Below are positions 1 through 64,000 of a DNA stretch of 64,000 nt, one piece after another. The number at the start of each line of letters is the position of its first letter. The stretch's first letter is position 1. The notes beneath the pieces are model-generated. The model was not told where the DNA came from and did no database searches. It was given only the letters and a program-made list of their open reading frames with translations. Source of the DNA: a virus. The stretch is from the UHGV virus genome UHGV-1483955. One strand, written 5' to 3'. A program made the translations under genes and the position numbers.

Positions 1-21455: not shown

Positions 21456-22334
21456 GTGAGTATGCATCAAGTCGTCAGCTTTTCAGGTGGACGAACATCG
21501 GCTTATCTCGTTCATCTGATGGAAGCACAGCGAAAAGCTGGCGCTAGCGTCCATTTCATTTTTATGGATACCGGCTGTGAACATCCTCTGACGTATCGCT
21601 TTATTCGTGAGGTTGTGAAGTTCTGGAACGTACCGCTAACGGTGTTGCAGGTCGATATAAATCCAGAACTTGGGCAGCCAAATGGTTATACGGAATGGGA
21701 ACCAAAGGATATTCAGACGCGAATGCCGGTGCTTAAACCGTTTATGGACATGGTTAAAAAGTACGGTACGCCATACATCGGCGGCGCGTTCTGTACCGAC
21801 AGGCTAAAACTCACCCCTTTCACGAAATATTGCGATGACCATTTTGGGCGAGGGAATTACATCACATGGCTCGGTATTCGTGCGGACGAACCCCGTAGGC
21901 TGAAACCGAAACCGGGCGTCCGGTATCTTGCCGAACTGTCAGATTTTGATAAGTCGGATGTTATCCGGTGGTGGCGAAAACAACCTTTTGATTTGCAAAT
22001 CCCGGAGCACCTCGGGAACTGTGTTTTTTGCATCAAAAAGTCAACGCAAAAGCTGGGGCTTGCATGTAAAGACGAACCAGGTCTGATGCGGGTTTTTAAT
22101 GAACTGGTTACAGGCAAACACGTCAGGGATGGTCATCGCAGAACAGGTAAAGACGTTATGTACCGTGGCCACCTGACGCTTGACGGGATTGCCAGAATGT
22201 ATGCCGACAGTGACTACAGAAATTTGTATCAGGCGATGGTGCTGGCCAAGCGGTTTGATACTGGTTCGTGTTCCGAATCATGTGAAATCTGGGGTGACCA
22301 ATTGGAGTTGAAATTCGAAGAGGTAGTGGAATGA
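21456..22334 (+). CDS. PAPS reductase-like PP-loop ATP pyrophosphatase family protein
   Basis: VVSFSGGRTSAYL PP-loop (SGGxxS) near N-terminus. Confidence 0.7.
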   Translation: MSMHQVVSFSGGRTSAYLVHLMEAQRKAGASVHFIFMDTGCEHPLTYRFIREVVKFWNVPLTVLQVDINPELGQPNGYTEWEPKDIQTRMPVLKPFMDMVKKYGTPYIGGAFCTDRLKLTPFTKYCDDHFGRGNYITWLGIRADEPRRLKPKPGVRYLAELSDFDKSDVIRWWRKQPFDLQIPEHLGNCVFCIKKSTQKLGLACKDEPGLMRVFNELVTGKHVRDGHRRTGKDVMYRGHLTLDGIARMYADSDYRNLYQAMVLAKRFDTGSCSESCEIWGDQLELKFEEVVE

Positions 22335-22534
22335 CAATCGTAAAAACCCATACCGGTACCGTGATCACCAAAGATGGCCCGAAGGTAAAAAAACTGCACC
22401 AAACAGAGCGGATGTGGGTCGTTGGCAAAAACGAGTTTTACCACAAAGAAACTGGACGCCGCCATTTTGCAGAAAATACACGCCGCCGACTGCTGTTAGA
22501 CACCATCAAGCCTATCGAGGTGAAGCATGTTTAA
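22331..22534 (+). CDS. small hypothetical protein (67 aa)
   Basis: Start overlaps upstream stop. Confidence 0.4.
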   Translation: MTIVKTHTGTVITKDGPKVKKLHQTERMWVVGKNEFYHKETGRRHFAENTRRRLLLDTIKPIEVKHV

Positions 22535-22766
22535 ACAGAACGAAAAAGCTATCGCTCAAATTGCTGATTATATCCCGCGTGCGTGCCGGGGTATGCAGTT
22601 GCAGGAAGCCAAAGCGCGCCTGGAGAAAAAAATTGCGCTCTATATTGATGACGGCTGTGATTCCGCCGTTCTTAACGCGGCGTTCGCACCAGCTCTTAAC
22701 TGTCACACTCGGGAGTCTTTTTTTTCGTGCATCGCAGCGCAACTCCGCCAAGGAGGCAACCAGTGA
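22527..22766 (+). CDS. small protein with Ead/Ea22-like conserved C-terminus (..AAQLRQGGNQ)
   Basis: C-terminal decapeptide shared with 23395-24270 and 24554-25288; stop overlaps next GTG start. Confidence 0.45.
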   Translation: MFKQNEKAIAQIADYIPRACRGMQLQEAKARLEKKIALYIDDGCDSAVLNAAFAPALNCHTRESFFSCIAAQLRQGGNQ

Positions 22767-23407
22767 GTAACCGTTTTTACATGATGTGCTTGCGTGAAAC
22801 TGTGGGTAATAACGCCTCATTCCATTGCCATAACGGCAATGGTTACAGTTCTGATATCGATCGCGCTCATATTTACACGCTGGAAGAAGCCCAAAAAGCC
22901 TGGAATTGTGGGCGAGATATCGATCAGCCTGTTTGTGCCGATAGTGTGGATGCAATGGCTGTGTGGCACGTTGATTGCCAGTACATCCCTACAGAAAGCC
23001 TGATTGAGTCAGATTGCACTGAGTATGTGGCCTACAAAAAAGGTAGCTGGAACGGCAACGATGTTTACTGGCTTCAACACGGTGGATTGCCAACAGATGA
23101 CTTCAGTAAAGCGACCATCTTTAGCGTCGTCAACAAAAACGAACCAGGAATAGTTTGGTTGCCATTTTCCATTGCTGATGCAGCAAAGCGCCGGACGTTC
23201 AATATCAATAACTTTAACCGCAGAACAATGGTTCAGGGCGCAGGGTTGGTCATGCCTGACTGGTTGAAAGAGCAGAACAGAAGAAAGAAGTCGCGAAGCG
23301 GGAAGGTGCGTTGGAATTGTCCGCATTGCGGAAAAATAACCTGGCAGTACAGCCCATATGATTTTGAAGGCTGTAGTGATTACAACTGTGAAGGATGGCG
23401 AGAATGA
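22763..23407 (+). CDS. hypothetical protein with C-terminal Cys-rich zinc-ribbon-like motif
   Basis: GTG start after AGGAGG SD; CPHCG...C..C near C-terminus. Confidence 0.5.
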   Translation: MSNRFYMMCLRETVGNNASFHCHNGNGYSSDIDRAHIYTLEEAQKAWNCGRDIDQPVCADSVDAMAVWHVDCQYIPTESLIESDCTEYVAYKKGSWNGNDVYWLQHGGLPTDDFSKATIFSVVNKNEPGIVWLPFSIADAAKRRTFNINNFNRRTMVQGAGLVMPDWLKEQNRRKKSRSGKVRWNCPHCGKITWQYSPYDFEGCSDYNCEGWRE

Positions 23408-24270
23408 CAATTGACTATCAGGTACTGCGTGAGGCGGCAGAAAAGGCAACACCAGACGAATGGGTCGCATTTATTTCGACGGATACTGGTACTTATGCGG
23501 TGCACACGCCCGGTGATGAACGATGTGAAGACGTTATCAAATGGACCGGCTTTGATGGACAGAAAAATGCAGAGAACAACGCTCGTTATGTTGCCGCGTT
23601 CAACCCAAAGGTTGCACTGGAGCTGCTTGGTGAAATTAAGCGCCTGGAGGACACAAATATTGATGCTATGTGTCGAATTGCAGAGCTTGAGACTAATCTC
23701 GCGGCGCTGGCAGCGGAGAATGCGGCGCTGAAGGCCGGGGCTATGTATTTCTCATATGGCTCTGAATTTAGTTTCGAGTGTCACAAAACTGCTGAGGAGG
23801 CTATCGCTGCTGCTGAGGCTGCAATTGACGACTATAGAGGCGATGCTTGCGATGGATGGAGCGAAGAGGTCGAAAGCATTTGCTGGGGGGTAATTATTCA
23901 GCAGGCAACCAAGGTCGGTGAACGCAAGAAGAGGAAATGCGACAGAGTATCACCATGGATTGAAAGAGTTTGTGATTATGAGCTTCGACCTAATGTCGAA
24001 ATCCCAGCCACCGATGCTTTCCTGTCTGAAATTCGTGCGGAAGCACGCAACGAGGGGATTAACTATACCGCCAGCCGTCTTGCTGCTGCGTTCAATCACG
24101 GATTTATCAATAAGTCTTTGCGTGAAGTTTTCGACGTTACACGCATGATTTTGTCAGCGAAAGAAGAGTTGGCTAATGAAGCGCATCCGATTGATGGCCT
24201 GTCTGGTGAATATGCGGAGAAATCCCTTGAAGAATGGGCGGAACAAATTCGCAAAGGAAGCAGCCAGTGA
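23395..24270 (+). CDS. Ead/Ea22-like family protein (paralog A)
   Basis: N-terminal TIDYQVLREAAEKATPDEW, central coiled coil, PATDAFL motif, C-terminal EQIRKGSSQ. Confidence 0.55.
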   Translation: MARMTIDYQVLREAAEKATPDEWVAFISTDTGTYAVHTPGDERCEDVIKWTGFDGQKNAENNARYVAAFNPKVALELLGEIKRLEDTNIDAMCRIAELETNLAALAAENAALKAGAMYFSYGSEFSFECHKTAEEAIAAAEAAIDDYRGDACDGWSEEVESICWGVIIQQATKVGERKKRKCDRVSPWIERVCDYELRPNVEIPATDAFLSEIRAEARNEGINYTASRLAAAFNHGFINKSLREVFDVTRMILSAKEELANEAHPIDGLSGEYAEKSLEEWAEQIRKGSSQ

Positions 24271-24557
24271 ATATCGACACGACAATAACGATCGATACGC
24301 TCCTAAATACCGGTCTGGCACTTCTCGGTTGGCTTTACATCATGTCCCGCACATGGCGATGGCTGGGTTCCATTTTCCTAAAACAGTGGAAAAAACGGCG
24401 CAAACAGGAACTACGCCAGAAGGCATTAGAAGCGTTCTATGACGCATTTGAGCTTAGCCGCATTGAACCAGGTACAACAGCCAGGATAGCGACAAAAGGC
24501 GACCTGATGATAGTGATGTTCCGACAGGAGAGAGCAGAGAAAGGGGAATCAGCATGA
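24267..24557 (+). CDS. small putative membrane protein
   Basis: GTG start overlapping previous stop (GTGA); hydrophobic segment LLNTGLALLGWLYIM. Confidence 0.4.
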   Translation: MNIDTTITIDTLLNTGLALLGWLYIMSRTWRWLGSIFLKQWKKRRKQELRQKALEAFYDAFELSRIEPGTTARIATKGDLMIVMFRQERAEKGESA

Positions 24558-25288
24558 AATTTTCCAAATTTTCTGAGTTGGTGAATCGTATTTTGTCCAA
24601 CAACCACAGCCATCGTCGCGATATGGATGTAACAATCGTTGTTCATTCGCCTGGCAGCATTGGTTCAACACCTTCAGTTGAGGTTCAGTCAATTCACGCT
24701 GGTTTTGATTGGGATTCCGGGAAAGTGCTTATTTTCCCATCACAGCCACTGACCACGCTAACACCAGAACAGATTACTGATATCACTGATAGTGTGCGCA
24801 AAGGTCAGTCTTGGCACGCATATCAGGAATACAAGAAGCATCAAGAGCAGTTGGAAAAATTGTCGATTGAACTGGATGCCGCAAAACAGCGCATTGCAGA
24901 GCTGGAGGGTAATCGCACGGCGCTGGCAGTGGAGAATGAGCTGGCTCGTAAGGCAGTTCAGGCATTCTGCGATGTTGTTGGCGACAACACCGAGGTTATC
25001 GCTGAGGTGGTTGGGCGAGATGGCGTTCTGGTTATTTTGGAGGCCATGAAGGCAACAGGAAATATGCCAGCCACCGATGCTTTCCTGGCTGAAGTGCGGG
25101 CGCAGGGCGTGGATGCTGCTATAGAAGCTGCAAAAAATCTGGTGGCCCAAGAATATGAGTATAAGGATTTCAAAGCGGCGCAGAGTGATTGCTGTATGCA
25201 CCCTGGTTCAGACCTGGTAGGGAAGGTTGAAATGACTGAGTGGTTAGTTGACTTTGCTGCCCAGCTTCGCAAAGGAGGCAACCAGTGA
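24554..25288 (+). CDS. Ead/Ea22-like family protein (paralog B)
   Basis: Shares coiled coil, MPATDAFLAEVRA and C-terminal AAQLRKGGNQ with paralog A. Confidence 0.55.
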   Translation: MKFSKFSELVNRILSNNHSHRRDMDVTIVVHSPGSIGSTPSVEVQSIHAGFDWDSGKVLIFPSQPLTTLTPEQITDITDSVRKGQSWHAYQEYKKHQEQLEKLSIELDAAKQRIAELEGNRTALAVENELARKAVQAFCDVVGDNTEVIAEVVGRDGVLVILEAMKATGNMPATDAFLAEVRAQGVDAAIEAAKNLVAQEYEYKDFKAAQSDCCMHPGSDLVGKVEMTEWLVDFAAQLRKGGNQ

Positions 25289-25875
25289 GCAAGATTGATT
25301 ATCAAAAGCTTCGTGAAATCGCTGAAAAAACAAAAATTGCTGGTGAAGCACCTGTAATGCCCTTCGATCAGCGAATTAATGCGCTTAACGATTTTATGAA
25401 GCACTTTTCGCCAGATATCGCGCTGGCACTGCTGGATGAACTGGAAAGAAACCAGCAATACATCAAACGCCGCGACCAGGAGAACGAGGAAATTGCTCTT
25501 ACGGTTGGGAAGCTGCTAATCGAAAACGGCCGGCTTGTTGCCGATACGCTACGCCACTTAGCTGATAACGAAATCGACTCTGATTATTTTGCTATCACCT
25601 CAACGAATGAGAACGGTACTGAAATTGATCATGAGATGGCTATTACCGATTACGCACTGCAAGCTGCCGGAACTGTAGACGAATTGGTTGCGGCGCTGGA
25701 ATCCGCAGAGAAGCGCATAGCAGAACTGGAAGCACGGGAAATATCGCTCCCAGAACGTAGCAGCATGCTTCATCGAACAGATTTTCACGAGGATTACCAA
25801 ACGGTAATGGCATACAAAGTTTCTGAGGTCATCGCTGCAATCCGCGCCGCTGGCATTCGCATCAAAGGAGAGTGA
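25285..25875 (+). CDS. Ead/Ea22-like N-terminal domain protein (paralog C)
   Basis: GTG start; MSKIDYQKLREIAEK...FSPDIALALLDELE parallels paralog A N-terminus. Confidence 0.5.
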   Translation: MSKIDYQKLREIAEKTKIAGEAPVMPFDQRINALNDFMKHFSPDIALALLDELERNQQYIKRRDQENEEIALTVGKLLIENGRLVADTLRHLADNEIDSDYFAITSTNENGTEIDHEMAITDYALQAAGTVDELVAALESAEKRIAELEAREISLPERSSMLHRTDFHEDYQTVMAYKVSEVIAAIRAAGIRIKGE

Positions 25876-25876
25876 T

Positions 25877-26839
25877 ATGAGCGCTATAACCAAAGAACGT
25901 ATCAAATTATTCATTAAAAATCCGCTTGATAACGGACTTACTCGTGGCGAACAAATGGAACTGGCACGAATTGCGCTGGCATCGCTGGAAGCAGAACCGG
26001 TGGCATGGACTGATGAAGAGGAACTGCGCGATGTCAGGAAGTATGGTTTCGGTGAGATATTTCAGTGTCCGCCAGATAAATATGCGGACCCGCGTCGTGT
26101 AATCTCGCTGTATCGCGAGCTGCCAGCACCGGTAGTGCCAGATGATTGGCAACTCGTACCTAAGAAAATAACACTGGAAATGGAATGTGCTCTATCAAAA
26201 GCTGATAGCTATGAAATTGGTTGGCTATGGGCATTGGCAGCCGCACCTAAATACGAAGTACAGAACGCTAAACGCGTGCAAAACGCGCTTAACGCCTGCC
26301 GCGCCGCCATGCTTCAGTCCGGAAACTTTCGGGAAAACAAGAATTCGTCAACCAATAATTTTCGGGAAATCGCGGAAACGTCAACCAACTATCCGGCAAT
26401 TCCTAGTGAGGTGTTGTCCGCAATCCTGAAGGTTGCCAGGATTCGTGCCGATTTCGATGATTTTGACGGTGACAGGCGAGGTATCGGTGATTGTCTGGAT
26501 GAGGCTGAGCAAGAGCTTATCGTTACCATTAACAAATATGCCAGTCAGTTGGCAGCAGAACCGATAGCGACTAATGACGTTCGAGAGCAGCAGACAGCCA
26601 TTCCGCAAGTTCCGGTAACTCCGGATGGTTGGATAAGCTGTAGTGAGCGAATGCCGAATACCAAAACGGCCGTTCTTGTTGCCGTGGAGTTTGACAGGAA
26701 AGGTGACTGGCGAATGAAATGGGCTACTTACATCCCGGGGCATCCTGACGCTAATGATGGGTGGATAATTCCTGGTGCGTCGTGGAAACCGTCACACTGG
26801 ATGCCGCTACCAGAACCGCCGCAGGAGGTGAATCAATGA
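25877..26839 (+). CDS. DUF551-like C-terminal domain protein
   Basis: C-terminal GWISCSERMP...SHWMPLPEPP matches DUF551 signature. Confidence 0.6.
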   Translation: MSAITKERIKLFIKNPLDNGLTRGEQMELARIALASLEAEPVAWTDEEELRDVRKYGFGEIFQCPPDKYADPRRVISLYRELPAPVVPDDWQLVPKKITLEMECALSKADSYEIGWLWALAAAPKYEVQNAKRVQNALNACRAAMLQSGNFRENKNSSTNNFREIAETSTNYPAIPSEVLSAILKVARIRADFDDFDGDRRGIGDCLDEAEQELIVTINKYASQLAAEPIATNDVREQQTAIPQVPVTPDGWISCSERMPNTKTAVLVAVEFDRKGDWRMKWATYIPGHPDANDGWIIPGASWKPSHWMPLPEPPQEVNQ

Positions 26840-26919
26840 GCTGGCCTGAAGCATTCGCAACGGTAGGAATTGTGATGGCGGCAGCACTGGGTTTGTATTC
26901 AATTTGTCGCTGGTGGTAA
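26836..26919 (+). CDS. small hydrophobic peptide (27 aa, MSWPEAFATVGIVMAAALGLYSICRWW)
   Basis: AGGAGGTG SD 5 nt upstream; ATG overlaps upstream stop (ATGA). Confidence 0.35.
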   Translation: MSWPEAFATVGIVMAAALGLYSICRWW

Positions 26920-26921
26920 CG

Positions 26922-27155
26922 ATGGGGAAATTAACTTTTGTAGTCGAATTTGAGGATGGTAAAGAGCCACCTGTTAGCGCCAATCTTGATGTTGCTGGTG
27001 GCAGGCTTGTTTCGGTTCTATTTGGTGACTACCGAGATGACTTCTTCCAACCAGAAGAAGTTGATGTAGTGCGAGAGGCATTAAACGAGTTAAGTGTTGA
27101 TAACGATGATGCTCATGCGGAAATCATCCAAAAAATGGAACTGCTAACTCACTAA
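26922..27155 (+). CDS. small acidic hypothetical protein
   Basis: ATG 2 nt after upstream stop. Confidence 0.4.
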   Translation: MGKLTFVVEFEDGKEPPVSANLDVAGGRLVSVLFGDYRDDFFQPEEVDVVREALNELSVDNDDAHAEIIQKMELLTH

Positions 27156-27203
27156 ATTATCAATTATGGTGCTATCACCTACGACACCGAGAGAGAATTT
27201 ATA

Positions 27204-27326
27204 ATGTCAAAAGTAAATGTTTTGATTTTTTCAGCAATTGTTGGCTTTGGTTTTACTGCCGGAGTGCAGATTTATATTACGTGGGAAAAAATCATCAACT
27301 ACGCATGGAGTTGTTTTATTAAGTGA
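27204..27326 (+). CDS. small membrane peptide (40 aa)
   Basis: AT-rich; hydrophobic core LIFSAIVGFGFTAGVQIYI. Confidence 0.3.
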   Translation: MSKVNVLIFSAIVGFGFTAGVQIYITWEKIINYAWSCFIK

Positions 27327-27333
27327 GGTAAGT

Positions 27334-27627
27334 ATGTGGAGAGGTAATAGTCATGGCAAAAGCCAGATGATACTTACCGAATATCAGTTTGACCATAAAA
27401 CCAATAAATCACGTTCAGTATATTTGCTTCGGCACAATAGCCGCGTAAGGAATACCGTGCTGGAGCAAAATCTGACTGTTGAAATGGATAATTACGGGGG
27501 CTTCAAGCCAACAATTTCGCTTGATGATTTTCCTCGTGGTTTAAGCGAAAGAGAAGCAATGCTGAAATTAGCAGAATGGCTACAAAGATTAAGCATTGCT
27601 ATTGAAGATAACTGGTCTGAACCTTAA
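27334..27627 (+). CDS. hypothetical protein (97 aa), AT-rich
   Basis: GAGG SD 5 nt upstream of ATG. Confidence 0.45.
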   Translation: MWRGNSHGKSQMILTEYQFDHKTNKSRSVYLLRHNSRVRNTVLEQNLTVEMDNYGGFKPTISLDDFPRGLSEREAMLKLAEWLQRLSIAIEDNWSEP

Positions 27628-27633
27628 ATTTAT

Positions 27634-28008
27634 ATGATGACACTAAAACATTTTCTTGACCGCCCATTATGGGCGGCAGCCGCAGGCTATGACTTTAATT
27701 ATATGGATTGCATGTCTTATACCGCCAATGCATACGACCATTCCTTCAGTCTGCTGTTTAATTCTTTAAGAATATTGCCGCAAACAGAAGTTGGAGAGCT
27801 TCATTTATGGCTATTGGGCTTTATCGCGGCTGTCGTTGGTATTGCTGTATGGCCTTTTATTTTCTGGCTGGTGGCTGTTGTAGTGTGGGTTAAGTGCAAG
27901 ACATACCGGAAAAAGTATTTCTTAGGTGATGGAATGACTGATATTGCCAAAATGAACATTGAAGAATGGACTAAGGAATGTGAAAAGAAATGGCGCAAAA
28001 AGAAATGA
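27634..28008 (+). CDS. membrane protein (124 aa) with basic C-terminal tail
   Basis: TM segment LWLLGFIAAVVGIAVWPFIFWLVAVVVWV. Confidence 0.5.
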   Translation: MMTLKHFLDRPLWAAAAGYDFNYMDCMSYTANAYDHSFSLLFNSLRILPQTEVGELHLWLLGFIAAVVGIAVWPFIFWLVAVVVWVKCKTYRKKYFLGDGMTDIAKMNIEEWTKECEKKWRKKK

Positions 28009-28640
28009 CCAGAATCACTGAAGAGCGCATATCAGAGATTATTTCCCGTATCGAAATGTATGGTCACGGTGCTGGATATACGGCAGATGAAGTATTGGAA
28101 ATAGCCCAGCAGATGCTGGCCTTGAGACAAAAAGAGCAACATGAAAGTAATACGTGTAGATTGAATTTTGAGCATTGGCTGGAACAGCAACGCGGGAAAA
28201 TCGATGTGGACTGTGGTTGTGTGTCCACTGAAACATTCATGCACTGGCTGCGGGTAGCTTACGAGGCTGGCAACTATCCGGATATTCCGGATAGTTCGGT
28301 GCCAGCACCAGGAAAGGGCGTCACCGGTGAACGTATCCGAATTAAGCCGCATGTTTATCGCGAACTGGTTAACCGTCTCCACGATACAGCGATCAAGTGT
28401 GCTGGCACCCAGCAATTACGAGAAAGAATTAGCCGTGTTTTGGGCGACGTTATTACACCAGATCATCATAAACAAGCCGAGAAAAGTGGCCTGGAAAGGT
28501 GTCGCCTTGAGGCGGCATTAAACATTAAGCCGGGGCATACGCTTGGCATTATTGATGCACTATTGGTTCATAAGATGGCCAGGGCTTTATTGCCGCTGGT
28601 GGCTGAAAAGCATGAGGTGGACCATGCCAACGAAAGCTGA
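27990..28640 (+). CDS. hypothetical protein (216 aa)
   Basis: ORF overlapping neighbours on both sides. Confidence 0.5.
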   Translation: MAQKEMTRITEERISEIISRIEMYGHGAGYTADEVLEIAQQMLALRQKEQHESNTCRLNFEHWLEQQRGKIDVDCGCVSTETFMHWLRVAYEAGNYPDIPDSSVPAPGKGVTGERIRIKPHVYRELVNRLHDTAIKCAGTQQLRERISRVLGDVITPDHHKQAEKSGLERCRLEAALNIKPGHTLGIIDALLVHKMARALLPLVAEKHEVDHANES

Positions 28641-28908
28641 ATTACAGGTGCGCGTAGATGAGCTTGAAAAAGAGAACGCGAGCCTCAAAAAAATGCTGTC
28701 GCGGGCGGAAAGGGAATTATCAGGCAAATTATTGCCAGAAGAACTGCCACCAGCAGATATACCTGATCGAGTGTCCTGGTGGATGAAGTATTTCCGTGCA
28801 CCGTGGGAGGCGTTTTGGTGCTACGACCATCGCAGATGGTGTGATGAACTTGATAGCAATTTTCCCTACTTTGCGGAAGGGAACACCTGCCCTCAATGCA
28901 GGGGATAG
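28624..28908 (+). CDS. coiled-coil protein with C-terminal CxxC motif
   Basis: GAGGTGG SD; ELQVRVDELEKENASLKKML coiled coil; C-terminal TCPQCRG. Confidence 0.45.
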   Translation: MPTKAELQVRVDELEKENASLKKMLSRAERELSGKLLPEELPPADIPDRVSWWMKYFRAPWEAFWCYDHRRWCDELDSNFPYFAEGNTCPQCRG

Positions 28909-29243
28909 CATTTGACGAAATCGATCACCCTATCCTGAACTTCAGAAAGAAGGTCTTTTTCACGCGCCAGGACGTCAGGATATTGACGTTCTGGCCTTAC
29001 CAGATGCCGGAGCTTCCCATTAAGCAGAATGGCCTCAGAAAACACTTTTACGCTGTGCTTTATCCCCTCTGTTTCACTTTTCAGCGTCAAAATAAAGCGC
29101 AATTGCTTATTAGCCTGATTCGGATTCAATACACGAATTTGCAGTTCGTCTATGCTGTTTCGCAATGGGATTGATGCCACCACACTGGTGCAGTCTCTGA
29201 TTGTCTGAATTGAACGGCTAACATTGAGAACGTTATTGTGCAT
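28893..29243 (-). CDS. possible hypothetical protein (116 aa); orientation ambiguous
   Basis: Competes with plus-strand ORF 28896-29174; no motif support. Confidence 0.25.
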   Translation of the reverse strand: MHNNVLNVSRSIQTIRDCTSVVASIPLRNSIDELQIRVLNPNQANKQLRFILTLKSETEGIKHSVKVFSEAILLNGKLRHLVRPERQYPDVLAREKDLLSEVQDRVIDFVKCYPLH

Positions 29244-29275
29244 GTGCCTGATCCACTAACTCCTGGAGGTTTCTT

Positions 29276-29527
29276 GTGTCAGATCGAAATATAGCAGCTA
29301 AAAGCCAGGAAGAGCGAGACAAGGTGAACGTAGACCTTGCCGCCAGCGGCGTTGCTTACAAAGAACGGCTGAATATACCTGTGATTGCAGAGCAGGTGGC
29401 CCGTGAGCAACCGGAAAACCTGCGCGCCTATTTCATGGAACGGCTACGGCACTACCGGCAGTTAAGCCTCCAGTTGCCAAAAGGGAGCGATCCGGTGTAT
29501 CAGAACGAGGATGCACCAAAAAAATAA
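29276..29527 (+). CDS. hot: homolog of DNA polymerase III theta subunit
   Basis: [43 protein letters not shown] resembles HolE; GGAGG SD. Confidence 0.8.
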
Positions 29528-29612
29528 CGGCAAGATGGGGGAGAAATGTGATTAGCCCCCAGCGTGGCGCGCCTACAAACCCCGCTTTCACAAACTATGC
29601 CTTTTCAATGTA

Positions 29613-29632
29613 TACTGTATGAATAAACAGTA
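29613..29632 (+). promoter_or_regulatory. LexA (SOS) box TACTGTATGAATAAACAGTA
   Basis: CTGT-N8-ACAG palindrome 19 nt upstream of humD start. Confidence 0.8.
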
Positions 29633-29650
29633 TCATTGAGGTAAAACGCT

Positions 29651-30040
29651 ATGGGCTTCCCTTCTCCTGCGGCGGATTATGTTGAAAGCCGAATTTCTCT
29701 TGATCAGCAGATAATTAGACATCCTTCAGCGACCTACTTCATGCGGGCAGCTGATAGCCATCACCGTGAGGGAATATTGCAGGGTGCTTTGCTGGTGGTT
29801 GATTCCTCGCTTACTCCGGTTGATGGTTCTCTGCTTGTGTGCGCTATGGAGGGTGAATATCGCATAAAGAGATACAGGAAGTATCCGCGCCAGCACCTGG
29901 AGGACTTAAGCACCGGGAAGAAAGAGGCGTTACCAGTAGATGACGATGGATACACGGGCAGTAATGCTGTTTTTGGTGTGATCACTCATGTCATCAATGA
30001 TGCCCGAAGTGGGGAATTTGATGATTGTCCGGTTATTTAA
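29651..30040 (+). CDS. humD: UmuD'-like SOS mutagenesis protein
   Basis: UmuD/LexA C-terminal domain-like sequence; LexA box upstream. Confidence 0.8.
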   Translation: MGFPSPAADYVESRISLDQQIIRHPSATYFMRAADSHHREGILQGALLVVDSSLTPVDGSLLVCAMEGEYRIKRYRKYPRQHLEDLSTGKKEALPVDDDGYTGSNAVFGVITHVINDARSGEFDDCPVI

Positions 30041-30112
30041 GCTGCAAAGTGCTGGTGCTTTATGCCTGTGAAGTTTATAATTGTGTACACATAACGAGTA
30101 CACGAGGTGTTT

Positions 30113-30334
30113 ATGCAATCCATTAACTTCCGTACCGCGCGCGGCAACCTTTCTGAAGTGCTCAACAATGTTGAAGCCGGGGAAGAGGTTGAAATCACCC
30201 GCAGAGGCCGTGAGCCAGCAGTAATTGTCAGCAAGGCTACTTTCGAAGCCTACAAAAAAGCGGCGCTGGATGCTGAATTTGCATCCCTGTTTGACACCCT
30301 GGACTCCACCAACAAGGAACTGGTTAACCGATAA
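30113..30334 (+). CDS. phd: Phd antitoxin
   Basis: 73-aa [39 protein letters not shown].. as P1 Phd; stop overlaps doc start. Confidence 0.9.
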
Positions 30335-30714
30335 TGAGGCATATATCACCGGAAGAACTTATTGCGCTTCATGATGCGAATATAAACCGCTACGGCGGCC
30401 TGCCGGGAATGTCTGATCCGGGTAGGGCAGAGGCCATTATCGGGAGAGTTCAGGCCAGAGTTGCCTACGAAGAGATCACCGACCTTTTCGAAGTCTCCGC
30501 CACCTACCTGGTGGCTACAGCGAGAGGGCATATATTCAATGATGCCAATAAGCGTACCGCGCTAAACAGTGCGCTGCTATTTCTACGCCGTAACGGGGTG
30601 CAGGTATTTGATTCACCTGAACTGGCAGACCTTACCGTAGGGACTGCGACAGGCGAGATATCTGTATCTACTGTCGCCGCCACGTTACGTAGATTGTATG
30701 GTTCTGCGGAGTAG
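30334..30714 (+). CDS. doc: Doc toxin (Fic-fold kinase)
   Basis: 126-aa protein with HxFx(D/N)(A/G)NKR (HIFNDANKR) motif. Confidence 0.9.
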
Positions 30715-30718
30715 ATTA

Positions 30719-30898
30719 ATGGCACGCAAATGCAACAAATTGTCCCATAAAGCGTTAAAGATGCTTCTTGATGGTGTGAGTCGCCGCGAGGTAAAGCAAT
30801 ACCTGGTTGGTAAGCAAATTGGTGCCAGGACCGCTATTGCTGTGTTATGCCGTCAGGAAATGGTTGTGCTTAAACAGAGAATGCCGGGCAGCAGATAA
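30719..30898 (+). CDS. pdcA: small basic protein downstream of doc
   Basis: 59-aa ORF; symbol by recalled P1 synteny. Confidence 0.35.
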   Translation: MARKCNKLSHKALKMLLDGVSRREVKQYLVGKQIGARTAIAVLCRQEMVVLKQRMPGSR

Positions 30899-30925
30899 AG
30901 CCCAATCAGTGATGAAAGGTGTGAT

Positions 30926-31969
30926 GTGAAAGCCATTATTACTCCCTTTGTACAAAAAGAGCTTGGCGTCGCCACATTCAAAGTGGATCAGGAAGTCAGA
31001 AAGCTGGTGGAGGCTGGCCGTAAATTTATTATGGAGCCGGTGCCGCGTGAGTTAATCGAGCACATGGAAGACGGCCTCGTTGTTTCCGAGCAAACCATGG
31101 CAACAAATGAGGTGTTGCAGCCGTTTTTTAACAGCGATGAGCTGTTTCGTCGTATTGGTGGAATTGACGCGCTGGTGGCGTGGTTGCGCAGGAAAGAGGG
31201 GCGATGCCAGGCCGCAGATCGTAGCTGGTGTGACAACCATATTGTCCACGCTGAACGAGACAATAGCGCGGTGTTGTTGTGCTGGCATCACGATAACCAT
31301 TACCGGATGCGTGGTTTTAATGAGCTGAAAGAAACGCTGCATAATAATCGCGTTAACTGGATACTGGATGTCGCCCGTCAGGAAATGGGGCTTTCAGATG
31401 GCCATGATTTAAGTATTCAGGAACTGTGCTGGTGGGCTTTCATGCGCAACATGATGCACCTGATGCCGGAAGAAGTTTGCCGTATATCAATAAATAAGAT
31501 GAAAGCCGCAACGCAGGATAGCGGACCTCTGAAAGAGGCGGATATTCGCCCGTATGACGATCGCGCTACAGCATATGTTCAGATGATGGAAGAACGCGCC
31601 GCGCCGATGCGTGCAAAAGTATGCTCTGTGGATGTTGACTCCGACCCTGGCATGGCGCATTTCAAAATACCAAAACTGCAATCGCTAAAATTACCTGAGT
31701 ACATGGACTTTGTTGCTTCCCGTCCATGCTGTGGGTGTGGAGCGGCGGGAGCTGGCGCTCACATTACGCCTTATATCGTTCGTCATAGTCGATTATGCGC
31801 GCATGACATTTACGCAATTCCTCTATGCCAGTCATGCCAGCGTGATATTGAGCGTGACCGCGATAATTGGGAGAAGACGCACGGTAGGCTGGCGATGCAT
31901 CAACGATTGTTCTTTGATTACGCGCTTGGAGTCGGCGCTATCACAAGTCACTCGTCGAGCGTTAGATAA
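30926..31969 (+). CDS. pdcB: Cys-rich protein downstream of doc
   Basis: 347-aa ORF, GTG start with GAAAGGTG SD; symbol by recalled P1 synteny. Confidence 0.55.
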
Positions 31970-31970
31970 A

Positions 31971-31987
31971 ATTGCTCTAATGTATTG
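31971..31987 (+). promoter_or_regulatory. C1 operator-like 17-mer ATTGCTCTAATGTATTG upstream of lpa
   Basis: 13/17 match; position as expected for C1 control of late promoter activator. Confidence 0.6.
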
Positions 31988-32057
31988 CTATTTCTTTAAT
32001 CGAGGGTATTATATTCCACGTTGATTAGTTGACATGGGCTAATCAGTAGGTGACAGG

Positions 32058-32510
32058 ATGTTACTTAACTGGCAGGGACGCCACTTCATGGAAATAAATC
32101 ACTCACGAATAACATCGTACGAGATTGCGGATTACATGATCCGCACTAAATCTCTTCTATCAGCGAAAGAACTCGCAGCAATTCTTGAAAAGGAATACCC
32201 GCATCTGGATGTCGATAAGCGCGATGTTTATCTGCGCTTAAAGGCTATCGCTGTGTCTAAGTATTCGTCTGTTTTGATTGATGACAGTACACGCCCACGT
32301 AGATTTCAGATCCACTCTCTGAATCCTGAATTCTTTCGCCGCAGCCGCGCTCCGCGCCGGTTTGATGAAAAACTCCAGAACGAACTCTATATGACGCAGG
32401 ACGAAAAGGAACGCCGGGAGCACCAGCCTTGGGTGGTGGCGCGTCAACTTTTCAATAAGGTGGTCCGTCAGCACCGTCATTACGGTAATGCCACATCCGC
32501 ACGTATCTGA
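32058..32510 (+). CDS. lpa: late promoter activator
   Basis: 150-aa basic protein downstream of C1 operator and upstream of pacA; symbol by synteny. Confidence 0.6.
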   Translation: MLLNWQGRHFMEINHSRITSYEIADYMIRTKSLLSAKELAAILEKEYPHLDVDKRDVYLRLKAIAVSKYSSVLIDDSTRPRRFQIHSLNPEFFRRSRAPRRFDEKLQNELYMTQDEKERREHQPWVVARQLFNKVVRQHRHYGNATSARI

Positions 32511-32596
32511 TTGATTGCTTGCCCGTTCCGGGCCTTTTGACATGTGACTTTCGTTACCCTCGCGTCAAAAAGAGTTTTATACGAAAGGAAGCATAA

Positions 32597-33790
32597 GTGA
32601 CCTGGGACGATCACAAGAAGAATTTTGCTCGCCTGGCGCGAGATGGTGGTTACACCATCGCACAATATGCCGCCGAGTTTAATCTCAACCCAAACACCGC
32701 ACGTCGTTATCTCCGTGCATTCAAAGAAGACACCGGAACAGCGGACAGCCGTAAGCCAAATAAGCCTGTCAGAAAACCACTAAAAAGCATGATCATTGAT
32801 CACGCTAATGATCAACGTGCAGGTGATCACGTTGTGGCTGAAATGGCTGAAAAACAAAGAGTTAATGCTGTTGTCAGTGCCGCAGTCGAGAACGCGAAGC
32901 GCCAGAATAAGCGCATAAATGATCGTTCTGATGATCATGACGTGATCACCCGCGCCCACCGGACCTTACGTGATCGCCTGGAACGCGACACCCTGGATGA
33001 TGATGGTGAACGCTTTGAATTCGAAGCTGGCGATTACCTGATAGATAACGTTGAAGCGCGGAAGGCCGCGCGCGCTATGTTGCGTCGGTCCGGGGCTGAT
33101 GTTCTGGAAACCACTCTTCTGGAAAAGTCTCTCTCTCATCTCCTTATGCTGGAGAACGCCAGGGATACGTGTATTCGCCTGGTGCAGGAAATGCGCGATC
33201 AGCAAAAAGACGATGATGAAGGTACTCCGCCTGAATACCGTATCGCGAGCATGCTAAACAGCTGTTCCGCGCAGATAAGCAGCCTGATCAACACCATTTA
33301 CAGCATCCGGAATAACTATCGAAAAGAAAGCCGGGAGGCGGAAAAGCACGCTTTGTCTATGGGGCAAGCTGGCATTGTTAAGCTGGCATACGAACGAAAG
33401 CGTGAAAATAACTGGTCAGTGCTGGAAGCAGCTGAATTCATTGAGGCGCATGGCGGGAAAGTGCCGCCCCTGATGCTGGAGCAAATCAAAGCCGATCTGC
33501 GTGCTCCTAAGACCAATACCGATGATGAGGAAAGGCAAACAGCCGTCGGTGGCCCTTCTCTTGAAGATCTGGACAAAGTTGCGCGAGAACGGGCCGCCAA
33601 CCGCCGCGCCGATGCCGCATTGTGGATTGAGCAGCGTAGGGAAGAAATCGCCGATATCGTTGATACAGGCGGTTATGGAGATGTTGATACTGAAGGTGTA
33701 TCAAACGACCCATGGCTGGAACAAGACCTGGACGAAGACGAGGAGGAAGACGAAGAAGTTACCCGCAAGCTATACGGGGATGATGATTAA
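32597..33790 (+). CDS. pacA: terminase small subunit containing the pac site
   Basis: 397 aa; coding sequence embeds the TGATCA hexamer clusters. Confidence 0.85.
32789..32950 (+). other. pac packaging site: 4 plus 3 TGATCA(G) hexamers carrying GATC Dam sites
   Basis: TGATCA x4 at 32789-32831 and TGATCG/TGATCA/TGATCA at 32919-32950 inside pacA. Confidence 0.8.
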
Positions 33791-35274
33791 TGGCCAGAAG
33801 TTGCGTAACGGATCCACGTTGGCGCGAGCTGGTGGCGCTATATCGTTATGACTGGATTGCTGCCGCTGATGTTTTGTTCGGCAAAACACCTACCTGGCAG
33901 CAGGATCTGATTATTGAGTCTGTGCAGGAACAGGGTAGCAAGACATCTGTTTCGTCTGGTCACGGTACCGGGAAATCAGATATGACTTCTATCATGATCA
34001 TGTTGTTCATAATCATGTATCCCGGTGCCCGCGCCATTATCGTTGCGAACAAAATTCAGCAGGTAATGACCGGTATATTCAAGTACATCAAGATAAACTG
34101 GGCTACTGCCACCAGCCGTTTTCCATGGCTTGCTGATTATTTTGTTCTGACAGAAACCGCTTTCTATGAGGTTACTGGTAAAGGTGTATGGACTGTAGTA
34201 CCGAAGGGCTTTCGTCTGGGAAGTGAAGAAGCTCTCGCCGGTGAACACGCAGATCATCTTCTGTATATTATCGATGAAGCCTCCGGTGTCAGTGATAGAG
34301 CTTTCGGTATCATCACCGGTGCTCTTACCGGACAGGATAACCGCATCTTATTACTGTCACAGCCTACACGCCCAAGCGGCTATTTCTACGATACACACCA
34401 TAAACTGGCCAAGCGTCCTGGTAACCCTGATGGCGTTTATACGGCGATCACGCTTAACAGTGAGGAATCACCGCTGGTAACGCCAGCATTTATCAAAATG
34501 AAGCTGGCGGAGTACGGCGGGCGTGATAACCCTATGTACATGATTAAGGTACGCGGCCTATTCCCTAAATCACAGGATGGCTTCCTTCTTGGACGTGATG
34601 AGGTTGAACGTGCAACGCGGCGGAAAGTCAAGATTGCCAAAGGATGGGGCTGGCTTGCATGTGTGGACGTTGCTGGTGGTACGGGACGGGATAAGTCCGT
34701 TATCAATATCATGATGGTGTCCGGCCAGCGAAATAAACGCCGTGTAATCAACTATCGAATGCTGGAATACACAGACGTTACAGAAACGCAGCTTGCCGCC
34801 AAAATTTTCGCAGAATGCAATCCTGAGCGATTCCCAAATATCACCATAGCGATAGACGGCGATGGCCTGGGTAAAGCAACGGCGGATCTGATGTACGAGT
34901 ATTATGGTATTACCGTACAGCGTATACGCTGGGGTAAAAAGATGCATAGCCGTGAAGATAAGAGCCTGTACTTTGATAAACGTGCTTATGCCAACGTTCA
35001 AGCCGCAGAGGCCGTAAAATCTGGTCGTATGAGACTGGATAAGGGTAATGAAACTATTGAGGAAGCGTCGAAAATCCCTGTAGGGATTAACTCCGCAGGT
35101 CAATGGAAAGTGATGAGTAAGGAGGATATGAAGAAAAAACTCAACCTGCACTCACCAGACCATTGGGATACATATTGTTTCGCTATGCTGGCTGATTATG
35201 TTCCCCAGGATGAAGTGCTTAGCGTCGAAGACGAAGCGCAGGTTGATGAAGCTCTGGCATGGCTTAATGAATAA
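33790..35274 (+). CDS. pacB: terminase large subunit
   Basis: 494 aa; Walker A GHGTGKSD, Walker [11 protein letters not shown]; start overlaps pacA stop. Confidence 0.85.
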
Positions 35275-35298
35275 CTCATTGACCATGCCGGATAGAAA

Positions 35299-36150
35299 CT
35301 ATTGCGCGCTTTCGGGGTTGTCGTTTACTGGCTGCCCCTTCTTAGTTTTACGGCTGCGCGTAACTGATGCGGCTGATTTGACCTTTTTCTCTTCGCGAGT
35401 GATGGCAATTTGTTTTTTTACATTTTCAATATCTGCCAGGCGATATATTTTTGCCTGCGGCCAGCGGTCGCAGATGATCGGTTCTATAGAGTCATAAAGG
35501 CTAAATTTTGCTTTCTCGAATTCACCGTTGATGATGATTCCATCACGGAGAGTTTCATCGCAGATAAACACACCACACAGCGGCACATGGTAACTAACTG
35601 ATTTACCATCATTGTAGTTAGGGCTACTGGAAATGTAATGGACGCGCAGCATTGTTTCGCTAAAGCCGTGTACACGCATACGGAATTTTTCATCCTCCGG
35701 GTACTGCTTCATTAGCTCTTTTGTTGCTTCCAGGTTCTCTATGTATTTCGCACTGTGCTCATTGATCCCCGCGCTTTTCTGGATGCGAATGTCCTTATCA
35801 ATCAGATGAATAATGCGGCCAGCGGTCATGTTGACGCTGTTCACAGCTTCTGTCTGATAAGTTGTAACCTTACGCACACCGCGAAGGATGTTAGGCACTG
35901 GATATAAAATAGTCTTTGGGATATTGAGGTCTGGGTACTGTTCCAGTTCCCGCGCCATTAAAGTCCATTTATCAATTTCAGCCTGAATGCTGTCCGTTTC
36001 TTTGAACGGCAGAACGACAACCGGGCGAACAGGACGACCGTCGCTGGCGGCATCAACGTGTTGGGCGCGTGCAACAGCTTTTTTTAGAAAGAGATCCCTG
36101 AAGCTGACGAACTCCTGGTACAGTTGTTCGCCGTAGACATAATTTATCAT
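35299..36150 (-). CDS. c1: C1 repressor of lysogeny
   Basis: 283-aa protein MINYVYGEQLYQEFVSFRDLF... downstream of coi; operators throughout window. Confidence 0.9.
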   Translation of the reverse strand: MINYVYGEQLYQEFVSFRDLFLKKAVARAQHVDAASDGRPVRPVVVLPFKETDSIQAEIDKWTLMARELEQYPDLNIPKTILYPVPNILRGVRKVTTYQTEAVNSVNMTAGRIIHLIDKDIRIQKSAGINEHSAKYIENLEATKELMKQYPEDEKFRMRVHGFSETMLRVHYISSSPNYNDGKSVSYHVPLCGVFICDETLRDGIIINGEFEKAKFSLYDSIEPIICDRWPQAKIYRLADIENVKKQIAITREEKKVKSAASVTRSRKTKKGQPVNDNPESAQ

Positions 36151-36244
36151 TGATCCTCCTCCAGAATTGACATGGCCAACAACTCACAGCGGATTACACT
36201 GGGAGTTGTTGGCCACCATTATAGAAGGATCCAACGAAAATAAT

Positions 36245-36261
36245 AGATTTATTAGTGCATT
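36245..36261 (-). promoter_or_regulatory. C1 operator-like 17-mer between coi and c1
   Basis: rc AATGCACTAATAAATCT, 14/17 match. Confidence 0.5.
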
Positions 36262-36470
36262 TATTGTGAGTCTGGCTGGTTAGTGGCCATGAGATATTCG
36301 ATTGTGTCAGTGAGATCATCCAGGTCGTCTTGGGTGATGCGGTACTCCTGATTGGATATCTTTGAGTAGTGTTCAGCAATGGCGCGGGCAGCGTCGGTTT
36401 CGGCGGGGTCTACAGATAAAGCGTTAGAGCAATGTCTAACGTCGTCGATGGTTGGTGGAATGAAAGCCAT
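36261..36470 (-). CDS. coi: C1 inactivator
   Basis: 69-aa acidic protein immediately upstream of c1 on same strand. Confidence 0.8.
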   Translation of the reverse strand: MAFIPPTIDDVRHCSNALSVDPAETDAARAIAEHYSKISNQEYRITQDDLDDLTDTIEYLMATNQPDSQ

Positions 36471-36708
36471 AATTATGCCTCACTGTATTGACAACACAGA
36501 GCCTGAAGCTCTGACCTACTGTTTCACCCATGATCCATGCTGGGGTAATCTAACAACATTGCGCTGTGTGTAAGATGAGCAATGCATAGCTGTAATGCCG
36601 TTGTATAAGGTTTCCCTGTTTGCTCATTTCCTTCTGAGCCGCTCTACAACGCTGAAGACACATTAAATAGTGAATCCAAAGTCGTATTACGAAACGGCGG
36701 CAAAACTA

Positions 36709-36725
36709 TAATTTATTAGAGCAAT
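36709..36725 (-). promoter_or_regulatory. C1 operator (rc ATTGCTCTAATAAATTA) upstream of coi-c1 operon
   Basis: 16/17 match. Confidence 0.7.
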
Positions 36726-36791
36726 TGTCAAACAACTATGAAAAACAATCCAGTTTTTGGCTGGTGGAGTGGGATTTTTCTCTCAAAATTT

Positions 36792-36808
36792 ATTGCTCTA
36801 ATAATTCT
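36792..36808 (+). promoter_or_regulatory. C1 operator-like 17-mer ATTGCTCTAATAATTCT
   Basis: 15/17 match, 44 bp upstream of loxP. Confidence 0.65.
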
Positions 36809-36851
36809 TGATTTTTATGCGCAGCTGGACGTAAACTCCTCTTCAGACCTA

Positions 36852-36885
36852 ATAACTTCGTATAGCATACATTATACGAAGTTAT
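36852..36885 (+). other. loxP: loxP site-specific recombination site
   Basis: Exact ATAACTTCGTATA-GCATACAT-TATACGAAGTTAT. Confidence 0.98.
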
Positions 36886-36954
36886 CTTAAGGGTTATTGA
36901 ACATGATCAATTTACCTGTAAATCCATACAGTTCAATACCTTATCAGGTCAAAT

Positions 36955-36980
36955 AGTGATCACTTGATCATTTGATCAAG
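36955..36980 (+). promoter_or_regulatory. GATC (Dam site) cluster in cre upstream region
   Basis: Three GATC within 20 bp (GTGATCACTTGATCATTTGATCA) plus one at 36905. Confidence 0.6.
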
Positions 36981-37074
36981 GTTGCGCTACGTAAAATCTG
37001 CGAAATGTTGGCAGTGTTAGTGCTCCAGATTTCGCGTAGCGCACTTAGCACCACCAATCAATCAGAGGTGAAAA

Positions 37075-37296
37075 ATGGGATATTCAGCTGCTAAAGTGTC
37101 CACTCATCTTGAGCTTGAGAAAAACCGTGGTTACTGGCGGGCAAAAGGGTTTGATCGTGATAGTTGCCAACTGTCATTATCGCGCGGTGAAGAGAAAATA
37201 GAACGCACGCGCGGTCGCTGGCGTTTCTATGACGAGAACCATAAACAGGTAAAGGCAGAGCCGATCCTGTACACTTTACTTAAAACCATTATCTGA
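37075..37296 (+). CDS. possible small ORF between loxP and cre (73 aa)
   Basis: GAGGTG SD 6 nt upstream of ATG; no motif support. Confidence 0.3.
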   Translation: MGYSAAKVSTHLELEKNRGYWRAKGFDRDSCQLSLSRGEEKIERTRGRWRFYDENHKQVKAEPILYTLLKTII

Positions 37297-37303
37297 GTGT
37301 TAA

Positions 37304-38335
37304 ATGTCCAATTTACTGACCGTACACCAAAATTTGCCTGCATTACCGGTCGATGCAACGAGTGATGAGGTTCGCAAGAACCTGATGGACATGTTCAGGG
37401 ATCGCCAGGCGTTTTCTGAGCATACCTGGAAAATGCTTCTGTCCGTTTGCCGGTCGTGGGCGGCATGGTGCAAGTTGAATAACCGGAAATGGTTTCCCGC
37501 AGAACCTGAAGATGTTCGCGATTATCTTCTATATCTTCAGGCGCGCGGTCTGGCAGTAAAAACTATCCAGCAACATTTGGGCCAGCTAAACATGCTTCAT
37601 CGTCGGTCCGGGCTGCCACGACCAAGTGACAGCAATGCTGTTTCACTGGTCATGCGGCGGATTCGAAAAGAAAACGTTGATGCCGGTGAACGTGCAAAAC
37701 AGGCATTGGCGTTCGAACGCACTGATTTCGACCAGGTTCGTTCACTCATGGAAAATAGCGATCGCTGCCAGGATATACGTAATCTGGCATTTCTTGGGAT
37801 TGCTTATAATACCCTGCTACGTATAGCAGAAATTGCCAGGATCAGGGTTAAAGATATCTCACGTACTGACGGTGGGAGAATGTTAATCCATATTGGCAGA
37901 ACGAAAACGCTGGTTAGCACCGCAGGTGTAGAGAAGGCACTTAGCCTGGGGGTAACTAAACTGGTCGAGCGATGGATTTCTGTCTCTGGTGTAGCTGATG
38001 ATCCGAATAACTACCTGTTTTGCCGGGTCAGAAAAAATGGTGTTGCCGCGCCATCTGCCACCAGCCAGCTATCAACTCGCGCCCTGGAAGGGATTTTTGA
38101 AGCAACTCATCGATTGATTTACGGCGCTAAGGATGACTCTGGTCAGAGATACCTGGCCTGGTCTGGACACAGTGCCCGTGTCGGAGCAGCGCGAGATATG
38201 GCCCGCGCTGGAGTTTCAATACCGGAGATCATGCAAGCTGGTGGCTGGACCAATGTAAATATTGTCATGAACTATATCCGTAACCTGGATAGTGAAACAG
38301 GGGCAATGGTGCGCCTGCTGGAAGATGGCAATTAG
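37304..38335 (+). CDS. cre: Cre tyrosine recombinase
   Basis: 343-aa translation MSNLLTVHQNLPALPVDATSDEVRKNLMDMFRDRQAFSEHTWK... recognisable as Cre; adjacent to loxP. Confidence 0.98.
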   Translation: MSNLLTVHQNLPALPVDATSDEVRKNLMDMFRDRQAFSEHTWKMLLSVCRSWAAWCKLNNRKWFPAEPEDVRDYLLYLQARGLAVKTIQQHLGQLNMLHRRSGLPRPSDSNAVSLVMRRIRKENVDAGERAKQALAFERTDFDQVRSLMENSDRCQDIRNLAFLGIAYNTLLRIAEIARIRVKDISRTDGGRMLIHIGRTKTLVSTAGVEKALSLGVTKLVERWISVSGVADDPNNYLFCRVRKNGVAAPSATSQLSTRALEGIFEATHRLIYGAKDDSGQRYLAWSGHSARVGAARDMARAGVSIPEIMQAGGWTNVNIVMNYIRNLDSETGAMVRLLEDGN

Positions 38336-38352
38336 CCATTAACGCGTAAATG

Positions 38353-38369
38353 ATTGCTCTAATTCTTTG
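38353..38369 (+). promoter_or_regulatory. C1 operator-like 17-mer ATTGCTCTAATTCTTTG
   Basis: 13/17 match, 17 nt upstream of next gene. Confidence 0.55.
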
Positions 38370-38385
38370 ATATTTATGGTTGCAT

Positions 38386-38697
38386 ATGAGAAAGGATTTC
38401 AACATCGACGGAAAATATGTAGTGCTGTCTGTAAGCACTAATATTCTGTCGCCATCTGTCATTGTCACCGTAAAGTTGAGCGATAGGATGCCTGATATCG
38501 ACTCGATATCTGTTGCGTTCCCCGTTAAAAGCATGCGGAGTGCTGAACATTTTGTGATGAATGCAACGGAGGAGGAAGCGCGGCGCGGGCTTACTAGAGT
38601 GATGGGGGAATTTGGCGAACTCCTGGGTAAGGTAAACAATGCCCTTTCAATCAGTTCAGCAAGGTCCAAAGCGTTAACCGCTTCCATGATGAAATAA
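38386..38697 (+). CDS. cra: cre-associated small protein
   Basis: 103-aa ORF between cre and ref; symbol by synteny. Confidence 0.45.
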   Translation: MRKDFNIDGKYVVLSVSTNILSPSVIVTVKLSDRMPDIDSISVAFPVKSMRSAEHFVMNATEEEARRGLTRVMGEFGELLGKVNNALSISSARSKALTASMMK

Positions 38698-38829
38698 AAA
38701 AAAGCCTGGCAAGGAGCCAGGCTGCACAAAAGAGCGGGTTTGTATTCCGCATCCAATCAATCAAGAAGGAGTATAGCACACAGGTACTGAAGTGAAAAAA
38801 TGTGATTCGCGAGAAACAAAATATATGCC

Positions 38830-38859
38830 ATTGCTCTAATTGATTGCTATAATTTGGCC
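38830..38859 (+). promoter_or_regulatory. bipartite overlapping C1 operators (ATTGCTCTAATTGATTG and ATTGCTATAATTTGGCC) over a TATAAT -10
   Basis: Two overlapping operator-like 17-mers; second contains TATAAT; upstream of ref. Confidence 0.7.
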
Positions 38860-38944
38860 GCAGTTTTTGTCAACTACGAAGACGTTGCCATTACTTCACT
38901 CCTTGACATCATTGGCGGCCATTAGGCCGCCTTTTTTTTGCCAT

Positions 38945-39505
38945 ATGAAAACAATCGAACAAAAACTTGAACAGCGCCGCGAGTGGCAGAAGGCAGCCAG
39001 AGAACGAGCGATCGCTCGGCAACGGGAAAAGTTGGCTGACCCCGCCTGGCGAGAATCGCAATATCAGAAAATGCGGGATTCTATCGACCGCCGTATCGCT
39101 AAACAGAAAGAGCGCCCACCAGCCAGCAAAACGCGGAAAAGTGCGGTAAAAATAAAATCTCGTGGCTTGAAGGGGCGAACACCGACGGAGGAGGAACAGA
39201 CTATCGCCAATGCTCTTGGCACTCTCCCCTGCATTGCCTGCTACATGCATGGAGTAATATCTGAAGAGGTGTCTCTGCACCATATCTCCGGTCGTACCGC
39301 GCCGGGTTGTCACAAAAAGCAATTGCCCCTTTGCAGATGGCACCACCAGCATGCAGCACCGGCTGAAGTAAGAGAAAAATACCCCTGGCTGGTCCCTGTT
39401 CATGCCGATGGCGTGGTAGGAGGCAAGAAAGAATTCACCTTGTTGAACAAGTCAGAGATGGAGTTGCTGGCTGACGCCTATGAAATGGCAAACATCATGC
39501 ACTAA
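38945..39505 (+). CDS. ref: recombination enhancement function HNH endonuclease
   Basis: 186 aa, basic N-terminus, C-terminal HNH-like Cys/His cluster (CIACYMHG..HH..CRWHHQH). Confidence 0.8.
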   Translation: MKTIEQKLEQRREWQKAARERAIARQREKLADPAWRESQYQKMRDSIDRRIAKQKERPPASKTRKSAVKIKSRGLKGRTPTEEEQTIANALGTLPCIACYMHGVISEEVSLHHISGRTAPGCHKKQLPLCRWHHQHAAPAEVREKYPWLVPVHADGVVGGKKEFTLLNKSEMELLADAYEMANIMH

Positions 39506-39693
39506 TAAATATATTATTTTTAATCTTAAATGATTGACAACTGACAAGTGACTTGAGTCAGAATCATCACACGCCCGGTACGGATGGATCCCTTTTCAAA
39601 TATTCCATGGACGGCACAGTCTGAGTACCGGGCGCTACCTTCAGTTGTATTGCTAAGCCGCCGCTGGTGGCTTTTCTTTTTTGTAGGGGCGCT

Positions 39694-40335
39694 ATGGATA
39701 AGAAAATATGCGTTGTTTCGATGAGCGTCGGCAAACCGGCGTCAATGACTGCTGCATGGATCAACAACGAGCTGATAATGGCTGAGCGGACCAGCTACCC
39801 TGAACGCCGCCGCGACATGGAACTCCAGCTGCTGCGCGAATTGCGAGAAAAAGAGGAAAAGGGTTTTATCGTGCTGGTGGAAGAGGAAAACAGCTTTATT
39901 ACTGGTCGAGTTGGCCAGCGTGTAAGGTTGCGCGATCCCTTCATGAACGGCAGGCCGGTACTGATTGAAGCAATGCAGATTTACAAGGAGCTGGAACGCC
40001 AGAAAGCGATCAAGTTACCGCGCAAGGAATCCGGCAAATACATCCTCCACCAAAGCATCTTCGATTCCGAACACGATAAAAAAGGCGATGAATTTTTCAA
40101 CATCAACTGGAGCGAAATAACGACAGAGCATGTTCTGACGTTACTATGTTGCTTTGCGACGGAATACAACAACGTTGCCAGCGCAGACTACATCAGGGCA
40201 ATGGCTGGAGAAGTTGAGGCACGCCAGGAACCATCGTTACTAAGCCCTCTGATTAACATAATTCGCGGAACCCAAACGCTGGCACAAAAACAGGTGCCTA
40301 AGGGAGTATTAACAGGAAAAGGAAATTATCTATAA
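39694..40335 (+). CDS. mat: hypothetical protein at the position of P1 maturation control gene
   Basis: 213-aa ORF after a terminator-like hairpin; symbol by recalled synteny only. Confidence 0.45.
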   Translation: MDKKICVVSMSVGKPASMTAAWINNELIMAERTSYPERRRDMELQLLRELREKEEKGFIVLVEEENSFITGRVGQRVRLRDPFMNGRPVLIEAMQIYKELERQKAIKLPRKESGKYILHQSIFDSEHDKKGDEFFNINWSEITTEHVLTLLCCFATEYNNVASADYIRAMAGEVEARQEPSLLSPLINIIRGTQTLAQKQVPKGVLTGKGNYL

Positions 40336-40391
40336 ACGTCAATGCATTAGGGTATACTTCTCCGTAGAACTATAAGTAAATGGAGTAAGTA

Positions 40392-41696
40392 ATGAGCGAG
40401 TATATAGAAATTGCCTATGCAGCAGCTACACATAGGCTGTGCTTTCTTACAGGCACTGGATTTTCAAAGGCTGTTTCTGATGATAAAGCCCCAAGTTGGC
40501 AATCTTTATTGGAGCAACTGTGCGGTTTATTGAAGGATGGTGACTCACTCAAAGAGGAATTATTTCCTGATGGAAAAGCAAAAGACCTTAGCCTTGAAGA
40601 GGCTGCTCAGGTTATTGCACTAAAATTTATACTTTCGGGGAAAAATATTTACCAGGAGATTGAGAAAATCATAGCCTCAATCGAACTTGATCCATCAATT
40701 GAATATATTCAAGACTTTTTCAAAGAAAACACATTTAAAGTAATTACGACAAATTATGACAAGTTAGCAGAAAAACTGGCTGGAGAGAATCGAACGTGTA
40801 CAATCACCCCCGGCCTGCCAATTCCAAAATATAATTGTGAGGTTAAAGTCTACCATGTTCACGGCTCTATAGACTCCCCATCAGATATGGTTGTTACTAG
40901 CGAGGATTATTTCAGATTTATAAATGGTAATTCTTACTTTTCAAATAAACTAAGCACAGTTCTACATGAAAACACTATTGTTATTCTTGGCTATTCTCTA
41001 AGTGACGCGAACCTCAAGGCGATTATAAATGAATATAAGGTGTTTTCACGGGACAACGTAATGTCCTCCAATATTTTCCTTATTTCCCGAGGAAAACTAT
41101 TGCAACCTATTAAAGATTACTATTTTTCCTGCTTTGGGATTAGGGTTATAGATAAAACAGAGGTGTCTGATTTCTTTAGAAAACTTAACAAGAAAATTCC
41201 AGAAGCAAAAAAAATAAAAGACAAATTGAGGCACTCAATCAAATCGGTAATAAAAAACGGAAGAGAGTATAAAATAGAGTTCTTGAAGTTAGAGGATTCT
41301 TTTTATCATATCATTTCCTCCATTTCATCATCTGGATATAGCTGGAATGATGAAAAGGTATTAAATGTTTTTTGTGATATAATAGATAAAAAAATAGATC
41401 TTACTAAAGAGTCTGGCGCATGGGAGCAGTATGAACACCTGGCAAAATGGCTTATTTATTTCGGTAGTTTATTTGAAGTAAAAGGAACCAACTTTGAGAA
41501 AAAATACATACATGCGGTTGAACACTCAATGACTTATATGAATAAACCTTACGAAACAGGCTACTCATGGCGAGCATATCTAGCCTGGAAAACAAAATGG
41601 CCTTCACTGACAGCATCTAACCGCTCTCTTATTAAGAGTAAGATGGAAGAAATCCCGCTACAACAGATTCACGATATTATATCTAAGTTTATATAG
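40392..41696 (+). CDS. SIR2-like (sirtuin-fold, putative NAD+-consuming) protein with uncharacterised C-terminal helical domain; candidate antiphage effector
   Basis: SIR2_2-type motifs CFLTGTGFSKA, ITTNYDKL, YHVHGS, VVTSEDY, IVILGYSLSDANL; gene visibly AT-rich versus flanks; GGAG SD 6 nt upstream of ATG. Confidence 0.8.
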   Translation: MSEYIEIAYAAATHRLCFLTGTGFSKAVSDDKAPSWQSLLEQLCGLLKDGDSLKEELFPDGKAKDLSLEEAAQVIALKFILSGKNIYQEIEKIIASIELDPSIEYIQDFFKENTFKVITTNYDKLAEKLAGENRTCTITPGLPIPKYNCEVKVYHVHGSIDSPSDMVVTSEDYFRFINGNSYFSNKLSTVLHENTIVILGYSLSDANLKAIINEYKVFSRDNVMSSNIFLISRGKLLQPIKDYYFSCFGIRVIDKTEVSDFFRKLNKKIPEAKKIKDKLRHSIKSVIKNGREYKIEFLKLEDSFYHIISSISSSGYSWNDEKVLNVFCDIIDKKIDLTKESGAWEQYEHLAKWLIYFGSLFEVKGTNFEKKYIHAVEHSMTYMNKPYETGYSWRAYLAWKTKWPSLTASNRSLIKSKMEEIPLQQIHDIISKFI

Positions 41697-41705
41697 TATA
41701 TTTAT

Positions 41706-41732
41706 CTCCGGCCTAATCTCCCTAGGCCGGAG
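41706..41732. terminator. perfect 10-bp hairpin CTCCGGCCTA-ATCTCCC-TAGGCCGGAG between convergent genes
   Basis: Perfect inverted repeat right after SIR2-like stop and before minus-strand gene end. Confidence 0.6.
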
Positions 41733-41737
41733 AGTTC

Positions 41738-41986
41738 TTAATCAGCATTCAGGAGCAATGCGTTATCTATGATGATCTGCTCCCATTCCTCGAATGCCCG
41801 GTCGCGGACGCCCTGGGGAACGCTGTTAGTTTTGAAATCGACGACCGTCCGCCATTTTCCGTCCGGACGGTACATGCGCAGAGCTTTACTTCCCCCTTCC
41901 CTGCGCACCTCAACGTTATGCTTGTCAGCAAACTCTTGTAATGCTCGTAGCGTCCCATGCTTTACTGTGTAGTATCGCTTTTTCAA
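41738..41986 (-). CDS. lxc: small protein, possible C1 co-regulator
   Basis: 82-aa ORF, last gene of darB operon; symbol by recalled synteny and size. Confidence 0.45.
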   Translation of the reverse strand: MKKRYYTVKHGTLRALQEFADKHNVEVRREGGSKALRMYRPDGKWRTVVDFKTNSVPQGVRDRAFEEWEQIIIDNALLLNAD

Positions 41987-42423
41987 GTTTTCTCTCCAGC
42001 CTGTGCCAAGGCTTCAACTTCCAAATCGTAAGACTCAAACTCATAGTCCTGGTCGTCAACTTCTTCAGGCACTGGCAGTAAATGCCAGGCTGAGTATATC
42101 TGACCATTATCAAAACGCTCCTGGCTGTAGAGCGTCGCGGCTATGAGTGTTAGCGCCGGGCGGTCATAACGGTAAATTTTGCGAACGTCACGGTCAACGA
42201 GACGACCGAAATTACCATAACCGCGCTCCAGTAATAATTTTTTAATTTCCGGCCAGTATGGACCATAGCTGCGGTACAGGCGGGGATTTTTCAGTAATCG
42301 CCCGCGTAGCCCTGACAGGAAGAAATCAACGTATTCGTCTTCTGTCTTTCCTAACAACGCTGTACGGAGTACCGCCTCAAGATATGTTTTATTCGGTTTT
42401 ATTGTATCAGATAGTGTGGCCAT
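41983..42423 (-). CDS. ulx: hypothetical protein upstream of lxc
   Basis: 146-aa ORF overlapping lxc start by 4 nt. Confidence 0.45.
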   Translation of the reverse strand: MATLSDTIKPNKTYLEAVLRTALLGKTEDEYVDFFLSGLRGRLLKNPRLYRSYGPYWPEIKKLLLERGYGNFGRLVDRDVRKIYRYDRPALTLIAATLYSQERFDNGQIYSAWHLLPVPEEVDDQDYEFESYDLEVEALAQAGEKT

Positions 42424-42456
42424 ATTATGCGACGCCCGGCGAACCGGGCGCTCCTG

Positions 42457-45400
42457 TTATGCGTATTGTTGGATGACGGCCAGAACGTCCGCCACGTTGT
42501 GTTTTGTCTCGATAATCCACCAGTTACCCGGGAAATCGCTGTTCTTCGCCTTCGCTGGCAGCCAGCGAGCGCCGAATTTCGCCTTGATTGCGTCTTTCGC
42601 ACGGAAAAGAACGCCTTTCATGCCTGAGGCTTCCTGAAGCCCAAATACCTCGCCAGCGGCGAATTTTGGTGCGTACATCATCTTCAGGTCGGCGGTGGAT
42701 ACGCGATAATTCAGACCAAGAGACTGAGCTATGCTGGTGGCATCACCCTGTATTGATGATAACTCTTCTTGTTTCTCGTTTCTGGCGGCAATCTCTTCCT
42801 CCGTGATGTTGCCAAGGGCTAGGTTTATCCGATCAGCGTCGGCCTGTTTCTCTTCATCGGTGCGCCCGGCAAGAACCGTGTTAATTCTCTGCAATATCTC
42901 CACATGATTCTTGCGCATGCTGAGCAATTCCGGCGTAACCTCGTTAAGATCCACCAGCCCAAGGATGGCAAGGTCGGAAAACATTGATACCAGGTTGTAG
43001 GTCATGCGATAGCTGAGTTGACCATAGGCTGATGGCAACTTCACCGCATCCATTTGATAGGCATCCATAAATTTAGAGCCGTCGTTTACGACATCCGCTA
43101 TTGCAGGTGTGATTTTCCCTGTGGTGGCGGCCTCCCTGATTGCTGTTACCCACGATTGAGTCAGCGCGGCGACTGCATGATTCAGATTGGCTTCCCGTTC
43201 TGCTGCGATGCGCGCGCTTGCTGCGTCCATTGCCTGCTTGATCTCGGCTTTATTGCTGTAAATGCCAATGGTGCCAAACTGTGCTGTGGTGATCTCATAA
43301 TCTGACCCCCGGAACTCATTGGTACCGAAAATGGCATTGGTGACTTCAAGTTCAGAATCCCCGTTACGAGTAGCCCCCTGGCTTGTTTTTTCCGGCATTC
43401 TGGCGATCGCATCCGCTATTTTCTCCTGAATTGCTTCAGGGGATAGCGTATCTCCGTATGACGCGATTACATCGCCATAATTGGAGCCAAACAATTCAAC
43501 CAGGAATGTTTCTGCCGAACGGATCTGGCGGTTATTCCCTTCCGACATCATACCAAGCACCCATTTTGCAATTGACGACTTCAGCGCGCCGTCACGGCGA
43601 TCCGGGTAAACCGCATGCTTCAGTGGGTCCGTATAGGTACCAACAAAATCAATGCTATAGCCTGACTCTGTAGTCTGAACGCCGTACGAGTCAGTTATTT
43701 TGATCATGCCGCGCTGCTGGAAACGGTAGAAATCGTCACAGGAAATGATGTCGTTAATCCCGGCGATGGAGACGCCACCACTGATTTTCTGCATAACAGC
43801 ATCTTCATCGGGAGTTACATCCACCTGTTTATCCAGCGTCTTCACATCCCAGTTACCCGATTTGGTGCCTTTGAAGGTAAAGATGATCTCCACGTCTGCG
43901 CGCTGGCTGTCGAAGTCCAGCGACTTAATGCGAACGATATCACCGGCACAATCGTAGTATTGGCCTACACGCCATGAGCGATCGCCGATAACAAGGAACT
44001 CACTCGCATGGTTAACCAGGTCAGGATCAACATCCAGAATGCCTTTATTTATTGCATCCTCCACCAGCGGGCGCAGGCGTTTGATATCCGTCGCGGCCTT
44101 CTGAGTACGGTTCAATAATTTCTCATAGCGGGAGATGGCCTGAGAGATATTAGCCTTGCGCTGAATGGCGCTTTTCAACGACGCGCGATACTGTGATAAC
44201 AACATACGGTCTGTGTGATGGACGCTACCCCAGCGGGCTTTCCAGTCTGCGTTATCAGCTGCTTTGGCCATTACCGCCTGTTTGAATTTGGCGACGTCGG
44301 CGGTGGTCTTTTCAAGTTCCGCTTTGCTTCGCTCCAATTCAGCGGTAAGTACCTCCACATCCTCACCAGCTGCGTGCTGCGCCTTGATGTAGTTCTGAAG
44401 GTCGATAGTAGCCTGTTCTTTCTGGCGAGCGCGTTTCGCAGCTTTCGCCTTATCCATTTGAACCTGCATCATTGCCAGACGTTCGCCGTCATCCTTCGCG
44501 GTATACATCTGCATTTCGATCATATCGTTGGCGTCGGCGTTCTCCATTTCTGACTTATCTGAACGGAGGATATCGGAGATCCAGCCTGCTTTACGCTTCA
44601 GCGTCTTCAGTCGGTATTCATCGAAAGACCCCTTGCCGCAGTAGTAGTGAACGCGAACGCTTGCACGGTTGGAGCCAACTCGGGCACCGCGACCGTTTCG
44701 TTGCGCAATACTGGCTGGAGTCCATGGCAACGTCAGATGATGGATGTCAGTCGTTCCTCGATGCAGGTTGATACCCACCTCTGCCTTTTTGTTGCAGATG
44801 ATGATCGGAGTCCGGCCCTCCTGGAAGTCGGCTGCAATCTTTTCCAGACCGCCCAACGACATTTCATTTTGCTGCGCGATATAGGCGTCATACAGAGCCA
44901 TTTGCTCGTTGTATTTCGCTATCTGTGCATCTGTTGGTTCATCCGGTAACTCTTTCGGCGGTTTAACCGCTTTCAGTTTCTTACCGGTTTTACCTGCCTC
45001 GGCAACCGTCTGAGCATTCAGTATCCCCACCTTTGAAGGTTCAAGGTTAAGAGCATTGCAGATAATGCGCTTGAGCTTCTGGTGCTGCGTTTTTTCATCG
45101 GTGAAGATGATTTGCTTACCTTCCGGGAAAAACTCCTTCAGCGTGGCAATCAGCTTCGCGTATTTGGGCGTAACGGGGTGAGTTACGGTCTGTTCGTCAA
45201 TGCCAAACCTGGCCAGGCGCTTATTCACTTCCTGCTCGAACGCTTCCGGAACCTGCAACTGAATAAACTCGCCCTTATCTATCAGGGAGTATTGCGATTG
45301 CTGCGTGATTAAATCATCACTGTCGTCGTCTTCGCTGGTGGCTTGTTTAGGCAAACTGTCCGCCAGCTGCTGCACCGCATCGGCGTACTCCGGCAGGAAA

Positions 45401-48400
45401 CGATAGGTGATCCGGCGATAGTACAGGTCCATGTCAGTACATACGCGGTCCATATCCCTGATTATTGAGAAGATCGGACGGGCTTTCTCGTGCTCAATCA
45501 CGCCGTCTTCATTGACCGAGGTCGTTACGCCATTGTTGGCTTTGGCCGCCGCTTCCGCCTGCTGACGCAATTCTTCATACGCCGCCAGTTGTTCTTCAGT
45601 AAGTGGTGCATCCTGCTGGTGTTCGTCCAGCTCCGGGATCTCCACGGTATCCTTAACGTCTTCCGCCGTTTTAAGCGTTACCCAGCGATGGAATATACCG
45701 CGCAGCGCATCAAGGTTTTCAAAGCCCACCAGCGCCATTTTTTCTTCAACTTCACCGCTAATTTTCTGTACCGTTTCCAGCCTGGTCTTGCCGAAGAATT
45801 TAACGAAGTCATCAGGACCGTAGATCCCCATGTTCTGCCAGTATTCCTTCGGCAGAACATGAGAAAGCATGTTGTATGCATCGATCGGGGTGTTAACGAC
45901 TGGCGTTGCAGTCAGGAGAACCGGCCCGCGCCCACCATTCTTTTTCATCAGGTACGCGTTTTTAATTGCCATATCTCGCGCCGATTGCGCCACCGCGCTG
46001 GTGGGCAGATAGGCCAGTTGTGACGCTTCGCGACCATTTTTATAGCTATTGCGGTAGTTGTGACCTTCGTCAGCGATCACACTATCGAAGCCCATATCCT
46101 CAAAGTACGGATACTTCTCTGCTTTTTCGGTGCCGGTATCTGAATACTCCGACAATACCCGGCGACGCGCGGCCTCTTTGCGGTGGGAGTCGGAGTCCAT
46201 TGCGCTGGCTACGCGTCCGGCGGCAACGAAGTCATAAAGCATATCCTGTGCATGCTCATCTACGGTGTCATCACGTAGCGGAATGCGGGCGTATTGTTCT
46301 TTGGTAAACACGACTGCACGGTAATTTGAGTGCGGGATCGCGTTCATCCGCGCCGTGATAGTGGCTTCATCTGCCAGCTTAAGAGCATCGCGCATAACTG
46401 GAGTGCCATCAGTACCAAGAACAGGTTTACCGTTCTCATCGAGCACCTGCACCTGGCGAATCTGATCGCCATCCATCAGCACATCAAGACCGACGAACAG
46501 GTAGTTACTGAATGCCTCTTCACTCAGGAATTCTTTTGCTTCGTAATACCAGTTTTCCAGCACTGATTTAGGCACTACATACGCAGTACGGGTGGAGCGA
46601 CCGTTCTCATAGTTGAACGCCTCAAGCGCCAGCGCGGTCGTGGTTTTACCCAGCCCGGTGCCGAAGCCCAGGATGCCGCGCCCATCTTCGGACAGTCGGC
46701 GCACCTCGCTATTCTGGTAATCAAATGGCTGGCGCTTACCGCTTAATCCCTTCAACCCAAGCGGATCGCCAGAGTGTTCATACGGGATATTGCTATTGAA
46801 CACATCGTTGTATTTGGCAACCAGCTCATCGTAGCGATCGTGCGTCTTGATCCACTTATTGAACTGGTCCTCAAGCAGTGCCATCTGCTCGCGGTAGCCG
46901 TTCGCCGTCGCGCTATCTTTGCCACCGATACGCGCACCATTGAGATACTTTTCCAGCTGTGCCGGGAACCCGGTCGCGTTTTCACCTGATTTACGGTCCC
47001 ACTCGTAGCGAATCTCACCTGTTTCTTTATCCTTGCGCTGGACGACACCGTATCGGTGCCCGACGAACAGACCATCACCACCGTGATAGGTGTCAGAAAC
47101 CATTTCGTCGCCTTCCAGCTGCACTGACTGCACATAGCGCAGATCCGGATAGCCGTTTTCCTGCAAAAATTCCAGAATGACGGAACGGTCGAACCAACGG
47201 CTATTGAGCTTAAACCGGATATTCTCTGCTGGCGTCTTGATGCGCTTCTCTTCGATAGCTGCCAGCTGATTAAGGACGTTGTTCTTTACTGGACCGTCGG
47301 GGAGTGTGGCGAGGAATTCCTGTTTTGGAGCCACTATCTCGTTAATGTCGCCGCTGGTGGCGCGGGCGAACGGAACAATCCCGCCATACGGTGAAACCGC
47401 AATACCAGGGGTGCTGGCCAATAAATTAAGCAACTCTTCATCACTGGCTGGCAGTTCGCCGGTAAACGCAAGGCGGAAATCATCGAGCTGGATTGGATCG
47501 CGGGTGAGATCGCTATAGAGATAACGCAGGGTGTCCTGATAGCTGGTGGAGTCATAACTTGCGCTGGAATCATGCGTAACCAGCTTCCCTGTCAGCTCGT
47601 CAGAAATAGTGCCATCCAGCTTAATTGCACCACGGAAAGCAAACCAGGCGCGCGCACCGCTCCCCGACAATTTCGCTATCGGACCGCGACCGGGGTTACC
47701 AAAACGGTCAATCTCTGCCTGCAAACGGGATACCAGAGAAAGGCGCTGCTGTTCGATTTGTTCAGCACTATGCCCGGCGGCCTTCATGTCCTGATATTCA
47801 ATTAACATCCGGCCAATCATCGCCCCGCGATACAAGCGTTCACGGTATTTTTCAGGCTGGCTGTTAATCCAGTCCACCAGCTGCACCATATCGTCGCTGA
47901 TTGATGTGGTGTACTTATCGCGGACATTTGCCATCTGGGTAAATGTCATGCCGAGACGGCCTTCTGTTGTAGTCAGGTTACGCTGAAGAGCCTCCCAGCT
48001 ATCCGCGCCATAACTGGCAGCATCGATCTTAAGTTCCTTCCCGGCATCAGCTTCAATCCAGCGACCACCAGCATATTTTTGCCATACGCCATTAATCAGG
48101 CGCATTTCCCCTTCACCAACAACGTCTGCGGTCGGTGACGGTTCAGCCATATCGAGCAAAGACCAGTCGATACGGCTTTCGAAACGATGAATCAGCTTCG
48201 CTTTAAGAGCCTGGTTATCAATCTGACCGTCGGCACGAACCTCAATACGCCCCTGGAAGCCCTTTTCCTGGGTGCCATGAACAAACCGGCGGCCGTCCTT
48301 TTCAAACCACTTGCCAGAAATAAACGTTGGCCAAAGCACATTTGCCGATTCGAGAGTGCTTTCATCCACCAGGGGGATTTTCTCAGCCATCTCTGCCGGA

Positions 48401-49224
48401 TGTTTGCGCATCAGCACCACATCAACAACTGTACTGGTCCCGTTTGCGTCAAAAGTACCGGTAGGCAAGCGGTGGGCACCAAGAAATTCAGCTTTCCGTG
48501 ATAGGCGCAGGCGTAACCGCTTCATGTTTGAACCTGAAACAATGGACGGCGGCACAATCACGCACATGAATCCGCCTGGCTTTATCTTGTCCAGCATGCG
48601 GAGCATGAAGTAAGAACCCATGTCCGTTTCTTCTGCGTAAGGCTTATCGATGTTGCGTGTGTTATCACGACCACCGAACGGAACGTTACCCACAACATGG
48701 TCGAATGAATCGTTAGGCGTGCTTACAGCCAGTTGTTCGAACGGAGAAATCTGTACGCTGTCTTCCGGGTGCAACAGCTGGTTTATACGACCGGAAACAC
48801 TGCTGATCTCAGTCGCGGTCATCACCGTACCAACCGGTTTTGTCTCATTAAAAACGCCGGTTCCCGCCGATGGTTCCAGAGTGTTACCTACGTCCGCGCC
48901 GTAGAGCTTCATGATCTCCCAGACACCTTCAGCGATCGGCTTTGGTGTGTAATATTCGGAGACGGACCCGCCAATGCCGCCTTCACCGGTGTACCCAGCC
49001 AGGATCTGGCGCTGTTCATCTGTCAGTGTCGCGCCGTCCACCAGCGAATTAAGCAAATCTATCGCCTTCTGATTCGCCTCACGGCGCAGTCGGTCATAGC
49101 TTTTGCCTTCCACCTTTTCCACGCCGTATTTAATCGGCGCTCGGTGAGATGTTATTGCCCTAATGTATTTCAATATTTCGCTGACACTTGAACAGCGAAA
49201 CACCCCCATAGATAGCTTGTTCAT
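42457..49224 (-). CDS. darB: giant antirestriction protein with methyltransferase-like and DExH helicase-like domains
   Basis: 2255 aa; N-terminal GNVPFGG MTase-like motif; helicase motifs GFGTGLGKT, DEGHNYRN, LLTATPVVN. Confidence 0.85.
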   Translation of the reverse strand: MNKLSMGVFRCSSVSEILKYIRAITSHRAPIKYGVEKVEGKSYDRLRREANQKAIDLLNSLVDGATLTDEQRQILAGYTGEGGIGGSVSEYYTPKPIAEGVWEIMKLYGADVGNTLEPSAGTGVFNETKPVGTVMTATEISSVSGRINQLLHPEDSVQISPFEQLAVSTPNDSFDHVVGNVPFGGRDNTRNIDKPYAEETDMGSYFMLRMLDKIKPGGFMCVIVPPSIVSGSNMKRLRLRLSRKAEFLGAHRLPTGTFDANGTSTVVDVVLMRKHPAEMAEKIPLVDESTLESANVLWPTFISGKWFEKDGRRFVHGTQEKGFQGRIEVRADGQIDNQALKAKLIHRFESRIDWSLLDMAEPSPTADVVGEGEMRLINGVWQKYAGGRWIEADAGKELKIDAASYGADSWEALQRNLTTTEGRLGMTFTQMANVRDKYTTSISDDMVQLVDWINSQPEKYRERLYRGAMIGRMLIEYQDMKAAGHSAEQIEQQRLSLVSRLQAEIDRFGNPGRGPIAKLSGSGARAWFAFRGAIKLDGTISDELTGKLVTHDSSASYDSTSYQDTLRYLYSDLTRDPIQLDDFRLAFTGELPASDEELLNLLASTPGIAVSPYGGIVPFARATSGDINEIVAPKQEFLATLPDGPVKNNVLNQLAAIEEKRIKTPAENIRFKLNSRWFDRSVILEFLQENGYPDLRYVQSVQLEGDEMVSDTYHGGDGLFVGHRYGVVQRKDKETGEIRYEWDRKSGENATGFPAQLEKYLNGARIGGKDSATANGYREQMALLEDQFNKWIKTHDRYDELVAKYNDVFNSNIPYEHSGDPLGLKGLSGKRQPFDYQNSEVRRLSEDGRGILGFGTGLGKTTTALALEAFNYENGRSTRTAYVVPKSVLENWYYEAKEFLSEEAFSNYLFVGLDVLMDGDQIRQVQVLDENGKPVLGTDGTPVMRDALKLADEATITARMNAIPHSNYRAVVFTKEQYARIPLRDDTVDEHAQDMLYDFVAAGRVASAMDSDSHRKEAARRRVLSEYSDTGTEKAEKYPYFEDMGFDSVIADEGHNYRNSYKNGREASQLAYLPTSAVAQSARDMAIKNAYLMKKNGGRGPVLLTATPVVNTPIDAYNMLSHVLPKEYWQNMGIYGPDDFVKFFGKTRLETVQKISGEVEEKMALVGFENLDALRGIFHRWVTLKTAEDVKDTVEIPELDEHQQDAPLTEEQLAAYEELRQQAEAAAKANNGVTTSVNEDGVIEHEKARPIFSIIRDMDRVCTDMDLYYRRITYRFLPEYADAVQQLADSLPKQATSEDDDSDDLITQQSQYSLIDKGEFIQLQVPEAFEQEVNKRLARFGIDEQTVTHPVTPKYAKLIATLKEFFPEGKQIIFTDEKTQHQKLKRIICNALNLEPSKVGILNAQTVAEAGKTGKKLKAVKPPKELPDEPTDAQIAKYNEQMALYDAYIAQQNEMSLGGLEKIAADFQEGRTPIIICNKKAEVGINLHRGTTDIHHLTLPWTPASIAQRNGRGARVGSNRASVRVHYYCGKGSFDEYRLKTLKRKAGWISDILRSDKSEMENADANDMIEMQMYTAKDDGERLAMMQVQMDKAKAAKRARQKEQATIDLQNYIKAQHAAGEDVEVLTAELERSKAELEKTTADVAKFKQAVMAKAADNADWKARWGSVHHTDRMLLSQYRASLKSAIQRKANISQAISRYEKLLNRTQKAATDIKRLRPLVEDAINKGILDVDPDLVNHASEFLVIGDRSWRVGQYYDCAGDIVRIKSLDFDSQRADVEIIFTFKGTKSGNWDVKTLDKQVDVTPDEDAVMQKISGGVSIAGINDIISCDDFYRFQQRGMIKITDSYGVQTTESGYSIDFVGTYTDPLKHAVYPDRRDGALKSSIAKWVLGMMSEGNNRQIRSAETFLVELFGSNYGDVIASYGDTLSPEAIQEKIADAIARMPEKTSQGATRNGDSELEVTNAIFGTNEFRGSDYEITTAQFGTIGIYSNKAEIKQAMDAASARIAAEREANLNHAVAALTQSWVTAIREAATTGKITPAIADVVNDGSKFMDAYQMDAVKLPSAYGQLSYRMTYNLVSMFSDLAILGLVDLNEVTPELLSMRKNHVEILQRINTVLAGRTDEEKQADADRINLALGNITEEEIAARNEKQEELSSIQGDATSIAQSLGLNYRVSTADLKMMYAPKFAAGEVFGLQEASGMKGVLFRAKDAIKAKFGARWLPAKAKNSDFPGNWWIIETKHNVADVLAVIQQYA

Positions 49225-49291
49225 TGGTAATCCTTAACAAGTGACTAGTGTTAAATTTCCGTTCAAACACGATGCGAATTATTCTAATTAA

Positions 49292-52022
<2,731 letters not shown>

Positions 52023-52033
52023 CCACCAAAAAT

Positions 52034-52055
52034 AACCCCGGCAGCTGCCGGGGTT
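52034..52055. terminator. bidirectional terminator, perfect palindrome AACCCCGGCAGCTGCCGGGGTT
   Basis: 22-bp perfect palindrome between convergent pro and lysis genes. Confidence 0.75.
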
Positions 52056-52066
52056 CTCGTTAACTA

Positions 52067-52327
52067 TTATCGCCTTCGCCTGCGTGCCATATATTTGCGC
52101 ACCGCGCGGCGTGGACAATCTGAAGCGGTTTCTTTCTGCTGCATCAATCTCGCAGCCATGCTCAAAAATGTCAGGCACAGCCGAAGCCCGGCATACAATA
52201 GCGGTTCCAGTGGCCACGTCTCATTGAGCACATATACCGCCATGAAAATCGAGTCAAAAACTATCGCCGCCAGCGATAACTTCATTGTCGAAAGTCGGCG
52301 GAGCTGCCGGAGTTTATTCATTGACAA
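52067..52327 (-). CDS. small membrane protein, possible lysis accessory
   Basis: 86 aa with hydrophobic segment, immediately downstream of endolysin. Confidence 0.4.
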   Translation of the reverse strand: MSMNKLRQLRRLSTMKLSLAAIVFDSIFMAVYVLNETWPLEPLLYAGLRLCLTFLSMAARLMQQKETASDCPRRAVRKYMARRRRR

Positions 52328-52871
52328 GCCCCGTCAGGCAAAGCTGGCGTTCTTTTTCACGGCGAATCTTTAAACCTCGCAGGGGCACGCCGTTACTGTT
52401 CACGAAATCAGGGAGATGGTTACACATATTCACCCATTCCCCTTTCTGCGCCCACTTGTGGATGGACGTTTCTACTCGCATGCCTCGCGCTTTGCTGTAG
52501 TAGGTCCGTAAGCTATTGCATCCCATATTGAATGCCGCGCTTGTCATTGCACTGAAGGCATTATCGGGCATGTCTTTGCCCCGGAAGTGCTGATTAATAC
52601 AGCGTTCAGCGATCAGGATATTCTTTTCCCAATCAGCGGCGATTTGCTGGTCGGTTTTTCGCACACCCGGCGTTACCCCGTGTGTATTACCGATCCCGTC
52701 AGTCCATACCCCCGCCGGGCACATGTATGGATCACGTCGGCAACCTTCAGCGTTACCAATCAGCTCAAGCCCCGCCTGGTTGGTTCGCACATTGCCATTA
52801 CCCATCACGATGGTAATCATCACCGCGATAGCGCAAATTGCACCGCCTCCTGCGGCTGTTTTTCCCTTCAT
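52314..52871 (-). CDS. lyz: SAR endolysin (T4 lysozyme-like GH24)
   Basis: N-terminal SAR-like TM GGGAICAIAVMITIVMG then catalytic-region GLELIGNAEGCRRDPY; 185 aa. Confidence 0.85.
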   Translation of the reverse strand: MKGKTAAGGGAICAIAVMITIVMGNGNVRTNQAGLELIGNAEGCRRDPYMCPAGVWTDGIGNTHGVTPGVRKTDQQIAADWEKNILIAERCINQHFRGKDMPDNAFSAMTSAAFNMGCNSLRTYYSKARGMRVETSIHKWAQKGEWVNMCNHLPDFVNSNGVPLRGLKIRREKERQLCLTGLVNE

Positions 52872-53004
52872 AAAGACCTCATAAGCGAATTTTTTACGCT
52901 CCAGGACAAACACTCATTCACAGCCAATACCGACTGACTCGATCCCTTTAGAAGGCACAGGATAATGCAAATCACTTGTTAGCCACGTTTCAAAGATATA
53001 CATT

Positions 53005-53021
53005 ATTGCTCTAATTAATTT
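53005..53021 (+). promoter_or_regulatory. C1 operator-like 17-mer ATTGCTCTAATTAATTT upstream of ssb
   Basis: 16/17 match. Confidence 0.7.
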
Positions 53022-53040
53022 ATTTTATTAGGTAAGAAAA

Positions 53041-53529
53041 GTGGCACAACGCGGTGTAAACAAAGTCATCCTGATTGGTACCCTGGGGCAAGACCCGGAG
53101 ATCAGGTATATACCAAATGGCGGCGCAGTCGGAAGACTCAGCATCGCAACGAATGAATCATGGCGCGATAAGCAAACGGGCCAACAGAAAGAGCAAACAG
53201 AATGGCATAAAGTCGTTTTGTTCGGAAAACTTGCTGAAATTGCGAGTGAGTATTTACGAAAAGGTTCTCAGGTCTACATCGAAGGGAAACTTAAAACCCG
53301 TAAGTGGACTGATGACGCCGGTGTAGAACGTTACACGACGGAAATTATCGTCAGCCAGGGCGGCACCATGCAAATGATCGGCACTCGCCGCGACGATTCA
53401 CAGTCCTCAAATGGCTGGGGGCAGTCAAACCAACCTCAAAACCACCAGCAATACAGCGGTGGCGGCAAACCTCAGAGCAGCGCCAATAACGAACCTCCAA
53501 TGGACTTTGAAGACGATATTCCGTTTTAG
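53041..53529 (+). CDS. ssb: single-stranded DNA-binding protein
   Basis: OB-fold N-terminus, Gly/Gln-rich linker, C-terminal DDIPF tail. Confidence 0.9.
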
Positions 53530-53731
53530 AGTTTATGAGTAAAAAACGACTGAAAGAAAAGCGGTGGTCCAAACGCCAACAAAAGCACGAACTCGCTAAA
53601 AAACGCCAAAGTTGGCAATGGCACGCGTTTTTAACGAACAGAACACCACGAGATATTGCTTTCGCTGGTGGGAAAACATTCCTAACCCACCTGAAGACGC
53701 AATACATCAGTTTTTAAGCAGAGAAAAGACT

Positions 53732-54520
53732 ATGACAGCACAAAATACTAAAACCATTCAATACCGCCTACGTAATGGCCAGAGTGTCGAAGTGACCATC
53801 AATAATGATGGAGTACCTGGCGAAAAGGTTTCTATCTCTGATCTGGCTATCGAAAAAACCATCATGTGCCACCTTGGCTTTACTGAAGAAGTGAGCAAAA
53901 AGCATGGTGTAGCAATCTGGAGCGCAATGGATACTGGTATGCGCAAATTCATTACTGCTCGTACCCCAGGGATGACCATGATGGACCTCATGCAGATTGC
54001 GCCGCTGTTTGAATGTGAGCCTTTAGATGTATTCAGCAATCCAGCTATCTGCCAGCAGTTATATGGTGAGATGAAACTCGCGGTTACCCCCATTGTGCTG
54101 CATGAAGGATCGCTTGCTGGCGTGTGGAAAGTAGAGCGTATTTCAAGCTACATGCCTTTCCATGTCAACGGCGTAATCACTGGTGAAAATCAACCTGTTT
54201 CCGTTATAAAGTCAGACCTCAAGCGCGCAATTCTTGAAGCAAGTTGTCGAGTTGTCGGCCTGGGCAAACAGTCTTATGTTTCCTTCCCGGCTGGCCCTGA
54301 AGGCCCGGCAGAAATTCTGATCATGGATGCCGATCTGCTATGGCAAATACAGTTTCTGATTGGCAAAAGCATCATCCGCGCTGAAGAACTCGATCAGTAC
54401 ATTACCTGCACGATGACGGATGAAGTCAAAAGTGTGGCTATAGCCAATGCCCGGAACCTATGTCGTGCTGCATTAACAGAACTGCAAGAAAACACCACGG
54501 AAGAGGTGGAAAGTGATTAA
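53732..54520 (+). CDS. hypothetical protein (262 aa)
   Basis: ORF between ssb and terminase-like paralog; start uncertain. Confidence 0.45.
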   Translation: MTAQNTKTIQYRLRNGQSVEVTINNDGVPGEKVSISDLAIEKTIMCHLGFTEEVSKKHGVAIWSAMDTGMRKFITARTPGMTMMDLMQIAPLFECEPLDVFSNPAICQQLYGEMKLAVTPIVLHEGSLAGVWKVERISSYMPFHVNGVITGENQPVSVIKSDLKRAILEASCRVVGLGKQSYVSFPAGPEGPAEILIMDADLLWQIQFLIGKSIIRAEELDQYITCTMTDEVKSVAIANARNLCRAALTELQENTTEEVESD

Positions 54521-55607
54521 TCGTATACAGAATGAATCTGCCTGGTTAGCACTGATAGAACGGTATAAAGACAATTGGGAACTGGCAGCAAAAGAGTTGC
54601 TTGATATTGAGTTAACACCTCATCAAGCAAAAATTATTAACGCGATAAAGAACACCGGAGCCAAAATCACTGCCACCACACCACATGGTATTGGGGAAAC
54701 CTCTATTGTGGCAGTGATTAGCATCCTGCAAACAATACTGTATTCGTGTTCCCGTACAGTGGTTGTTTCTCCTGCGATTAACGATTGTCGAAAAACAATA
54801 ATTGACTATATGTTCCGTTATTGGGAGCGAGTTACCCAAAAACACACTTTTCTTGGCAATTATTTCAGAATACACCCTGACAAAGGGTTGGTGCATATCA
54901 GTGAAACATGGGGATGCGTCTATATAACCTATTGTCTGAATAACGAAGAGTCTCTGGCTGGTTTTACTGGACCGCACGATCTTTTCATCGTTATTAACTC
55001 GGCGGAAATCAGCGATCGCGCTCATGCAGTGATAACTGGCAATTTAACCAATTATGACTCGCGCCTGCTGTTGCTGTCGAAACCATCGGAACGCGAGAAA
55101 GGGTACTTTTATGATTCGCATCACCGGTTGGCCCATAGTAAAAACAATCCTGCTGGTTTTTTCACGGCGATAACTCTAAACACAGAGGATTCACCTCTCG
55201 TTTCTGAAGCATATCTTGAATTCAAAGCCAAAGAGTTTGGTGGGCGCAATAGCGATGAATATCGCCGATTGATCTTGGGGAAATTCCCAGGGATTCGGGA
55301 GTTGATGGAAAAGTCATCTGTTCCCCGTAATATGCACTTCACAATGACTGACGGTAGTAAATGGGTAGTGCCTACGATCGTGATCGCCAAACACCATGCG
55401 AAACATCACGCTCAAAAACACAACTCCAGCACATTAGACTGGCTGAAGGCCTATACAATACCGTTATTCTCGGCAAACCATAACGCTATAACTGAATGGG
55501 CTAAACAAATCCCCTGGCAGGATGTGGCTGAAGAGGCATTTGTCGAAAAACCACCAAGAGATATGCACGAGCACTGTTGGCTGACATCAGAAAAGAGTTT
55601 CTCGTGA
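54513..55607 (+). CDS. terminase large subunit-like paralog with degenerate Walker A/B motifs
   Basis: Homology to pacB product (GYFYDSHHRLA, FTAITLNTEDSPLV, LLLLSKP) but Walker A GKS replaced by GET and Walker B DE replaced by NS; GTG start with GAGGTGG SD. Confidence 0.6.
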   Translation: MINRIQNESAWLALIERYKDNWELAAKELLDIELTPHQAKIINAIKNTGAKITATTPHGIGETSIVAVISILQTILYSCSRTVVVSPAINDCRKTIIDYMFRYWERVTQKHTFLGNYFRIHPDKGLVHISETWGCVYITYCLNNEESLAGFTGPHDLFIVINSAEISDRAHAVITGNLTNYDSRLLLLSKPSEREKGYFYDSHHRLAHSKNNPAGFFTAITLNTEDSPLVSEAYLEFKAKEFGGRNSDEYRRLILGKFPGIRELMEKSSVPRNMHFTMTDGSKWVVPTIVIAKHHAKHHAQKHNSSTLDWLKAYTIPLFSANHNAITEWAKQIPWQDVAEEAFVEKPPRDMHEHCWLTSEKSFS

Positions 55608-55638
55608 GGTAAAAATCCCGCCAATTGGCGGGATTTCT

Positions 55639-55950
55639 TCAATATACGATCTGGTCTACATGATCACCAAAATCATCGTCGTCGTCGTCCTCATCGCCAC
55701 CATCTACTGCTGGCCAATCAACAAACCAGCCAGCGTAAAGATGCAGCGTTCGGAGAACATCACTTGCGGGAGCATCAAGGGTGTTAACGAATCCCATATA
55801 GCTATTGGGATTTGCCCCAGCTATGGCTTCAGCGATCATGTCCTCGGTAATGTCACCGGAGATAATGCTTAAACGCCCGGAAACTTCTTCATTATCATCA
55901 AATTCGATAATGGCATCTCCGCCTAATGGCGCTGCGATTTTAATCTGCAT
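55639..55950 (-). CDS. acidic small protein, last gene of darA operon
   Basis: 103 aa with poly-Asp tract. Confidence 0.5.
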   Translation of the reverse strand: MQIKIAAPLGGDAIIEFDDNEEVSGRLSIISGDITEDMIAEAIAGANPNSYMGFVNTLDAPASDVLRTLHLYAGWFVDWPAVDGGDEDDDDDDFGDHVDQIVY

Positions 55951-58927
55951 TATTTAGCTCCTTTGCCACACCTAATAACAGTTCCAGCAATCCGTCACCA
56001 TTCATCAGTGATGCGGCAGCGGCCTCTTTGTCATGATACAACTGAAGAGCCATAGAGAATACTTCCGTTGCTGACGTTTTGGAAATAGTCGGTGATTTCT
56101 GCCGAATTTTCCCGGTGTTACTTACTGAGGCTGGCGGGTATACCTTCGCCATATAAATATTACTCAATCGAGATCTGAAGCACCATTCAGGCTTGCCACG
56201 CCCACCGATATTAACGAAAGATGGCTTATCCCCTTCAACATTGGCCTTCAGGAATGACCGGGCTTTCTCTAACAAACCAGGGTTACTGTACTCAAGATGA
56301 TGACCCAGCTCGTGCCACAGTGCACTTGCATTTTCATCGTTCAAATTGACAGCAACAACACCATTTAGATTTGCATATGCCCTTCCCTGGTGGTGAACCA
56401 CTTTTGATAAGGTCGATATTTTCCCGCCGGTCAGGCGATAAATATCAGCAAGTTCCTTGCGCAGGTCTATCCCACCATTCTGTCCAGCGCGGGCTTCTTC
56501 CACTTCTTCCGTGATAAAAGAGTCGGCCCACTCAAGAGCTTTTTCTTCAGATACGGATGAGTTTGCGATCGCACTGTTCATGGCAGATAACACTTTCTCG
56601 TGGACCGAACCCATACTTCGCTGATTCATTTGCCAGCGTGTCTGCGGGTTATATGAGAATCGCTTAAGTAGTTGGTCAAGCTGCTCAAGTTCTTCTTCAC
56701 TGACATACTTTTTAGCCTCACCAATAATGCCAGGGAGAATATTGCCGTTAGGATTAAACGCTCGCGACAGGAAGAGTTTCAGCGCCCCCATGCCCTCCGA
56801 TGCATCAATATCACCAATAACCCGGTTAACAATGGCCGCACTCTTCGGATTAGCATCCGCCAACGCTCTGGCTACGATTTGCAGGGACGATACGACCTCA
56901 CGCTGCATATCAGTCCTGATCTCATCAATAAACTCTGGCGTTATGCCGTGCTCTTTAAGGATATCCCGGCCTTCCGCCGTTACCCCATCGATATCACCGA
57001 CATGTTTATTAACACGACTTTGCAATGCCTTAAATGCCTTCAGAATTCCACGGGCATCATCCGCTTTACTAACGGCCTTCCTGAATGCTGGCAAGAAGTC
57101 TGAGTTAACCTCATTTTGTTGATCGGCCCACTGAATGGAGGCTTCTTTCATCTCGTCCAGAGTCAGATCACCCAACGCGGTATGGTCTGTGAATATGAGC
57201 GACAACCTCTGAACCATTTCTGCCAATGGTGATGCCGAATGCGCCGCGCTAAGGAATGCTTTCACCCTGGTTGGGCGAATGGAAAACCAGTCAATAGCTG
57301 GTGGCATATCTCCGTTTTTTATCGCCTGCGCTATCTCGTCAAAGCCATCGCGCCCAAGGGAGGATGCGTGATTTAACAAGCCGCGAAGTAACGAATTGCT
57401 GATACCGAATAATCGGCACCATTTTTTCACGTCGGCAACAGGCATTCGAACAAAATGCGCAAGCACTTGTACAAGCTGTTCATCCTGGGGATCTGTGCGG
57501 GAAAGCAGCCTGATCAGATGAATAATGTCTTTGATGCCGGATGCCCGATGTAATAGCAAACTGGTATACGGAGCAACACCGTTGTAACTACCGCCGGAAA
57601 CGGACTCGAAAAGACCGCCGGATATCCCTTGCATGCCTTCGTTTTCCAGTTCCTGAGACACCTGGCGAAGGATATCCTGTAACGACACATCGCCGCCGCC
57701 AAACATATCCCCCAGCGCCTGGCCCTGGTGCTGTAACTCATCATTGATACGTTGAGCCATCAACTTAAAGGCGGTGGCCATACGCTTCGCGCTACGGTTA
57801 TTCGCGACGATGAACAACGCGAGTGCTTTCACTTCCGGGGCCGTTTCGCTGAACATATCCCCCTGAGCAATAACATCGGTAATATGCTGGCCTGACTCCT
57901 TCGATTGCCTTACCAGGTCTACCGCATCTTTCAATGCCGCCAGCGCCTTTTTATCAAGGCTATCCGCTGTCTCAATGCCATCAACAATAGTTGTCACAGC
58001 CTGCTTGTGCGCTTCTCCTGATAAAGCCTGCATCTGGACAAAATCATTGGCTGCCGCATTAAGCGCCGTCAGAACATTACGCATATCCGGATCAGGTTCT
58101 TCTGCAACCATCCTTACCAGGCGCGCATCCTTATATGCCTTGGCAAAGATCGCGTTTTGTATACGGTCTACAAGTTGCCGTGTTGGTCGCCCATCTTCAG
58201 TTACAAGGCCAGCCGCCTGTGTGGCACCAACTTGCGTCATAAATCCGCGAATAAACGCGTCATTACTGCGGCTAAGCAGATCTCCGCTTTCTGACGGGTT
58301 AAAAAGCGCCATCATCGCCGGTGTTATGCTGTCGGCATCAACAAAAGCCTTTTCACTGGCTGCCATTTCCTGAAGATCAGAAATATTTGAGTCCTTGGCA
58401 AACTGAACGCGGTCAACCTTAGTTAACCGGCGGCGCACCAGTACCGGAGCCGTCATTGATTCAACCTTTTCAGGTCGTATGCCGAATTCGGTCGCATGAT
58501 CAATCAGGTACTCACGATACCGATCCGCATTGCCGTCCTGATAGGCTTTGATGATCCCCATGGTCCGTCCATTACCTGACTCAACGGCATTGTCCTCACC
58601 AATTATCGGCGCGCCATGGCTGGATAAACCGGAATCAGTAAGCTGAGCAGGCCGCAAATCTTTGGATATCTGGTTAACCTGAAGAAGGCTGGATGCGCGG
58701 GTCCGGTCGCGCGGTTGAAGTTCCTGGGGATAGTCAGGATTAATTTGCCCATCCAGAGTATTGGATACCAAAAGAGCTGAGGCATCGACGATATCAAACG
58801 CTGTTTTTACCTCGTCTCCCTTCGCTGTCACCACATACGAAACCCGCCCATAATCGGGCAGGTTCTTTAGCAGCTCGATCAGCGTTTCTATGCTGGTGGC
58901 CATTACCACCTGATCGCTTAAGCTCAT
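55940..58927 (-). CDS. ddrB: large darA-operon protein (995 aa)
   Basis: Large ORF following ddrA-like gene; symbol by recalled synteny. Confidence 0.6.
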   Translation of the reverse strand: MSLSDQVVMATSIETLIELLKNLPDYGRVSYVVTAKGDEVKTAFDIVDASALLVSNTLDGQINPDYPQELQPRDRTRASSLLQVNQISKDLRPAQLTDSGLSSHGAPIIGEDNAVESGNGRTMGIIKAYQDGNADRYREYLIDHATEFGIRPEKVESMTAPVLVRRRLTKVDRVQFAKDSNISDLQEMAASEKAFVDADSITPAMMALFNPSESGDLLSRSNDAFIRGFMTQVGATQAAGLVTEDGRPTRQLVDRIQNAIFAKAYKDARLVRMVAEEPDPDMRNVLTALNAAANDFVQMQALSGEAHKQAVTTIVDGIETADSLDKKALAALKDAVDLVRQSKESGQHITDVIAQGDMFSETAPEVKALALFIVANNRSAKRMATAFKLMAQRINDELQHQGQALGDMFGGGDVSLQDILRQVSQELENEGMQGISGGLFESVSGGSYNGVAPYTSLLLHRASGIKDIIHLIRLLSRTDPQDEQLVQVLAHFVRMPVADVKKWCRLFGISNSLLRGLLNHASSLGRDGFDEIAQAIKNGDMPPAIDWFSIRPTRVKAFLSAAHSASPLAEMVQRLSLIFTDHTALGDLTLDEMKEASIQWADQQNEVNSDFLPAFRKAVSKADDARGILKAFKALQSRVNKHVGDIDGVTAEGRDILKEHGITPEFIDEIRTDMQREVVSSLQIVARALADANPKSAAIVNRVIGDIDASEGMGALKLFLSRAFNPNGNILPGIIGEAKKYVSEEELEQLDQLLKRFSYNPQTRWQMNQRSMGSVHEKVLSAMNSAIANSSVSEEKALEWADSFITEEVEEARAGQNGGIDLRKELADIYRLTGGKISTLSKVVHHQGRAYANLNGVVAVNLNDENASALWHELGHHLEYSNPGLLEKARSFLKANVEGDKPSFVNIGGRGKPEWCFRSRLSNIYMAKVYPPASVSNTGKIRQKSPTISKTSATEVFSMALQLYHDKEAAAASLMNGDGLLELLLGVAKELNNAD

Positions 58928-58939
58928 CCCTGTTACGCC

Positions 58940-59305
58940 TTATGCTGCCTCTTTAATGTTGGCGGCTATCCATGCCGCCGTGTGCTGTTTAACCTGGTCC
59001 AGGTCGATGTATGTGCCAACATATTGACTCAAATCCTGCAAGGTACCGATAAATGCATCGGTGCTCTGATCGACGAATTTATCAGCCAGGAAATCAGCAA
59101 CCAGTTTTGGCACACCATCATGTTCCGAAGGTTGTTTTTCCTCGCCACTACCACCGCCGGACGCGCCGTACCCCATCTGTTGCATGATCTGGTCAATTTC
59201 ATCGCTGATATCCAGCAACTCCATACCACTCGCGATAGCCGCTTTGGACATCAGAGCATCCAACTTATCGCTGAGATCCATTAACTCAATAGCTGATAGT
59301 GTCAT
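58940..59305 (-). CDS. ddrA: small darA-operon protein (121 aa)
   Basis: Overlaps darA stop by 4 nt. Confidence 0.55.
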   Translation of the reverse strand: MTLSAIELMDLSDKLDALMSKAAIASGMELLDISDEIDQIMQQMGYGASGGGSGEEKQPSEHDGVPKLVADFLADKFVDQSTDAFIGTLQDLSQYVGTYIDLDQVKQHTAAWIAANIKEAA

Positions 59306-61221
59306 GCCGCTACCCCCGCTTTCTGGATTGCTACCAACAGATCAGCCAGGTGGCGAGCTGCGCCGTTAACCAGCTCTTCGTTTTCCTCAAAACGTCCGGC
59401 AGCCTGAAGGGCTGCAATCGCTTCCCGGACATTGCCCCGGGCGTTACGGATCTCCGCCATGTCAGTGCTTTGCATATCCATCACGTTATTGAGATATTCA
59501 ATGGCTTTATTAGCCTCTGCATCTGCTTCGCTAACCGTTTCATCAGGCTGTGCCGGGGCCGGTTCTGGCTGAGTAATCTCACCGACTTCGGCCTGCAATG
59601 CATTGATCATGCTCTGCACCATTTTCTCGGTGCCTGCGCCCCCAGGAAACGCAATATTGGGGAAAGTTTTTTGAAACTGAGTTTTCAGCATTACGCGGAA
59701 CTCGTCTGGTGAGCTGGTGGCCAGCTCCAGAGCTTTTTGTGCATATTTGCCAAACGGACCATTAGTAAGTGTCTTCGCCAGGAAATCGAAAGAATCCTCG
59801 CGAGGCAATAACTTCAGGTCGTACTCACTCATTTGCTGATCAGAAAGCGGGGTATCGTAAGTAGCAATGCCGTAGCGTGCATATTCATAATACGGGTCAC
59901 CTTCATCAGGGCGCGGCAGAATTGCTTTGTTACCTTCAGGTATTGCGCCAGGGGCCGCCGGACGCATTTGCAGGGCATATCGATATGCACCTACAGAGAC
60001 TTCTGGTTCAGGCGAAGAGCTACCGGTATCCTCCGCTGGTTCAGGTTCGACGTTTTCCGGTTTATGTTCTTCTGGTTGGACCAGGTATTCCGATACATTA
60101 CCCGCTTTATAGGCTTTAAACAGCTTGCGGATTGCATCTGCCATGTCCACACCCTGTATGGATTTAGCCTTGATCATGTATACGCTGCCATCCGGATCGG
60201 TTAACTGGATATACCCTTCGCCATCCCCAATGAATTGCTTCATTGATGCACCATTACTGAGCGTCGCTTCACCGTCCATATGCATGCGATTTTTGATACT
60301 GGCAAGGCGATCCGTCAACGCGCGTGAGTGCCCACCAGTTATTGCCACTGGAGCAATGGTATCGCGCCCACCTGTTCGATTGAGCTGATCAATCTCCGCC
60401 TGCAAACGCTCATTCTCTTCATAAAGAGAATCCGCTTCCGAGGCGACCGCGTTAATTTTCTGCTCCAGATCTGCCTTCTGCCCTTCTACCACTGCCACCT
60501 GATCCGCGAGGTCGCTCATGGCATCCTCTTTCTGGTCACTGTCAGCCTGTAGTTGGGTTATTTCATCAACCAGGGCTTTTTTCTTCTTCTGCGCACGCTG
60601 GAATTTTGCCGAGTTTTTCTCTGCAAGGTTGGCAAGTTTCATGGTGACCTGCGCCAGCGTCATATCACGTCCACTCATCGGAGCAACGGTGTGAGTAACG
60701 TCTTTTTTATTCAGTAAGAACTGGAAAGCAACCAGCGTATCGCTATTGGTGATCCGGTTTTCCGCTGTCGGGCTATGAAACAGAATGCTGATAGTCTGAC
60801 CATCACTGAGCGGAATAATGGCTGGCAGGACCGGCAGCCCGTTAACGTTCCGTGCCCGGCCAATTTCAGCACCGCCGATCGCGCGCGCGCCGCTCTGGGC
60901 CACATCCCCCGTTTTATCACTCCCCGCAGAGATTCCGGTACCATTCAGCTTCTGGTTCAATGCCCGGACAAATGCCTGCATGGTCCGGTGTAACTGCAAA
61001 CGAGTAGAACTAATCGCCTCCAGTAAATCCGTAGCACACCAGTGGATCGGCGTGTCATAGAAGAACGTAGCCTCGATTTCCTCCAGGGTGTTGGATTCCG
61101 TCATCAGATAGCGGTCCTCACCGGCCATTAATGCGCGATATTCATCATCAGTCACTGGCGGGGGAAGCACGTCAAGCCCAGGCTTGATCGTCACCCCTTT
61201 ATTGATATTGAACTGTTCCAT
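59302..61221 (-). CDS. darA: antirestriction protein DarA (639 aa)
   Basis: Size and operon context (lydA-lydB-hdf-darA-ddrA-ddrB) match recalled P1 dar operon. Confidence 0.7.
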   Translation of the reverse strand: MEQFNINKGVTIKPGLDVLPPPVTDDEYRALMAGEDRYLMTESNTLEEIEATFFYDTPIHWCATDLLEAISSTRLQLHRTMQAFVRALNQKLNGTGISAGSDKTGDVAQSGARAIGGAEIGRARNVNGLPVLPAIIPLSDGQTISILFHSPTAENRITNSDTLVAFQFLLNKKDVTHTVAPMSGRDMTLAQVTMKLANLAEKNSAKFQRAQKKKKALVDEITQLQADSDQKEDAMSDLADQVAVVEGQKADLEQKINAVASEADSLYEENERLQAEIDQLNRTGGRDTIAPVAITGGHSRALTDRLASIKNRMHMDGEATLSNGASMKQFIGDGEGYIQLTDPDGSVYMIKAKSIQGVDMADAIRKLFKAYKAGNVSEYLVQPEEHKPENVEPEPAEDTGSSSPEPEVSVGAYRYALQMRPAAPGAIPEGNKAILPRPDEGDPYYEYARYGIATYDTPLSDQQMSEYDLKLLPREDSFDFLAKTLTNGPFGKYAQKALELATSSPDEFRVMLKTQFQKTFPNIAFPGGAGTEKMVQSMINALQAEVGEITQPEPAPAQPDETVSEADAEANKAIEYLNNVMDMQSTDMAEIRNARGNVREAIAALQAAGRFEENEELVNGAARHLADLLVAIQKAGVAA

Positions 61222-61222
61222 G

Positions 61223-61834
61223 TTAATTTCCTGCTTTCAGTTGCTTAAGACGGCGTTTGAGTTCGCCATTTCGGGCCTTTTCGTTATTGAGTCGGCCTGT
61301 CTCCTTATCCAGCTTCGCCCGCAAATCAGTGATCTGCTGTTGATTGAAAGACACCGAGTTCTGCGCTGATTTATAAGCGGCAACCACCTGAGCATTCCGC
61401 TGTTTTGCCTCTTGCAGGCGCTGAAAGTTGGATTTTACTGCCGGTTTCTTGTCTACCGGATTGGCAACACGTTTCGCTTTGGCGATCAGTGATTTCTGGA
61501 ATTTTGCGGAGTTTTTGCGGGCCGCTTGCCCCATGACGGTACCAAGCGTCTTGATATCCGGCGACTGAGCGTTAGGAATAGCTTTTCCATTCAGCCTCAC
61601 AGACGATATATCGCCAGTATCGTTTACCTGTATGGCAAGAATTTGTCCGTCGTTAAGAACCAGCTTTGCGGTTTTAACTTTAACGCCATCTTTCGTTGTT
61701 GCGCGGTTGCTGGAGTCAACCTCAATTACCGTAACACCGGTTTTATTGATCGCCGCGATAAGGGATTTCAGCCCCTTTTCATTAACCTGGTCAAAATCGA
61801 CCGTTGCATACTTATTTTTCGTCATCTGACACAT
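61223..61834 (-). CDS. hdf: darA-operon protein with basic coiled-coil C-terminus
   Basis: 203-aa ORF immediately upstream of darA. Confidence 0.5.
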   Translation of the reverse strand: MCQMTKNKYATVDFDQVNEKGLKSLIAAINKTGVTVIEVDSSNRATTKDGVKVKTAKLVLNDGQILAIQVNDTGDISSVRLNGKAIPNAQSPDIKTLGTVMGQAARKNSAKFQKSLIAKAKRVANPVDKKPAVKSNFQRLQEAKQRNAQVVAAYKSAQNSVSFNQQQITDLRAKLDKETGRLNNEKARNGELKRRLKQLKAGN

Positions 61835-62255
61835 CCTGTGCGAGATTTATTACGTAACTTCTGCGGATTTGCTGAGTAACAGGGAAAATCCGATACAACG
61901 GGTTAATGAACGAGTCGCCATGCGTAACCATGACGTTGAAATGCCACAGTCGCTCTCCTTTACCCATATAATCAGTGGGTATGTACAACCATTCACTGTT
62001 TTCGCCCTGTTCAGCCGACGTCAAACAACGTTGTTCGCCTTCAATCACTGTCGTCGGCTTCTGAACATCGCGGATCCAATATCTGACCGTTGCGCCGCGC
62101 AAAAACGGGAATTTAGACCGGTATTTGAACGGCACCCGGATGAAACCCGGTTTAATTTCCACATCACCAAGTTCTAAATGCGTGATGTCCTTGCGTTTTA
62201 GCAAATAGCGATCGGCTAAGGCTAACGCAAGAACGCATACACCCCAGCCAATCAT
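61812..62255 (-). CDS. lydB: putative antiholin / lysis regulator
   Basis: 147-aa ORF overlapping holin-like gene stop. Confidence 0.55.
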   Translation of the reverse strand: MIGWGVCVLALALADRYLLKRKDITHLELGDVEIKPGFIRVPFKYRSKFPFLRGATVRYWIRDVQKPTTVIEGEQRCLTSAEQGENSEWLYIPTDYMGKGERLWHFNVMVTHGDSFINPLYRIFPVTQQIRRSYVINLAQDVSDDEK

Positions 62256-62581
62256 TTCCCGCCTCCCTTTTTCACCAAACTTGTAAGAACATTCAGAATG
62301 CTATCGATATTCACTCGTTTCATCCCTGAAATCACCTCATGACCGTTATTGCTGGCTATCGTTACCATTAAGTACGTAATTGATAACTCCCAGCCCTCGT
62401 GTTGCCCCAATAGGTACGCCACCGCGCCAGCTGTCACTGCAACAAAGATCTCCGTAACCAATCCCAACAAATTGCCAGACTGGCGACCGTCTCGGACATC
62501 CATCAGGAACGTGCCTATCCCACCAATTACTGAAAGCAGGAGCGCAATAGCAACTGGAGCTAATTCCTGTGTGTCAAGCAC
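62252..62581 (-). CDS. lydA: holin-like membrane protein
   Basis: 109 aa with multiple TM segments, first gene of operon. Confidence 0.6.
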   Translation of the reverse strand: MLDTQELAPVAIALLLSVIGGIGTFLMDVRDGRQSGNLLGLVTEIFVAVTAGAVAYLLGQHEGWELSITYLMVTIASNNGHEVISGMKRVNIDSILNVLTSLVKKGGGK

Positions 62582-62655
62582 AAGTTCCCTCCTACGTTGT
62601 CAGGAGGTAATGGTATGCAAAGTAACTTCTCAACCGGTTATGTTGCATAAGAGAC

Positions 62656-62919
62656 TTACCTATTCAACCGACTTTTGGAACCTTCAATAATAAGCCTGCT
62701 ATTGGCGCTGAAAATAAGAACCATGCAGCTCTGAAGGCTTTCATTCATGTCCTTATATTCCGCGAGATACATGCCAATAAAGCCAGCAAGTACGGCGGAA
62801 ATACATTCGGCCAGCAATTTCTTGCATGAAGACTCGTAACGGTTTTCACATAGCCCACTCAAATACGAATACACCCCACCAAGAAGGGATAACATCACGA
62901 TATGTACATAAAATGTCAT
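62656..62919 (-). CDS. small membrane protein (87 aa)
   Basis: Two hydrophobic segments; between cin region and lydA. Confidence 0.4.
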   Translation of the reverse strand: MTFYVHIVMLSLLGGVYSYLSGLCENRYESSCKKLLAECISAVLAGFIGMYLAEYKDMNESLQSCMVLIFSANSRLIIEGSKSRLNR

Positions 62920-63046
62920 TTTTTACCTATACAACAGTAAGTTGAACAACATTTGAGAACGGTATGCACTTTGTGATTTCCACACACACTGGTTTTGTTA
63001 ATTAAAACCTGTAGCTTGCAATAAATAACGATAGTGGGCAGAAAAT

Positions 63047-63233
63047 ATGCTAATAGGCTATGTACGCATATAGACAAATGAACAAAACACAGCTATGCAG
63101 TGAAAAGCACTTGAAAGCGCAGGATGTGAGCTAATTTTTGCGAATAAGGCGAGCAGCAAAAAAGCTGGGCACCCTGGGTTAAAAAAGGTTCTGCGTATGC
63201 TTTCCAGAGGTGATACCCTAGTCTCGGACTAGG
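63047..63233 (+). pseudogene. degenerate N-terminal fragment of a Cin/Hin-family serine invertase
   Basis: Reads MLIGYVRI*, then TNEQNTAMQ*, then ALESAGCELIF..AGHPGLKKVLRMLSRGDTLV across frames, paralleling intact Cin N-terminus. Confidence 0.6.
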
Positions 63234-63354
63234 GACAACATTTCGAGAACAGTTTTCATTAGCGGTCAGCAGGCGCTAGATACATCGAATTGATGTGCCG
63301 CGCGATAAATGTACCTATTCTATCAAGATAAATTACACCGACGCGGCATTAGAA

Positions 63355-63927
63355 TTACAGCTCAGATTGAGTTTGGCGCTTCTCTACAGGATGATAACGA
63401 TAAATCGTCGATACACCGATATCGTAAATAATTGCCAACTGTTTCCTGCTGTAGCCATTTTCGATCAACCTCGCTATTTGCTCATGTTGTTCTTTTGTCA
63501 ACTTCGGGCGACGTCCGCCAATGCGTCCCTGTTCGCGTGCAGCTGCCAGTCCGGCCAGTGTTCTCTCAACAATTAATTCACGTTCCATTTCTGCTAAAGC
63601 ACCCATGACATGAAAAAAGAAACGCCCCATGGGTGTTGATGTGTCAATACTGTCTGTCAGACTACGGAAATTAACACCTTTTTCCCGCAACTCCTCTATA
63701 AGCGTGATAAGGTGTTTCATACTTCTGCCAAGCCTATCCAGCTTCCAGACAACCAGCGTATCTCCTTCTGATAACGTTCTGAGCAGCTTTTTCAAGCCTG
63801 GTCTGGCTGACTTTGTTCCGCTTATTTTATCTTCAAAAATCAGTTCACATCCTGCGCAGTTCAGTGCATTTCTTTGTAAATCTGTGTTTTGGTCATTTGT
63901 TGACACACGAATGTAGCCAATTTGCAT
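63355..63927 (-). CDS. cin: Cin DNA invertase (serine recombinase)
   Basis: MQIGYIRVSTNDQNTDLQRNAL...LDRLGRS catalytic-Ser resolvase/invertase domain plus C-terminal HTH. Confidence 0.9.
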   Translation of the reverse strand: MQIGYIRVSTNDQNTDLQRNALNCAGCELIFEDKISGTKSARPGLKKLLRTLSEGDTLVVWKLDRLGRSMKHLITLIEELREKGVNFRSLTDSIDTSTPMGRFFFHVMGALAEMERELIVERTLAGLAAAREQGRIGGRRPKLTKEQHEQIARLIENGYSRKQLAIIYDIGVSTIYRYHPVEKRQTQSEL

Positions 63928-64000
63928 GAAAAACAACCTCTTTGTTTAGTTAAAAATACATCGTTGGTATAGGTAGGGATTAAGACTAAAACGTTGGTTT

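Follow-up and report, generated by a model that had tools for sequence, protein, structure and literature searches.

The locus examined here raises the question of why several genes of one array end in nearly the same ten residues and are each joined to the next gene by nearly the same short sequence. The window, that is, the whole stretch of 64,000 nucleotides that was analysed, is a P1-like IncY phage-plasmid. By local blastn, window positions 7160–21418 matched P1 70924–85182 (99.1%) and positions 28259–28605 matched P1 85182–85528, while the 6.84-kb segment between them (21419–28258; all features given here lie on the + strand), which holds the whole array, was found on inspection of the joint to have no counterpart in canonical P1; the region is not collinear with P1, in agreement with the initial annotation. 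This segment is part of the known variable region pmgT-hot and is located downstream of Op88, a C1 repressor operator. The interval pmgT-humD counts among the eight highly variable regions described for P1-like plasmids, and plasmid JL22 carries a gene cluster in place of pmgT (PMC9603915). The array occupies the same location as variable region 8 (pmgT-pmgU-pmgV-upfMNO-hot-lxr-humD), between pap/Op88 and hot, in a survey that contained no junction analysis (PMC9603915). Its gene content differs from that of P1, P7, and most plasmids, although the P7 upf86.8-upf89.5 region carries the Ead-like Upf88.3 and Upf87.6, a homolog (by the P7 annotation) of gene C described below. Only 1 of 645 matching plasmids covered at least 80% of the query.

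The operator Op88/OpmgT (20529–20545) matches the P1 operator ATTGCTCTAATAAATCT exactly, 197 of 200 nt counted from its start are the same as in P1, and the PpmgT promoters lie just 3' of it according to the P1 annotation. Op88 likely controls the operon to which the array belongs. The first gene of this operon is an intact pmgT-like gene (20724–21452, 242 aa), to whose product residues 1–231 of P1 PmgT correspond, with divergence beginning at the P1 deletion joint, which is essentially devoid of homology; there is evidence that P1 pmgT/pmgU is a deletion scar.

Behind pmgT, the array begins with a PAPS-reductase-like gene (21456–22334, 292 aa; Pfam PAPS_reduct, 2.8e-09; PADLOC SspD, 1.8e-13), which heads a block of lambdoid type and has an equivalent position in phage Ss-VASD. 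Gene A (22331–22534, 67 aa; phrog_1226, 2.7e-42) starts in an ATGA overlap with the stop of that gene and is followed by gene B (22527–22766, 79 aa; phrog_1344, 2.6e-52), which gave no match in the Pfam scan, and by gene C (22763–23407, 214 aa; phrog_2457, 6.9e-119), which has a Cys-rich C-terminus. Gene D (23404–24270, 288 aa; the start is 23404 or 23395) matches Pfam Ead_Ea22 over residues 2–126 (3.7e-19), gene E (24267–24557, 96 aa) has a hydrophobic N-terminal segment and belongs to DUF4752 (1.7e-42), and gene F (24554–25288, 244 aa) falls into phrog_368 and phrog_6026 and did not match Pfam Ead_Ea22. Gene G (25285–25875, 196 aa), which ends in GIRIKGE, matches Ead_Ea22 (7.9e-17). Gene H (25877–26839, 320 aa) is a mosaic whose different segments match several PHROGs; its C-terminal DUF551 domain (residues 251–316, 3.1e-21) ends in HWMPLPEPPQEVNQ. 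The profile searches therefore bore out the proposed family memberships, including that of the DUF551-like last gene, whose HWMPLPEPP motif is present, but 6 residues before the end of the protein rather than at it. The description of the region as a chain of Ead/Ea22-like paralogs was overstated: of the eight genes, only D and G passed the Pfam Ead_Ea22 threshold, E belongs to another family, and F is related through short islands only. Likewise, the DYQxLRExAEK N-terminus is confined to D and G, and the PATDAFL motif to D and F.

The same gene order, that is, PAPS-reductase-like gene, A, B, Ead/Ea22-like gene, hypothetical gene, and DUF551 gene, was found in a lambdoid phage of the Sepvirinae between recT/exo/ssb and xis/int. 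Segments of the array are 95–97% identical to Stx-converting phages, in which the matches begin at query positions 451–453, corresponding to 22750–22752 of the window. This gene order and this identity support the earlier view of a recombination-shuffled accessory array of lambdoid type. The GC content of the array gave no signal on the direction of transfer from lambdoid to P1-like elements.

The genes between 21456 and 26919 are tightly packed, with stop/start overlaps of 4–8 nt or a gap of 1 nt. The overlaps read ATGA or GTGA, and an SD-like motif is located 3–9 nt 5' of all nine successive starts, the Shine–Dalgarno sequences falling within the final codons of the gene before. Neither an excess of internal promoters nor a convincing + strand terminator was found. 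From the P1 annotation, we infer that the array is an operon under C1 control, and it would be transcribed as a single unit once C1 repression lifts.

Two exact copies of the 17-mer AAGGAGGCAACCAGTGA were located at 22750–22766 and 25272–25288, and a third copy with two mismatches, AAGGAAGCAGCCAGTGA, at 24254–24270. Allowing up to 3 mismatches, these three matches compare with 0.13 expected, and none of 100 shuffles reached three. The copies lie in three junction islands: J1 (22734–22770; repeat family D1, with a breakpoint cluster), comprising the end of B, the SD AAGGAGG, the spacer CAACCA, and the GTG start of C over TGA; J2 (24238–24274), the degenerate copy AAAGGAAGCAGCCAGTGA with the GTG start of E; and J3 (25256–25292), where the GTG of G overlaps the TGA of F. 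As originally described, each copy combines the TGA stop of one gene with a GTG in frame with the gene after it (C, 22763; E, 24267; G, 25285); these starts match those given by PGAP for the nearest plasmid (99.7% identical). The 17-mer is thus an initiation region, consisting of GGAGG, a 6-nt spacer, and GTG. At the G-to-H boundary (25849–25879), a second junction type, GCTGGCATTCGCATCAAAGGAGAGTGA followed by T ATG, places the SD of gene H within the K-G-E codons of gene G. The J2 type is the most frequent junction 5' of DUF4752 homologs, and homologs of gene E use at least five different junctions; the 17-mer, though common, is therefore not the only linker. In kind, such coupling is like that of other translationally coupled overlapping genes with an SD inside the upstream gene; compared with these, what sets the array apart is one initiation region reused verbatim before many unrelated genes.

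The three reading frames reported to end in Q(L/I)R(K/Q)G(G/S)(N/S)Q were confirmed as B (AAQLRQGGNQ), D (AEQIRKGSSQ), and F (AAQLRKGGNQ). The junction had been placed after this decapeptide; it is indeed repeated three times, but the 17-mer itself encodes the last five residues and the stop. In other words, reading the Shine–Dalgarno sequence, spacer, and start of the following gene in the frame of the upstream gene yields the codons KGGNQ-stop. Since the 17-mer is a translation-initiation region that reads K-G-G-N-Q-stop, the second half of the decapeptide is, as judged from sequence, an imprint of nucleotide-level constraint rather than a protein motif. The contrary view, that the decapeptide is a functional protein motif (a degradation tag, partner-binding tail, or oligomerisation cap) with the nucleotide repeat being secondary, draws on its first half: (A/E)(Q/E)(L/I)R is kept although the four codons 5' of the core vary synonymously (Ala GCC/GCG/GCT/GCA, Leu CTT/CTC/CTA, Arg CGC/CGT/CGA), with 4 synonymous differences between B and F over the five AAQLR codons, and lies at the end of a helix predicted with low confidence. 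This first half is the end of a genuine protein-level conserved C-terminal module. The second half behaves differently. In 80 loci anchored on gene C, and thus recruited independently of the 17-mer, the core GGAGGC(N)(N)CCA(G/A)TGA, or a one-base variant of GGAGG, was present at 77 of 77 motif-identified sites. The Gly codons of the tail are GGA GGC essentially without exception, while the spacer variants AA/AG/AT/GA change the penultimate residue radically to N/S/I/D (K also occurs). The same nucleotides were also found with the upstream gene in another frame or with only 11–15 codons open, and the tail occurs on unrelated proteins (NAMWRKGGNQ, RKPSKGGNQ). Ea22 proteins all end in K/R-G-E, which was treated as a motif of unknown significance (PMC7093339) and might likewise be taken to favor a peptide function, but the K-G-E and K-G-G codons both spell AAGGAG, and the junction reading offers an explanation for this previously unexplained "+GE" end. 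We consequently regard a protein motif as quite improbable.

Within the array, resemblance between genes is restricted. D and F are 28% identical and alignable over only 90 residues, with only short islands in common, and D and G are 33% identical over 78 residues. D consists of an Ead/Ea22-like N-terminus, a coiled coil, and a PATDAFL module, and F of a non-Ead N-terminal domain, a coiled coil, a swappable cassette, and a PATDAFL module. The coiled-coil island RIAELE..ALA.EN of D (23674–23722; breakpoints at 23700–23736) is 86% identical to that of F (24890–24938; repeat D2), at whose position 24938 the shared block ends in 33 loci, and the PATDAFL island of D (24001–24039; breakpoints at 23993–24033) is 87% identical to that of F (25064–25102; repeat D6; breakpoints at 25060–25119). 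Gene G contains the Ea22 core block LLDELERNQQYIKRRDQENEEIALTVGKL (25410–25516), a DNA island common to many phages, with 68 HSP starts at 25410–25429 and 73 ends at 25510–25519 in IMG/VR loci. Tandem duplication of an Ead/Ea22-like gene in place, followed by divergence, could account for three related genes within 2.5 kb (two of them matching Pfam Ead_Ea22), for the three junction copies, and for the two internal repeat pairs. We consider such an origin very unlikely, because the genes are barely alignable beyond the islands, whose few or absent synonymous differences argue for recent sharing at the DNA level and not for old paralogy; moreover, copies of each gene that are 95–99% identical occur in other phages next to different genes, and the intervening genes C and E belong to unrelated families.

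Conservation of the junction in relatives, which the initial annotation had anticipated, is extensive: besides the gene C loci, the 17-mer was found in more than 120 viral contigs of IMG/VR. In a sample ascertained through the 17-mer itself, 110 unique junction sites joined 19 upstream to 30 downstream DNA clusters in 66 combinations, with conservation limited to about −18 to +60 relative to the junction. For loci anchored on gene C or gene E (150 unique ones), breakpoints were counted relative to seven islands set beforehand from intra-window repeats and making up 10.6% of the region. Of 503 block ends, 325 fell in these islands, as did 67 of the 111 distinct positions, and only 45 of the 503 lay outside every junction or island. 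In an alignment of near-identical F homologs, the sole difference was a cassette of approximately 40 residues between two islands. This enrichment shows association and does not prove that crossovers are targeted to islands, because wherever conserved islands exist, a shared block is bound to end at an island edge; binomial P values are overstated, since the loci share ancestry and the events are not independent.

A similar distribution of breakpoints would be expected if recombination were illegitimate and only products with intact, translatable genes were then selected. In this standard alternative model of phage mosaicism (PMC3233612), joints are random, survivors keep both genes intact and translatable, and the junction looks conserved merely through strong selection on an efficient SD/start/stop overlap. 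Exact identity across junctions with both flanks unrelated is short (median 22 nt; at least 23 nt in 41% of pairs and at least 27 nt in 26%), and thus at or below the minimum reported for efficient pairing, Red-beta requiring only 23–27 bp (PMC3945230). The P1 deletion joint in the same region, which has essentially no homology, and the several unrelated junctions of gene E homologs, all of which retain GTGA and an SD, also fit random joining. On the other hand, neither the spacer CAACCA nor an exact 15–17-mer is needed for SD function, and convergence on one spacer before 30 unrelated downstream and behind 19 upstream families is implausible. Intragenic islands without an SD role also bear breakpoints, and spacer and downstream variants were seen in all four pairings across a span of less than 10 nt. 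Illegitimate recombination with selection therefore appears unlikely to us, though it deserves some weight.

A short constant sequence between variable cassettes bears a superficial resemblance to integron- or shufflon-like systems, in which the junction would be the target of a dedicated site-specific recombinase. To this we give almost no credence: the junctions lacked inverted repeats and had no significant secondary structure (z-scores +0.7, +0.2, −0.7, and +1.2), they are coding and overlap the stop of one gene and the start of another, several unrelated islands within genes bear breakpoints as well, and no recombinase-like protein was detected among those scanned at 20724–28640 (a set that does not contain the three short ORFs at 26836–28008).

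The nearest known family is lambda Ea22/P22 Ead (Pfam PF13935, InterPro IPR025153) of the lambdoid exo-xis region. Clark et al. 2001, in their account of phage HK620, are reported to describe seven boundary sequences, short and conserved, that separate the modules of lambdoid phages. Like these, the junction is a short conserved gene-boundary sequence with unrelated flanks, common to many phages, on which mosaic breakpoints fall; unlike them, it is a boundary at the scale of single genes or parts of genes, doubles as a translation-initiation region, and is common to lambdoid phages and P1-like plasmids. The junction sequence was not found in the literature searched, a comparison outside which Clark et al. 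2001 lay. A model of recombination at short conserved boundary sequences is described, with reference to Clark et al. 2001, in both PMC3233612 and PMC2327257. Within the array, G is the closest relative of lambda Ea22: their first 80 residues, which take in the ERNQQYIKRRDQENE.IALTVGKL block, are 55% identical, and the last 27 nt (AGIRIKGE-stop) are the same in both. D has the N-terminal signature and coiled coil in common with Ea22/Ead and ends in KGSSQ rather than K/R-G-E. The lambda ea22 3' end AAAGGAGAGTGA is the same as that in the window but has no start codon after it, and that copy is therefore without current coupling function. Lambda ea22 lies in the pL operon; the window genes, by contrast, are those of a P1-like plasmid prophage and stand under a C1 operator. 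Ea22 has been described as a mosaic of a conserved N-terminus and coiled coil with a variable C-terminal domain, DUF551 in one variant (PMC10834534), and the architecture in the window agrees with this layout. The C-terminal domains of the window proteins are unrelated to the solved lambda domain, and a PDB sequence search with the window proteins gave no match. Pro-lysogenic activity has been reported for lambda and Stx Ea22 (PMC7093339).

Taken together, the array is probably an early operon with translational coupling, made up of genes of the lambdoid exo-xis type that homologous recombination has reshuffled at short conserved boundaries. The homology patches would be the junction, the ~15 codons at the 5' end of Ead-type genes, and the short intragenic islands (coiled-coil segment, PATDAFL segment, and Ea22 core block), at which co-resident phages and prophages would recombine and exchange whole genes and sub-gene cassettes; comparison of sequences lends such exchange strong support. 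Judging by what the literature says of lambda Ea22, the Ead/Ea22-like proteins are probably coiled-coil oligomers with interchangeable C-terminal domains that would act on host processes early after derepression. The array is a clear example of known phage mosaicism, not a new system, and exchange at its patches would generate combinatorial diversity of lambdoid phages and P1-like plasmids.

The accessory array comprises eight genes on the + strand, A (22331-22534), B (22527-22766), C (22763-23407), D (23404-24270), E (24267-24557), F (24554-25288), G (25285-25875), and H (25877-26839). The gene order was PAPS-reductase-like gene, A, B, C, D, E, F, G, H, and a 27-codon ORF, with stop/start overlaps of 4 or 8 nt, or a 1-nt gap, throughout the run. 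All nine successive starts had an SD-like motif 3-9 nt upstream, located within the preceding gene. The anatomy of translational coupling, namely a stop/start overlap with the SD inside the preceding coding region, is therefore present. Analysis of RNA structure at the junctions by ViennaRNA (z of +0.73, +0.23, -0.67, and +1.19) predicted no SD-sequestering hairpin, suggesting that independent initiation is equally possible as coupling. Fusion of adjacent products by frameshifting or readthrough at GTGA was rejected, because no slippery motif was found and readthrough of the TGA would miss the downstream frame. Promoter-like sites across the array were fewer than in shuffled sequences, and no convincing + strand terminator was found in the array; these observations are compatible with one operon, and we infer that the array forms a single operon. 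The 27-codon ORF (26836-26919; MSWPEAFATVGIVMAAALGLYSICRWW) is hydrophobic, overlaps the stop of H by ATGA, is preceded at 6 nt by AGGAGGT, and is unannotated in the nearest plasmid. The PAPS-reductase-like product (21456-22334) resembles SspD (PADLOC, 1.8e-13) and, weakly, DndC and BrxP, and by this resemblance might have a role in DNA modification or defence.

The initial annotation had described three ORFs sharing a C-terminal decapeptide, each followed by a repeated junction at which GTG starts the next gene and TGA stops the previous one. These features were all recovered. Genes B, D, and F end in AAQLRQGGNQ, AEQIRKGSSQ, and AAQLRKGGNQ, and the 17-nt sequence AAGGAGGCAACCAGTGA occurred exactly at 22750 (B/C) and 25272 (F/G) and with two mismatches at 24254 (D/E), i.e., three occurrences where chance would give 0.13. 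The 17-mer supplies the five C-terminal residues and the stop codon of the upstream gene, and its GTG lies in the reading frame of the gene that follows; the GTG starts match the PGAP annotation of a near-identical plasmid. The core of the junction, which lies between the gene pairs as GGAGGCNNCCAGTGA, consists of GGAGG, a 6-nt spacer, and a GTG overlapped by TGA, and reads K-G-G-N-Q-stop in the upstream gene. Judged by its sequence, the core probably forms a strong translation-initiation region for the gene that follows.

The same annotation had regarded the array as a chain of Ead/Ea22-like paralogs ending in a DUF551-like gene. At the Pfam gathering thresholds (27 bits for PF13935, 22 bits for PF04448, and 27 bits for PF15944), Ead_Ea22 (PF13935) was found in D (70.1 bits, 3.7e-19) and G (62.6 bits, 7.9e-17) only, and B and F gave no match to it at E<=0.01. 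The Ead/Ea22 assignment thus stands for D and G but not for B and F. Gene F has phrog_368 in common with D, and a precomputed PF13935 match exists for some relatives that are 83% identical to F but have a different cassette. E was identified as DUF4752 (PF15944; 143.8 bits, 1.7e-42). The terminal gene behaved as claimed: the last 66 residues of H (251-316) matched DUF551 (PF04448; 76.4 bits, 3.1e-21), and residues 1-250 consist of other mosaic segments with PHROG matches. H also contains a 33-nt tandem duplication (26324-26388; NFRENKNSSTN/NFREIAETSTN). A, B, C, and F matched no Pfam family and all fall in PHROGs without an assigned function; the C-terminus of C is Cys-rich (CPHCG..CSDYNCEGW). 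NCBIfam and PADLOC profile searches returned nothing for A-H. A sequence search for solved structures found none for G and, for D, nothing beyond a spurious coiled-coil hit on a lectin construct. An AlphaFold2 model of F, built on a shallow 10-sequence alignment, was judged unusable (mean pLDDT 50, pTM 0.23); its secondary-structure outline, to which we give low weight, would comprise an N-terminal beta region, a long helix (87-142), and a helical C-terminus.

D, F, G, and H each matched many PHROGs over different segments, a sign of mosaicism. D and F were alignable over 90 residues only (28% identity) and D and G over 78 residues only (33%). At the DNA level, D, F, and G shared only three kinds of short conserved patches, referred to here as islands: a junction island (37 nt, three copies), a coiled-coil island (49 nt, 86% identity), and an island encoding the PATDAFL motif (39 nt, 87% identity). 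With so little alignable sequence and only short islands in common, "chain of paralogs" is too strong a description, and duplication in place is a less likely origin of what these genes share. D, F, and G are mosaic relatives interleaved with unrelated genes.

To examine the junction independently of the 17-mer, we gathered 80 loci through homologs of gene C, which showed 95-100% identity in the best 80 of 195 confirmed viral-contig matches; 77 sites were identified by motif. All 77 carried GGAGGC(N)(N)CCA(G/A)TGA or a one-base GGAGG variant, and at all of them the initiation region GGAGGCNNCCA(G/A)TG preceded gene C whatever lay upstream, in at least 12 unrelated upstream contexts. In this sample the spacer was AA, AG, AT, or GA, giving N, S, I, or D as the penultimate residue of the upstream protein, and in the pooled sample both Gly codons were nearly always GGA GGC despite fourfold degeneracy. 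The core nucleotides were also retained where the upstream gene lies in another frame or is open for just 11-15 codons. A functional peptide tail might be read from the common decapeptide; however, fixed Gly codons together with a variable penultimate residue indicate that these five codons are constrained at the nucleotide rather than the peptide level, and we consider such a tail less likely. Synonymous variation does occur in the preceding four codons, (A/E/D)(Q/E)(L/I)R, and B and F show four synonymous differences across the five AAQLR codons, suggesting that the first half of the decapeptide is a genuine end of a protein module.

The exact 17-mer was present in >120 IMG/VR contigs. We clustered the flanks of 110 unique sites over 240 nt per side, leaving out the 40 nt before and the 60 nt after the junction; 19 upstream and 30 downstream DNA clusters resulted, paired in 66 combinations. 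Besides Ead-type genes, six or more unrelated families were found downstream. Information content was about zero outside approximately -18 to +60, and the conserved part from +17 to +60 corresponds to the start of Ead-type genes, MS(K/E)I(D/N)YQALREAAE. The junction is thus a sequence conserved between unrelated flanks in many genomes, as expected of a boundary sequence. The proposal of short conserved boundary sequences goes back to Clark et al. 2001 (cited in PMC3233612 and PMC2327257). In the gene C sample, spacer variants and downstream variants occurred in all four pairings within <10 nt, suggesting exchange inside the core. A site-specific cassette system is a less likely source of this reuse: an integron- or shufflon-type system was rejected because the junctions showed no significant structure of the kind expected for attC-type sites and no integrase or other recombinase was found among the proteins scanned in this stretch. 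The junction did not resemble a Chi site.

Breakpoints were then taken as the ends of blocks of at least 200-250 nt shared between the window and other loci. They piled up at the gene junctions and at 23700-23736, 23993-24033, 24890-24938, 25060-25119, and 25411-25516. In the sample ascertained by the 17-mer, 30 of 53 distinct positions lay within 15 nt of islands, which make up 11% of the region. An independent sample of 150 unique loci, anchored on C and E, had 325 of 503 ends (67 of 111 distinct positions) within the same distance of islands, and only 45 of the 503 ends lay outside every junction or island. Such counts are inflated by shared ancestry of the loci, and a block end has to fall on the edge of an island wherever there is one. 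The coincidence of breakpoints and junctions is strong, yet on this comparison of sequences it would indicate an association rather than a mechanism. BLAST matches to Stx phages and plasmids often started at 22750-22752 (query 451-453), the first base of the B/C junction, and finished at 24938, 25107, 25304, or 25516. Exchange was also seen within a gene: relatives of F that are 83-88% identical overall differ essentially by the swap of one cassette of ~40 residues, bounded exactly by the coiled-coil and PATDAFL islands and seen in three versions.

Taken together, these data are probably best explained by an early operon of the exo-xis type, presumably C1-repressed, in which genes linked by stop/start sites are reassorted, whole or as cassettes, through homologies at junctions and islands. 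Accessory genes would be expressed as one early operon through their overlapping stop/start sites; the junction, the Ead N-terminal codons, and the intragenic islands would serve as short homologies for homologous recombination; and recombination there would reassort both whole genes and sub-gene cassettes. Rad52-like phage recombinases work on short, diverged homologies, and the minimal pairing segment is 23-27 bp for Red-beta versus 31-34 bp for RecA (PMC3945230). The weak point of this homologous-recombination reading is the short exact identity across junctions with unrelated flanks, with a median of 22 nt, at least 23 nt in 41% of pairs, and 34 nt in 10%. The main rival, in which recombination is illegitimate and selection then retains the joints that are intact and translatable, is unlikely in our estimation; it leaves unexplained the identical spacer and the whole 15-17-mer before unrelated genes, as well as the breakpoints at islands that have no SD role.

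A second type of junction was found between G and H. Ea22 proteins have a short N-terminal segment, a central coiled coil, a separate C-terminal domain, and a K/R-G-E end (PMC7093339, PMC10834534); Ea22 of lambda and Stx phages is tetrameric and favours lysogeny, and its C-terminal domains are interchangeable, with DUF551 in one variant, while the N-terminus and coiled coil are conserved (PMC7093339, PMC10834534). Of the array genes, G comes closest to lambda Ea22; it has the lambda-type architecture, with an IKGE end and 55% identity over its first 80 residues, including the block ERNQQYIKRRDQENE.IALTVGKL. Its coiled coil was predicted from the primary structure (AEKRIAELEARE). The C-terminal domains of G and lambda Ea22 are unrelated, and the last 27 nt of the two genes (25849-25875 in the window; 29847-29873 in lambda) are identical: GCTGGCATTCGCATCAAAGGAGAGTGA. 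The K/R-G-E ("+GE") ending has been reported for all Ea22 proteins with "significance unknown" (PMC7093339). At the G/H junction, ..ATC AAA GGA GAG TGA T ATG, the SD of H lies within the K-G-E codons. These codons spell AAGGAG for the downstream gene and belong to a conserved 3' boundary, which would explain the ending and offers a simple reading of the published puzzle; no earlier description of this account was found in the literature searched. The 3' end of lambda ea22 is followed by no start codon, suggesting that in lambda it is a retained boundary only.

The initial annotation had further supposed an accessory array in common with lambdoid phages, and its relatives support this idea. Shigella phage Ss-VASD (Sepvirinae) has the order PAPS reductase, A homolog, B homolog, Ead/Ea22-like gene, hypothetical gene, and DUF551, in a block between recT-exo-ssb and xis-int, i.e., the exo-xis region. 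Among the organisms listed for 544 matching phage records, most were Escherichia and Stx-converting phages. Parts were found at 95-97% identity in P1, P7, SJ46, and other P1-like phages, and P7 has a homolog of C and an Ead-like gene at the same place as the array. At this identity, cassettes of the exo-xis type have been shared recently between lambdoid phages and P1-like phage-plasmids. GC content across the array (0.48-0.50) was as in the flanks and is uninformative on foreign origin.

The window belongs to a P1-like IncY phage-plasmid. The nearest plasmid matched with 83% query coverage and 99.7% identity, and hundreds of E. coli plasmids of 90-100 kb matched the window in part. Local alignment to reference P1 placed 7160-21418 on P1 70924-85182 (99.1%) and 28259-28605 on P1 85182-85528, both collinear. 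Since the two blocks meet at 85182, window 21419-28258 has no counterpart in P1, and the array region, when compared with canonical P1 as had been proposed, proved non-collinear. The P1 C1-repressor operator Op88/OpmgT matched exactly at 20529, and the 200 nt 3' of it, which contain promoters annotated in P1, were identical at 197 of 200 positions. A published survey of P1-like plasmids counts pmgT-pmgU-pmgV-upfMNO-hot-lxr-humD among their eight highly variable regions (PMC9603915), and the array, sitting between pap/Op88 and hot in the P1-collinear backbone, occupies this variable region 8. Relative to P1, pmgV and upfM-O are replaced, lxr is missing, and hot is just 85% identical (28605-29282, 29530-29598); the tciA-C region is swapped for other DNA (6071-7160). 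GC content fell to 0.40 at 27000-28000, inside the segment absent from P1, and small ORFs with hydrophobic segments occur at 27204-27326 and 27634-28008.

The ends of this segment bear on the annotation of P1. The window contains an intact pmgT-like ORF (20724-21452, 242 aa) and an ORF of 216 aa (27990-28640). P1 PmgT (309 aa) corresponds to residues 1-231 of the 242-aa ORF, followed by an out-of-frame read into 27990-28640, and P1 PmgU corresponds to the C-terminal half of the 216-aa ORF. The joint, at 21418/28259 of the window (P1 NC_005856 85182), CCCTGGGT|TACGAGG, shows virtually no homology, which makes the loss of 6.84 kb in P1 appear illegitimate. This comparison suggests that pmgT and pmgU of reference P1 are products of a 6.8-kb deletion.

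A further and quite improbable reading, for which we have little confidence, is that the junction and islands are linkers maintained for combinatorial exchange and that Ead/Ea22 is a modular adapter whose domains are swapped in an arms race. The common N-terminus and coiled coil would form a scaffold, on which D, F, and G might co-assemble via the shared RIAELE..ALA.EN, and variable domains would be exchanged on it against host or rival-phage factors. If true, this would be a recombination-based diversification of early phage proteins common to lambdoid phages and P1-like plasmids.

The variable region, the mosaic genes of the Ea22 family, the translation signals of overlapping genes, and the boundary-recombination model are already known. 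Our literature search, in which Clark et al. 2001 was represented by citing papers, found no paper on this junction and its wide combinatorial reuse. The array is real and well supported, and it makes an instructive case of a known phenomenon; the type of element is unchanged. In the debate on whether phage mosaicism arises by homologous recombination at boundary sequences or by illegitimate recombination plus selection, the junction provides a compact test case, with a 15-17-nt core between dozens of unrelated gene pairs and breakpoints on that core.

Follow-up and report, generated by a model that had tools for sequence, protein, structure and literature searches.

Terminase large subunits (TerLs) are regarded as essential, highly conserved proteins encoded in single copy, and bacteria use TerL as a molecular signature of infection. 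The stretch of viral DNA analysed here (UHGV-1483955, 64,000 nt, called the window below) encodes an intact PacA and PacB pair and, far from it, a second protein with homology to PacB, raising the question of what this protein is and what it could do in a P1-like element.

Position and annotation of psi-terL

The gene, which we name psi-terL for a PacB-derived pseudo-terminase, runs from 54513 to 55607 on the + strand and encodes 364 aa (open reading frame [ORF] list and homology), the ORF list bearing out the coordinates of the initial annotation. It starts with a GTG at 54513, with GAGG 7 nt 5′ of the start, and the same 1,095-nt CDS after isaA is annotated in four public records. An exact-sequence look-up shows the protein to be identical to AJF59430.1, annotated as “hypothetical protein,” and some GenBank records carry the label “terminase large subunit.” The protein is assigned to PHROG 5902 by an end-to-end match (E = 1e-186) and also matches the TerL family phrog_2 (E = 4.5e-9).

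The established packaging genes of the window are pacA (32597 to 33790, + strand), encoding the pac-site-recognising terminase subunit, and pacB (33790 to 35274, + strand), encoding the true terminase large subunit of 494 aa with the Walker A motif GHGTGKS and the Walker B motif LLYIIDE. The psi-terL gene lies about 19 kb downstream of pacAB, after ssb-isaA, in agreement with the distant location initially reported. It is outside the packaging module, being neither adjacent to pacA nor part of a late operon. The Pfam, NCBIfam and PADLOC profiles give no matches for psi-terL, IsaA or the psi-terL C-terminal domain, and a PDB sequence search returned nothing useful for psi-terL, IsaA, the profile of the catalytically dead clade described below or the C-terminal-domain profile. 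The literature searched contains no relevant report of a terminase decoy or of a terminase that is dead, inactive or a paralog, and none on psi-terL.

An ATPase fold without its catalytic residues

Residues 1 to 265 of psi-terL (54513 to 55307, + strand) form a domain with the terminase ATPase fold whose nucleotide site is degenerate, according to both alignment and structure model. They align to PacB residues 11 to 274 with 35% identity over 266 aa (BLASTP E = 1e-53), which is far beyond chance and upholds the homology across the ATPase core noted in the initial annotation. The structure prediction proposed there points the same way: the AF2 model has a pLDDT of 86.8, with values above 90 over most of residues 1 to 265, and its top Foldseek matches are the terminase ATPase domains of Sf6 gp2, P74-26, D6E and T4 gp17, the best E-value being 5.5e-10. 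The N-terminal part is thus predicted by the model to be a terminase ATPase fold of the ASCE/RecA-like type.

The Walker A remnant (residues 57 to 64, PHGIGETS, against GHGTGKSD in PacB; 54681 to 54704, + strand) has a Glu in place of the Lys and a Thr in place of the Ser, with PacB G-H-G-T-G-K62-S63 lying opposite P-H-G-I-G-E62-T63, so that the pairwise alignment confirms the initially described change of GKS to GET. The loop TTPHGIGETSIV contains neither Lys nor Arg; the Walker A Lys is kept in 124/124 active representatives. In the Walker B remnant (residues 156 to 163, DLFIVINS, against LLYIIDEA in PacB; 54978 to 55001, + strand), BLASTP and MAFFT agree in placing LLYII-D162-E163-AS of PacB opposite DLFIV-I161-N162-SA. 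The Asp is replaced by Ile and the catalytic Glu by Asn, which means that the initial reading of DE to NS was right about the loss of both acidic residues and one residue off in the actual change, DE to IN. These motifs of the window protein are lost in the alignment rather than shifted, and the C-motif Thr is lost as well.

The same pattern is seen across the relatives, the Walker loss being common to the whole clade. A set of 30 active PacB-type terminases has 38 positions with at least 85% conservation; of these, the dead clade has lost 17 and kept 18. Most of the lost positions belong to motifs of the nucleotide site (Walker A, His153, Walker B including the catalytic Glu and the following SG, and C-motif Thr193 and Arg194), and the kept positions include the QQ motif, E-x-LAG, FYDSHH, SPLV and G-x-FP. 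The loss of positions for chemistry together with the retention of other PacB motifs is consistent with a protein that has retained PacB's shape and interfaces but not its chemistry. Two residues, W22 and R251, are invariant in the dead clade and specific to it.

The initial proposal of an ATPase-dead pseudo-terminase is well supported by the fold, the motif-specific and clade-wide loss and purifying selection. Nucleotide binding is probably lost as well in the window variant, because its P-loop Lys is now a Glu. In some subgroups of the dead clade a K-[ST] pair persists, displaced by one residue (GIGHKS, GIGQKT), and the Glu persists in one subgroup, suggesting that nucleotide binding may persist in parts of the family.

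A C-terminal domain related to prophage early proteins

The nuclease half of PacB (~220 aa, residues about 275 to 494) has no counterpart in psi-terL; the C-terminal RNase H-like nuclease domain expected of a TerL is absent rather than truncated. The description of the protein as about 130 aa shorter is correct as arithmetic (494 versus 364 aa), but a plain truncation does not describe it, since the nuclease half is replaced by an unrelated domain. The label “terminase large subunit” is a misannotation, which could confuse terminase-based typing of phage-plasmids.

The replacing domain (~95 aa, residues 266 to 364; 55308 to 55604, + strand) is related to stand-alone proteins of ~100 aa, which form a large family with 520 homologues. 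It shows 28 to 38% identity to 51 family members, shares their invariant columns and has the invariant core M-x-D-G-S-x-W...P-L-F...W-A...W. It also matches positions 407 to 501 of PHROG 17928 and is without a Pfam family or a known fold. Both stand-alone examples that we checked are located in lambdoid-prophage early regions.

The isaA cassette and its genomic neighbourhood

The gene isaA (53732 to 54520, + strand; 262 aa, PHROG 2326) precedes psi-terL as its conserved partner, and its stop overlaps the psi-terL start by 8 nt. In 17/17 divergent loci long enough to tell, an IsaA homologue (43 to 48% identity) precedes psi-terL by no more than about 110 nt, and in one of them it overlaps psi-terL. 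Together, isaA and psi-terL are a mobile two-gene accessory cassette. We considered the two genes as a second pair of the pacA/pacB kind and rejected this, IsaA having no similarity to PacA. Profile libraries and the PDB sequence search reveal no recognisable effector domain in IsaA.

The apparently first gene of the operon is ssb (53041 to 53529, + strand). Just upstream of it lies a C1 repressor operator (53005 to 53021, + strand) with one mismatch to ATTGCTCTAATAAATTT, equivalent to P1 Ossb/Op21, the homologous P1 site being annotated as an operator. The operator pattern has 15 matches in the window, compared to 0.24 expected by chance. A simple terminator scan found no terminator-like site on the + strand of the scanned stretch. 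As the cassette is located downstream of the C1-controlled ssb, we infer that psi-terL is co-transcribed with ssb and hence expressed early after induction or infection. On the other side, psi-terL is convergent with an hxr-like gene of 103 aa (55639 to 55950, - strand), at which the homology with canonical P1 starts again. The sequence between the two genes holds a GC-rich hairpin, CCCGCC-AATT-GGCGGG (55617 to 55632), which is not reported by the simple scan and judging from its bases is likely a two-way terminator.

The neighbours of psi-terL vary by lineage (ssb, ref, a radical-SAM gene, Tad2/dUTPase), with isaA as the sole recurrent partner. The dar/ddr anti-restriction operon adjoins psi-terL in the window, a Tad2-like gene lies immediately 5′ of isaA in loci L018 and L023, and in L010 the relative lies directly 3′ of a Ref-like RecA-dependent nuclease gene with a 4-nt overlap. 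The genes res-mod, phd-doc and HigB are also found near relatives. The initial annotation was silent on the foreign C-terminal domain, the pairing with isaA, the nature of the two genes as an accessory cassette and the wider family.

Distribution, selection and phylogeny

The homologue set comes from an exhaustive search of representatives; a word-indexed search gave 3 proteins and missed PacB. A species-representative genome collection, scanned with the close-family alignment and with the representative P0012, gave no matches. The psi-terL gene is present in 120 of 617 pacB-bearing plasmids (about 19%), with at least 80% of it covered in 119/120 matches, and the 21 close copies in IMG/VR are all intact 364-codon ORFs. 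One carrier is the P1-like plasmid of E. coli 1303 (NZ_CP009168.1). Among the IMG/VR homologues, the Walker motifs are dead in each of the 39 short ones, which measure about 360 aa counted from the conserved start, and intact in each of the 34 that reach about 500 aa. Intact ORFs of the psi-terL type persist to about 30% identity, and dN/dS is 0.1 to 0.3 in both domains. The gene is under purifying selection and is not a pseudogene; frameshifts in relatives, which would have suggested otherwise, are sporadic, the exceptions to intact ORFs being a C-terminal frameshift in one phage record and an ISEc60 interruption in an E. albertii plasmid.

The dead paralogs, psi-terL included, form one clade (neighbor-joining [NJ] bootstrap of 0.97, 11 dead sequences), apart from their co-resident PacBs (0.905), although this is a distance tree of fast-evolving sequences, whose monophyly could partly reflect long-branch attraction. 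With 32 to 39% identity compared to 60 to 69% for PacB, psi-terL evolves about twice as fast. Apart from the P0043/P0138 group, where the P0043 context is too short to inform, all contexts of dead paralogs long enough to read are P1-like elements. An intact pacAB is co-resident with a dead paralog in the window and in L010, L014/L015, L018 and L023, and pacA-pacB-c1-cre is seen in the fetched stretches of these other loci. The dead family therefore looks tied to the PacAB machinery and not spread across phage types. The best explanation is that an ancient duplication of the ATPase half of a P1-type PacB gave rise to psi-terL.

The gene is optional. Canonical P1 and P7 lack it, and in canonical P1 its site, within a known hypervariable region (PMC6906374, PMC9603915), is occupied by IS1 and isaB. 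Searched with psi-terL by tblastn, the P1 region gave no match, and P1 isaB was rejected as a remnant of psi-terL, with only a marginal match to the C-terminal domain (E = 0.05). The P1 site is a clean replacement. A selected, dead and nuclease-less paralog kept across divergent P1-like phage-plasmids would be a viral pseudoenzyme derived from the packaging motor.

Possible functions

The loss of the ATP-handling residues and of the DNA-cutting half suggests that psi-terL probably binds a partner rather than packaging DNA. We tentatively prefer to see it as a mimic of PacB that lacks catalysis and modulates or poisons packaging by PacAB. After duplication of the ATPase half of a P1-type PacB, the copy, without a nuclease domain, has lost the residues for ATP hydrolysis, kept the fold and many PacB-specific motifs, and gained W22, R251 and a C-terminal domain borrowed from prophage early genes. 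Presumably made early with ssb from the second gene of the cassette, the protein may mimic the PacB N-domain and act purely through binding, with PacA or PacB itself as the candidate partner. Cleavage at pac and assembly of the motor would thereby be restrained or poisoned, so that packaging of the element itself is delayed or a co-resident P1-like rival is disturbed.

This PacAB-directed role is consistent with the homology and fold, the selection, the loss concentrated in the nucleotide-site motifs, the single dead clade, the Walker-dead state of all short homologues in IMG/VR and the occurrence of the family alongside PacAB in P1-like elements, and also with the C1 operator before ssb and the lack of terminator-like sites found on the + strand of the scanned stretch. 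However, an optional and fast-evolving gene in a hypervariable region is more typical of conflict genes, and psi-terL is 19 kb away from pacAB and in no late operon. The K-[ST] pair or Glu kept in some subgroups might allow nucleotide binding there, and the clade itself may owe part of its unity to long-branch attraction. A modulator of PacAB would help in studying how pac cleavage is timed or restrained in P1, and might bear on generalized transduction and on the competition among resistance-spreading phage-plasmids. The initial suggestion of a structural component is disfavoured by infectious P1 and P7 virions without psi-terL and by the apparent C1-controlled early operon. As P1 and P7 do without the gene, we rejected a virion component, and a role in the virion or motor is unlikely. 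The two other roles suggested at first, packaging regulator and decoy, both stay candidates.

The traits that sit uneasily with a packaging modulator, namely patchy distribution, hypervariable location and fast evolution, agree with a counter-defence decoy, the main rival, which we consider possible but doubtful. Here, psi-terL would be an early, non-activating terminase look-alike occupying or blunting the sensors Avs1-3 and Upx before the late PacB appears, assisted by IsaA, its own C-terminal domain or both. The mobility of the cassette, its likely early expression, the adjoining dar/ddr operon, the Tad2-like gene upstream of isaA in L018 and L023 and the origin of the C-terminal domain in early accessory regions of prophages all fit. 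The terminase ATPase domain is sufficient to activate EcAvs2 and Upx, the ATP bound to terminase and its active site are contacted by Avs2 and Avs3, and the T4 ATPase-only paralog vs.8, with intact Walker motifs, activates EcAvs2 (PMC13601566). Since Avs2 and Avs3 read ATP and the active site, the loss of the nucleotide site is plausible for a protein that is seen without triggering, or that is unseen. However, the loss of ATP might equally abolish Avs2/3 binding altogether, leaving a poor decoy, and a sensor reading the fold can be fooled without PacB-specific motifs. Neither psi-terL nor IsaA matches a defence or anti-defence family (none in PADLOC), the literature searched offers no precedent, and the family seems limited to P1-like elements, where anti-defence genes usually cross phage types. 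A decoy would be a new class of counter-defence. In a stronger version, which we regard as rather unlikely, psi-terL and IsaA would together serve specifically for immune evasion, by blinding or titrating Avs1-3 and Upx. If true, this would be the first example of pattern-recognition immunity being overcome by a phage with a dead copy of the sensed protein, and the C-terminal family of ~100 aa, which is common in early regions of prophages, would amount to a widespread module of counter-defence.

A new function outside packaging and immunity is unlikely. The terminase fold would then be the scaffold of a non-catalytic DNA- or protein-binding factor acting, for example, with Ssb or IsaA in early replication or recombination. 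The apparent operon with ssb in the window, the 4-nt overlap with the Ref-like nuclease gene in L010 and the new constraints suggested by the clade-specific W22 and R251 are in line with this, but the neighbours are inconsistent among lineages, only isaA recurring, and ssb and isaA are non-essential in P1, where pacA and pacB are essential (PMC10695390). An element-encoded exclusion or defence module, in which psi-terL would sense a packaging component of an incoming phage and IsaA would be the effector, is improbable. In its favour, the two-gene cassette sits in a variable island of a plasmid prophage, a setting where defence genes are often found, and res-mod, phd-doc and HigB lie near relatives; against it stand a C1 operator that suggests repression in the lysogen, when a defence gene should be on, the lack of a PADLOC match and an IsaA without a recognisable effector domain. 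Finally, a decaying pacB duplicate without function, to which the dispensability in P1 and P7 and the occasional disruptions might point, is effectively refuted by the low dN/dS, the coverage of at least 80% in nearly all plasmid matches, the intact IMG/VR copies, the ORFs that stay intact at identities as low as about 30% within a clade of good support and the high-confidence AF2 model.

Comparison with known systems

The psi-terL clade is defined in this analysis as the Walker-degenerate, nuclease-less PacB paralogs of P1-like elements. PHROG 5902, which matches psi-terL in full, and PHROG 17928, which matches its C-terminal domain, are both labelled “unknown function” and are uninformative on mechanism. 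P1 PacB shares with psi-terL the N-terminal ATPase fold and the motifs DPRW...DW..AA, QQ, E-x-LAG, FYDSHH, EDSPLV, YGGR.S..Y and G.FP. In contrast to PacB, psi-terL lacks the Walker A Lys, Walker B Asp, catalytic Glu, C-motif Thr and nuclease domain, carries the foreign C-terminal domain, and is an optional gene in an apparent early operon instead of beside pacA.

The delta-prime subunit of the E. coli clamp loader is a degenerate ATPase-fold subunit that acts through binding beside active paralogs. Proteins of this type resemble psi-terL in concept, with fold and interfaces kept and nucleotide chemistry lost, but each is a constant and essential part of a defined complex, whereas psi-terL is optional and its partner putative. 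The PICI Ppi proteins and TerS look-alikes are packaging-interference proteins of satellites that bind terminase and target the small subunit. They act on terminase by binding in conflicts between elements, as proposed for psi-terL, but are unrelated to it in sequence, and their genes are carried by satellites, not by the phage itself.

The T4 protein vs.8, a second terminase protein limited to the ATPase domain beside the normal terminase gp17, is similar to psi-terL in this arrangement, and it has been linked to terminase-sensing immunity (PMC13601566). By the description in that paper, vs.8 keeps both Walker A and Walker B and activates EcAvs2, whereas psi-terL has lost both motifs.

A terminase paralog without Walker residues

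The psi-terL gene (54513-55607, + strand) encodes 364 aa. Its GTG start codon has a GAGG 7 nt before it, and the gene shares 8 nt with the end of isaA, stop codon included. The window region matches P1-like phage-plasmids, with a 100% identical psi-terL copy on the Escherichia coli 1303 plasmid NZ_CP009168.1, and the gene order lyz, ssb, isaA, psi-terL, hxr, ddrB is the same in P1 relatives. Public databases list the exact protein sequence under the name “hypothetical protein” (AJF59430.1 and others), within an 851-sequence cluster. We found no publications on the family in the literature.

The open reading frame is as given in the initial annotation, and the homology proposed there is confirmed by BLASTP, which aligns 266 aa of psi-terL with the terminase large subunit PacB of the window (494 aa; 33790-35274) at 35% identity (E = 1e-53). 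The AlphaFold2 model, built from 26 sequences, has a mean pLDDT of 86.8, with values >90 over most of residues 10-260, and this structural check, which the annotation had suggested, gives the terminase ATPase domains of Sf6 gp2, P74-26, D6E, and T4 gp17 as best PDB matches. Compared with PacB, the Walker A Lys-Ser is replaced by Glu-Thr, just as first read (GKS to GET), and the motif is lost rather than shifted, because basic residues are absent from the loop TTPHGIGETSIV. At Walker B, the reported loss of acidic residues holds, but the reading DE to NS was one residue out of register, the pair aligned to Asp-Glu being Ile-Asn. The C-motif changes from SQPT to SKPS.

The protein belongs to PHROG 5902 (E = 1e-186, unknown function), with a weaker match to PHROG 2, terminase large subunit (E = 4.5e-9); no Pfam model matches psi-terL or PacB. 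In GenBank records MH422554.1 and MH445380.1 (locus L002, 3015-4109), psi-terL is named “terminase large subunit”, resulting in two apparent terminase genes. This label, found in a few phage records, is a misannotation. Since psi-terL has lost Walker A and Walker B, has no nuclease domain, and lies outside the packaging module, it should not be annotated as a terminase; “terminase-derived pseudoenzyme” describes it best.

The C-terminal domain (residues ~266-364) bears no relation to the PacB nuclease and matches 520 proteins, mostly stand-alone and ~100 aa long; the two stand-alone cases examined (L019 8001-8342 and L022 8001-8324) are found in lambdoid prophages between repressor-side early genes and xis/int, immediately upstream of the latter. 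The domain is absent from the close relative P0005, and in the relative P0010 (L024 8001-9335; 444 aa) the dead ATPase domain is followed by another, unrelated C-terminal extension of ~180 aa; the P0010 gene lies among Ead/Ea22, DUF551, and HOT-like early genes. Judged by these architectures, the C-terminal domain is a modular add-on. The ~100-aa family is large and unnamed, and has neither a Pfam entry nor a recognised fold; its consensus (P0155-P0271) reads ...VTMPDGSKW.VPV.VIA..RA.YYA...PLF...DWA.NNMNW..., and in some phages proteins of ~470-510 aa end in this domain (PHROG 17928; BFVD A0A679KCY7).

A family of dead paralogs under selection

We searched 1.84 billion representatives exhaustively with a profile, obtained 1202 relatives, and scored the Walker positions in the 143 best that were at least 200 aa long. 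Lys and Asp/Glu-Glu are kept in 124 of the 143, mostly 430-580 aa long; the 19 that lost them are mostly the ATPase domain alone (244-268 aa), a few reaching ~365 aa with a C-terminal domain of the psi-terL type. The six short relatives checked (P0008, P0009, P0012, P0014, P0043, and P0047) each end in a stop codon that is followed by further sequence or genes, and are thus complete open reading frames and not contig-end fragments. In IMG/VR, the degenerate motifs recur among relatives: the Walker motifs are degenerate in all 39 short homologues (~360 aa when counted from the conserved start), with at least five substitution patterns, and GHGTGKS and DEAS are present in 34/34 homologues of ~500 aa.

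Among 38 alignment columns at least 85% conserved across 30 active PacB-type terminases, the dead clade has lost 17, including Walker A S56, G57, H58, T60, and K62, His153, Walker B with the catalytic Glu, the Ser-Gly after it, Thr193, and Arg194. It retains 18, including the QQ motif, E-x-LAG, FYDSHH, SPLV, and G-x-FP, and Trp22 and Arg251 are invariant in the dead clade only. On these comparisons, Walker loss is specific and is shared by a family of paralogs. Two subgroups carry a Lys-Ser/Thr pair moved by one residue (GIGHKS or GIGQKT; L063-L066 and P0004, from IMG/VR and Logan contigs), and one keeps the catalytic Glu (IIVTEAA). These may be intermediates or may still bind nucleotide, so that some family members could retain residual binding.

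Neighbour-joining analysis of the ATPase domain places 11 dead paralogs in a single clade (bootstrap 0.97) and the PacBs co-resident with four of them in another (0.905). Identity is 32-39% among dead paralogs and 60-69% among partner PacBs. The split and the lower identity point to a single ancient duplication, after which the dead copies evolved faster, with long-branch attraction as a caveat. P0043 and P0138 (L028), which are Walker-degenerate and ATPase-only, group with a different active terminase clade; in them, dead terminase domains may have arisen a second time, independently.

When five diverged copies are compared in pairs, dN/dS is 0.10-0.31 for the whole gene, 0.12-0.41 for its ATPase-like part, and 0.07-0.18 for its C-terminal part, and 119/120 plasmid matches cover at least 80% of psi-terL. 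The gene is frameshifted at the C-terminus in phage vB_EcoM-813R1, and ISEc60 interrupts it on a plasmid of E. albertii (L006). On these measures psi-terL is a working gene with sporadic disruptions, not a pseudogene frameshifted in relatives.

Distribution, cassette structure, and expression

In PLSDB, pacB is found on 617 plasmids and psi-terL on 120 (~19%). Only 3 of ~20 P1-like GenBank phage records carry psi-terL; P1, P7, D6, SJ46, RCS47, and JL22 have PacB only. In canonical P1 (NC_005856, 3023-4737), a hairpin, IS1, and the unrelated isaB replace psi-terL (window 54521-55640), with homology ending exactly at the isaA stop codon and restarting ~30 nt past the psi-terL stop, at the hxr end. 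Because of IS1/isaB here and ISEc60 in the E. albertii plasmid, the site looks like a hotspot for insertion sequences and cassette exchange. The isaA-IS1-isaB region is described as hypervariable in P1-like elements, without comment on psi-terL (PMC6906374, PMC9603915). In CRISPRi experiments, P1 required pacA/pacB but could do without ssb, isaA, and isaB (PMC10695390).

In ~50%-identical relatives, every locus long enough has an IsaA homologue (43-48% identity) at most ~110 nt upstream of psi-terL (isaA: window 53732-54520; L018 9208-10014; L023 7241-7990; also L050-L066), overlapping it in L018, and neither ssb nor hxr lies nearby. Because the pairing persists without these genes, isaA and psi-terL are, on gene context, one mobile unit. 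In L018 and L023, the cassette neighbours are cre and genes for a dUTPase and a Tad2-like protein; the Tad2-like (anti-Thoeris family) and dUTPase genes lie directly upstream (L018 299-874 and 8515-9201; L023 6590-7234). More distant members follow a Ref-like nuclease gene, a radical-SAM gene, or small early genes, and pacA-pacB-c1-cre is visible in four long contexts of dead paralogs. IsaA matches nothing in Pfam, NCBIfam, PADLOC, or PDB; hitherto just an “IS1-associated” P1 ORF, it is now a conserved upstream partner of psi-terL in divergent P1-like elements.

A C1 operator with one mismatch (53005-53021), the counterpart of P1 Ossb/Op21, lies just upstream of ssb, and our scan found no + strand terminator-like site or strong promoter between ssb and psi-terL. 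Because of this arrangement, psi-terL is probably kept off in the prophage and expressed early once derepressed. A GC-rich hairpin (55617-55632) separates it from the convergent hxr. The P1 C1 operator consensus has 15 window matches at ≤3 mismatches versus 0.24 expected by chance (for example, 4330-4346, 20529-20545, 36709-36725, and 53005-53021), one with three mismatches (31971-31987) lying ~600 nt upstream of pacA. Elsewhere, 40001-42000 has a G+C content of 0.39 versus ~0.48-0.52 in its flanks, contains a 434-aa open reading frame (40392-41696, +), and is probably one more gene acquired in a variable region.

Possible functions

The observation of a Walker-less PacB paralog is solid. The comparisons establish psi-terL as a selected, nuclease-less derivative of the PacB N-terminal domain, predicted to be non-catalytic at least in the window variant, in agreement with the initial annotation of an ATPase-dead pseudo-terminase. 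It is optional, paired with IsaA, and apparently confined to P1-like elements, and it probably acts by binding. We tentatively favor a role in which psi-terL would bind PacA, the pac-site-recognising subunit, or PacB itself, and thereby hold back or poison pac cleavage and motor assembly, in its own element or a related rival, because PacB-subfamily motifs are kept over long divergence and the gene appears limited to PacAB-bearing elements.

The main rival, a counter-defence decoy, is a doubtful but serious candidate, favored by the accessory-gene signature of psi-terL, the adjoining anti-defence genes, and recent work on terminase sensing (PMC13601566). A scaffold repurposed for early DNA metabolism is unlikely, a defence or exclusion module formed with IsaA is rather improbable, and a functionless relic, for a gene this constrained, is barely credible. 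The structural role once proposed, like any virion or motor part, is disfavored because P1 and P7 manage without psi-terL.

In the terminase-sensing work, EcAvs2 and Upx are triggered by the terminase ATPase domain alone, and Avs2/3 read the active site and the ATP bound to the terminase (PMC13601566). T4 vs.8, an ATPase-only paralog that triggers EcAvs2 (PMC13601566), is the nearest described analogue of psi-terL; compared by its description, vs.8 keeps its motifs, whereas psi-terL has lost them.

Follow-up and report, generated by a model that had tools for sequence, protein, structure and literature searches.

The 64,000-nucleotide stretch of DNA analysed here (the window) ends just beyond an intact serine DNA-invertase gene, and a reading of the sequence alone had placed beside this gene, at 63047-63233, the decayed beginning of a second invertase gene. 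The locus raises the question of where this beginning came from, and of whether it still has a function as protein, crossover site or enhancer. The invertase-like fragment is indeed present, and it is convergent with the intact invertase gene, which occupies 63355-63927 on the minus strand. It is very probably an inert pseudogene, the 5' stub of the original P1-type cin of this element, left behind by the replacement of a cassette.

The window belongs to a P1-like phage-plasmid. Its minus-strand open reading frames have the size and order of P1 ddrB, ddrA, darA, hdf, lydB, lydA and lydC; the last of them reaches to 62919. With 0-3 mismatches allowed, the window has 15 matches to the consensus of the P1 C1 operator versus 0.24 expected by chance (examples lie at 4330-4346, 20529-20545, 36709-36725 and 53005-53021), which is consistent with P1-type immunity. 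Phage P1 carries tRNA genes, and the three tRNA genes of the window (5015-5087, 5093-5165 and 7169-7241), together with the 15 operator-like sites, fit a P1-like phage-plasmid. The spacer between lydC and the stub contains no C1 operator; P7 has one annotated upstream of lydC. The lydC gene itself (62656-62919) has 87 codons and is shorter than that of P1, which has a 282-nt coding sequence. By the annotation of the P1 record, this lydC is approximately 84% identical to the P1 gene and the adjoining lydA/lydB region approximately 99%, which implies a mosaic boundary between lydA and lydC.

Identity and extent of the cin stub

Comparison with P1 identifies the fragment as the 5' end of a P1-type cin. 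In a nucleotide search, P1 31570-31836 aligned to window 62958-63223 with 89.5% identity and one gap (E 3e-90), and the P1 annotation mapped onto this alignment shows that the matching stretch comprises the cin promoter region, the ribosome-binding site and codons 1-59 of cin, with the enhancer annotated at P1 31678-31749. The coordinates of the sequence-only reading are thus right for the coding part, but the homology adds approximately 90 bp 5' of the ATG, a remnant of the cin promoter and leader on the plus strand (62958-63046) that is also the upstream region of the divergent lydC. The coding remnant on the plus strand (63047-63223) starts with an ATG at 63047-63049 and has its final cin-homologous base at 63223, after the GTC of codon 59; the read-through stop codon of its frame is a TAG at 63230-63232, which agrees with the end originally noted at 63233. 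Over these 177 bases, 157 are the same as in P1 cin (88.7%) without an insertion or deletion, and 49 of the 59 residues of the predicted peptide are the same as in P1 Cin (83%, E 1e-34). The stub covers positions 2-68 of the 145 in the Pfam profile of the Resolvase N-terminal domain (PF00239, E 4e-9) and has no HTH_7 match in Pfam; the intact neighbouring gene has both domains.

The peptides of the stub had been described as lying in shifted frames, but all of them are read in a single frame, MLIGYVRI-stop-TNEQNTAMQ-stop-KALESAGCELIFANKASSKKAGHPGLKKVLRMLSRGDTLV, interrupted by two nonsense substitutions. The first changes codon 9 from TCA to TAG (63071-63073) and the second changes codon 19 from CGA to TGA (63101-63103). 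By alignment with Gin and Cin, codon 9 is that of the catalytic serine (Ser9). The missing two-thirds of the gene have no remainder anywhere downstream. A functional serine DNA invertase has an uninterrupted reading frame of approximately 185-190 codons that includes the catalytic serine, with the whole Resolvase catalytic domain and a C-terminal helix-turn-helix; the stub has none of these.

The adjoining intact invertase gene was tried as the closest relative of the stub and rejected in favour of P1 cin. Alignment of the stub to the 5' end of the neighbouring gene, the check proposed with the sequence-only reading, is significant, but the nucleotide identity is only approximately 69-72%, and it follows that the stub is not a copy of that gene. 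The name cin, which had been given to the intact neighbour, belongs instead to the stub, as the remnant of the resident P1-type gene, and the neighbour is an incoming Min-type gene.

The probable module replacement and its junction

The extent of collinearity with P1 indicates how the stub arose. Window positions 59468-63223 align with P1 28070-31836 at 95.4% identity, collinear from darA to exactly 63223. The plasmid pMCR_SCKP-LL83 (L014), which is 100% identical to the window over 62900-64000, extends the comparison: in its sequence, collinearity with P1 is found again from P1 37095, a position within the constant part of the tail-fibre gene S and approximately 6 kb beyond the equivalent of 63223, and the only similarity to P1 in between is an invertase gene, inverted, with 71% identity. 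This is the intact gene of the window (63355-63927, minus strand), which encodes a Min-type serine invertase of 190 amino acids with Resolvase N-terminal and HTH_7 domains; the protein is exactly UniRef Q05517_ECOLX and occurs on at least 1000 contigs, and the 3' end of the gene has matches in 1,101 of 5,426 E. coli genomes. Its 5' end faces the invertible DNA, the opposite of the arrangement of P1 cin, and it carries an enhancer of its own, with matches to the Fis consensus at 63891-63905 (site I) and 63843-63857 (site II). The first crossover site of a multi-inversion region lies at 63980-64000 on the plus strand, with the core AAACGTTGGTTT at 63989-64000, where the end of the window cuts the site. 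Positions 7090-11586 of pMCR_SCKP-LL83 hold eight perfect copies of the core AAACGTTGGTTT in near-identical 30-bp contexts, two facing one way and six the other. Six crossover sites were reported for p15B, versus the eight of this relative of the window.

Because collinearity with P1 stops at codon 59 of cin and resumes in S, with a foreign cassette between, the stub can be read as the scar of a module replacement. There is strong support for the view that a foreign multi-inversion cassette took the place of the C segment, most of S and all of a resident P1-type cin beyond codon 59, and that the stub is the part of this cin left over; the direction of the replacement, with the P1-type module resident and the Min-type module incoming, is the one that this arrangement suggests. 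An ancestor organized as P1, with lydC pointing away from a divergent cin followed by cixL, the C segment and S, would have lost approximately 5.3 kb, from codon 60 of cin to the constant part of S, in exchange for a foreign tail-fibre variation cassette that would have brought an oppositely oriented Min-type invertase gene of its own, together with an invertible region of multiple sites. That the cin promoter region and 59 codons were kept would probably be due to their position next to the region upstream of lydC. The earlier proposal of a remnant of a second invertase gene from a past rearrangement is strongly supported by the breakpoints, by stop codons common to the carriers and by an even spread of substitutions.

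Two observations concern the incoming gene and its cassette. The intact invertase gene is mosaic in two relatives of the window (L006 and L007), in which a divergent allele takes over at 63529 or 63646; the changes fall mostly on every third base, and the 3' end of the gene, the spacer and the stub are unchanged, a pattern that points to homologous exchange inside the gene. The chromosome NZ_CP027447 contains, at the very edge of a prophage beside hycI, a cassette closely related to the Min-type one, together with tail-fibre and assembly genes; the homology of this cassette to the window begins only at approximately 63287.

Homology searches divide the spacer that separates the stub from the stop codon of the intact gene (63224-63354) into three parts. 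Positions 63224-63229 are junction filler. The following segment, approximately 63230-63286, is common only to other P1/D6-like plasmids, among them NZ_CP086513 (L011), and a search for a donor of 63224-63286 found no homologue outside P1/D6-like plasmids. From approximately 63287 onward, the spacer corresponds to the 3' flanking sequence of Min-type cassettes, which occurs also in P88-like, P2-like and other prophages as well as the chromosomal prophage beside hycI. A palindrome spans the junction at 63216-63234, CCCTAGTC-TCG-GACTAGGG, with perfect 8-bp arms and a 3-nt loop, and its left arm is made up of the final eight cin-homologous bases. In the window, hairpins with perfect 8-bp arms like these occur at a frequency of 4e-4 per position, and position 63228 is polymorphic (A or G) among carriers. 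The palindrome may be the footprint of a hairpin or template-switch deletion.

These details raise a refinement of the replacement model, in which the junction would have formed in two steps: a remnant of approximately 102 codons, as in NZ_CP086513, would have come first, and a hairpin-associated deletion of approximately 135-140 bp would then have created the 59-codon junction. In NZ_CP086513, nucleotides 1-307 of cin are followed by the same right flank, with homology to the window from approximately 63230; chromosomal and P2-like cassette copies lack the segment 63230-63286, so that its sharing suggests a common junction region; and the perfect 8-bp palindrome sits exactly on the junction of the window. 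The argument from the palindrome is post hoc, however, and the stubs of NZ_CP086513 and the window share only one derived base (cin nucleotide 22). The 5' end of the former is D6-like whereas that of the latter is P1-like, and the two could be independent truncations on two backbones. A two-step origin is therefore a tentative possibility, somewhat doubtful on this evidence, and replacement of the module at codon 59 is the reading followed below, whether it took one step or two.

Enhancer remnant, crossover sites and expression signals

The sequence-only reading had suggested that the fragment might retain an enhancer or a crossover site. Enhancers of DNA invertases consist of two Fis sites with centres 48 bp apart, both of which are required. 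When the Fis consensus GNNYAWWWWWTRNNC was scored at six key positions per site, P1 cin and the window's own invertase gene each gave exactly two sites, at nucleotides 23-37 and 71-85 of the coding sequence. The enhancer remnant of the stub (63065-63136, plus strand) is equivalent to P1 31678-31749 and identical to it in 62 of 72 bases. Fis site II (63117-63131, GCGCAGGATGTGAGC) is the same as in P1 and has six of six key positions, and the 48-bp spacing of the centres is kept. Fis site I (63069-63083) is TATAGACAAATGAAC in place of P1 TATCAACAAATGAAC; here the substitution of CA by AG at 63072-63073 removes consensus positions -4 and -3, leaving three of six key positions versus five of six in P1 cin and likewise in the intact invertase gene of the window. 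The same two bases create the TAG stop at codon 9. The proposed enhancer is thus largely retained in sequence and in site II but altered at two key positions of site I, and through site I the stub falls short of the pair of Fis sites that makes up a sis element. Because the Fis consensus is lost at site I, the enhancer of the stub is most likely inactive.

The suggestion of a retained crossover site did not hold. No cix- or mix-like site (an imperfect palindrome of approximately 26 bp with the core AAAC-N4-GTTT) occurs within two mismatches anywhere in the window, and the best score of a position weight matrix in 62900-63360 is -9, versus 35-50 for the eight real sites and -3.6 +/- 3.4 for shuffled sequences.

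Even so, the stub might still act as a cis element. It could assist or modulate Min inversion as a further Fis-dependent enhancer, or it could have an architectural or insulating role between min and the lysis genes lydC-lydA-lydB, which are read in the same direction as min. With Fis site II intact and 62 of 72 enhancer bases as in P1, residual binding of Fis is conceivable, and the first crossover site is approximately 0.9 kb from the stub on the same molecule; the enhancer family needs both sites, however, site I is without its consensus positions -4 and -3, and the enhancer of p15B psi-cin is reportedly inactive. As for insulation, min is transcribed towards lydC, unlike P1 cin, and read-through might need to be stopped. 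No canonical terminator was found on the min-sense strand between min and lydC, and a weak antisense hairpin at 63107-63120, tried as a terminator or insulator, was rejected because it is also present in intact P1 cin and cannot be an adaptation of the stub. Nor is there extra conservation among the sampled relatives. Six relatives compared base by base (L002-L007) have 11 polymorphic sites in 62920-63354 (435 nt) versus four in the lydC coding sequence (264 nt); in this small sample the stub and spacer are no less polymorphic than lydC, and they give no hint of constraint. Across carriers the stub is 97-100% conserved, but its flanks are equally so, and the conservation of the stub therefore says nothing about selection. 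A role as a cis element is very unlikely. The same holds for the wider proposal that the stub, antisense between min and the lysis genes, is kept to tune Min inversion or to shield the holin genes from min read-through while the cin 5' end serves as a preferred joint for repeated host-range cassette swaps in P1-like phage-plasmids.

The substitutions fit an inert pseudogene better. Sixteen substitutions set the stub apart from the intact alleles of P1, P7 and D6. They are distributed 5/4/7 over the three codon positions, whereas the changes unique to an intact allele fall at the third position in four of four cases for P1 and 10 of 11 for D6, but in only three of seven for P7. Between the stub and P1, 10 codons differ with a change of amino acid and seven silently, versus 10 and 35 for the three pairs of intact alleles pooled (Fisher p = 0.013). 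By these comparisons the substitutions of the stub look neutral.

Signals for expression have also changed. The equivalent of the P1cin -35 hexamer (TTTCCA, 62977-62982) is conserved, but the -10 equivalent at 63003-63008 is TAAAAC (TAAAAT in P1), and the promoter spacer is 1 bp shorter than in P1. Just upstream, in a region of lower identity, the -10 equivalent of P2cin is CAACAT (TATCAT in P1), and the Shine-Dalgarno equivalent at 63036-63038 is GGG (GAG in P1). Both annotated -10 hexamers and the Shine-Dalgarno sequence of P1 cin are thus mutated, and the stub is probably not transcribed. A scan of the plus strand for consensus promoters, which found nothing, was dropped as evidence because it also misses the annotated cin promoters of P1. 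No Rfam family matches the stub region. After the replacement, the stub would have drifted, acquiring two nonsense codons and weaker expression signals and losing one Fis site; it would now yield no protein, provide no crossover site and most likely have no enhancer activity, and inversion would be run wholly by the neighbouring Min-type gene with its own enhancer.

Distribution and comparison with known cin remnants

A 151-nt probe that spans the junction has matches in 397 plasmid records. In 147 of these the junction is present in full length, with 97.4-100% identity; nearly all of the other approximately 250 matched plasmids, judged from a sample spread over them, match only to 63223, inside an intact cin. 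Among 5,426 complete E. coli genomes, 160 have the junction, and 164 of its 165 places are on plasmids. No annotated feature lies under the stub or junction among the matches listed.

This distribution bears on the reading in which errors of sequencing or assembly have disguised a functional gene, or in which the stub is a gene expressed by programmed read-through or recoding. The frame is uninterrupted by insertion or deletion over 59 codons, a point in favour of that reading, but the six relatives compared base by base all have both nonsense codons and the same truncation, the junction recurs in 147 plasmids and 160 genomes, one of the stops replaces the catalytic serine, and homology stops at codon 59 with no remainder downstream. 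These findings refute such a gene. Chance resemblance to invertases is dismissed by E values of 3e-90 for DNA and 1e-34 for protein and by a local alignment score of 76, versus 18.9 +/- 2.2 for shuffled sequences, even with the more distant neighbouring gene.

Stubs of cin are not confined to this junction. A search with the stub by itself turned up, in P1/D6-like plasmids, cin 5' stubs with other breakpoints that are likewise unannotated and fall into at least four more classes. In NZ_CP040069 the stub ends at approximately nucleotide 52 of cin and is followed by tail-fibre genes. Decayed remnants that reach approximately nucleotide 210-300 and have a deletion of 11-12 nt are followed by tail-fibre genes in CP063718 and by a gene for a glycine-rich-domain protein in NZ_CP097097. 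The tail-fibre genes beside the stubs of CP063718 (L008) and NZ_CP040069 (L010) are non-invertible, and no invertase is annotated near the stubs of these two plasmids or of NZ_CP097097 (L009). NZ_CP086513, with a D6-like backbone, has a frameshifted remnant to nucleotide 307, followed by the window-like flank from approximately 63230 and the same Min-type invertase protein. Like the stub of the window, the stubs of these four plasmids are unannotated 5' remnants of cin beside lydC/lydA with a replaced tail-fibre region, but their breakpoints differ. A "partial invertase orf" and a "delta-cin" have been noted for pSvP1 and pTZ20_1P (PMC6906374). Since cin stubs of other lengths exist, some of them before non-invertible tail-fibre genes, such replacements recur, which suggests that host-range or tail-fibre cassettes have been exchanged repeatedly at the cin 5' joint. 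As an evolutionary observation this recurrence is modest, and it involves no new mechanism. What is new here is mild: the stop at Ser9 coincides with the bases that appear to disable the enhancer, a longer relative of the stub occurs in D6-like plasmids, and cin stubs recur at this joint.

The stub is a molecular fossil of a widespread P1-like lineage that swapped the two-state tail-fibre switch of P1 for a multi-state Min-type switch, and resistance genes, mcr-1 among them, are present in many members of this lineage. The stub could be recorded as a pseudogene in place of the blank that annotation pipelines leave among the matches listed, and the breakpoint at 63223 is a handy marker that separates p15B-type from P1-type elements.

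Compared with P1 cin (AF234172, 31660-32220), the stub has the same promoter region, start and first 59 codons and the same position and orientation relative to lydC. P1 cin differs in being full-length and free of nonsense codons, whereas the stub ends at codon 59 and contains two, and P1 has cixL at the 3' end of cin, whereas the stub is without it.

The closest known counterpart is in p15B, the plasmid of E. coli 15T- with GenBank accession X62121. In 1991, Sandmeier, Iida, Huebner, Hiestand-Nauer and Arber reportedly described, in Nucleic Acids Research, a truncated 5' region of an invertase gene beside min, highly homologous to P1 cin, which they named psi-cin; its enhancer is said to be inactive and to regain activity upon substitution of two nucleotides. 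The CA to AG change at 63072-63073 makes these two bases the candidates for the activating nucleotides. Full-text literature searches, with the primary p15B papers outside their scope, found nothing on psi-cin, but the GenBank record of P1 (AF234172) makes a comparison possible. It gives 89% identity and a single gap between P1 31570-31832 and p15B nucleotides 7147-7408, and it also notes that the cin enhancer resembles p15B 6463-6533 and that lydC and the lydA region correspond to p15B 7483-7638 and 7728-8294, respectively. A single constant (p15B = 70366 - window) maps all four intervals onto the window: 7147-7408 becomes 62958-63219; 6463-6533 becomes 63833-63903, which is nucleotides 25-95 of the window's invertase gene; 7483-7638 becomes 62728-62883, inside lydC; and 7728-8294 becomes 62072-62638, in the lydA region. 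The match to P1 thus starts at the same base in p15B psi-cin and in the stub, with the same identity and the same single gap, and the distances to the min enhancer and to lydA/lydC agree base for base. According to a published report (PMC5786510), the p15B min region is present in pMCR_SCKP-LL83 with 99% identity. In both p15B and the window, a P1-cin-like 5' fragment lies between min and lydC/lydA, adjoining and convergent with min on its lydC side. By its sequence and mapped coordinates, the stub is in all likelihood the psi-cin relic of p15B-type P1-like plasmids, a feature that is already known.
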